Assembly: GCA_009103225.1 (NCBI GenBank)
Contig: RHPI01001715.1
Location: forward strand, 1,206,011 to 1,270,010
Origin: Chlorokybus atmophyticus
Lineage: Eukaryota > Plantae > Mesostigma and Chlorokybus algae
Direction: 5' to 3'
Length of the DNA: 64,000 bases
Below are positions 1 to 64,000 of this stretch, one piece after another. Position numbers and translations under genes: made by a program. The notes under the pieces were generated by a model. It was not told the origin of the DNA. It saw only the letters and a program-made list of their open reading frames with translations, and did no database searches. Numbering within the stretch: position 1 is the stretch's first letter; each line of letters begins with the position of its first letter.

Positions 1-916
1 TTTGCTCAATAGCGACCTATGTAGCATAGCAGACAATCACCTTTCGGTCATTTTTTGCGACGGTCGGCCGCCGGTCGTTCAATAACCATCTTACCGTATG
101 CTCGGCGGCTTGCCTACCATGGCAAGCCAGTCACTATCAGTCCCCATTCTGTGACCTGCCCGCTTGTCAAGTAAGTGGCGGCAGACCACCGGTCGTCTGT
201 TAGTGCGGCGGCAACCTACTGACTATGACAATTACACGACCGCCCGTCCTTTATTGCCGGTGAGCAATGCGGAACGATGCTAATGCAATGATTGTACCAT
301 ACAACTGGTACGAAAATCCCACTATTACCATAGCACTATCGTACCATTTTCATGGTATCATGGTGCCATTATGACAACGCGTTTGAATCACCTGGGTTGC
401 CCAAGGTTCAAACGCTCAACGGCTTCAAGCAAGTTGAACAGTTGAGTTGTGCAGCAGCGGCGGCAACGGCAACGGCTAACAGTAAGCAAGTTTGCTTGGT
501 GCTGTAACGTTGTGTTATGCGCAACAACGCATGCAGCCTAACCGTCCTTCTGATCTCAGGGCGGCTAAGCCAGGCCAGGCCAGGCCAGGCGGCGGCGGCG
601 GTATATGGCAAGCAACAGAATGTGTATGTAAGTTGTCACACTCTGAGCATTGGTGTGTAAGTTGCTGTTGATGGCGTTGCTGTGATTGACTTGTGCTTAC
701 AGGAGCGGAGGCGGAGCGCAGGAGCGGCGGCTCGGTATAAGGCCTTGGATTGGGGTGGTAGTAGCAGTAGTAGTAGCAGCAGCAGTAGTAGCCGCTCACA
801 GTAGTTCATGTTGTAGCATAGTACCAGTATGACTTGCAACACATGTGATATTATAATTTACGATTATTTCATCATCGTTGACGACACTCACGTAAGGTAT
901 CGAATCATGACTGAAC

Positions 917-1140
917 GGTACCCAACCGGTACCTTTGAAGGTACCCTTCAGTAACGGCAGGTACCATAAGATACCTGTTTGTTACAATTAGTTACCGTAC
1001 AATCGCCGGTACCTAGCTATTAGGTACCGGTTAGTTACTTATCAGTTAGGTTAAGTCCCTTTTGCTTGACTGATGGGTATCCTTACAGGTACCTGTCAGT
1101 TAGAGTTAGTCCCTTTATGCAGACGATCGTCGACTGATGG
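917..1140. repeat. GGTACC palindrome cluster plus a degenerate tandem duplication
   Basis: GGTACC at 917, 928, 940, 960, 1008, 1023 and 1088. The TCAGTTAG...AGTCCCTTT...GACTGATGG unit occurs twice between ~1040 and 1140. Confidence 0.8.
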
Positions 1141-1499
1141 TAACGGCCGTTATGCTCAGGCCCTTGTATCGAGATCGCCGGCAGACTGAACAACGACAGT
1201 CTGACTGAGTATCCTCAGATCCACGACCGTCTTATATATTTGGTCGGCCGTCAGGGGTAACATCTTGCGACGTCGGCAGCCACAACCACTACTGGGCCGA
1301 CGCCGTTGTCGACAACACCGTCGACAACCACACCAACAGTTGCAGCCAGTGCAGATACACCTGGCACCACTCTGGCCCCAGTAATGGAAAAGCGCCGACA
1401 CCGCAACTATAGCTGTTAAAGCCCGTTGGTGGTAAAGATACCACCGCTACTACCACTGAGGCCGTCGCACTTGTCACGAGTACCGCTGCACTCAAAGTT

Positions 1500-4400
1500 A
1501 CTTCGTCGTAATGACTGCTGCGAGTGCCACAACCATTGCAACCGTTGATGCCGCACCCTCTGCAGCTGGCACACTCTCAACAATTGCCACTGCCGCACCA
1601 TTAAAGGTTCGTTTAGCCCTACCACCACACTTTAATGTCATTCAACATGTCCCGCGCGGACCGCAAGCAAAAGCGCGCCTGGGTGTTTGTTCTGCACAAC
1701 AAAAAATAAACAATCATTGCGTACAGACCAAGGGGGCAACGCACCACGAGTAGCCTGAGATGATCGCATTCTGCCATTCCCACCTCTAGAGTACCACACA
1801 CTTTCGGAGCCCACACAACAACCATTGCAGGATGAGATCATTGCAAACACTGCACCGGAGATGCGAGATCGTCTCTTCGGGGTCACCTATCAACAACATG
1901 CTGTGTTTGAATTAGCAATCCTGCTATTCTTGGCAATGCACGCAAAGTTGCAAGAGGCACCCGCTCGATCACGACAGGCAATGCCTGCTTAGCAAAGACT
2001 TGGACTTCGAGCCCTCACCATTGGACCCGCTCGAACTCTAGTGTCGCTCGGTGCAAGACCTCTTGGTGACCACATCAGACATTCTGCTAGGCGCTAACCC
2101 AGCACTTTGTTCAAGGGAGCCGGCAAGAGCTATATCTCAGCTCTTGAGCAAGCATACCGCTATCGATCGGATGCTATCAAGCGGCACAAGTGGATGCGCG
2201 ACGGCAGGCGTATGAAGCTTCACGTGCTGCTGCTAGCCAATCTGCATCCAAGTTGGCATCAGGCGTCGCTGGTTCTTCCACCACACTTGCGTTGGTACCA
2301 CCTTTAACCGTGATCACTCCGCTGGGGCACGTGCCCCTGTGCGCGCAGCTGCTGCTGACCAAGCGAGGGCGTTGGCGCGACAATAAAGGGGGGTAATTGC
2401 CCCGCTGCTTCCTTCCTTGGTTGTGGATATGCTCGAAAACCAGTGTGATATAGGGTGAGGTTACCTCACCCCATAAGGGGACACCACACAACGAGGTGGA
2501 GTTAGTATGGTAGGAGAGCAACAACTCCGTAATGCGCTCGTATATTAAACAGTCATGCTGCACAGGCCGGAGGGCAGTGCTTTAGGACAGATGATGGGGA
2601 TGCTGGAGGGCAGCGCAGCTCGAGCACGGATAGTGACATCCGCCGTTGACATCACCCTGATGTTCTCATGCTTGCCTTTGGCAATAGAGCATCTTGGTTG
2701 GGGGCGTTCATCCGTTCGCTTCGACAAGCATATGATGAAGTTGCCGCCACTGCTACGGACACCTTGGAGGGAGTGCAAGAGCCAATGCTACGGCTGCCAT
2801 GAGTAGAAGCAGCATCACAGCGTCGGCGCATCATCATCGCTCATAATCCACGCACGCAACAGACCAACCTTCAATGCGCCATGACGGTGCTCGATGTGGG
2901 TGTGGTATAAGGAAGGTGGGATGCCTACATGGCAGGGATATTGCGGGTCCCCTGCATCACCCACGACATGCGGCGACAGCTACTATGCATAATGTACCTG
3001 CAGCCCATGCCGTAATATCACCACTGGACCGATGTGGACACAGAGCCCACGGCCACGTTTGAAGGGGCATTTGTCTGTGAGGCAGCTTATGCTGACCGAT
3101 GGACCTACGCCGTAGAGCAAGCTGATCGCGAGGCTGGCCCACAAACACAGGGCCCACCAAGCTTCCCTTTGACACAGCCATCGGGAACACCAGCAGGCAT
3201 GATTCCAACCGCTCAAAGGCGGCACCCACCATCACCTCCACCACAACCAGCACCGGAACCCCCAGCGCAAAGACCTCCACGTGTCTATCGCCCAACACAA
3301 CAAGGTCGGTTTGGCAGAGGGAGAGGGCAAGGAGGGGATCCCCAAGACCCAGCAGGCAGAGGAGCTCTGGCTGCAATGCGCTCAGCACCCTCAGCTAGGA
3401 GATGTGAGGTACAGGTGCCAGCAGCCCACCAACAGAGGCTGCGCATCAATGCCAAGGCTGTCATGGTCGCCAACCAAGGCAAGCATGTAACTTTCAACGA
3501 CCTGGCACCCAAGCATGTGATGCTGGTTACCGGAGCACAACCTGTCATCATCGGGCGCTTTCGTGCTCGGTCCCTCAGCATCACTAGCTCGCACTTGATG
3601 CTATGTCCGTATGTGTTGACACTGCCATCGGCAGTCGCGATAAGGTGATGGGGGTCACTGAGGAGGCTTTCTGCATTCGGTTAACAGAGTTGGACCCAAC
3701 CCACACCACAGATATCGGTTAGCAATGCGTGGTCACCAATGCCGGCTCCTTCGTTTTTCTGCCTGGGCAGGGCTTCAACTTCCCCGTGGGCATGGGCGGC
3801 CCATGATGGGCCGCGACGGCTGGATAGAGCGGGCTTAATTCCGGCCACATTGGGATGGGTTCAATCATAAACCCCCATCACAGCACCAACAATGCAACTA
3901 AAGCTCGACATGAGCTCGGCCCTGCAAAAGCAAACCCCACAGTTGCTGCCATGTTTGCTGTCACCGTGTTGCGATCAGGGCGCAAGTCTAGCACCGCTGC
4001 CACAACAGCAGCTGAGGAGATGCCCGCCGTTAAGTCAACCAGTCCTACACACAGCAAAGGGAGACACTCGCGCCACCGATGTTGAGGCCGATGATGTGGA
4101 GCTGGCACCCATTGACATCAGGCAGGACATATGGCTGGACCATACCTTTCCTTCCTCCAAAGTGGTCAGCTCTTTATATGCGTGAGTGCGCGTGACAAGG
4201 ACCGCGTCTGCCAACGCACTTAGCACCGCTGTGCAGATGACAAGCTATGTTGACGCCTTCATGGTAAAGACAAGGAAGTGCCGACACCAGCCACACGTGA
4301 GGGCATCATTGCTGCTCTCCACACTGAGCTTGGACAATGTGGTATCAAACGAACAGGCAGCCCGGTGAAGGCACAATATTGGTGGCATGGGTTGTACAAG

Positions 4401-5560
4401 CAAGTGCAGGAGTTTGTAAGTCACTGCCAACGGTGTGACATGGTGCGCACCAGCCTCAACACGCGCATCGCCACACTGCACCCTCTCCCCATCTCCGATC
4501 TTCTTTATCGGTGGGGGCTCGACATCTTGGGAGACCTGTCACCCTCGGCACGCGGCAACCACTATGTATCCTTGTAAAGATCGAGCACTTTCTCTAAGTG
4601 GGTGGAGTTGGTGCCACTGCCCGGTAAGAGCAGCAGGAGGGTGTGTCAAGCCTTCCTCTCATGTCTTCAGCCGGGTTCGGCATCTGCGCTGAGGTCATCA
4701 CCGACCAAGGCACTCAGTTCAGAGGAGAATTCGACGCTCTTTTAGCAGTTGCTACATCGATCATCGACGTACCTTGCGTGACCACCCTCAAGCCGACAGT
4801 CTTGCCGAGGGCACGGTGCAGACCATCAAGAAGTCATTCCACAAGTATGTGCTAAAGTATAAAAAGAACACCTGGGATAACCACCTCCCGTGGGTGGCCC
4901 TCGGATACCAGTTGTCAAAGCAGGCGGCTCTGCGCGAGTACAGCCCGTGCTACTTGATGTTTGGCAGACCGCCATTGCTTCCCCTCCACGCAAAGCAGGA
5001 GGTGGATTGCGTAAACAACCTCAACGACCGCAACCGGATGCACCACGACATCATCACGCGCGCCGCACTGTTTGAGCGCACCGTCCCCATGGCCTTCAAC
5101 AACTTGCGCATCGCGCAAAGCCGCAACACGCTATGCTACGAGCGCGTGCGCAGTGGCTTCCACAGCGAGCGCCAACGTCAGTTTCAAGCAGGAGACTTTG
5201 CCTACCGCATCGAGGCTATTGAAGACACGCTTAACACCTCCATTGGCCGTACTGTCTACAGGGTACTCATGGTGTACACCATAGGGGTGCTGGACCTCTT
5301 CTGCCAGAACGACGAGAGGTTGAAGGACAACATGGTGAATTGCTCGCCATGTCACCTCTCTTACGTAGCTGGCTTCGCGCGCATTAAGCACCCTCGCTCC
5401 GCTCGCAGCAAGCGTTGCGAGCGCTGCGGCAGCGCCGATGATGACCTTCTTGTGACGCTTTGCGATGGCTGTAGCAAGGGACTGCATTGCTACTGCCTGG
5501 AGCCCGCGTTGGATGCAATACCCATGGAGGAGTATTGATGCGACTGCCGCGCCAACGGCC
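1500..5560 (+). mobile_element. Degenerate Ty3/Gypsy-type LTR retrotransposon internal region: gag-like with zinc-knuckle remnant, aspartic protease, integrase and C-terminal PHD finger; no RT/RNase H seen
   Basis: CYGCHE*KQH knuckle remnant (~2786-2815); protease-like MLVTGAQ (D>V in DTG, ~3520); DIWLD linker; integrase zinc-binding region (LHTELGQCG...YWWHG...CQRC, 4278-4577); core WGLDI / VITDQGTQF / HPQADSLAE / YSPCYLMFGRPP; PHD CERC...CDGC...HCYC. Several stops and frameshifts. Confidence 0.9.
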
Positions 5561-5614
5561 CTCCTCACTTGCGCTAAAAGCTGAGCCATGGAGCCGGAAC
5601 CTGTCCACAGGCTT

Positions 5615-5630
5615 AAGGGAGGTGGCTTGT
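5615..5630 (+). other. Probable polypurine tract followed by a TG dinucleotide (possible 3' LTR start)
   Basis: AAGGGAGGTGG then ct-TGT, about 75 bp after the integrase/PHD ORF stop. No matching 5' LTR found in the window. Confidence 0.4.
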
Positions 5631-6854
5631 TGACTGTGTGCCCTATCGCACAGCATGTATATTATGGTGAAGCACAACTCCACAAGTCCATATTACTCCG
5701 CAGTGGATGAGCTCCGCTAAGCACTTGCTGTCATAAGAGCGGGGTTATCTTTTGCTTTTGCTGAAGGCTACAGCTGTTCGCAGTAGCATGTTTACCAAGC
5801 ATGTCTTTTCCTACAGCTGTCCGAGACAGTGTGACCCTCGACTCTCCTCGGCTTAAGACCTTAGCTGCCACACGATCAGCCCATTCTGCAAACATGTGCG
5901 TACAACCATCCGGCTCAGAACAGCCATCCGCTTGGTCGTAGATGTCATGGGTAATAGCAGAGACACAAGCATCCGCACACGCTGCAGCAGGTGGGCAATA
6001 CGATATGCCTGCAGTTAACAGCAGACGTAAAGACGTAGACTGGATCGAATGCAACGTTACAAGTAACAACGGCCTTGTGTCACATGCACGTATGGCATGA
6101 ATTGCGGAGAAGAACATGGTATCACAAGCACTTCAACTACTTAAGCTTAATCGATGATATATGTCAGGAGAGATCTGACATATATGATAACCCAAGATGT
6201 TAACAAAGAATATACGACATGCTCCATCAAATGTGCTTATGAAGCGCATTGTTTTTGCATTACCTTCAACACGGCTCTCAAGGCTCGCAGTTGTCACCCT
6301 TAAGATGTCAAAAGAAGTGTGATAGACAACGCGGAGCACTTACGCTATTGTTGAGATTGGTTATATCGACGACATAACGGGCTATTGTATTTGTGCATGG
6401 TGTGAGCCACTAGTGTGCGTTTTTGTGCCACTCGTGTATGTGCCTGGCTCCTGTTACGCTATAGCCATCCATTATAGGCACAGATTGTAGTGCATAATGT
6501 ATGCTGTTGGATCGTTAATTGAAGAGAGAGATTGTACCGCTGTGCTGATTTATTCTCGTTAAACTCTTTACTCAAGTCTGACGAGAGTTGTTGTTGAGCG
6601 GACTTCTAAGCACATACCGGTAGGCCTACAACGTTAACATCATTAATTCATGTTCTACTCACCGCACCATAGCACTGGCCGTACCAGCGAAGGAGAAGCA
6701 GGGGCGGCTGGGTGAGCTACACGCCGCCGGCCCCGACTCCGCACTTGTTAGCTTAGCGCCTGGGTCAGGCTAGACCAGGCCAGACCAGGAGCAGGAGGAC
6801 GAGAAGCAGGAAGGTTGCTGCCACGCTGGTGTGTGCCTTCCCTACCCCACCGGT

Positions 6855-8122
6855 ATGAACGGCCGGCAGTCGCAGGGCGGCGATGGTGGCGGCGGCGGCA
6901 TCTCATATGCACAGCGAGAAAAAGATGACGACAGCTGCAGCCTGCCTGAGTCTACGTCCGCCGTGAGGCTGTTCAACGGGGTGACCGCCGCCCCTTACGG
7001 CCGATGGACGACAGGTGACTTGGCTGGGCTGGGCTGTACTACTCACAGAGACCAACACTAAGCTCTCTAGAACTTTCACTTGCAGCTGCTGGAGTGTCTA
7101 CTCAAGTGCTTCATGTAGTGTAGTGTCCTGTATGCCCTCCTCGCGGTAAGTTGGGATGTTTGCATGCTCCGATGTTTTTTTTTACCTTGCATGATGTGGC
7201 GGTGCATGTGCGAATGATATGCAACAGCGCAAATGGTGCGCAGGTGCATGCGCGTGATATTGGGTGGGTGTCAGTGCAGGTTTTTGGGCATTCTGGGCAG
7301 ACGGGTACTTGCCGTGTCTGGCGGGGTGTTTCCTCCCGTGTTTGGAGTTTGGGCGCAATGCTGAGGCGATAGACGGGTCCAACCGCTATGTGGCCGCCGC
7401 CCTGTGCTGCAGCCTCTGCCTGGTGGGGTGAGTAGCGTGTGATGAGCTTCTTGTTGTGTCTTGCGTACGCATGCGTGCGCGCGCACACACGCTTGTAAGG
7501 GCAGTCTTGTTTTATCAGTCCACTGCCTATATGTAAGCACGCAAGAGTGTTCACACAGAGGCATGCGTGTGAATGTGCGAGCGTCTTACGTGCGCACATG
7601 TGAGGGCTGTATTGTTCTATCACTACGTTACTCGTGCATGTCAACACCCGCACTGCTAGTTGTGTGCGTGTATGCGCTCGCACATGCACACGATTAGCAA
7701 CGCCATGTGCGCACACCCACACACATTCGCAACAATTTGCGGCAGGTTTCGGCAAGACTTTGGGCTTCCCTTTGCGTGCGGGCGGGTTGTTTACATGTGC
7801 CTGCAGCGCGGGAAGCTGCGTGCGAAATACGGCCTGCCAGGCCATTTCACATGGGACTTTGTCGTGTCTGTGCTCTGCTGCTGCTGCAGCCTCTGCCAGA
7901 ACGCGCGCGAACTCAAGGTGCGCATGACAACAGCTTGCTGTCAACAGACCCTGCAATAATGCATCACGGAGTTTTTGGAAGTATAGACACGTGTGTCGTA
8001 CATTACTGCGCTTGACAAATTTCGTTCGTGCGTTTCAGGTGCGTAGCGCCTTTCATGATATGGCTCAAGCCAAGGCGCACAAGCGCGAGGCACCTGCATT
8101 GCAAAAGATGACAAACGAGTAG
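6855..8122 (+). CDS. PLAC8 / Cys-rich (PCR/CNR-like) family protein, 4 exons
   Basis: Spliced product: ...GRWTTG|FWAFWADGYLPCLAGCFLPCLEFGRNAEAIDG...LCLVG|FRQDF...QRGKLRAKYGLPG...DFVVSVLCCCCSLCQNARELK|VRSAF...TNE*. GT-AG introns keep the frame. Confidence 0.92.
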
Positions 8123-9271
8123 GTGGTATTTGCACTGGGTGAAGGACATTCATTGAAGATATATATAACTAGGTATATGGAAGCATGGGCAGAACCAGGC
8201 AACTATCGATTATGTTACATATACGGCTATGTGCTGGCTGAAACTGGCTTCCAATGCCAACTACTCGTGTTGTGTGACTTGGCCTAAGCACTGGTGGCTG
8301 ACTGGGTGCAGCTGCTCAAGTCATTGTCAGCTAGCCATAATGTGAATATCTACCAATGGCTTTGACTATATGTTGACAGAGACATAGGTAAGAGTTTATA
8401 GCATGGCAAGCAATGACTCAACTAGCTCAACAAGCTAATCAAGCTTACTCCATCGCATTCGTCTGTGTAACCACACCTATCTGACTATGTACGGAAAGAT
8501 TGAAAGTCATGAGCCGCTGAAGACTTTAAGTCCACTGGTGTCTCTCCGGAGGACACCAATATGCACCAGTATTTGTATTGGGCCCCTTGATGAGTGAGTT
8601 GCTACTTTGCAACTAATATGTATGCTATGCAGTACAGCACAGCTGCGCCCATATTGTGCTATAGGGTTGACTAGACCAATATCTCCAAATAGCCAATCTA
8701 TCATCTACATGGCATATCTCACTGCAGTGCAATTATTCCATAGATCACATGTGGAGCAACACCAGGTTGCTACCTGATAAACATTGCACTGACTGAACAG
8801 CACGTGTACATTAATGCGAGACACAGGTACAAACAATGCGCAATAGACATAGTGGCATGCAGTCAGCAACATGCAGAGTGACAGTGCACGCAACTCACAC
8901 CATTGTGAGGTTGACTACCGGGTTCTTTCAATAGCTAACATACTTTCTAACACATTGCAGCACACCCCCTATGAACACTACACTATCCCGGCTATCCCGC
9001 TAGCCATTCAATTCAAGCATGCATAAGTGATCACCTGCCCACAGTGTGTGCAACAAGTCATCATTCCGCAGCACCTTACCTCAATTCCGCCACTGTCCGC
9101 GCAAATGCAGAAACCACCCGGGACACGTGCTGCTAAACAAACATGTTTACTATTGCCAATCGTACGCTTAGCCAAAATGCGCTGTGGCCAACACAGCTCG
9201 CAGCATTAATTCCAAGGTACTGCCTGCACTAGCAGTTCGCATGGCTCCAACCTACTACGACCAGGAAGCGC

Positions 9272-11880
9272 CTACAACTCATCCTGCAGAATGCATGAAG
9301 AACTCAGCAACCTTTCAACAAACAGAACACCACTATACGTGGGGTCTACCATCGGGGCTTACCTTTTCAAACTCATCCTCTTCCTCATCCTCAGGTGGAG
9401 CGTAGTCATCCTGCGCAACACATAAATGTCATGCGGCAATAGCGAATAAAGAACCATGCAGGGGCAGAGTGCACACACTGCAATGGCTGTAGGAACTACT
9501 GTGCCGACAATGTAGCAACTGCAATTACCTCCTCTTCTCCATCCATCTCCGCATCACCCCCATTCTCCTCCAAGTCCTTTTCCATGGCCTTGCGTTCTTC
9601 CTGTTGCGCGGCCAGTGATATCAGAAGTGTGAGCATCAGCACTCAGGCAGAGTGAGGGACCACCTACACGCGCATACCTCAGCCTTAGCATCTTCCTCCT
9701 TCTTGTGCTCTTCAAACATCTCCTTCTCGTTCTGTGCAAGGGGTAGCCACGATTGATGAGCATGCAGCTAAGAAGCTTCGCCATCATGCATACAAGAAAG
9801 CCCACACGCCTGGAGCAGGCAACCAACTCACCTTCTTCAGTGCGCCCCACGTGTCCTCAGCGAACTTCTTGGCATAATCCTCGTCATCAGTGAGCAGGAT
9901 GTTGTCAAAAATGGTCCCGGCCGTAACCTACCGTTACACAGAAAAGCGAGTTGGAGATGGTTATGCATTGCCATGCACACAACTAAAGTTATACTGCATG
10001 CAAGCAAGGGCATGCACGCAGCTGCATGGCCTGCTCCAGTGCACACACACCTGCCACAGCTCAAAACCAACATGCTTGATGTCGGTATACTGGTAGATGT
10101 TGGGGTCGTCTTCAAACTCTGCAAGCAGTTGCAGCGTTACTACAAGTGTGGCGCTATATTCCCAATGATGCACACCACATTGCTGCAGTCATTGCTCACC
10201 AGGGTTGTCAATGAGAGGAGCCTCCCACTTGCCCTTGTAGTCAGGGTTATCAACCATCTGTATAGTACGCATCATTTTAGCTGGCTGCCAATACACCATT
10301 GGCGGAGATCACATGCATGACGCATACCTTTGGCTTCCATGGGCCCTTGTACTCTGGGTTGTCAATCATGGGAGGCTCCCACTCTCCATCGTCCTCCTCA
10401 TCCCAGTCCTCAGGCTTCTGGGCCTCGGGATCCACAATCTTCTTGGGGATATCGTCATAGCCCTGCACAGAGATTCCAATGCGTACACATGGCAATTGCC
10501 CACAGTTGCTGCTGCATCGAAGTCACACGCCAATGACACAGTACATGACACATTGACTATGCATGTACCTCTGGCTTCTTGTCCTCAGGGTCTGGGATCT
10601 TCGGGCGCTCATCCCAATCCTCTGGCTTCTTGGCCTTAGGATCCTTGATTTGCTTGGGCGCCAGGAAATCCCAGTCCTCATACAAGCTGCCTTCAGCCTT
10701 GACCTCATTGTCGATCAGAACCTGCGCGCTCGATCGTCAATAACGGGACTGGGAATCCAACTAAGCAAAGCACAACAAACAGTAATGTCTCTTAGGCAGT
10801 GTATGCAGTACACTATAGGTAGAAACAAGCGGTAGAAATAACCTTGTAGGTGTTATCCGGCTTCACGACCAATGTGTACACATGCGAGAGCTGATCGGTC
10901 TCGCACTTGATGTCCTTCTTTGTAAGCAAGTTCTTGCCCTTGTAGGTGAAGATCACATGCACTCGCTTGGTGCTGTAGCCACAGACATCGGGGCCGAACA
11001 TAATGCTGCAAACGAGCAAGCAGAGCAGATTAATTTTCTTTACATCAATAATGCACTTGATGCCAGCATAGAATGTAACACGCAACAGACCAGCCAAAAG
11101 CCTACCTGTAAGGGGTGGCACCGCTGAACTTGCTCATGTCATTGCCGGAGGGCATAAGCTTGATGTAGCCACCACCGCAGTCGAGCTTCTGCTCATGCTT
11201 CACCTGAAACTGCAACACGAGGTCCTTGCCCTCATTGCTAAAAACCTCATCCAACTCGGAAGTGATGGCGTAGAAGCGTGCGTCGGGATTTGTCTGAATG
11301 CCTGAGACGAGAAAGGAGGGACATGTGAGAATCTCACTTGCGAGCTTGCCATTCACTTTTGCCCAACCATGACCAGCCATACCCTTGTCATCTTCGTCAC
11401 CGTACCACTTTCCAGCTGTCCACAGCCAGTCACCGTCGGTGCCTTCATCCTTCTTCCAGTCGGACTTCAACCAGCGCTTTTCCCAATCAGCTGAAACCAT
11501 GTTCGCTCAGTCTCATGTAGGTTGCACCGTTACACTGCATCATGTGCTCTGCATGGCATTGAACATGCACCAGATATACGGTGTGTACATCCTACACAGA
11601 ACTGCTTGTGCATGCGAATGGGTGTGCACAATGTGTGTCAAACACTGTGAAGGAAGGTGCATGCAAACTGATGGCTATTGGAACCAATGCATGTGTCTTC
11701 ATTGCAGGCGTTGCATTGACGACAACGTCAGTGACAATGGCGCTGCACAGCCGCAATGTGGGATTGAGGCTGTCCAAGCCTGCACTTACCGTCGTTGAAC
11801 TTCTCCTCATAATAGACCTTGGCGGCGGCTGAGGAGCAAAGCGCCAGCAGCAGCACCGCCGCAATGGCGAGCCGCGCCAT
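9272..11880 (-). CDS. CRT: Calreticulin, multi-exon, with signal peptide and C-terminal KDEL
   Basis: [28 protein letters not shown]; [12 protein letters not shown]; [15 protein letters not shown]; IMFGPDVCG; P-domain repeats KPEDWD / [13 protein letters not shown]; acidic tail ending EFEK|DEL*. Confidence 0.97.
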
Positions 11881-12389
11881 GCCTGCGATTACCTGCCAGC
11901 AGATGGACACACCACCTCAGCATAAGCACTCAGCAACTGCATGCGAACTGCAACGCTCAACAATGGCTGAAGAAGCCTGTCATTGAGTCAGGCAAGTTTG
12001 CACTGACTTGCAAGGCAGCATCGCATTGACCAACAGCAAGCGATAGCCTTGGACAGAATGAGACAGTGTCACGGCTAGAGCCACGCACAATGCACCCGGC
12101 AAGTCAGCAAGCCAGCACACACCCTTACGAGCACGGACGCCTTGAGGCTTCAGGCGGCGGCCTTTGACTACACCGTCAAGCGCTCAGCGCTGCCTCTCCT
12201 CACGGTCCTTTGGCTGCTGCACACCAACCGCCTCCTCCTCCTCTTCCTCCTTCGCGCTGGTGGTCCTCGCCCCTGCCGCCGCCTCTGCCCCTCAACAACC
12301 CAGCGAGCAGCATGCAGTGTCTAGATACTCCGACGACCTAACGTACCCTAACATAACAGCTTTAACATCACGTTAGTGCACGCACCAGC

Positions 12390-12549
12390 AGGCGGCCAAT
12401 TGCAGCCAATGCTGAAGGCCGGGGACGGTGGTATCCAATCGCATGCGGCCATGTACGTCATATGTCCGTCAGCGCCCTTGGACGTGCATCGGTTGAGGGT
12501 AGCTGAGAGGGTAACTAACGTGCGCGTCTTCGGCTGGCAGTTAGGGTTT
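12390..12549. promoter_or_regulatory. Calreticulin upstream region with CCAAT boxes, an ERSE-like element, TGACGT and a telobox
   Basis: CCAAT-N9-CCATG at 12435-12453 (ERSE consensus is CCAAT-N9-CCACG; one mismatch), TACGTCA immediately after, TTAGGGTTT at 12541-12549. Confidence 0.4.
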
Positions 12550-13975
12550 CGGAATGCTGGACCTTGGATTCTCCTCTTGCACAATGGAATCAGTGATGCA
12601 TGAGACTCTCCTCTCATGCTGCATGAGAGAGGGAGGGTTAGGGAGAGATAGAGAGTCACAGCCACTTTACCATTTAATGTTTAGGCCCTGGAGGTTGTGT
12701 GAGGTTTTATCATTGGTTTGGGGAGTGTTAGATGGCCTTTTTCTGCCTCGTGTGCCTCACATATTTGCATAACATTTAGATATTGTCTATACTATACGTT
12801 AAAGGTCATTAATGCAAATAAGAGCATCATTAATAAAGTGGCACGCCACTTGTACAAAAGAAGGCATAGTACAATGTGCCAATTTCAACGCCTGTGTTAA
12901 CACAATGCGCTTATAACAGCCAGCCGCGCTGATCTTACAAATGTCATATTGGCGTATTTATATTTTAAGCTTAATAATCTTGGCTTGTGCGTGAACACCA
13001 TATACAAACAGACAGTTACATTTTGTTCAAATAAGTAGACATTGATAATTACATATCATCATTCATTGCGCGTTCACATATCTGACTTAAGATTAAGTGT
13101 TCATGAACGTAACTGTACCATATATAATAAAAAGAAAAAAGGGAGGGGATTTGTATTATACATTTTATAAAGGGGAAACTTAACGATTGAAATCAACATG
13201 CCTGCTTGATGATTGCAGTGATGTGCGCTACAATTAAGGTGTTGAATCATTTATTAAACAAATCCAACAATTCTACATCCATGCATATAGTTGCATCCGC
13301 ACACCATTTAAAAATGCAAATGTAACGTCTTGACCGCAATGTTATTGCATCATGGTTGTAAACAAATGCGACAAAGAGCCTCTCGTTATGGCACATTCCA
13401 CATGTACATCTTCATCATCATCAAGTACTTCTATGACGCATTGTAGCACATGTCACTTCCAATGCATCCGTGGTGAGCTTGATGAGAGTGCTGCAAAACA
13501 TGAACATGCAGACCATGTGAGACCTGCGTAGTCGTGCAAATCAGTAGCAACAAGACTGCCCAATCAGCTGCGAACACGGCAGAGCATTTCTGATATGCAG
13601 CATTGTGCCATGCGAGCCATGGCTCATGTAATCATGTGTTGTCAGCTATTTATGGCAACCAATGCGACATCACTAGCCTCTGCAGCTGAACGACCACCAA
13701 TACTCACTGCAGCATTTTGTATGAACTTGTACCAACAAGCGTGATGGACAGGCTGCTGGCTGAAGCAGCTGCAACACACAGAAACCGCCAGCTGGGCCAG
13801 CAGGGCTTTAAACTTGACATGCGTGTTGGTGTTGCCGAGCCTCTTGTGTGTGCGCAACACCAATGTCATCCGGTTCACTAGTTCCGCCACATGATCCGCG
13901 AACATATGTGCCATGCTGTGCAGCCAAGCGGCAACGTGTACTAATGCAAAAATGCAGGGCACAGACCAGAAGCCA

Positions 13976-15080
13976 TCACAGGTACTTGCGCGCGTAAGCC
14001 CGCACTCGCTGATCAAACACCGTCGAGGTGATCGGCGTGCTGGGGGAATGGAAAGGGTTCAACAGCACCTGCAAAAGCCATAACTACAATGTCAGAAACG
14101 GAGACCATCCTTACATGCGTGGCACTGTGAAGCAACCGACAATGGCCCCACCTTTATGTACAACTCGTGCACCTCCTGGAAGAAGTTGCGGATGCCGTCT
14201 TCATTACGCGCGTCGTGCAGGAGGAGAAACCGCGCGTTGCCGGCTGACACCCACGCGGACACCAGCAGGTCATTAAACTTGTCCACCACCTTCAGGTTCC
14301 TGTGTGCGCGCAGGCACGCAGTAAGCAGGCTTATGTCCAAGGTGTGCAACGTGCGGCTGTTGCCATACACTGCTGTTGGTATACACACATGAGGTTTGTG
14401 GACCATGCGGCCTCCTGCACAATGTCGAGGGCAGCGTGCAGTACAAATTGATGCAGGTGCGCCGCGTCATCTTTCTGCACACAAGCATGCGACAATCTGT
14501 GAGCAACAACACACTCTTTGTGAGGTGTGCATGGCACTTGACAACTTCCACGAAGTGAAGGTTGCACACAAGAGATAACACACCTGTCTCAGTAGATTGG
14601 ACATTGACTAACAATGGTCCAAAACTCGTTTTGATTGCATACAGCTGTGTCCCTTCTGATTGAATTAAGCACTCCAGTTGCATATGCATGTGTGTGTGCC
14701 CGTTTGTTTGACCCGATAGCCGTGCATAGTACATAAACACCCAAATATGTATGCCTGCCTCGAAGTTCTGGCATGGATGTTCAACACAGCATACATGCAC
14801 ATGTACATGCACCCTACTGCAAGTTTGAAGCTGTAACACATTTGCTGCAAGTCTCCACAATGGCGCCTCCTATGATTGTTAAATCTTTACAATACAAGGC
14901 ATGGCACTTGTGTACGTGAGACGCATTCCTTGTAGGTGCACCAGCAACATGTTTCCCACCTTATGATGTGAGAGCAAGCGGTTAGAACAATCAGGCACCC
15001 ACCTTGGCAGTGCCAAATTCGGCAGTGTACACCGGCACGTCCCCCTTGCCCACTATCACAAAGGAGGCGACCGCCGACAT
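13976..15080 (-). CDS. TRAPPC2: TRAPP complex subunit 2 (sedlin/Trs20), 4 exons
   Basis: [26 protein letters not shown]|[29 protein letters not shown]|[49 protein letters not shown]|VLLNPFH...[13 protein letters not shown]. Confidence 0.96.
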
Positions 15081-15284
15081 CAACAACGACAGCGACAACA
15101 GCAACACCAACCGCCGCCCTTACATGTTCACTATCCCCTCCGACTCTCACAAACCTCCCCTATCCTTGCCCCCCTGGCACTGCCCCTGCCTCTCTCACCC
15201 GCCGCCTCCTTGAACACGTAGCCAGTGACCACCACGACCTACTTGCCAAACCCTAATTTGTGCTCGTGCGTGTGCGTGGCCACG
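15081..15284. promoter_or_regulatory. Compact bidirectional promoter/UTR region with a telobox
   Basis: Only 204 bp separates the two divergent ATGs; AAACCCTAA at 15248-15256. Confidence 0.6.
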
Positions 15285-16756
15285 ATGGCAGCGGCGGCGA
15301 CGGGGGTGGCGTGCGGCAGGTCGGCCGGCGTGTCGGGGTTGGGCTCGGCTGGGGCGTCTTGCAGTAGCACGTCATCGTCATGGAGGAGGCTCTCGAGCAT
15401 GATGCCGATGACGCCGAAGACGGGGAGGAGGAGGATGGCTGGCGTGCGCATGCAGCAAGGGCGGAGAGAAGAGGAAGCCTCAGGTGAATTCAGAACGCTG
15501 TTGCGCGGATTGTTCTTTTATGTAGTGTGGGCGCAGTTGGACGCAATCCTCAGAGCGCAAGGCATCTTGTTGGTATGGTTGCTTGTTTGTGTGCTTCGCT
15601 GCTGGATTGCGACCTTTGTCTTTGGTAGTGAATTGGCACGGAAACTCCCAGCTTCCTGTTGTGACAAGAAAGGCTGCCTTATAGTTAAACGCTGATCAAG
15701 TTGGATGCGTCAAAAAACCATCACCTAAGACTCTCTTTCCACCATGTGTGTGGCGTGCACACAACCATGGCAATTTGCATCCCAGCGCCGTCCGCAATAT
15801 CGTTGTCTATTACACGCGCACAGCAGGCCTGCCTGCTAGTACCACAAGCCCAACGCCAGAACCTTGGCACTGCTTGCTGGCGTTTGCACAGTTGACGTAA
15901 TCAGCTGAACACATGGTGTGTACTCAGTGCAATGGTTTGTTGTGACCACTGCAAACTCAACAAAGGATGCCTTATGTGGCATCGTCGTTAATATGCTGCA
16001 AACTATTGCGAGTAGGCTAGAGAGGTCAGTCATGCCTGACGCTTTGAGAATTAGCAATTTATTGGTTATTACTTATGTTGGCTCTGCCTTTGGTGCAGGC
16101 GAGGGCGGGGACTCGTCAACAGAGAGCCTGTTCATGAAAGAGTTGAAGCGGAGAGGGATGAAGTCGGTGCGCGCGGTGGAAACTGAGGAGCCGCAGTCTG
16201 AAAGGATAGATCCACCTCCGCCTGTTGCGCAGAACGCCACACAGTTGGAGCGCTCGCGAAAGCTCAACAGCGAGGGCCTTGAGGTAGAGGTTTTTTTGTT
16301 TGCAAGCCTATCTTGTGCCAATGGAAGCTGTGTTTCTTGACCACAACATCAGAGGGCTGGCATTGGACGTTTGGTAGTGAGTGTTGACAACAAGACGTGT
16401 GTGGTTTGATCAGGGACTGATACCTCGGGCCACGGAACTTGTCAAGTTGGGAGGCTCTTTCTGGGTTGCGTTCTGGCCGTATCTTGCGGCCACAGCCGCT
16501 GGTTTCGTGGCAATATACTTGGTCAGTTCGGCTTTGTTACTTGCCCTTAGCACCTCACCCGCACCGCAGCAAGCTCGCTCTTCGCTCACCTGTTGCCTTG
16601 TGCATGTATTCTGTCCAGGCATTTGGGTCAGGCTTTGTTCATGGTGGTGCGCCAGCTGTGGGCCCTCCGCGTTATATCGACCCTGATGAATTGCTCTATG
16701 AGAGGGTGGCGCCAGGCAATGGACCGGACCGAGTACCTTTCCGGCAGCAGTACTAG
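15285..16756 (+). CDS. Conserved green-lineage plastid-targeted membrane protein of unknown function (resembles Arabidopsis At1g50020), 4 exons
   Basis: Ser/Arg/Ala-rich transit-peptide-like N-terminus; SLFMKELKRRGM; QLERSRKLNSEGLE|GLIPRA; hydrophobic GGSFWVAFWPYLAATAAGFVAIYL; FGSGFVHGG...PPRYIDPDELL. Confidence 0.8.
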
Positions 16757-17393
16757 CTGCCACTGCATGCCTGCCTGCAATAGTGGTTAGCGGCTAGAAA
16801 ACATCCTTGTCAGGACACCAACGAGAGCAAGGCAGTGGGTGTGACTAGTGCAGCTGGTCGTAGCAACTAGCACTGGATGTATTTGAGTTAGCTTAGGGTT
16901 GGGTAGTACATGTGAATACTAGCAGCATAAGTTGGTCTTGTATCCACCATCGAGGACTAGCTGTCATCAGTTGGTTCCACCGCACTGGCAATTGTTGGCA
17001 ACCATGAGCACTGTGTAGTGTATATGCAATGCCGTGCATGTGACTGACCATGGCACGGCCCACTGTGCAATTAGGCAATGGGCTGTATACATACTATTTG
17101 CAAACGTCCTCACACGACTGGCGATCACTCAGAGGCCTAGGTTGTGAATCTGCATGCTGTCATCATGACCATAATTCCGAGTGGTTCACATTTCTCCCCA
17201 ACAGTAATGGCAGCGCCTCCGCGCAAAGATTGGTCAGTTAGGCAGCCGGAGTATATAGGCGCTAACGATGCATAATATTGCACCAGTTGAGCCTGTGTAG
17301 CCCACATCATCACAAAAGCACACAACACAACACGCTGCCTGCACAATCCCAAGGTATTTATATAAACAGGATATCTTGATTTGAAGCAATCAC

Positions 17394-19376
17394 CTAGCCC
17401 CTGCTTGGGTGACCCCTTGGAGGGGTATGTGGTCGCTGACACGTATCCCTCAACCAGTCACTAACAGACTTATCTAAACACTCGCTATCCTCTTCAACAT
17501 GACACTCGCTATCCCCTTCAACCTTTGTACAGCTATCCTCAACAACACCACTATCCAACACAGGCCTACAGAAGGCAGTCTCAGGCTCTGCGGGTTCATC
17601 GGGCTCGGCAACGGCTTCGCCATCATCATCATCATGAGCATCCTCATCGGCAGCGGCCATCACGTGAGCGCAAGCAAGCGGGGACTGTGGCGATGAAGGC
17701 CCGTAGCGTTGAGGCTGGATGAGCTTGGGCACGACCTCAAGGTCCCTGCTGACTGCAAGCAGCGCGCCAGAGTTGCCCACCACGCCGCAGTAGTTAGTGG
17801 CCGAGAAGACGGTCACAAGCCGGCCGGAGGCAAAGCGCTCAAAGCCGTCCATCACGCACTCGTGAGCGCGCACGATCATGTCCAGCCCGTTGGCTTGGCA
17901 GAACGCCTCAACCCGGTCCGGCCCGAACGCGCACACCCCGGGACCTCTATGTGCGTTTTCCTGGATACCCGTCACAGAGTCCGATTCTGTGGGGTCACTC
18001 CATAGCAAATCCCTCAACAACTCACCACCCTCTGACACGGTTATTGGACGCTGAATTGCGTCGATCTCCGCAATCGTACGAAGGGTGCGACCAACGCCGC
18101 CGTGCATGCACAGCAATCTATCATCAACGCAGGCAGCCAGTGGCAACCAGTCAAACAGCTCATTCAACTGGTGCCAGGCATTGTAGCCATCTGTTTGCCC
18201 CAGCCTTTCCCTGCATTCAGCAAGAAAACCCATGCCCGCGTTGATATCGCCGCTCTCATGATTGCCCCGCAGCAGGTGGATGCGTCGCGGGTACTTGATT
18301 TTCAATGCAAGCAGCAGGCAGATCACCTCCAGGCTGTGACTTCCTCTATCCACATAATCTCCAAGAAACAAGTAATCAACCTAAACACGTGTGCCCACGG
18401 TCAGACTGCAGCCAACACGCTCGTCTCAAGAATGCCACTCCACCATGTGCATGAATTGTACCCATTGCACAACACCATGTACACGCAATCCCCTTACCAT
18501 GCCAATGTCTCCCGAAGAGCTTGCACTGCACGGCGCCCCATACGCATCAAACAGCCGCATCAAGTCCCCAAACTGCCCATGAAGATCGCCATAGATCTTG
18601 ATGGGCGCTCTCAACCTCAAACACGTGGGTTCCTGGGCAAAACACGGCTGCAACAATAGAGCGTAACACAAGTCAGCCCATCAATCACAGAAACAAACCA
18701 CTGGCGCAAAACTGATCCAACCATAGAAAGATAGCAACCACACAAGTAAGCACCTCTGCCAGTCGACAAAGCTCCTCAACATCAGCTGCGCTCAAGCAAA
18801 ATTTGGGCCGCAGGGGAGGTGTCCAGCCTCGCGGCTTCAGCAACTTGGAGATCTGAATTGCATACAAGTGAATTGATGCAAGGATAAACAAAAGGCCTGA
18901 TCCAACACTACCGAAAAAGAAAGAGACTGGTCCACAAGGCACAATCCATCTGTTGAAATGTGCGTAGCTGGTGAAGGATCAGACATGATCAGACCGTGAA
19001 AATCCTTTCTGCTCACCACAACATCAGCAACGGTCTGGGTTGGGGCAGCATTGTCCTTTGTGGGGGTGTCGACAGCGCCAGCCCCGGCGATCCGCCTGGC
19101 CTCATTGGGGAGGGAGGAGACGGAGACAGCCCTGGCCTCCATGCCAGGGGCCTCCGGGCAGTCCGCGGCGACCAAGGCCATGCTGGACAGCCGCACCGGG
19201 GAGGAGGGGCAGCTGGACGCCTCCCGACGCCGCCTCTTGTGCTTGCTGCTGCCGCCCCGGCTGCCCTGGTGGTCCGCAGCCGGGGGCGGCGTGCCAGCCC
19301 CGGCGGCAGCCTCCTCCTCCAGCCCTTCCTGCTTCTCCTCCCGCCCCCGCTTCTCGACGCTCCCCAGCGCACCCAT
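17394..19376 (-). CDS. BSU1/BSL (PPKL)-type Ser/Thr phosphatase catalytic domain without Kelch repeats, 4 coding exons
   Basis: GDLHGQ, GDYVDRG, RGNHE, HGG, LLWSDP, RAHE and FSATNYC PPP motifs. PPKL-specific [15 protein letters not shown] linker and C-terminal QRPHTPPRG. The start ATG (MGALGS) is inferred. Confidence 0.88.
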
Positions 19377-21570
19377 CACCCTGCCCTCGCCCTTGTCCAG
19401 GCCGGCCCCCAGGGGAAGCACCAGAGGCGTGGGGTGGCGATAGCGGCTAGATCGGCGGCAGGGGTGTGGATGTCACTGAATCGGCAGCGGCGAGACTGAC
19501 CTTACTGCTGATCTGCAGCCGCCGTCGAAAAGCCCGACCAACCCTACGCCGCTACCCACAAGCCTCCAGACCGTGGTGCACCAGACCAGCCTTCCACTTC
19601 CGCCGCCGCCGCCGCCGCCGCCTCACGTCGTCCGGACTGACTCACGCACAACCCCACCCGGAAGCACCGGCGCAAGAGAATCGCCCCGACACGCCCCACG
19701 TCCAGACCGATCCCGACCACGACGCCCACGACACTCTCCGCCGCCCCGCCGCCGCCCCCCGCTGCGGTCAGCAATTCGTGTGGCGCCTGATCGCTATGAA
19801 GTTCGCGAAGCAGCAGCCCCAGCCAAGTCCGCCCTTGGCAAGGCGCGGCCCATCGGCCCGTCACAAGATGTGAGTCACACGACCGGCAGTGCACATGCAC
19901 GGATGCGCATGCTCGCTGTAGATGATGATGTAGGCCTAAGCACCTATACAATTTGTCACAATGTATTACGTACATTCGCGACCGGTGCACACAGTCACAG
20001 CCTGTGTGCCCATGGTGGTGTGTGGCTAGTCCAAGGATACATCATATAGTGTCTATGATGCAAAATGCCACATAACGTACAAGCGTGCATGCGACGAGGG
20101 TTAATGACCAATGTGACATCACCACAGTCATGCAAACACGTCACCATCATACAGATACGTCACCATAGTCATATAAATTGGTGCATGAGATTGAGGTGGC
20201 TGCAGAGCTACACATTGCCATTGCTGCGAGGTGTACTATTGGGACACAAACCATTCTTATGATTTACCGATACTTTAATACTTGGCTTGCATAAAAGCGG
20301 CCTTGTATAAATGCAATGCATTAATTGGGTCAATATAGCAACCGGCAAACGAAAAACATGTGATATATCGGAACAACATATTCATAAACAGTCAGTTTAC
20401 GCTACCTATCATACTACGTGCGTGCAAGCAACGTAGCATTAAGTTGTAAAGCAAAGAATGGGAGGATAAGGCTGCATTAAGAAACTTGCATAGTGCACAT
20501 CACCCTTGTCCTGATGAGTCAACCTTTTGATACATTCAACATGACACCCCTATCAAGCTTGCCAATGCATTAAAGAATTGTATATCTGCATAACGTGTGC
20601 ATTTTGCACATACATTAAAGCTCTGCATGCATATGTGCGCATGCATGTTTACACACAAGTTGTCAAACACTGAAGTAAATGGATAGCTGTTCGTACATTA
20701 TAATCACGTTGCATGAGATGCTGTATATCTAATAATTAATATATGATCGCATAAGCATATGCGATGCTGCATCGGCAATGCACGCATCAGCGCGCACACT
20801 CGCATATACGTTGTTGTACTTGTGGGCCACAACTGTCTCGTCAACGTACATGTGTGTAAAGCAATTTATAAATTACGTTGTACGTACATGCGCAGCACAC
20901 GCATTTATTAAAAGCGAAACTATATTCACATAACACAACTGACTTGGCCTCCTTAACAATTACTTGCAATTGCGCATTTGCATGTACGTTGCACATCAAC
21001 ATGTGAAGTTTTTGCAATTGCGATATGTGATTTATTTGAATTCAAGTTGTATGTACCATTACGCACATCAAGTTGATTATATCACTATAATTATGCGCTA
21101 TTGTCACATATGATAACTTATCATTGTTGAACATAATCATACGTTCATAAACTTACCCCTTTTTGTTCACCCAAGATGCACCCAACTCAAAATCAGGTAA
21201 TTGCTCTGTAGCACCATCTATCAACAAGTTACTAGGGGGCCTTCAATGTTTGGACTGTTCATTGAATTCTTGAAAACACGCGGAAATATAAGGCAATCAA
21301 CCTGCAAGGCAGCAAGATTTGATGTCACCTAGAGTTCAGTAACGCGCTTGTGGACGTCTTGCTTTTTTTTGGCCGGCTCGGGGGGTCGGGGCGTGGCGTA
21401 GGGGCCCCCGACGTTTTGGGGCCGCCCGAACGAAAACGTTCTGCCGCGGGGAAAACGTCGACGTTTTCCCTCGCCCAATCGGAGAACGTCTTTTCAAACG
21501 TTTCCCCGACGTTTTCCGGGCGCCGACAACCGACCCAACTGGTCGACGGTCGGCCGGCCTGGCACGGAAG

Positions 21571-21615
21571 TCTTTGGAGCAGGAAGGATCGGAGAGATCC
21601 TTCCTGCTCCAAAGA
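21571..21615. repeat. Perfect 20-bp inverted repeat (hairpin) with a 5-nt loop
   Basis: TCTTTGGAGCAGGAAGGATC-ggaga-GATCCTTCCTGCTCCAAAGA. Confidence 0.95.
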
Positions 21616-21656
21616 GGTTCCATCAATCTCAGTCCGGCTGCCGGAGAAACCCTAAG

Positions 21657-21700
21657 CTCCCTCCCTCCCTCCCTCCCTCCCTCCCTCCCTCCCTCCCTCC
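21657..21700 (+). repeat. (TCCC)n microsatellite
   Basis: Direct tetranucleotide run. Confidence 0.95.
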
Positions 21701-21899
21701 CAACGCAGCGACGTTGCGTGCCTGTGCTGGGCGGCGAGGGGCGGCGGGGGCGGGGCTCGGCCACAGGAAGGCGCGGCGGCGCCCGCGCTGGCTGTATGCA
21801 CATCGTAAGTTGTCTGGTTGGTTGGCAGTGGACGGCGCTGGCCCGGGGTCGGGCTTGTGCTTCTCCATGTGTTCAGCGTCAGCCAGGCGCACAATGCGT

Positions 21900-22600
21900 G
21901 TATTGCATGCACACGTGAGTGTTCGCGTGCTTGTCAAAGGCTGGTGTTGCCACTGGTTGTATGCGTGCGCAAATGACGCGCGCGCCTGTGTGCATCGAGC
22001 GGCAGCAATGCCCATATCCCTGACATTGCATGCACACGCTAGTGTCTGCTCGCTTGTCGTACGTTCATGTGCTTCTTCTGGCTGTATGCGTGTAAGTGTT
22101 GCTACGCTGCGCGCGTCCGCATGTGCGTTGAGCACTGCCATTGCCACTGCATGCACATGCATCTGTCTGCATTGAGCGCCAGTCATGCCCACAATGCGTG
22201 CATTGCATGCACAAAAAAATGAATGTCTGCTTGCCTGTCGTATGCTGGTGCCTTTGGTTGCATCTGGTTGTAGGCACGTATAAGTGTTGCTGCGCGCGTA
22301 AGTGTGTGTGTGCGCTGAGCATCGCCACTACATGCACACATGAGTGCACGACTGCTTGCTTGTCATTAACCATGTCCGTATTGCGTGCCATGCATGCACA
22401 CACGAATGTCTGCTTGCTTGTCGTATGCTGACGTTGTTCTCTGTTGTATGCACTGCGCACAAAACTTACAACAGAGCTCACATGGCATGTATATGTGTTG
22501 CTGCGCGCGCGTTCACGTGTGTGCACTGAGCATCACCACAGCAGCAGCAAGCATGCGCGTGCACACATGCTTGCTGGTCGTATGCTTGTGGTACCTTCAG
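21900..22600 (+). repeat. Degenerate ~180-bp tandem repeat upstream of the transposase ATG
   Basis: GTCTGCT(C/T)GC(T/C)TGTCGTA(C/T)G core at ~22044, 22225 and 22408, with a partial copy at ~22568. Confidence 0.75.
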
Positions 22601-22646
22601 TGTGTTGGTTACAAGGGCGCAGGCAACTGAGGTTCTGTGTGTGCAG

Positions 22647-25600
22647 ATGAGCACTCAGCGACGATCAGGCTTGCGCCGAGAGCAGCAAGTTCACAAGTGG
22701 GCCAAGTCATTGGCTGCGGGCCTGTCCAAGGCCAAGCCTCCCTCCATCAGCGATTGGGATGACTATATCAAGCGCTACCCCAACCCGTTGCGCAGCTTAC
22801 AAACCATGAGCGTACCCGCCGAGTTCCATGCCTACGAAGCCGAAGTGATGTTTGTACATTGGGAGGTGTTTTTCCCACATCTTGTATCCGTCATTCACTG
22901 CCCGTTCTGCAAGAGTACACGACACATGCAAGGTAACGGTTGGGAGCCCAGCTTGCGCCGAGTCCATGGCATACCCCGGCATAGCTACATGCTGGTACAT
23001 CGCTACAAGTGCACCAATGCAGTAGGTATGACTTGTTTGATTCAATGCAATATGCATCCGTCATAGCAATGCGGGTTGCGGGTTGAAACTTGTGGGTGAT
23101 CGCAAGGTGCTGGCCATTCTGGTGGCGACAAGCACTTCAACGCAGTGGATGACGCAGTTCTGGAACAACTTCCGGCGGTTGTGCGCCAGCAATACCTCAA
23201 CCGCGTCACAATCACGCATCGCAGCGCAGCCGATAAGGCGCTTCTTGACTTGCAGCAACGCAATATCCCAAACGGGCAAAGCTTTTCTGACGTATCCAAC
23301 ATGGTGGGCGAGTTGAACCATCAGCACTTCTATCGCTCACATCAGTTGTACCTCATGGTAAGCGCCACTCACATACACACGCGCACGCACACGCATGCAC
23401 GCACGCACGCGCGCACAAACGCACCGTCGCACGCCCCCCCCCCCTGCCCTTCCTCCCCTCTTGTAAGCGCCACTCGCATACACACGCACGCGCACGCACG
23501 CACGCAGCGTCACACGCCCTCTCCCTGCCCTTCCTCCCCTCTTGTAAGCGCCACTCACATACACACACGCGCGCACGCACGCACACACGCACGCAGCGTC
23601 ACACGCCCTCCCCCTCCTCCCCTCTGGCAAGCGCCACTCACATACACGCGCACGCATGCACGCAGAAACACAGTGTCACACGCCATCCCCCTCCCTCCTC
23701 CCCTCTTGTAAGCGCCACTCACATACACACACATATGTGCACGTGCACGCACGCACTCGCACACAAACACAGCGTCACACGCCCTCCCCCTCCCCCCCTC
23801 CCCGCCCGCCTACCCACACCGACACANNNNNNNNNNNNNNNNNNNNNNNNNNNNNNNNNNNNNNNNNNNNNNNNNNNNNNNNNNNNNNNNNNNNNNNNNN
23901 NNNNNNNNNNNNNNNNNNNNNNNNNNNNNNNNNNNNNNNNNNNNNNNNNNNNNNNNNNNNNNNNNNNNNNNNNNNNNNNNNNNNNNNNNNNNNNNNNNNN
24001 NNNNNNNNNNNNNNNNNNNNNNNNNNNNNNNNNNNNNNNNNNNNNNNNNNNNNNNNNNNNNNNNNNNNNNNNNNNNNNNNNNNNNNNNNNNNNNNNNNNN
24101 NNNNNCCCCCCCTCCTCCCCCACGGGTACGTGCGTGCGCGCGCGCGCACATTGTCATCCACACACACATGCAACTCCATGTCTGTTGCAAGCACGGTGCT
24201 ATGGTTTGCAATCTGAGTGTGTATTTGTGTGGTAGTCGGTCGCCGAGATGAGGGCGCGCAGCAGCACAAGCGCCACAATCACACGCTTCTTCCATGCCGC
24301 GCGGGTCCACGATCAGGTACAATAACTTGCAGGCATTGGCTCTGACTGAGGCAAACACGTGAGTGTCGTTACATACATGTGCATACATGCAGGTGTTGGA
24401 CTTTGGTGACTATGCAGACCCTGTTGGGTACGATGGCTCGAGCCCAAGTGCGCAATGGTTGCGAGGATTGTATGTGGATGAAGCCGAGGATCGTCGACAA
24501 TGGCAGATCAACAGGATGGCGAGCGTGACTGGCAGCATCCTTAAGGCTGATCACACTTTCAAAGTGTGCAACTTCATTCGCACCACACAGGTCAGTGTTG
24601 GTTACAATCTATGCTTAAGTTGCAAGTGTGTGACTAACCTGGCGCTTAATTGTCTTGTGTGCTTCTCTTTCTAATAGGGCGGAAAGGGTGTATACAATGC
24701 CTTGTTGATGGTTATGAACGAGTACGTGGAGATAGTGGGTTACTGGCTTGTGTCCAGCAAATCTTTGCAGGAGATCCGAAAGCATCTTGAAGAGCTCAAC
24801 GACCGTTTGATGCGCTTCGGGGTGAGCGTACGGATGAACATGCACAAACGTACCCGCACGCAACTGCATGCATATCCGCACATGCACACCCATCGTGTGT
24901 GTGTGCATGTACATGCGTGTACGGTGTGTGCACATGTGAATGGCGCATGCACAAGCGCATGCACGCACGCGCATAGTGCTGATGTTGGCACATACGCGCA
25001 CGACCGCACTTGAAGCGCACACACGCACCCACACACTAAGCGCGCGCGCACACGCACACATGCACCGTATACGCATGCACATGCACAAAAAAGCACGCAG
25101 ACATGCACACATTGAACAAGCAAATTGCTGATTCTGGTCATGTGTTGCAGTCGGCACCCTTGGGTTTCTATGTTGACAACTCCGCATCCGTGACCTCGCA
25201 ACTCATGTCCATGTTCCCAACATTGCAATGGGTGAAAGAAGACCCGAGGCATGTTCTTGATCGGCTTGCGCGTGCTATAGCACCAGGCCATTCTGAACGC
25301 GGTAAATAATGTGTCGCTATGTGCGCGCAACAGCGTTCAGCATGGACATTGACCTCATCGTGCAAACACATATCAGGTCGGTTTCTATCGGCTTGGACTG
25401 CGGCTCTGTTCGACCGCTCAGTCCGAGATGAAGCGAAGATTAAGTCGGCCATGCCGGAGGGTACTGCACCAGACAAGCTTGAAAAGAAGCTCAATCAGAC
25501 TTGTAGACGCGGCATCCCAGGAGCCAGCGTGCTGGAACCACGACTACAACACGTCTTCGACAAGTTCAAAGACGCCATGGATGTATCAACTGGTGTACCG

Positions 25601-26492
25601 CTTGTTACGCAAGACCTCATCACCGCGCACGCCAATGTGATGCATCATGTGCGTATAGAACGTCTGAGCGGTGAGTGCGTGCATCGACGGTTTGCAGATC
25701 AGTGCTCGGCTTTGATTGACTGACTGATTAGGTGGTAACAAGGCTTGTGTGGCAGATCCTTTGCCCATTGAACAGATGTACATCAATATCGGAAGCGTCA
25801 ACAACCCAATCTGGTTGGGTAAGCGCGGGACCAGTCAGTTGGAGGGAGGCAACTCGCACATTGTTCGCCCATTTTCAGCACCGAGCGGTGTTGACGCTGT
25901 CGCCGTAGCGTTGCGGGACAGCCTCCACCGCTGGAATACAAATGCGGCCATAAAAAATAAAAAGGCGAAAGACTTTGGCATCTTCGATCAGCGCATTCTT
26001 GAAGACATTCAGACTTTGGCGAGGCAGTTGTCCTGCCAAGTGACTCCATATGCAGAGTGGGTTGCGGTTACAATGCACAGCAACGAGCGCTTTGGTATGG
26101 ATGTCATTCCCACGGAGTTGCGTGGGTCGGGCTTGGTCGTGGGTGACAAGCCGCTTGACAACGCGCATTGCTCACCGCCTGGCTGCGCGGCAATCGACGC
26201 TATTGTGAACAATGCTCTCATGAAAAGTGCTCAACATCACTTCGAGCGCATCACACTTAATGTGGATGAAGGTTAGCATGGTGCATGTCGCGTATGAACG
26301 GTTGCAATTCAGTTACACAAGTTGCATCTCATGAAACATATCAACAGGTGATGATGCTGTCAACCGGAGCGGACCGACTGGTGCGAAGCGACATCGTGAG
26401 ACTGTCTCGCCCCTGTTGGGTAGGCGTCATGCACGTGCATGCGTGTATGTGCCTGCTTGACTGCGCGCGCACACACGCATGCGTGCATGCGC

Positions 26493-26528
<36 letters not shown>

Positions 26529-28100
26529 CATTGGCATTGTATGTTACAATTACAACTGTCAATCAATAGGCAACGCTCGTTGCCGGGTTGATGATGTGGA
26601 GGAGGAGTTGCCACAACCAAACCCAGCTGCAAACGCAGGTAGGTTGTGTGCACGCACATCATGCAGTTTGTGTGCACGTGCACGCGTAGGTGGGTGGGTG
26701 GGTGGGGGTCCGCGGCGTGCGTGTGTGTGTGAGTATGTGTGTGACTGACGCTGCCAGCAGCATCAGTAAGTGCGTGCGTGCATGTGTGACGGTGCATGTG
26801 TGACAGTGTGTGCGGGAGGGCGGGTGAAGGGGAGGGATGGGCCTGCGTGCATGCCCAGCGTTGGCACTTTACTATACGTCATACTGCATAATGTGTTGCT
26901 TAGACAACCGTCCATCTGTAGGCAACGCTCGTGCCCGAGTTGTTGATGTGGAAGAGGAGTTGCCCTGTGGGCAACGACCAAGCCCAACTGCAACTGCAGG
27001 TAGATTGTGTCTGCGTGCATGTGTGTATGTGACTGCCAGCTATGGGTGCATGTGTGACAATGTGTGTTAGTGTGTGCGGGAGGGTGGGTGAGGGGGAGGG
27101 TGCGTGCGTGCGTGGCGTTGGCACTTTACTGTACGTCATACTGCATAATTTGTTGCATTTACAACCGTCTGTCTGCAGGCAACGCTCGTGCCCGAGTTGT
27201 TGATGTGGAAGAGGAGTTGCCACGTGGGCCACGAGCAAACCCAGCTGCAACCGCAGGTAGATTGTGTTTGCATGCATGTGTGTATGTAACTGTTAGCTAT
27301 GCGCGTACGCACTCTGAGTCAGGCTCACACCCGCGCGCGTGCATCCGTGTAGCTGTGCGTGCACCGGTGTGCCTTAACTAAACCTGGCAGGTGGAGGTCA
27401 AGGACACACGTCACCAGCTGTGAACAATCGTACAGTCGCACCTGGTCATCAGACAAGTGTGCCTGGTCAGGAGCCTAGTCAGGTGGGCACATTCCCAACG
27501 GCCACAAGCTCGCACATGGCGAGCTTGTGGCCGTTGGGGATGTTGAAAAGAAGGCGTCAGATTGGCAGAGTGCGCAGCATGAATGCTCTGCCAGTGCCTG
27601 TGTTAACACGTGAAGAGAAGGATTTGTTTCATCGCTTGCATGCGGAGTATACACATGGTACAAAGACGGACTGGCACGAAATGACATGGCGATGGAACAA
27701 TGAGGTTGCATTTCAGTTGAGCCACACAACCAGTAGCAATGTGACCATCAATCCCAAGATCCGGGGACAACTGCAGAAATATGAAAAGCATATCATTCGC
27801 GAACAAGCGCGACAAGATTCAGCTAATTATTTGGCTACCGTGCAAACTGCTCTGCAGCGCCCCGCCGTGGAGAGCACACCACGCCAACCAGCAAGTGCAA
27901 GTCTAGCACAAGCGTGGAGGCCGTTCCAAGCCTGTACAGGACCAGCAACACAAGGCTGCGCGTCCACCAGCAATGTAACTCCCAAAGAGAAAGACCAGGG
28001 TCGCAAAGGGCAACCGAAGCCGTGTGTTGCGTGTACGAAGCAGCGCGGCCATCAAGTGCTTCGCGTCAACTGTCCATGCAAGAACCAAAAGAGAAAGTAG
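22647..28100 (+). CDS. Multi-exon DDE transposase with N-terminal Cys/His motif and C-terminal helical and Cys-rich domains
   Basis: HCPFC...GW...RRVHG...HRYKC; ILKADHTFK (D1); VMNEY; FYVDN (D2); KEDPRH (DxxH); GVPLV; RGTSQLEG (E); C-terminal PVLTREEKDLF...DWHEMTWRWN...KYEK and CVAC...CPC. No internal stops in the exons I could read; one intron contains a gap. Confidence 0.82.
23358..23826 (+). repeat. Intronic minisatellite (~81-105 bp units), each unit starting with G(T/C)AAGCGCCACTC
   Basis: Units at 23358, 23463, 23544, 23627 and 23708; the array runs into the N gap. Confidence 0.9.
26520..27300 (+). repeat. Triplicated exon plus flanking intron inside the transposase gene
   Basis: Exons at 26570-26638 (69 nt), 26922-26999 (78 nt) and 27179-27256 (78 nt), each AG|GCAACGCTCGT...GCAG|GTAG. 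Confidence 0.88.
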
Positions 28101-28301
28101 TGCTGTTGTAGCAATTGTGTGGGTAATTTCTGTAGCCAAGTTTTTGCAGTTGAGAATGCAGATGTTCGTGAGGTTGTTAATGTGTAGAGTGTGAAGGTGA
28201 TGTGACGTACTTTGGTTGTCTCTACGGTTCTTTTTAACACTACACTCAGTAGCGTCTTCTTGCGCATGCGTGCATGTCTATACGGAGACATTTAATGTGC
28301 G

Positions 28302-28302
<1 letters not shown>

Positions 28303-28344
<42 letters not shown>
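28303..28344 (+). repeat. (TG)n microsatellite; a second one lies at ~26495-26527
   Basis: Direct dinucleotide run. Confidence 0.95.
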
Positions 28345-28347
<3 letters not shown>

Positions 28348-30615
28348 AGGATCAAGGGAAAAAGTCTTTGGCTGTGCGAACTTGCAGTCCATATGCACAC
28401 TAGTTCATGCATNNNNNNNNNNNNNNNNNNNNNNNNNNNNNNNNNNNNNNNNNNNNNNNNNNNNNNNNNNNNNNNNNNNNNNNNNNNNNNNNNNNNNNNN
28501 NNNNNNNNNNNNNNNNNNNNNNNNNNNNNNNNNNNNNNNNNNNNNNNNNNNNNNNNNNNNNNNNNNNNNNNNNNNNNNNNNNNNNNNNNNNNNNNNNNNN
28601 NNNNNNNNNNNNNNNNNNNNNNNNNNNNNNNNNNNNNNNNNNNNNNNNNNNNNNNNNNNNNNNNNNNNNNNNNNNNNNNNNNNNNNNNNNNNNNNNNNNN
28701 NNNNNNNNNNNNNNNNNNNNNNNNNNNNNNNNNNNNNNNNNNNNNNNNNNNNNNNNNNNNNNNNNNNNNNNNNNNNNNNNNNNNNNNNNNNNNNNNNNNN
28801 NNNNNNNNNNNNNNNNNNNNNNNNNNNNNNNNNNNNNNNNNNNNNNNNNNNNNNNNNNNNNNNNNNNNNNNNNNNNNNNNNNNNNNNNNNNNNNNNNNNN
28901 NNGGGGCGCTGTATATTTGATACGTAAATGTAACCATAATGCACATGTATTGCTTAATATTAAACTTCATTTTGGACTAACAATCATAATGTTACAACTA
29001 TGTAAATCAGAGCATTCTCTAGCGTTAAAACATGGTCTAATGGTGTGTGACATGCTTTATGCATCAGCTCGCAATTGCTTGAGAGAATGTGACAATGAGA
29101 GTCTTTTTCTACAACATATGTATGATGTTCGGTTTATATCAGTGTGCGTGCATCATGGTAGAAATCTTGACTTCATCGCATCACATATGCCTTATTGTAC
29201 ACATAAGTCATATGTATGCATGAATGAAACTATTCGTCAGCATATATGTTCAATGCGTTAACCCACTTGTGATTGTCGTAATCATTTTGCAAGATGTGAT
29301 AATAGTAAATGCATGACAATGTGTATATACGCGGATTGGCCGAGCGAATGATGCTTCGGAGTTTTGTTCTGGGCTATATCAAAAAATTGATGTTTGTGTA
29401 AGTGCGTGTATGTAGATCAATAATAGATTGATTGTGATTGTTAACCGTGCTGACATTGGCCGTGCCGTTAGCCTAAGCCTTCGAATAATTGGACCTTGTG
29501 CCCGCGATTTCAATCACCGCAGCCGGTTAGTTCACCGCCGGCAGTGCGACATGGGGTCGCGGCGCTCTCAAAACGAAACTGTCGGCGCACGGAAGGGGTC
29601 TAAGCACACAAACTTCCGGATTTTTCCTGTTTTTTCCCCCCTATGTTGATTTCTGAAGGTTTTGTCCGCCCTATGAAAACGTTTTTTGGCCCTTGCCGGC
29701 ATGACTCAAATGGCATGACTCATGCCGCGTGAGTCGCGCGGCAGGACTTACCACGACTCTTGACTCACGAGTCTCCAGTCACGACTTGTGACAAAAGTCG
29801 CACCGCGGCACGCTGTAGCAGCTTGTGCGCGCGTGAGCTGAGGCACGGTCCCATCAAAGAGCATGCCGTCACTCATTGCAGTGCAATCTCGTGTATGATT
29901 GCGTGCGAGCGACTCAAGTCACTCGACCGTTGCTGGAGCAGCAAGGCTGGCGGCAAGAAACTCGTTTCCCGCCACATCACTGGCGCGCCGCAAGCAACAG
30001 CTGACACTTGTTTTCAAACAACCTGGATGTGACAAGCCCCTCCAACAATAACACCATGCAATTGCATTGGTATGAAGTAGAAGCCAGAACTTCACGTGGT
30101 ATTTGCAATTTTGGTGATACTAGTGTCACCAAAAATCACCAAGCTTTTCACTTGGTTGACTTCATCACACAAATGGTTTTGCGTGAGTGTGATGCTGTTG
30201 ATGTAAAGCACGCGACTTTGCGCCAATTCTGCCATCATGCAATGTTATTGGCAAATGTGTTACATGAGAGCAACACATGAAGCGCAATCTCAGTCACTTT
30301 TCGGCTATGAACCATGCTCGGAGCGGCGGACCATACGCTTGCCAGGGGCAGCCGAGGCGGCAGTGGTAGGTAAAATCAAAAACAATGACAACATGCGACT
30401 GACCTAACCACATGCAAAAATTGGTAATACAACATGCCCAATACAGACCAAAGCTATGTTGTTATACACAGCCATGTCTTTTCGTCTTGTACTGTATATG
30501 ACTGGCTACTGCACGGTTGCCCACCCTAAATAAGTGTTAACCACTGATAGTGCTGCAAATGCGGTGTGCACACGACATCCAAGGCGCGCCATGTACTATT
30601 GGGAGCCACGCTGCG

Positions 30616-32376
30616 TTAGCTCTCATCCTTGTGCCTGAACTCGATGGTCAACAATGCAAACATGTGAGACAGGTGGAGTTAGTGATAATGAGTGTCCTAG
30701 TTGTGGCAAAGTTATGCACAGTTGCGCAATACATACCTGCGCGCAAAAGACTGATCTCGTGTGTCAATTACAACTTGATCACCAACTCCAATGAAGGCCG
30801 GCACCTGCATCTTGATTAGTAGCTGCAACTTGCAAAGCTTAAGCTGGCAACTTCATTCTCCAGACAAAACACGTCGCACACCTGTACGGTGAGGCCGTTT
30901 GTCAAGACAGCTGGTTTATAGCTGCGAACACACTTCAGGTAAGTCAATAATGGACGATGCGCACAATGCTTGCTGCCACATGAGCACCTTGGTTTGGCTG
31001 TCTGCCCTTTGGCGTACGGGTCAGTCTCTCGCACTGTGCATGTAACTTGAGGAGGTACTGATGCTTGAACAACATCTTCGTCGTGTATTGACACTGTCAC
31101 CGGCATTCCCTCTGCAGATCAGACAGCACTTGCTGTGCCAGAGCTGCAAACTGCAGACTGGGTTCGCAAATGAACTACAGCAGGTTGCAAAGTCAAGGAC
31201 CATATTGACAAACCTTGCAAGAATGCTGCAGCCTCGCCAAACATAGAGCGGGGTAACGCAACCTGTTCAAATGTGTCCGGGCTGCAAAGACAAGCCCCAC
31301 ATTTATGACCTGAGCTGCAAACCCTAATAAGCACACAGCTTGTTGCTTACTGCATAACGTGGACAGCATCTCCTTCGTGGTACAGGTATGTGCGCTGCTG
31401 TTCTTCAAGCCTAATCCCTGCAGGCCGCTGGCAGAAGTCGGCAACAGCAGCGGACAACAACACAACATGAAAGTGTACGGTACGTAGACAACTCCCTCAC
31501 TTTCAACGGACTCGCTGGGGCGCAACCGCTCTGTAAATTTGCTTCCATCAAGCACGTCCCTGAGTTCCACCTGCAAACAGTCACGCGCGGCGTGTTATGG
31601 CAACGCAAGGCAAGTTTGGCTTACACAACTTGGTGACATGCGAACCTGAACATTGGCGCTGCCCCGTCCTTGCTGTGCATGATGCGCGGATACCACCTGC
31701 AAAGCAATCACGTTGTCAAACGGCTAGTCAGCCTTTGCTGTTTGTTGTTGGCCATGACAATGCTGATGCACTGTCAAGGCAACATACATGGCTGTACCTC
31801 AAACAGCCGACCTGCGGAGACAGCAAGATTGCGAGTTAGTGTAATCGTGGGGCAGTTGCTTGTTTTGTTGCTTCGCACCTTTGCGTTCAATCACATTCCC
31901 GGCTTTCACCTGCACATGCCGACAGTCAGTCAAACACTGCACCAGCGCGAACTGCATGGTTGATGATGTTCATTTCAACCTCCAGCAAACACAGCATGGA
32001 GACGAAGTTGCTGCAGTAGTCAACATGAGCGTAAACCCACTGCTCACTGCTGACTCTGAGCATGGCAACCCTGTGAGCACGTATGACAGTGGCAATGGCT
32101 TAAACTTGTGGCTGGAGAGACGATGCACGAAAGCCAATTGCACAAACACACTTGTTGTGCAGAGCGCTGGTTGTTTGACTGCAGGAAAACTGTCAAGTGC
32201 ACTAGAGTACTGCTGCTACTTGCCTCGCTGCCATTGACTCGCACATGACGCACGAACTGCCGTAAGCATGTTGACGTTGATGATGCTGTTGACGAACCCT
32301 CACCCAATCTGAAACTTCCAGCTTGCCGGCCGAGCAGTAACAGCAGGCCGCGCCGCCTCGCTCCCACAGCCGCCAT
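30616..32376 (-). CDS. efp: Organellar (probably mitochondrial) elongation factor P, multi-exon
   Basis: Presequence-like MAAVGARRRGLLLL...RHVRVNGSE|VKAGNVIERKG|RLFE|VVSAHHAQQGRGSANVQ|VELRDVLDGSKFTERLRPSESVE...PDTFEQVALP...SVPPQVTCTVRET...YKPAVLTNGLTVQ|VPAFIGVGDQVVIDTRDQSFARR. The last exon and stop are uncertain. Confidence 0.88.
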
Positions 32377-33425
32377 CACCTGCACAATCCGGTGAGCACA
32401 GCTTGGGCAAGCTAGCTCTGCCAGCTGGCATGCATGCCCAGGTTGTGGCAGTCAACAAGCCTGCAAACTGACTGCCACAACACCTAATGCCAGACATGCA
32501 AGAATGAACGCGTGCATGGGGACTTGAACCGCCACGAGAACACGCATACCGCACCAAGCAAAAAGAGAATAACAGTAACACGACATCTAACACGCGCGCG
32601 CGATTCACGCAACAAAACCGACACACAGCACGTCACATATCATGTACACGTCAATCTCTACTACTCTGCCTACACATGCACAGCCACACCACGCATGTGC
32701 GCGTTGTACAAAACTTCAACACTGCCGTCGGCATCAATGCTCACGACGTAAGCCCCGCCGCCAACATCACCACACACCTTCTTCAGCGGGCGCAGGCAGC
32801 GAAACACACCACCACACCACCAGCAACGCACGCACAAGCACCACGACGACACGACCCTGGCTCGCCGCCAGTACGCGTTTCTCGCGTTTGTGAGTTTTGC
32901 ATGGCAACAGAGGTCGACGCCACACCCTCAGAAAGAACGGCACAACTGCCGCATTTTGCTGGCGTGTCATCAAATGGCAGTCTATTCACCTAAAAATCAA
33001 TGCTTTGCAAAGCGGCCAAACTCCGGACGACAGCGGACGGTGGCGACAACGGCGGCGGCGGCGGCGACGGAGGAGGAGAAGGAGCAGGAGGTGGAGGAGG
33101 AAGAGGAAGGGGAGGGGGGGGGGGGGNNNNNNNNNNNNNNNNNNNNNNNNNNNNNNNNNNNNNNNNNNNNNNNNNNNNNNNNNNNNNNNNNNNNNNNNNN
33201 NNNNNNNNNNNNNNNNNNNNNNNNNNNNNNNNNNNNNNNNNNNNNNNNNNNNNNNNNNNNNNNNNNNNNNNNNNGGGGGGGGGGGGAGGAAGCGACGGCT
33301 CAGTTTGGGGCAGGCTGACATGGGCTGCGCGCGCATACCGAGGGATGTGGAACTAGCAGGCTCCGTGTAGGGGAGGGGTCGGGCTGCCGTTGCGGCAGAC
33401 AGCCCAACTGACAAACGGCGTGAAC

Positions 33426-40942
<7,517 letters not shown>

Positions 40943-42561
40943 GGATGTTATTTGATAGCAGTAGTGGGCTCGCGTAGAAGTTGTCATCAGAGAACAGGAG
41001 TTGCAGCCGCCAAAGTATTTAGTTTACTAGCTGTTAGCTGTTGTGCTTTTTGCTGGTGTATACTGCCTCCTGTGTTTATCGGCCGAATGGGCTTTGCATA
41101 CCCAGCCTGTTGAGCTCACCGCGATATTCAGACAGTGAATGACACTAGCTGTTCTTTCGTCACGCACATCGGCCCTGTGGGCAAGTGAACGCATATGCAT
41201 GTGCATGCTTGCACGCTAACGGGGCAGTAGTAGGGGTAGAGTAGTGTGTTAGGTAGTGAATGAACCCGGTGGTTACTTTACGGCAGTGTGATTGGCACTG
41301 TCTCACTTTGCATGCTGACTGTGCATGCCACTATGCATGTGCATTTCCGTTTCGCATTGTTTGTACAACATGGGGGCAGTAGTGATAGGGTAGCGGTAGT
41401 AGGTAGATAGCATTTACATACAAGCGAATGCCTTAGCCCGGTAGTCACGTTGGTGAGTGGTTGTTATGTGGATGTGGCATGGCGTGTTCTTGTAGATTTG
41501 CATCTTTTGTACACAACACTTCAACCAGGTGATCAGCTGTTAACTCACCTTCCGTGGTGACCTGCCCGGCGGCCTAAGTGAAAGCCTTTTTACCCAGTCA
41601 AGTATGGGTATGCGCAGCATTGCAAGCAGCATTTGCACAACCTATTGCATCATGCCGTGCAAGTGACAGATCTTGTCACCACATCAGCTCAAGTTGCACA
41701 AAAGCTTTTGACGAGGTTTTTCTGTCCACTTGCATTTGAATGCAAGTGGACAACACGTTGCATTGTAAATGGATTTATGCAACACTGATCATGAACCCCC
41801 TGAGCCCTAGACGTAGCTGTCCCACAGACGACATGCATGCGTCATGCGATGCCATACTGCGGCTTACCGCTGCGTACATGATATATGGCATGTTGTGCAC
41901 ACACTGTGTGCTCGCAAAATGCGTTAGAGCTGATGAGGGGCGGGTTAAGCATGGCGCGGTTCCTTGACAAGGTCCCGCATGTGGGACATGTCGCCAAGTG
42001 CACAAGTAGGCGGGTGCATTGTTACGCACAGCGTAAATCAAGGGGAATACAAGCAGACACACCAGCATGTGGTGGGCGCTAATGATGGATGCGGTGTGTA
42101 ACCTCTGGCTGCTGGTCAACGACATGTGCATGCGTGGCGGCAATTTGCCGATGCGTTGACACACAAGCAACAATCAAAAGCCGAGATCGCAAGAGCATCA
42201 CCTAAAACATTCTCCATGCGTCGTCCCGTGTGTAGTATGATCTAGGTGTACCTACACATCAGAGCTAGATTAGATTAGCAAGAAATGCCCACATGTACGT
42301 ATGTGAACTTCTGCACATGCTTGCAATACTATACCATATGCTTGTGCGCAACATCCATTTCAAGCATAAGATTCTATTGATCAAGTGATTATTAACAGAC
42401 TATCTGCCAAGCATCGTACATGTACCGCACCAACGACCGTTGCATACATTATGAGAAGCATGTGCACACGTGTTGACATGCCGCGATTTGCGCATCACTG
42501 CATTTCTACTCTAGTGCTTATTGCAAAAAGGAAATACTGCTAGCTAAGCTGGAAAACTTTA

Positions 42562-45500
42562 CTAACAATGGTTTTCCAACTGATCGGAGCTTGGGCAGCC
42601 GTTCCGCGCAGTGTTTTGGTAGTTAAACTTGTTTATGGCTGCGTTCACTGCGCGTAGAACGGGTCTGTCAATTCAGGAAATCAAATAACATTCTTACGTA
42701 ATGTCACCACCCAAGCCACTTACGCCTTGTGGAATTAGCCGCATTGTACAAGGTGTGACGGAAGTCGAGCTTGACCGAAAGGGGACACTGAGAGTTGATC
42801 AACGTTTAGCTGACTCAGAAACAGGTGTATTGTGAGAAAGGAATGCATATAAGCATTTCCTACAAAACCTGTGCATAGTAAAGCGTTTCCGCATTGAGCA
42901 GAGCTGCGGTGGCCTCAGCTGCGAAGTAGTCGACCTGAGCAGTTCCACTGTCAATGCGCAAGCATGCTAAACAGCAGCATGCATGCAATCAACTCGTTAT
43001 TCTTGGCTAACACACGCGCTCACACGCACAAACAGATCCGCGGATAGGCTTGCACTGCACGTAAGCATGTGCTTAAAGTTGTGTGCACGCGTACCCCATA
43101 GAGACGGACATACCTGACGTGCGAAGGTGCTGAAAGCTTGAGCGACGGTACGGTTGCCAAAGAAGCTCTGAATGACCTGCACATACAGAGGCCATTTGTA
43201 CGTGCCGCACACACCGCGATTGCAAGCAGTAACTCAAGCTAACAACGAAGGAAACAGCATGAAGCACCCATACCCGCGCGTCCTGACTTGCACGACTAGC
43301 AAACGCATCAGCAAGCCTGGTGGAAGGCTTGATGTTGTTGGGGTGGTAGCACGTCAGAAGACTTCGCCACTGGTATATTGGACATCCCTCTTTCCCACGC
43401 ACTCTACCCTCCGGAAACGCCGCCCTGTCGACCACAAAATCAAGAGTGTGATGTTCATGTGAAAGCGTGTGATTGCATGGTTGTGTGTGCACAGACACTT
43501 ACGTCACGCATGACGGTGGGGTGTCAACTACTGTCACGTTGAGGCCGCGTGACACCTCCACACCTTCCTGGGAAAGCGTAACTGTAATGAGCTTGACTCC
43601 GGTAGTGCCGTACTGGCAGTAGCCTGTCTTGCTGCCCTGTCGCAGGCACCAGAAAGTCACTTGATAAGGGAAACAGTGCTGCAATTGCGTGCACACATGT
43701 GTGTGCGCTCACCACGTGCTCAGGACCACAGTCAATGGTCAGCGTGGATGGGAGACAGGCAGCTATGTTGGGAGAGGCAACGATCTGAATGGGCTCTTTA
43801 AGACTGGCTCTTGCATTGCGGCTTGCTGGGACAGCGCTTATGGAGGAGAAACTCGGGGGCGGTACGGGGCCAGTGACGGTGACATTGGTGGTAAGAATTA
43901 ACGGGACCGCGTTGGGGCAGGAGGCTGGGTCCTTGCTGCTTGCGCGCACGTGTATCGGGTACACCCCCGGGCGGAGATGAAGAGCGTATGGACTTAAAGA
44001 GGCTTGCGGCCCCGTTGCGTCGTCAAACTGACCGTCGCTGTTGAGGTCCCAGGCCAGGCCTCGCGCATTGCCGCACTCGTCGGCACCCCCGCTAGCAGCC
44101 ACAGTGACACTCCCGCCGCACAAGAGCGCTGTGTAAGGCCCTCCAATGCTGCATAGCCAAAAGGTGAGCAGTTGGTCACGACAACAAAGGTGACGGCACC
44201 GACAACAAAGACAATGACAACGACAAGACGCATGCAAGTGAAGTCGCACTCACTAGTAGGCAGCAACTGTGAGGCTGCGGGAGCGTATGACGGAGACGCC
44301 ATTCTGGGTCAAGTTTGCGGTAATGGTTTTCTGTCCAGTAGTACTGTACCGACAGAACGGTGTCCTCGTGCTCTGTGCACACGCTCGGTCGCACAGTCAG
44401 CAAAGGACTGTGGATGCAGAACGTGGCATGCAGCAACACAAACGCTTGCAACTCACCACGCTGCCTGCGCCGCAGTCAATAGTGAGGGTCCAAGGCAGGC
44501 AGTATATAACCGACCTCGACGTTGTGATCGCTACGTCTTCTGCTGTTACAGCAACTGGGTTGCCGCTGTCTAGACGTATGGATATGCTGATGGCAAGCTT
44601 GACACCCGCAATGACAGTCACATCGACTGTGTGCACTTCCATCGGAGAGGCGGCGCAGGCCGGGCTGCTGTAAGACTGCACGCGTACAGTGTGGACACCC
44701 GGAACGAGTTGTAGGCTGCTGGTGTCGAGGAGAGGCCTGCTCCCTGCGACCAAAAGGTGACCGTCGTTTTTGAAATCCCATGCGAGGTGACGCTGTGACC
44801 CGCACGCGTCGGTTTGAATGGGAGCTGCAAGAACAACGAAGTCACACGCGGTGACGCGGTATGGCCCTCCCATGCTGCACGCACGTACACAATCTGTTCA
44901 GTGTGATGCGTGCGCAATCAAGCTGGCAGAGTAGGTGTAGCAACAGCACTTACTAGAAGGCTGCGACCGTGATGTTGAATGAGCCAGACGCTGAGGCGCC
45001 AAACTGGTGAACAGTTGCAACGATGGTTTTGATGCCTGCGCTGGTGTATCGACAGTATCTATCCGGTTCACGTTCGTCAACCTGAAGCAGAACAAGTGTG
45101 TGTCAACAAACACCAACATGCGATCCAACATGCAACCACTGCGGCTGCACGCGAACCGCGTGACTCACCACACTGCCTGGACCGCAGTTTATATCCGTGC
45201 CATAAATCTGGCATTCTGCAGCATTGCTCTGCGCTGTGACTTCGATGCGCTCCTGAACGCTTGGAACCGCGTTGCCACTCGCTGGAACGGTTATCACGCT
45301 GCTGACAAATAGCGGCGCGATGGTGACGTTGACGGTGGTGCTCACGACCTCAGGAGGAGAGTTTGGGCAGGAGCTGCTGCTGCTGGCACGCACGCTGATC
45401 GTGTAGACTCCGCGATCTCTCGCACCCTCGTCGAAGGCGTTAAAGCTGGGATGGGGACCGGTAGCGTCGTCGAACACGCCGTCGTTGTTCAGGTCCCAAG

Positions 45501-45948
45501 CCAATGAGCGCTGCGTGCCGCATGCATCCGCACCCGCGACAGCACTCAGCTGGATGGTGTCGCATATGTCCGCACGATATGGCCCTCCTGTGCTGAGGAA
45601 CGCACCAGCTCACAGCGTGCATGTGCGTGCTGTGCTGAAGAGGCAACGCGTCTATTCTGTCACATGTACCGCTCACATATCCGATGATGATGGAATCCAT
45701 CATGGTCCTTACAACGACATGCATGCATGCATGCATTAACAACGTCATCAGCGGCTGGCTCAGTAAGCAAAGGCCTGCGTCAAAAACTGACCGCAATGCC
45801 AGCCGCATGTTATTAGCTGGCAGCTAATAACATGTGACAGCAACGACAAGCAACAACGAAGTCTTCAGCATCCACGCAAACCACTGTTGGCACAAACTCA
45901 CGTGAGGGCGGAGGCGCCACAGACAGCCAGAGGCGCCAGAGACAGCAT
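42562..45948 (-). CDS. Secreted PKD/Ig-like repeat protein (3 units) with PDF1/FOCL1-like C-terminal domain; short paralog A, no NIDO
   Basis: MLSLAPLAVCGASALT|TGGPY...AWDLNNDGVFDDATG...; three two-exon repeat units; C-terminus GCPIYQW...FFGNRTVAQAF...EATAALLNA...INKFNYQN...C*. Confidence 0.78.
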
Positions 45949-48900
45949 CCATGCCGCCGCCAATGCCACCAACAGCGGCGGTGAAGAAGAAGCTCGACCC
46001 ATCCTTGCGGCCTGCAAAGCAGGTTAGCAGACGTTCGGTTGGAAAAGGGAAAGAAGCCCCGTTGTTTGCAGCTGCGAAGCTTGTCAAGGCCAGCCAAGCA
46101 GTGACGCATGCAGGCAACAGCAAACAACACCAGGCAAAAGTGCGTGCATGAAGCTTAAGCTCATGCGCACGCACAGCAGACGGCAGCACACAGGGTGCAA
46201 GGCGCGGCGGCGGCAGCAGCGAGCGGTCGCAGCATGGGAGATAAAACGTTTCAGCAGCAACATAGAAAACCATGCACAAAGGACTCACCGGCCGGCGGCG
46301 GCGGCGGCGGCGGCGGCAACCAGGTCACCCGCACGGTGCACCCGCAAGCGAAGAAGCTCGTGCAGAGCAAGCTCGGACGTGGTTAGAAAGTACTACTCAG
46401 AGGTGGATTGGACTTAGCTACCACACTGGAACATATGCCACCTGATACTGAGCCCAAACACACTGGGCTCATTTGCTGCGGACAAGTCAATGAACAGCCT
46501 GACCGACTTGATACAGATAATGTTGATGTACCAGGCACAATACCTACATGTCACAGGTTATGTCAGCATGTTTCGCGCTGCCAACTCAGTGCAGTGGGCT
46601 TCTGCCTGCCACTGTTGATAGGCGGATAGTCATACTCTCAGCAAATCGCGCGGTCAGTTTATGGGATGGTAAGTATGGCTTACTGACAGCGAAGTCAGGC
46701 TAACTTTTTGCCTGGTACAGTGTAGCAGAGTTGCTTGGGCAGGTCGCTGGTGCGTGCGGCGTGTCACCGTCAGGCGGTGCGCTCACCAATCCGAACCGTG
46801 TGATCACTTTATAGGTGTACACTTATGCAACACTACCGGTCCGGTAGTCTTTCTGATCGGGCGCAGCCTGCCGGCAGTGAATTGCCCGTAGTCTGGAGAC
46901 GCTGATATTGCTGCGGATTAAGTATTATGATGGAATCGCTGGATCCCTGCTGATTCAAGTACGACTCAAGCCCAACGTCGGCGCGCGTTTAGGCGCGCAG
47001 ATGTTGTTTGAGCAAGTCGCTGGCTTGGAAGGAACTGAGATACGTACAATGATTGCGACGAGAAAAGCTGACGAGAAGCGCCACAGGTACGGAAGCTGGG
47101 GGAACTCCATGCCTGCAGACGGTGGACTCGTCTGATGATCACACCACAATCACTCTCAATCCAAGCAGAAACCTGGCTTTATTAAAGCCAGGTGTTACTT
47201 AAAGTAATACAGCCAAGCTTAAATGCTCTGCGAAGGCACTCAAACTCGCTCATCCTTTCATGGATGTTAACAGCCATGTTGTGCTACAATCAACAATTGC
47301 CTTTATAACCATTTCAAAGTACCTTGTTGGTGTATTGCCGCCTTTAAGCAGATTTTTTTTTAAATTTTTTGGATACAGATGCAAAGCAAGTGGCAATTGT
47401 GTATTTTGGGCATGTGCATTAGACACACATGTATAGTGCTATTGACAAAGTATTTCACCTTAATTGTTGCATCTAATTAATATACGTGCAATGGCACTGC
47501 ATGCTACTCAAACCGTACATAGTGAGAGCCGGTAATGTAACTTCCCTTACGTTTGAAAGTTTTCACATATGAAAGCTTAAGGGAGCTGTTATTGCAACTT
47601 GCAGCAATTGAATCTTGTCATTGCATGTGTATAAAGTACGAATTCAAGTCATTTATGCTTCATTATGCACACACGCACATGCACACGTCTAAGCAACAAA
47701 CCTGCCAAGAAGACCGGTAAGTGGCAAACATCACACATGCCGGGGCATGCAACTTCGATTACACCAGGAGCTTACATTACAGCGCTAATGCATTAGGTGC
47801 ACGGCGGGGCAGTTGGCATCATGCTCATGATGAGCAAGTAGGGAGCATACCCAACCTGTTGCATAAAGCTCATGGTCAGCCTAAAGGCCCCAACCACCAC
47901 AGCAATAGCAAGGAGGGAAGCAAGGCATGGAAAGGGAGGTTAGAGCAGGGTGGGGCGGAGGGATGATGTGCGGTGCAAGCGGTGGCTGCGCTATAGCTGC
48001 TAAGATCAGGTTATTAATGGCCCGAAAGGTTGCAGCAATCGCCTACAGCCTTTACCCTCGATCCGCAATGGACCATGAGTACACGGTGTACTGATAACGG
48101 CAGGCAGCGGGTCACGATACCAGTTGATCAATACGTTAGCAGTAGTTAATACTTACACACAACAATTGCGCTTCTAAACTGACTTGCATGAGGGCAGATC
48201 AGCTGTTCCCCTCACGTACTTGGTCACCAATGATTAGAGTCACTCACCTCTGCTCATCCAAAATATCGCAACCCCGAAGCTCTCAACTTTAATCATTGAT
48301 GTCTCAACAGGTTTTCACTATCTGCATGCACCAATGGAAGGGTTTAATTATGTCGATCATCTACATGACGGTCACAAGTCTCACCATGTTGGCTGCATGA
48401 CATGCTCCGAATATACGTAGTACTAGTAGTTGTGTATGCCCGCGAGAGTACCAACACTCAAAAGTGTTGACGCCTTCAATTTGCGCCGCTACGGTAGCTT
48501 GCAATGCCATGTCGTATGGTCACGACAGCAGACGACGACTATTGCCATAATAATGAGCATGTTATCAATGATATCAGCATACACATTAACAATAACTATA
48601 GCGCTAAAAATAACATGCTTGGTAACCTCATAACACCATTATGAGGTTGGCAATACTGATCAGTCATGAGTATGCGCTGAGCTCATGCATTGCGATAAGT
48701 ATACTTAAAAAAGCCATTAAGCAACTTGCCGCAGTTGGCATTTCAATGCCTTAAATAGCAGTTGAAAATGTAGAACACGACCACATGGTAAAGAGGTTTA
48801 AACAAATACGCTATGGTAAATCAACCGCTCGCACCCATATGAAAGCACGTGACATTGCGGTTAGTCTTTTTAAAGACATCGCCAAGTATGCAATGACCCA

Positions 48901-50130
48901 AGTATACGTGTCAATATGTATCAATAGTAAGTTGATTGCCACATATGTATATGTGGTCTAACATGGTACAAGTGAGCTACTCCGGAAGTAACTCACTTAA
49001 AAGAAGTTTAAGAAGCTGACCAATTCAGTTTCATGGACGATATAATGATGACTTTGACCAAGGCTTGTATAAGTGAGGCGCTCACTTATAGGGTAGAAAT
49101 CGTGATATCAAGCTTCTGTACACGTGTTGTACGTTTATTTGTACAGGTGCTGATGCAAGAGAGGACCCTACAAGTGGGTTGTTTAATATGGATAGCTAAG
49201 GGGTTGCTAAGCCAAGTGAGATGAGCTGTGTAGCACAAGGTTCCAACTTAATTTCATGGTCTTGTAACGGGCGATAAGTTATTGCCCGCCGGCTATCGCC
49301 GATACCTGGTTGGGTTGCAATTCTTGCATACAAGTTAATAGTAGCAACTTTATGAATTGCATGCTCTTAGAGCATGCACACTCATATGCACACTAATATC
49401 ATAGCAGCATAATGATTGCGCTGCTATGATAGAGAACTACTATAATTCTAGTAATATAAGTAACCATTTACTACTATTGTACTACGTTGATTATTTACCA
49501 ACTATTACTACTATCAAGCATAACTGTTGCAAAAAGTTAACGACATCATTGCCAGATGCTAGCCATCATGTTTGCTGAGCTTTGTAACACGTTTGTCATA
49601 TATATGCTATCTTAGTATCAACGGCATCACACAAGTGGTGGGCAGCCTTTAATGACTTCAGCATTAGTATCCACATGCAATCGGCAAAATGTTGTCCGCT
49701 CACATGCCGAAACATTGAACAAAAAACCCCGCAGCGAGGATAGCTTCCAACCAAGCTGTTCGTCCCACTTACACTTTGCGTGCGTGACCCGCTGCCGCGC
49801 CGGACACCACTTTTTATGCTCATTTGCGACAAAGCCAACGAGAAATGGAGGGGCTCTTGGGAGCTAGCCGTGAAAGCGTTTCCATGCAAGGGATGTTGTC
49901 AATGGCACCAGAGCAGATGACAAGAACAGATGCATTGAGGCGCATGTGGGAGGTGTTGCATGTGTGGCTGATGATTGAATAATAGAAGTGCAATGTGTGA
50001 TCTCTCGTTACCGGTCAACAACACATACACCCATGGAGGCGATTTGTGCGACTGTGTTGGCTCACGAGCAACCACTACAAGTTGCCACCAGAACTTAATG
50101 CTCGCTGCCCCCCCCTCTCCCCCCCCCCCC

Positions 50131-50453
50131 TTTGCGGTAATGGTTTTCTGTCCAGTAGTACTGTACCGACAGAACGGTGTCCTCGTGCTCTGTGCACACG
50201 CTCGGTCGCACAGTCAGCAAAGGACTGTGGATGCAGAACGTGGCATGCAGCAACACAAACGCTTGCAACTCACCACGCTGCCTGCGCCGCAGTCAATAGT
50301 GAGGGTCCAAGGCAGGCAGTATATAACCGACCTCGACGTTGTGATCGCTACGTCTTCTGCTGTTACAGCAACTGGGTTGCCGCTGTCTAGACGTATGGAT
50401 ATGCTGATGGCAAGCTTGACACCCGCAATGACAGTCACATCGACTGTGTGCAC
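50131..50453 (-). repeat. 323-bp copy of 44314-44636 that is identical by eye (piece of paralog A repeat unit 2)
   Basis: Same sequence from TTTGCGGTAATGG to TGTGTGCAC; flanked by a poly-C run on the left and a single N on the right. Confidence 0.9.
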
Positions 50454-50754
50454 ATACATNCACATATGCTTACATAGGTGTATGTATGTGCGCACGAGAG
50501 CTGATCAAGCGGGAAACATCACTTGTAAGTCAGTTTTGCACGCTCACGCATAATATCGTGTTTAACGTATGCATTCTCATGTACTAATCATTTGCCTTGA
50601 TGATAGAGTACCCATCAAGCACAACATGAGAACCTTCGCACTGAAAATGTCTTCATACAGTGTGAAAAACATGCGCACACGCTCAGACGACAGCTGTCGT
50701 GCATTGCAAATACTTGATAATGCTTATTGCAAAAGATGTATCTTGAGCAGTTTA

Positions 50755-53700
50755 CTAACACTGGCTCTCAAAGTCGTCAGAGCTGGGACAACCGTTCTGC
50801 ACATTGTTTTGGGCCAAGAACTTGTTTATGGCGGTGGTCACTGCATAGAAAAACGAGATGTTGATAACATACATGCATGTGAATGGCACCATCAAGTCCA
50901 CTTACGTCTTGTGGAATTGCTCGAGTTGTACAAGCCGTGGCGGAAGTCGAGCTTGACCGAAAGGGGACACTGAGCATCAGCAAGCGCTTAGCTGCCGCAT
51001 GCACCAATGACTAAAAACGCAAGAAACGGGTGCATGCAGGGTACGAGTTGAGTACAAAATCCAACCTGCGCATAGTACGTCGTGTCCGCGTTAAGCAGAG
51101 CTGTAGTGGCCTCCCTTGCAAAGAGGTCAACCTAAGGTGTCCAAGTGTCAGTGAGCGGCACGCGCACTGGAACAGCATGCAAGTGATTGTCTTAAGACTC
51201 AGTCAAGGCTTGGCTGTCACGCGCACGAGCATGTACGCACACTAGGCAGACTCGAGCGTGCACACACAAGCACATACGTGCGCTCGTACATGAGCACTAG
51301 CATCCACACGGTGACCAACATACCCGGCGAGTTTGAATGATCAGGGCTTGAGCAATGGTACGGTTGCCAAAATAGCGCTCGATGAGCTGCACACGCGCAC
51401 ACGCAACTTCAGTATAGGTACCGCATATTGGCGCTGGTAAGCAGTAGCTCAGGCCGTAAGCAAACAAAGAAGCATACAGCATGTGTACCCGCGCATCCTC
51501 GCTGGCGCGGCTTGCGAATGCAGCAGAGAGCTTGGTATAAGGCTTGATGTTGTCAGGATGGTAGCATCGCACAAGCTGCCTCCATTGAGGCGTAGAACAG
51601 CCCCGCTTCCCACGCACTCTTCCCTCAGGGAATGCCGCCCTGTCAGTGTCACACATCTGAGAGTGGTGTTGACATGAGAGTGCGCGTGTGCGCGTGTGTA
51701 CACACTCACGTTGTGCATGATGGCGCCGTGGTGATTACTGTCACGTTAAAGCTGCTGGACACCTCAAAGCCTTCTTGTGAGAGCGTTACTGTGATGAGCT
51801 TGACACCGCTAGTGTCATACTGGCAGTAGCCTTCCTTGTTGCCCTGTCGCAAGCATCAGAGTGTCACCATGTGAAGTACACAGTGCTACAACCGCGTACA
51901 CACATGCGCGTGTATGCTCACCACATGGCCCGGACCACAGTTGGTACTCAGAGTGAATGGTAAACAGTATGCATCCAACTTGTACGAGACAAGAGATTGG
52001 ATGCTTTCATTAACATTGGCTCTAGCATTGCCGCTTGCGGGCACACCGCGCACGGAGTAGATTACTGGGGCCTTTATGCTGCCAGTGACGATAACGTCGG
52101 TGGTGAGAATAACAGGAACAGCGTCAGGGCATGAGGCGGGATTGCTGCTGCTGAAGCGCACGCTTATCGGGTACACACCCGGACGCAGATTTGCATAAAA
52201 TGTAGGGTTCCGCCCCGTCGCGTCGTCAAATAAACCGTCACCGTTGAACTCCCAGGCCGGGTTTCGCACTTGGCCGCACTCGTCCACGCCCCCGCCAGCA
52301 GCCAAAAAGGCACGCCCGCAGACGAGTGTGCGGTACGGCCCTGAGAAGAAGCTGCACACCAAAGAGCGAGCATTTGACCCGCAACAACGACAACAACAAC
52401 AACAACAAGACGCTTGCATGCGTGTTTGCACTCACTAGTAGGCAGAGACTGTGATGTTGTGAGACTTTGAGACGGAGACGCCATTCTGCGTCAAGGTTGC
52501 GTTGATGACTTTCAGTCCTGGAGTGTTGTACCGGCAGAAAGGTGACCCAGTGCTCTGTGCACATCAACACGCACACAGTCAGCGAAGGACTACGAGTGCA
52601 GTGCCTGACATGCGGCTACAACACAACGGCTTGCAACTCACCACACTGCCTGCGCCGCAGTCAAGAGTGACGTCCGAAGGGAGGCAGTATATAACCGTCT
52701 TCGACACATCGACGACTATATCTTCTCCTGTTACAGCAACTGGGCTGCCGCCCGCCGGACGTATGGATATCCCACGGATGGCGAGCTTGACACCCGCAGT
52801 GACGGTCACATTGATAGTATACACTTCTGTCGGCGAGGCGGGGCAGGCCGGGCTGCTGCTGAATTGCACGCGAACAGGATGGACACCTGGACCGAGGTTG
52901 AAAACACCGGTGTCGAGGTAAGGCGCGCTCCCTGTGAGATCGCCAAACAAACCATCGTTGTCAAAATCCCACGCAAGGAGACGTGGTCTTCCGCACGCAT
53001 CGATGGTCGTGGGAGCTGCAAGGCGAATCAAGCGACACGGAGCGGTGTGGTACGGCCCTCCCAGGCTGCACACACGTGAACACGCACGTACACGCACACA
53101 AGCGGTTAGAGTGCATGTGGTGTGAGCAATCCAGGCTGAACAGGTGTAACCACAGCACTTACTGTAAGGTCGCGACCATGATGTTGCGTGAGCGCGACAC
53201 AACGTTTCCAAACTGCGCGACAGTGGTGGTAATTGTCTTTATGCCTGGAGAACTGTATCGACAGTACCCCACCTCGTTACCCTGAGACAGTGCAGCAAGT
53301 GCGAGGACTTTAATCACCAACATGCGACCACTCCGGCTGCAAGCGCGCTACTCACCACACTGTCTGGACCGCAGTCTATGGTGAGGTTGTCCGGTGCGCA
53401 GCTAGCAGTGGAGCGCTGCACACTCACTTGGATGCGCTCTTGAACGCTCGCAATCGCACTGCCACTTGTCGTAGACGTTGCCACGCTGCTGATGGATAGC
53501 GGTGTGGCGGTGACGTCGATGGTGGTGCTCACAACTTCGGGAGGAGAGTCAGGGCAAGAGCTGCTGCTGGCGCGCACGCTGATGGTGTGAACTCCAGGGC
53601 TGAGCCCCTGGTTGTAGGCGTTGAAGTTGGGATTGGGCCCGGTAGCGTCATCGAACACGCCGTCGTTGTCCAGGTCCCAAGCTAATGAGCGCGCCGCACC

Positions 53701-56700
53701 ACATGCATCCGCGACGGTGGCGGCAGTCAAGCGGATGGTGGCGCAGATGCCAGTACGATACGGCCCTCCTATGCTGAAACACGAAAGAAGAAACTCAGCT
53801 GAGTGTGTGCATGCACGCGCTGTACTGAAGGGCCAATGCTTTGTTTGGCACTTACATCATTCTCACAACATTGATGTTATTGCTTTGGGAAACTGTGAAG
53901 CCAGCCTGCACCAGCGTCACCGTGATCACTTTCACTCCAGTGCTGTCGTAGCGACAAGCTTCTGTCCCGCTTGGGGCCTGTCATTGCGGGGGGGTGCATC
54001 ACAATCAGGCACATGCGCGCACAGGTTGTGAGTGCGGATGACACTTGAGCCAGCTAGCAAAGTTGAACCCCTACTTCAAGCACGCACTCACCACATTCCC
54101 TGAGCCGCAATCGACAGTTTGGGTAAAGGGCAGGCAGGTCTGCACGGTTTTGGACGTGATGATCTTAATGGTACTTCCGACGATCACGTTAGGCCCACCG
54201 CCCGGTGTAGATGCGGACACCTTGTTGATGACAGGGGGTGTGGTGGTGATGTTGACAGTGGTTGTGCGCACTATAGTAGGAGAGGCTGGACAGGAGGGGC
54301 TGCTGACTTGAGCACTTATTGTGCGCACGCCGAGGGGCAGGTGCCGGAGTTTGTTGTCAATAAGAGGAAAGGACCCGCTGGCATCGTCAAAGGCGCCGTC
54401 ACCGTCAAAGTCCCACTTGAAAACTCTGTTGTGACCGCAAGCGTCCTGACCCGCAGCCGCTGCCACTCGCACGACACCACATGCTGGCAGCTGGTAAGGC
54501 CCGGCCATTCTGGCGAATAGTCGTCATGATCATTCATGGTTGCTATCGTGCATATGCGCGTGTGTTTGCATGCAGCAGCACAACAACTTACGATACGGTG
54601 TTGACTGTGACGACGAGTTGCGCAGTTGCCACGAAACCAGCGGACTCCACCATCGCTGTGATAACCTTGTCTCCCGGGCTATTGTACTGACAAAAGTTCT
54701 CAGCAACACTTGGGTCCGGTCTCTGCCATCAGCAAAGGCATCTCATCTATGACTGTTGACTGTTGCAACATGCATGCATGCATGCACGCGGCCAACGCGA
54801 GCTCAACAACATCAGCAGCTGCTCACCACATTGTCCGGACCACAATCAACCGTGTAGCTGCGACTCTGGCAATAGGGGATATCAGTAACCGGAGTGACTC
54901 TAAACCGCTCTCCTACATGGGCTTCATTGTTGTCAGTCCTGGTTTCTGCGGTAAGGCTCCGGATGATAAATGCCCGCGGGCCGGGGACCGTGAGTGTGGT
55001 GTCAAGCACTATCGGGTCGGGTGAGGCAGCGCAGGGTGAGGGGCTACTGGCTCGAACTCTGATTGTGTACACGCCCGGGGGCTTCACGAAATTGTCGAGA
55101 TACGGTCTGTCCCCGACGGCATCGTCGAATGCACCGTCGTTGTCGATGTCCCACGCGAGAGTGCGATGCTGCCCGCACGCGTCAAACCCGCCGGATGCAC
55201 CCAGCTCAATGTAGTCGCTGCACTCCTCCAGGGTGTACGGCCCGGCACTGCACAATCGGCACAACAGAGCAGAGTGACACTCATGCGGCCAACATGCATG
55301 CTATGCAAGGACGCAAGGTCAGTGCGCATGTCCTTGCGTGTGTAGCTGGCGCCAGAAGGGCAAGCACGCTGCACGCTGCTGTCACTTACTATGGGATGGT
55401 GCCGATCGTTTGGGTCGTGCTCAGTCCGAAGCACCACTTGCCAGGCTGCAAAGGCAAGAAACAGATAAGTGGGACTGCCAAGCCTCTCCGGAGGACACAG
55501 GTTATGCATGCGTGCACAGGCACGCATGCAAATGCATGTGTGCATAAGCCTATGCGGCTGCAAAAGGCCGCATGTTGTTAGTTGTATGCGCATGTGCAAG
55601 CGTGATTGCATGCAGCGGTGCGGGCGGGCGAATGCATGCATGTATGCAATCTCGCTCGCCTCCAACGCTCGTTAAATGTGAAGAGCGACTGGAAGGAAAT
55701 TCTGCCCACCTGCCCGATGTTGGAACCTTGTGTGGTTGTATTGGCGATGGCAGCGGTGCGCCCGCCGGGCAGGCTGTAGCCGCGGATTCCATTCCCGACA
55801 TCGAAGCCAGCTTGAGCTGTGCAACAGAAGCACACGAACCCCAACCTCTTATGATCAGGTTGTGCACACAGCATGTGCAAGAGGGTGAAGTGTGTGGGGC
55901 TGGAGGGTGACCACATACCATGGTAGCTGTAGACGGTGGCAAGGCTAGGTTGGGGTCTATCGCTGGCGTACAGTAAGAAAAGGAAGGTTGTGTCGGTGTT
56001 GAAAGCAATCACTATCTGAAATGTTCCGGCTTCTTCTGTGAATGAGCAGCACCGTTTGACCTGCGCACATTGAAAAAGATGTCACTGCATCACATCTCAA
56101 CAGCGCACGTGCACGCGAACGCAGAGGCACACACCTTGTTCCAGGTGACAATGACGGCTGATGTTGCGGCGAAGCCAGCTGCAAGTTGTTCGGTAGGAAA
56201 GGCTTCACGAGCGTCGTCGCTGATGCCGGCAAGGACGGCCGTGTCGTCGACCGTGCGGTACGTGGTTTCGCCGCAGTCTGGGCATCTGGTGTCGAGGGCT
56301 GTCCAGAAGCCTGCCACCATGCTGTAGTACGTGGTTCGCTGAGGGAAGGGGAAGTTCACAGAACTGGACGCGGTAATCAACTTTTTGAAATGCAGTGCCC
56401 CGTTGCTGTTAATGTACAAGCCGCGTATGCTTGGAGAACCAAACACAGGCACTGCGGATGGCAGGGGGACCAGGTTGGAAGAACATGAATAGCACCTGCT
56501 CTCCACAAAGACACGGAGAGAGAGTTACATGCTCGGACTCGGACATCCTGGTGCTTGCCATCTGCAACAGGGCCATGCACAGTCTACACATGCATGCATT
56601 ATAGCCATGATCAGTGGGCTAGGCGCAGGACTATGTCTAACCCCAACAGCTAATGCAAGCCAGCTATGTGACAACAACGTCAACATTAGCCCTAACTTGA

Positions 56701-56868
56701 CAAGTCACCTTGTTGGCATTGCACAAACGCACAATCGGGCGACACAAATACGTACTTTTTCATTGTTTTGTCGCCATTGGCAGCACCAAAGGAGTAGAAC
56801 TCGTCCACTGAGAGGGCGGAGGCGCAGGCAGCTAGAAGCGCCAGAGACAGCATCCATGCCGCCGCCAT
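50755..56868 (-). CDS. Secreted mosaic protein: signal peptide - NIDO - 5 PKD/Ig-like repeat units - PDF1/FOCL1-like C-terminal domain; long paralog B
   Basis: MAAAWMLSLALLAACASALSVDEFYSFG; NIDO motifs LYINSNG, VAGFW..LD, IVTWNK, AGFDVGNG, SNIGQVGR; five GGPY...WDxxxDGxFxDxxG...DCG units; EATTALLNA C-terminal domain. Confidence 0.82.
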
Positions 56869-58437
56869 TGCCACTGGCGGCGGTGAAGAAGGAGAAGCTC
56901 GACCCATCCTTGCGGCCTGCAAAGAAGGCAAGCAGCCAAGCACAAGAATGGTCGGAGAAATCAAGGCCTATGTTTGCAGCTGAGCCGAAGGTTGTGAATA
57001 GGCAACCAAGCAATGGCGAACAGCAAAAAAACAGACTGAAGTGCGTGCATGCAAGCTTGAGCTCACGCACGCACGCACGCACGCACGCAGACATGCACAG
57101 CGGAGCAGCACACAGAGTGGAAATGCGAGGCGTCGGCAGCAGCAAGCGATCGCAGCAACAAGGCAGAGATAGCGTTTCAGACACAGACAGGCCCAAGCAC
57201 AGAGCACTCACCGGGCCGCACAACACAGCGTAGCGGCGGCGGCCACCAAGGGCACTGTGCGCTAGTCGCAAGTGAAGCAAAGCTCACATACACTTCTCTG
57301 CTTGCACAGGGCAAGCTCAGCTGTGGTACGGTACCACATCCCCGGCTTTGACATTCATAAAAAAGAAAAGACATATAGCTTACTGAAAGGTGCCATGTAA
57401 GTAAGCTACGTGACGTAAGGCCCAAAGCCTAAGCAAAGCCTAATAGTATTCGGCCAATGAGCCATTGCTTGGGGCTCTTCATTAAAGGTACATATCAGTC
57501 ACATCAGGCCAGATGCTGCGCGGCTGCCTACTCGTAGAGAGCGCGTGGTACTCCTGTGGGCAAGTCGCGGGTGCGTGCGCGGCAAAAGTGCAAGCTGCGC
57601 CTACCAACACCTACCAAACGTTACATCGGCTGTGGGTATAATATGCCAACTATGAGTCACGACTTATACCTTTAAGTCATAATGTGACGCTTAAAACCAC
57701 CGCACTGTCACTAAAACTGGCCGCAATTGCAGTAGGCTTGTTATGTGCGCTACTGAGAAATCTACCGCTAAGAAAACCGCCGGAGAATGTTTCACTGCAT
57801 TGCGTTTCTGCCCTGCTAGCAGTGCCCTCGTATATAGGCCTGCAGCAAGATTCGTAAGCTCCAAGCGGCGCGCGTTCAGGTGTACTACTACTTGCTTGAG
57901 CAAGACGCTGGTGCGTGCGGGGGGAAACCGAAAAGTAGTTGGGAGGAGAGACTCACGGTCCGTTTATACGTGAGTTACATGGATGAAGCTACAGGTAGCG
58001 GGCACGCGGTTGCCTGTAGGCGGGGACACCTGACTCACTTGACTCGCCTGAATTAATGCGAAGCCAGGCCTGTAGCCAAGCTGAGATACTGTCTAGCACC
58101 CAAGGCACCCAAACTCGCTCGTACTCTACCAATTCTAACCAAGCATGCTGGGCGCCTTTAGTCAAGCTACCAGGGGTGGCATTGCACACTACAGAACACA
58201 AACTGAATGTTGCATTGCATGCTTCATGTATGCGTTTTTGTGCATGCTCCCGAGTGTACCGACATGCAGTGTTGACATTTTGAGTTTGCGAAGCTTGTAA
58301 TGCCACAACGGCAAATAAACACATTACCATAACAATGAGCAATTGCAGCCAATTGCAGACAATCAGTACCAACAGTGCGAGCATGCACCAACATTTTCTA
58401 CAGCGGTAGGTAAGCTAGGTAGTGCAACGATACCAAA

Positions 58438-61400
58438 CTATACTATACCCATAATCTGCTTCTCCAACTTGTCCAACCGTTTCACCTTAAGCACAGACAC
58501 CAGCGACTGCAGCATGAAGAAGCCGCACATCGCAAAGCTCGCTAGCGCAGGTTGCCTCACGGCATTTGCCTGCAGCGTCGTGCCAATGTTGGCAAAGGTT
58601 GCAGCCAAGACGCCCTTGAATATGAGCGACTGCATCTCCGCAACGCGCTTGAACGCGCGCTCGGACTCCAGCGTGCGCACCCGCAGCTTCAGATCTCCCT
58701 GCTCCAGCCTCTCAAGCACGTTCTCCAACTTAGCAATGCGGTCGGGGCCCTTGAACAGATTGCCGATGGCGGAGTTGTTCCTCTGCAGACGCGTGCTCAA
58801 GTCCTTCACCACCAGGTTGACGCCCACCTCTTTGAGGTTGAGGATCTCCTGCACGAACGGCTTTGCGATCTCAGTGATGTCGAAACGGGGGTCAAGGCTC
58901 TTGCCGATGCCGTCCAGGACCGTGAAGGAGCGGACGACAAACGTGAAGGTTGCGGGAAAGCGGAATGGTTGATCGGCGGCAACGGCCAGAAGGTCTTCAC
59001 CTATGCTCGCAAGCCGTTGGCTGCGCTTGGCTTGCTTCTCTTCTTTGGATAGCTTGGGTTTGAACCCAGCGACCTCACCTTGCTGCTTCTCTTCCTTCTG
59101 CTTTTTCAACCTTTCACCAAAGGAGTCCAAGAAGAACTGCGCTGTCCTTCGAATTGATACCATGTCACCGGTGGGTACGAGCACGCCCATCTTCACCATC
59201 GCATCCAGCACCTTGCTGGCATCACGCTCGTAAACAGCGTAAAAGGCGTCCTGCAAACCGCTGCGGATGTCCTTGTTGATCCTTCCCATCATACCAAAGT
59301 CATAGTAGATCAACCTCCCGCCTGTCTCCGCGTCTACAGCAATGTTGCCTGGATGCTGCACCATACAATTACATGTAATTAGTGAGATGCGAGTTGGAGG
59401 ACAGAACAGACTAAAGCACCAGGTGTGTACCGGATCTGCATGGAAGAAACCGTGCCGCAGAATCTGCATGAGGTAGCTCTCCACGCTTAACCTAGCCAGG
59501 CGCTGGCGGTCCAAGCCCAATCTGTCTATGCCAGCTGCATCATTGATCTTCAGGCCGGGAGCGTACTCCTGTACATAGCGATGACCCAGTGAGATCAGCA
59601 ACAGCTCTCACACACTAGCAAGCTCTCATGCATACAGATTGAGTTGCATTTTCAATGGCACCATTGTAAGGACTCGCTTGGTTGTGTACGGCCAGTAGAT
59701 CTCCGGAACCTTGACCCAAGGCTCATTGGCAAAATTCCTCCTGAACTCCTCAGAATTCTCACCTTCCTGCAAACGTGCTGGTTAAGCAACCCAACACAGT
59801 GGCCTCCAAGCAGTAGTGTAAACAAACTTTGCTTGCGCACTGTTACAAACTGTTCAAAGGAAAATAAACGATGGCTTACCTGTACATAGTCAATCTCGCG
59901 GTACAACATCTGTGCGCACTCGTCATAGATGGCAACCCAGTCACGCTTGGCACCATCAGTCTTGGGGTCAATCTTCTGCAGGTTGACGGCCAGAACTCTG
60001 AGGTTCTTCAAGTCAATATCAAACAGGTCCTGCCAGACACACACCCTATGAGCAAGCAACGCAAAATAAGGCGCAAAAGGGCGACTTCCATGTAACACCA
60101 ATGGTGCTTACCTTCAGTCCAGGTCGCTGGACCTTTATAACCACCTGCTTCCCATTCAACACCGCTCGATGAACCTGCACCGCGAGCAACAGTAAATACA
60201 TGTAGAGAATGTCCTGTGCCGGATGAGCGTCTGATATGTGAGGACCAGGCCGACAAACACTCTGCGCTTTGCAGACCTGCCCAAGACTGGCAGCAGCTAT
60301 GGGAACATCTTCAAACGAGTCAAAAACAGCCTCAACCGGCCTGCCAAGCTCTTCTTCAATGATTTGGCGAGCGACTGTATGATCAAAGGGGGGCACTCTA
60401 TCCTGTGAGGTATACAATATCAGCGGCATTACCACATAACACTGTTGCATGCCGTCAACCACTTGGTGTGTTTACTAACATCTAACCATGCTGGCACGCC
60501 TGCAAACGTTGATGCACAATTGTGGCAGCTGCTGGCATCTCAGCAAGATGTCTCACCTGTAGAGACTCCAACTCCTTCACAAACTCCGGTGATAACACAT
60601 CAACACGTGTGCTGAACTGCTGTCCTAGTTTGATGAAAGTAGGTCCCAACCGCAACAACTCATCCTTTACCCATCTAGCAAGGATGCTTCTCCTTTCGGA
60701 CTGCTTCGCGGGTGTCATGCCACCCTGATAACCAATGACTGAGCAACTGCCGTCACAACCCTACGGCTGTTCAACTTGCAAAGCGTACCTTGTAAGTCCA
60801 TTTCTGCTTTATCAGAAAATTCTTGATGAAGAAACTGGCCACAAACTTCCAAATCTCAAATGAGCGCTGCAACGTGCCATAGGTCTTGAAGCGGTTCCAC
60901 TTGCCGCCTGCAGCCTCTGCCACAACCGCTGCGGCCTTAAGCTGGGATTGAGTGGGCGTCTGCAGTGGTGCTTCCAAAACTGGACTGCTGGTTGCGCTCG
61001 AAAATGGAGGCACCACCTGCGCGTGAGTGACACCAAATGGTCCATATAGGTTTGCACTAATACATTGAAAACCTTGGAGTAGACCTTTCCAGTCCCATGC
61101 CAGCATCCACACTAAATGACACAAGACTGACGCGCACGCTCATGTGCGCGAACATGTGCAAAAGTGCTGTCCTGCAAGCACACGCGCGCACCTTTACGCA
61201 TGCCACATGCAGCACAGCACCTTGGCATCAACAATCATGCATTATTCACACCAACTTCTTGAAAAACCTCTCGTCTAATGATTCTCGTCGCATACCGGCA
61301 TGCAATCGACCAAGTGAAGTACGCACACATGCGCACAAGCCCCATCACAAACATGCACATGCATAAATTGATGAGCTCTCATAGTTGAAGTTACCCAACA

Positions 61401-62581
61401 TACCGTTTGTTGTGAAGAACCAGATACGGATGCACCCAGAGACTCTTCCAGCCTCACACCGTTTGGTTCGTCAAACTCCTTCATAATAACTGCAGCGACT
61501 GCACTGGCATCAACACCATTGCCGTTCAGCTGTTCGGCCTCCAGGACAGCAGTGCCGTTGCCATTTGCCTATCGCATGGCCATGAACCAATCAATAACCT
61601 GGCGACTGCAATTGCAGCTCAGCATATCTGTGACATTAAATTTAGTAAGGCTTATGACCATGACAAACTGCATGACATGTGAAAAAACAGCCAGCAAAAC
61701 TGCAATAGACATTGCGTGTGGCTGACCAGGTTTGCAAGTCAGTGCCTACCGATAGCTAGAAAAACTTTCGCAAGCATACCAAAAACAAGCACAGTGCCCA
61801 TGGAAGTGCCTTTTTACTATAAGCACCTGGAGACAGCGTAAAATGTAGTTCTGCTGTCGCATGACTGAGGGTCACTGCACACAGCTTGCTATGAACCCCA
61901 GGGACGTGTTTTCGTATATTGAGTAATACATATCAAATGACGGGGAGCAGGCTTATAGCTGCAACAAATTGCGGAAGGCAGAACTGTTGCAGGCGAGCAT
62001 ACTAAACTAAAGACACGCCTACCCTGTACATGCATGACACTTTTATGGTGTTGAGCAGACAACGTCCACAACACATACAGATCTATGAGATTCTGAAATT
62101 ATGGTGTTGAGCAGACAACGTCCACAACACATACAGATCTATGAGATTCTGAGAAGCACTGAACATCTCAAAGGCACCTCACCTTGCGCTTGACCCCGTT
62201 GAGCTCCGCACCGTTCGTCGAGGCCTCAAGCACAGCTGCGTTGTTGGCCAAGGCCTCCTTCAAGTTGACGACGCCATTCGTGTACACCCCGTTCACCTGC
62301 CCGTTCCCGTTCCCGTTCAGCCCAGCGCTCCCGTTGCTCCCGTTGCTGGCTGAGTCTTCACGAAGGGCCTCCAGGGCAGCATCCTTGCCAGCTTGCGCCC
62401 ACACCAGCAGAGGAGCTGCACCTCTTCTGCTGCTGTTGCTCTGCTTACTCCTCTGCAACGCTCTCCCAGACCCACCCACCGCAGCTCCCCTCACCACAGT
62501 CTTGCTGCTGGGCACCACCTGGCAGCTGCCCGCAGCTGAGCCCAGCATCGCCGCCGCTGCCGCCGCCGTTGTCGTCGCCAT
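58438..62581 (-). CDS. ABC1K8: Plastid ABC1 atypical kinase, ABC1K8/OSA1-like, multi-exon
   Basis: Transit peptide; [20 protein letters not shown]; [19 protein letters not shown]; [10 protein letters not shown]; KVQRPGL; GFFHADP|HPGN; YDFGMMG; [29 protein letters not shown]. Confidence 0.93.
62043..62152 (+). repeat. Exact 54-bp tandem duplication (period 56) in ABC1K8 intron 1
   Basis: TTATGGTGTTGAGCAGACAACGTCCACAACACATACAGATCTATGAGATTCTGA at 62043 and 62099. Confidence 0.95.
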
Positions 62582-63624
62582 GCTGGCCACACCTAGTGAC
62601 GCCAGCTGGCAGCCTCGACTAGGACACTTGCACACAGCTGCGAAAGGGCAGCCACTACTTGCCGCCGGATGCCCGCCCCCAGGTGTCTCCCAACGCATAG
62701 AGCGCGCACCCCTAAACCCAGTCCGCTTCAACCATGCTTGTGCTGATATCTAGTAGTTTATCACTTGCTGCCGCAAAGGCACCGATGTAGATGCCACTGA
62801 CCAGTACCAGGGTTGAAAGTTGACCGGGTCGCTTGTGACCTGCCAAGCATTGAGCGCTGCCTATTGGGTCCGTCGCGATTGCGCTTATGTGGCGGGGCCG
62901 CGCCTGGGCCGAGTTTTGAATTGTTTCTGGCCACCAGTATGAGGGGTAAGTCGCTGCCAGCCAGGTCCACACAAGTATCTAGCACTGATGAGAGATGACC
63001 GGTCGCTGGTCTCATGGGTTGGTAATCGTTGTGTGATGACAACTAAAAATTGTACATTTTCGATTTTTCCGGTATACAATAACACATACAAAACAAACAG
63101 TCAACGAGCGGTGCGGCTGATTGGGCGGGATCGGGCCGGCCGGCCGACGGGGAGGCCGGCATTAGGGCACAAAGACACATCACGCGCACTGAGGGCCATC
63201 ACACACGGCACCCGAAACTACATGCCTGCCGCGCATACCGAGCAGCCCGCCTGCCTCTCATTGGCTATGCGACGTTTATCAGCTATCGGCCATTCGGTTT
63301 GTGTTAAACAAATCTCAATATTCCAAAGCACATCCCCATATCGTGCAATTGCACAAAGTATATGCGAATGAATAAAAGAATCCATACATTTTGAGCACAA
63401 TATGCACGGTCACATATGCGTCATGTGTGCGTTATACAGTCCACCCCCGCTAAAAGACTTGACTCCAAGAGAATAACCCCTTGTAGCATACATTTTGAGA
63501 TCACCGACGATGCTACGGCAAATGTTAGTGCTTTAGAGAATATGACTAACCGCGAAGAGCATATTATTTTTCATAACATTTTTGCAAACGTAAGTGTGCA
63601 ACGTAAGTGTTAACATTGAGGGAG

Positions 63625-63775
63625 TAGCGCGTGACGGGTTTGTCATCAGGCATAATGAGTGTAATGGACAAGGCGTGATGGGTACAGTGCAACGCGTAAT
63701 CAGCATAATGAGCGTGATGGCATAATAGACGTGACGTAATGCGCGTGATGTAATGGGTGTAATGGGCGTATTAAA
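63625..63775 (+). repeat. Degenerate short-unit repeat (GCGTGA / CATAATGAG / GTAATGG motifs)
   Basis: Recurring GCGTGATG, GCATAATGAG and GTAATGGG motifs in otherwise AT-rich DNA. Confidence 0.55.
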
Positions 63776-64000
63776 CTGCTTTATAGCATACAGATGCTCT
63801 TAATGTTTAAGACCATATTATGCTCTTTATCGCCAAGAATATAACCCCGCCAGGAGCAAACTATCTTTAAAAATAAACAGTATGCTATTAAAAGGGGTGG
63901 ACTGTACAATAAATGTTTTAATGTAATTAGGTACAACTATGTACCTTAACTGTACAGTCTACCTCCACCATAAAATTCACGTGTATCTTTCAGCTTTCAT

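Follow-up and report, generated by a model that had tools for sequence, protein, structure and literature searches.

A transcribed Chlorokybus gene combines a NIDO domain, PKD-like repeats and a probable FOCL1/PDF1-type C-terminal domain in one predicted secreted protein

Chlorokybus is an early-diverging streptophyte alga with a three-module protein in which an animal-type NIDO domain, PKD-like repeats and a C-terminal domain resembling that of the plant epidermal proteins FOCL1 and PDF1 are joined. The gene lies in a 64,000-nucleotide stretch of the C. atmophyticus assembly, hereafter the window, and we consider it reasonably likely that this transcribed gene encodes a secreted, disulfide-rich protein (11 N-x-S/T sequons, 44 Cys) built from NIDO, five two-Ig PKD-like units and a divergent W-W/PDF1_C domain, serving as a structural or adhesive component of the matrix or wall. 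All elements listed for this position in an earlier note made from the DNA letters are present there on the minus strand in our hand-built gene model (Table 1).

Table 1. Coordinates of the gene and its modules within the window
Feature	Span	Strand	Exons	Remarks
Whole gene	50755..56907	(-)	20 exons	CDS 3,984 nt, 1,327 aa; TAG stop 50757-50755
Exon 1	56756..56907	(-)	1	Start codon (alternative ATG 56868), predicted signal peptide (hydrophobic core ...WMLSLALLAACASA), first NIDO residues FYSFGAANGD
NIDO domain	55390..56495	(-)	2 (56495-56135), 3 (56060-55919), 4 (55816-55710), 5 (55445-55390)	PF06119
Unit 1	54592..55247	(-)	6 (55247-54827), 7 (54722-54592)	Two PKD-like beta-sandwich domains; unit alignment, RNA junctions
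Unit 2	53856..54509	(-)	8 (54509-54092), 9 (53977-53856)	Gene model, RNA contigs, unit alignment
Unit 3	53163..53773	(-)	10 (53773-53356), 11 (53281-53163)	Exon 10 is the sequence folded
Unit 4	52436..53065	(-)	12 (53065-52642), 13 (52554-52436)	Gene model, RNA contigs, unit alignment
Unit 5	51710..52351	(-)	14 (52351-51922), 15 (51843-51710)	Gene model, RNA contigs, unit alignment
C-terminal Cys-bounded domain	50755..51639	(-)	16 (51639-51489), 17 (51386-51324), 18 (51131-51066), 19 (50969-50906), 20 (50840-50755)	~125 aa
Exon 18 with 9-mer REATTALLN	51066..51131	(-)	18	9-mer identical to Arabidopsis FOCL1; the exon by itself scores 14.4 bits (E 1.7e-6) on the family HMM

Gene model, transcription and paralogs

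The 20-exon model was assembled by hand, with GT-AG at every intron and an open reading frame. Its stop codon coincides with the start coordinate of the earlier note, 50755, and its 5' end offers two in-frame ATGs, one at 56868, where that note ended, and one at 56907, which corresponds to the start annotated for the paralog P0001. Among the matches listed, spliced transcript contigs from two studies (runs X1 and X2) reproduce 15 of the model's 19 junctions exactly, the first being exon 5/6 and the last exon 18/19; they include 55247/55390, 54722/54827 and 54509/54592, exon 16's weak GTACAC donor and the acceptor inside exon 19. Four junctions at the 5' end and the final one were placed by GT-AG, reading frame and colinearity with annotated paralogs. 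The mosaic gene is transcribed and spliced.

A search among 1.84 billion representatives returned relatives in two clusters only, both from Chlorokybus. P0002, on another scaffold, repeats the architecture studied here (NIDO, five units and C-terminal domain), while P0001, a tandem neighbour, has the C-terminal domain together with units 3-5 only. The architecture is rare, in line with the earlier statement that no described protein was known to have it. Tandem and dispersed duplication gave rise to this gene family, P0001 having lost NIDO and units 1-2.

That the mosaic is an artefact, our model having joined two adjacent genes (one for NIDO, one for the repeats and C-terminus) or a mis-assembly, we regard as extremely unlikely. 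A 323-bp stretch at 50131-50453, lying 300 nt beyond the stop, repeats a segment of a paralog exactly and adjoins a homopolymer run and an N, so the assembly is imperfect near the gene, which speaks for such an error. However, one spliced RNA contig (X1 record 4, 1,492 nt) spans the exon 5/6 junction (55390 to 55247), which links unit 1 to the final NIDO exon, and the 455 nt upstream of this junction fit NIDO exons 2-5, a fit by exon lengths only. This contig and the shared architecture of P0002 argue for the single mosaic gene originally described.

Secretion features and the NIDO domain

The signal peptide and absence of a transmembrane segment reported earlier agree with a Kyte-Doolittle scan of the whole protein, in which the only 19-residue window above 1.9 lies in exon 1 (KD19 1.98) and no transmembrane-like segment follows that exon. 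The same N-terminus is annotated in P0001, and the protein is predicted to be secreted. The NIDO-like region is a genuine Pfam match: exon 2 alone scores 59.6 bits against PF06119 (E 5.2e-16; gathering cut-off 25 bits), the end of the profile matches exon 4 (E 0.0017), and the NIDO of P0002 reaches 96.1 bits (E 3.5e-27) and covers positions 3-183 of the 186 in the profile.

PKD-like repeat units

Five units of ~180 aa, each encoded by one large exon (139-143 codons) and one small exon (39-44 codons), share 37-47% pairwise identity and conserve their cysteines. The AF2 model of exon 10 (pLDDT 78.7) matches the PKD-like domain of ColH (4u6t) with a VIA Z of 10.2 and an rmsd of 2.1 Å over 79 residues; Z values of 10.2/9.6/9.4 were obtained for ColH/ColG PKD-like domains and 9.2-10.2 for six collagenase PKD-like domains, with generic Ig rows scoring lower. 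The best Foldseek matches of the first half-unit are again the ColH/ColG PKD-like domains (TM 0.66-0.74 by target), and of the ten Atlas matches listed for it, nine are PKD proteins from bacteria or archaea, classed in PKD Pfam families. On the modelled structure, the first half of each unit has a PKD-like fold, the comparison covering the first half-unit.

The earlier description of five two-exon PKD-like units holds for their number and for a PKD-like fold with prokaryotic neighbours, but each unit comprises two Ig-like beta-sandwich domains, not one, and the protein therefore has about ten Ig-like domains. Assignment to the PKD family by sequence was not borne out, since no Pfam PKD model (PF00801 / PF18911) matched either paralog (P0001, P0002), the exons of the units or their second halves at E<=10; no PDB sequence match for the repeats was found either. 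The first half-units contain an invariant W-D-x-D/N-x-D-G-x-F-D-D loop, which looks like a Ca2+-binding DxDxDG site and may bind Ca2+. Matches to the GEVED profile (PF20009) are confined to positions 7-23 of 78, at this WDxDxDG loop (29.1 bits summed over the repeats), and no full-length GEVED match was obtained. We take this Pfam family to be bacterial.

The C-terminal domain

The protein closes with the Cys-flanked domain noted earlier, whose motifs GC..QW, FGNRTIAQAL, EATTALLNA and KF..QN..GCP are present in exons 16-20 and whose last residues are ...GCPSSDDFESQC, followed by the stop. The FOCL1 'W-W' domain and PDF1_C are presumably the same family, and judging from its sequence the algal domain is, with good confidence, probably a divergent member of it. 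The domain alignment of the alga, compared by hhalign with plant W-W exons, gives a probability of 76-85% (E 3e-6 to 2e-5, 107-110 columns), with an alignment that starts at the first W, ends at the last C and has 28-29% identity over ~110 columns. The domain of P0002 matches FOCL1 by BLASTP with E 1e-4, the paralogs' domains score 29.7 and 19.8 bits against a plant + bacterial HMM, and among named Atlas clusters a PDF1_C one (PF27764, Pfam 38.1) lies nearest in protein-language-model features, at rank 4 of 7.7 million. Scored exon by exon, the gene is colinear on the same HMM (exon 16 at 7-28, exon 17 at 30-43, exon 18 at 52-66, exon 20 at ~102).

The conserved helix LLRE[AG]T[TA][AS]LLN[SA] is kept: exon 18 reads REATTALLNA, P0001 AEATAALLNA and P0002 REATAALLNA, and the FOCL1 W-W sequence for comparison is that of PMC7177597 suppl. 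7 and locus L013. P0002 ends in GCPLTYC, with C-x4-C spacing as in the plant CxFxxC. The first W of the W-X8-W signature is retained (QW...RCYHP), while the second is replaced by H in the gene and P0001 and by Y in P0002, so that all three Chlorokybus copies lack it. An AF2 model of the domain from a two-sequence alignment was all helical, with a pLDDT (38.9) too low for fold comparison. The likeness to PDF1/FOCL1 proposed in the earlier note is upheld by the 9-mer, the profile scores and the PDF1_C cluster, but qualified by the dominance of one helix and the loss of W-X8-W.

This similarity is carried mostly by one 9-residue helix. When the nine motif columns are deleted, the hhalign score falls to 13.8, against 12.8 ± 2.8 for column shuffles; under a plant-only HMM with the motif masked, p is 0.02-0.07; and none of the pairwise flank alignments outside the motif is individually significant, their scores lying within the shuffle range. 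Together with the altered W-X8-W and a profile of exons 16-17 that matched only Chlorokybus among the 1.84 billion representatives, these results would suit a helical, Cys-bounded domain that is peculiar to Chlorokybus and has no relation to FOCL1/PDF1, its REAT[TA]ALLN having arisen by chance or convergence in Ala/Leu/Thr-rich helices. We nevertheless consider such a domain quite unlikely. With the 9-mer masked, only 23/3000 and 11/3000 shuffles (0.4-0.8%; p 0.004-0.008) reach the scores of the two paralogs on the plant + bacterial HMM, and correspondence extends from end to end: the first W, the CY[WH] Cys, FG/YG-N/T-x-T-[ILV]-x-x-[AG]-L, then the motif itself and, at the end, GC / C-x4-C. 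Position at the C-terminus and similar length are as in the plant proteins, the language-model search reached PDF1_C independently, and a rough estimate by hand from residue frequencies predicts ~1e-4 exact copies of the 9-mer per such proteome.

Bacterial relatives and origin of the C-terminal domain

Solirubrobacterales MAGs also encode the C-terminal domain, in small secreted proteins (L015 1767-2255, L016 1734-2231), the bacterial set being three loci found with one pattern. The domain occurs in soil actinobacteria and is therefore not specific to land plants. By BLASTP, a bacterial protein matches the P0002 domain with E 4e-7 and the plant domain matches the bacterial one with E 1e-8, compared with 1e-4 for plant against alga, and a plant-only W-W HMM gives 33-37 bits for the Solirubrobacterales proteins and 10-20 bits for the algal domains. 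On these sequence scores, it is the bacterial copies and not the algal one that lie nearer the plant domain, and the suggested pre-land-plant context is therefore one of several possible histories.

Another history would make the algal domain homologous to, though not a vertical forerunner of, the plant one: Chlorokybus may have acquired it from bacteria by horizontal transfer, perhaps with the PKD-like repeats, or plants may have obtained theirs independently from Actinomycetota. The order of the scores, the prokaryotic PKD proteins neighbouring the repeat fold and the GEVED-like loop all point in that direction. We judge this history unlikely, however, given the 19 spliceosomal introns of the algal gene, its composition of 52-60% GC with no step relative to its flanks, a bacterial support of three loci found with one pattern, and the fact that fast algal evolution accounts for the score order equally well.

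Our tentative proposal is that the FOCL1/PDF1 C-terminal domain might be an ancient extracellular module that soil Actinomycetota also have and that is possibly bacterial in origin, already present on a NIDO + PKD-like matrix protein of the earliest-diverging streptophyte algae and later re-used by land plants, via exon shuffling, on PAC or proline-rich wall proteins involved in shaping the cuticle-bearing epidermis. If true, this domain would not be a land-plant innovation.

Proposed role

The Chlorokybus protein may act in the matrix or wall, where it would most likely form an elongated structural or adhesive part of the extracellular matrix/wall of the sarcinoid cell packets. In such an arrangement, NIDO and the C-terminal domain could serve as two interacting ends, with the PKD-like repeats as a rigid spacer between them.

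Comparison with known systems

NIDO domains occur in extracellular proteins such as nidogen, alpha-tectorin, MUC4 and SNED1. Like these, the Chlorokybus protein has NIDO at the N-terminus of a multidomain protein with predicted secretion, but it lacks the AMOP, VWD, EGF and G2 partners, carrying PKD-like repeats and a PDF1_C-like domain instead. NIDO proteins occur in Zygnema, and the domain is on record for streptophyte algae and reportedly missing from land plants (PMC11096116).

With the PKD-like domains of the clostridial collagenases ColG/ColH and the PKD domains of archaeal S-layer proteins, the repeats share the beta-sandwich fold (Z 9.2-10.2, rmsd 2.1-2.4 Å, ~79 residues), tandem use as an extracellular spacer and an acidic loop that may bind Ca2+. 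They differ in having no Pfam PKD match and in that each unit adds another Ig-like domain, which contains Cys and is interrupted by an intron.

The Solirubrobacterales proteins share with the algal domain a GC...GC bracket, the start GCSxxxW, REATAALLN and the end GC[KP][LS][ST], whereas they consist of a signal peptide and a single domain, contain GYWKNH and stand nearer the plant domain.

In plants, the W-W domain is the C-terminal domain of FOCL1 (At2g16630) and other type-2 PAC-domain proteins, takes its name from the W-X8-W signature and has been recorded only from bryophytes to Brassicales (PMC7177597). The algal and FOCL1 domains have in common a size of ~115-125 aa, a location at the extreme C-terminus of a predicted secreted protein, the starting W, the C-Y-[WH] Cys, the central helix LLREAT[TA]ALLN (9/9) and the final Cys pair, but the alga has H/Y for the second W, an insert of ~6 residues before FGN and extra cysteines. 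The domain is encoded by five exons in Chlorokybus and by a single exon in plants (PMC7177597), and its partners are NIDO and PKD-like repeats in the alga, whereas in plants they are a PAC domain or a region rich in proline.

Gene structure and transcription

The interval at 50.7-56.9 kb of the window is coding on the minus strand, and our hand-built model resolves it into 20 exons with a CDS of 3,984 nt that encodes 1,327 amino acids and ends at a TAG stop (50757-50755). All introns are GT-AG and the phases are consistent; phases and total length were checked for all 20 exons, and the frame was checked on the joined first six. A longer acceptor for exon 19 was rejected, as the RNA contigs contradict it and it brings the frame to a stop within exon 20. 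Queries for searches and folding were the contiguous paralog proteins P0001 (tandem neighbor) and P0002 (another scaffold), together with single exons of the window gene.

Features of the window gene (window positions) and of the Solirubrobacterales MAG loci (locus positions)
Feature	Position	Strand	Basis or content
Exon 1	56907-56756	minus	hand model
Exons 2-5	56495-56135, 56060-55919, 55816-55710, 55445-55390	minus	hand model
Large and small exon pair 1	55247-54827, 54722-54592	minus	hand model
Large and small exon pair 2	54509-54092, 53977-53856	minus	hand model
Large and small exon pair 3	53773-53356, 53281-53163	minus	hand model
Large and small exon pair 4	53065-52642, 52554-52436	minus	hand model
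Large and small exon pair 5	52351-51922, 51843-51710	minus	hand model
Exons 16-20	51639-51489, 51386-51324, 51131-51066, 50969-50906, 50840-50755	minus	hand model
L015	1767-2255		intact ORF, signal peptide and one W-W/PDF1_C-like domain
L016	1734-2231		intact ORF, signal peptide and one W-W/PDF1_C-like domain
L017	~2001-2099		ORF over the copy in another frame

Two public RNA runs from two studies, X1 and X2, contain 51% and 34% of the words sampled from the 6-kb stretch, approximately the share expected of an intron-free copy. RNA contigs aligned to the stretch skip exactly the introns of the model, and among the joints listed, 15 junctions (exon 5/6 to 18/19) are base-exact, with CT..AC ends on the plus strand. 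Among them are the unusual GTACAC donor that follows exon 16 (its 99-nt intron contains no stop and keeps the frame) and the internal acceptor of exon 19, the sole choice that leaves the last exon coding. Because a 1,492-nt contig carries the exon 5/6 junction and extends into unit 2, the NIDO part and the repeats belong to one spliced mRNA, in agreement with the earlier note's proposal of a single gene; the upstream 455 nt of this contig fit NIDO exons 2-5 by exon length only. Four 5' junctions and the last junction fall outside the joints listed and therefore rest on splice consensus, frame, and colinearity with annotated paralog proteins.

Other contigs point to additional members of the family. 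In X1 and a third run, X3, contigs of 90-95% similarity span the C-terminal exons and some stretches of the units (window 50907-51387 and 53509-54420), and a loose contig end at 50907 leads into an exon 20 variant that reads LTTAINKFLA and carries silent changes; the organism therefore has more expressed paralogs or alleles of this gene. Separately, one X1 contig (depth 116) connects 51636 directly with 52796 and leaves out 1,159 nt, whose GC..CC ends are not those of a GT-AG intron; the contig may be chimeric, or it may come from the transcript of another paralog that has one unit fewer. In the genomic sequence, 323 bp located 300 nt 3' of the stop (50131-50453) match a portion of the tandem paralog's unit 2 (44314-44636) at 100% identity. 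This copy lies between a long C/G homopolymer (~50108-50130) and one N at position 50460, and it has the look of an artefact of assembly or of a duplication that happened very recently.

Paralogs and distribution of the architecture

A profile built exclusively from the window sequence (A1, exons 16-17) and scored against 1.84 billion representative proteins found three: P0001, P0002, and one repeat artefact aligned to intron columns. P0001 (729 aa, Chlorokybus atmophyticus model Chrsp31S04786) maps at 100% to the tandem neighbor at window 42565-46002 on the minus strand. It combines a signal peptide with counterparts of units 3, 4, and 5 at 64, 60, and 56% identity and a C-terminal domain with AEATAALLN, and it is devoid of NIDO. 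P0002 (1,349 aa, Chlorokybus atmophyticus model Chrsp33S05072) reproduces the window gene's arrangement of NIDO, five units, and C-terminal domain, with ~63% identity in NIDO and 67-73% in the C-terminal exons.

Among the representatives searched, the architecture is seen only in Chlorokybus, in line with the earlier note, which knew of no such protein. The window gene is itself already an unnamed prediction in the published gene set, and the reading of its architecture is the new part. The Chlorokybus genome paper does not mention the gene, and our literature search found no paper on it, nor one describing an algal or bacterial domain of the PDF1/FOCL1 type. Homologue searches with the exon 16-17 ORF, the exon 14 ORF, and the paralog C-terminal alignment returned none, a weak negative given that the length filter excluded full-length relatives; an Atlas feature search with an ORF that included the in-frame intron yielded nothing beyond noise (Tn3 transposase 0.9, below recognition level).

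An animal-type NIDO domain

The NIDO region recognized earlier is confirmed by PF06119, which matches exon 2 (E 5.2e-16, 59.6 bits against a cut-off of 25) and exon 4 (E 0.0017); the contiguous NIDO of P0002 scores 96.1 bits over almost the whole profile. Chlorokybus is sister to nearly all other streptophytes. It falls in the earliest-diverging streptophyte clade (PMC7027972). Since a report on Zygnema has already noted that streptophyte algae have NIDO and land plants lack it (PMC11096116), the domain in Chlorokybus is known biology. The window gene represents a concrete, expressed case of an animal-type NIDO surviving in streptophyte algae and not in land plants (PMC11096116).

At the end of this domain, the frame continues beyond the exon 4 donor (minus strand 55709-55680) as VGRISFQ, which matches the NIDO profile end as well as PGKWCFGL of exon 5 does; the exon 4/5 junction is outside the joints listed. 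The read-through could be what remains of an earlier exon boundary, or it could mark an alternative 5' splice site.

Repeats with a PKD-like fold

The large exons of both window genes (n=8) share 21 invariant positions, including GPY, five cysteines, and a W-[DE]-x-[DNK]-x-D-G loop. An AF2 model of exon 10 (pLDDT 78.7, ~90 over residues 1-90) contains one complete beta-sandwich and the first strands of a second. The best PDB matches of this model in Foldseek were the PKD-like domains of collagenases ColH and ColG (TM 0.66-0.74 by target). Similarly, VIA placed six ColH/ColG PKD-like domains at the top (Z 9.2-10.2, rmsd 2.1-2.4 A over 79-80 residues), with generic Ig domains lower, and 9 of the 10 matches listed in an Atlas structure search were bacterial or archaeal proteins with Pfam PKD families.

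At the sequence level, the Pfam PKD models did not match the repeats, GEVED gave a partial match to the acidic loop only, and PDB-sequence profile searches with both half-units produced nothing significant. The second half-unit, completed by the small exon, carries a DCGxG / C-x-Y-x-x-x-G-x-K-x-I-T pattern reminiscent of PKD, for which no significant sequence match was found. The five Ig/PKD-like units described earlier stand as five exon pairs, the first half-unit having a PKD-like fold; the accurate label is PKD-like fold rather than Pfam PKD member, and the protein has ~10 Ig-like domains, not five.

Relationship of the C-terminal domain to FOCL1 and PDF1

PDF1 is a marker of the plant L1/epidermis, and we take the C-terminal domain to be common to FOCL1 (W-W domain) and PDF1 (PDF1_C, PF27764). 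FOCL1 is required for the stomatal outer cuticular ledge, and its C-terminus is a conserved "W-W domain" of unknown function, encoded by a single exon, found from bryophytes to Brassicales, and possibly spread through exon shuffling (PMC7177597). Within the literature searched, its recorded range starts at the bryophytes. The supplement of the FOCL1 study contains 40 W-W domains (PMC7177597). By eye, the algal C-terminal half looks more like the bryophyte sequences in it than like those of angiosperms.

The nine residues REATTALLN of exon 18 are identical to Arabidopsis FOCL1, and the P0002 motif REATAALLNA is the form seen in grasses. From metagenome contigs, 14 plant FOCL1 exons, including that of Arabidopsis, were recovered with a degenerate DNA pattern for LLRE[AG]T[TA][AS]LLN[SA]Y (alignment A5), and a metagenome locus search with family-specific peptides from A3, the alignment of the P0001 and P0002 domains, confirmed none. 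In hhalign, A3 matched A5 with a probability of 76% (E 2e-5); under a relaxed accuracy threshold, the two aligned end to end, from first W to last C, over 107-110 columns (identity 28-29%, probability 74-85%). BLASTP of the P0002 domain against FOCL1 gave E 1e-4. In an independent language-model feature search, the nearest named cluster was "Protodermal factor 1 C-terminal domain" (PF27764; rank 4, score 0.78, a lead only). Pfam and NCBIfam did not match the domain, whole or per exon; local Pfam is equally silent on genuine FOCL1 exons, so the PDF1_C model is apparently missing from it. The AF2 model of the domain (pLDDT 39) is too low for fold comparison.

Because the plant sequences had been fetched by the motif, which the earlier note had also spotted, we included motif-free controls. 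With a plant-only HMM, the algal domains scored 20.1 and 10.4 bits, above 2,000 of 2,000 shuffles; masking the 9-mer lowered the scores to 0.8 bits (p 0.07) and 2.2 bits (p 0.02). When the motif columns were removed from both alignments, hhalign showed no signal (13.8 vs 12.8+-2.8 for column shuffles). Pairwise flank alignments were not individually significant, and since plant versus bacterium is likewise marginal, this test has little power. The proposed PDF1/FOCL1 likeness is supported by the motif, hhalign, BLASTP, and an HMM of plant and bacterial sequences, but hhalign loses it once the motif columns are gone. On this sequence evidence, we consider it probable that the algal domain is homologous to the FOCL1/PDF1-type domain.

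Putative function

The predicted signs of secretion hold: the sole hydrophobic segment is N-terminal, with 11 sequons and 44 cysteines. A GPI anchor or transmembrane tail was ruled out because the C-terminus is hydrophilic. The product may be a secreted and glycosylated protein of rod-like shape that belongs to the matrix or wall of the cell packets, which are embedded in mucilage; in this protein, both ends would act as interacting domains separated by a PKD-like stalk, possibly stiffened by Ca2+.

Bacterial copies and the history of the domain

A motif scan of one genome per prokaryotic species confirmed three Solirubrobacterales loci. The two intact ORFs encode proteins of 162-165 aa (GCSHGYWKNH ... 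REATAALLNS ... GCKLS) and are flanked by ordinary bacterial genes; the L017 copy looks frameshifted, since the overlying ORF reads another frame. Pfam and NCBIfam gave no name for these proteins. On the plant-only HMM, they score 33-37 bits; masking the motif leaves 8-12 bits (reached by at most 2 of 3,000 shuffles). BLASTP links the bacterial protein to FOCL1 (1e-8 over 80 residues) and to the algal domain (4e-7). The algal domains align to positions 10-115 of 116 in the plant and bacterial HMM, with scores of 29.7 and 19.8 bits, and their motif-masked scores are equaled by 23 and 11 of 3,000 shuffles. Scored singly, exons 16, 17, 18, and 20 of the window gene are colinear on this HMM (7-28, 30-43, 52-66, and ~102).

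The domain that the earlier note labelled land-plant epidermal is also encoded by Solirubrobacterales MAGs: judged by sequence, the family is not confined to land plants. These findings bear chiefly on the history of the plant epidermal domain. The divergent Chlorokybus copy would move that history back to before land plants, and the clear Actinomycetota copies would likewise do so. Single-domain bacterial proteins and a putative algal matrix protein also offer settings in which the biochemical role of the domain, e.g. its ligand, could be tested.

Among the three groups, the algal copy is the most divergent, and it stands farther from the plant domain than the Solirubrobacterales domain does. 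At its boundaries, the algal domain mirrors the bacterial one, its start GCSxxxW and end GC[P][SL][ST] corresponding to GCSHGYW and GCKLS in Solirubrobacterales.
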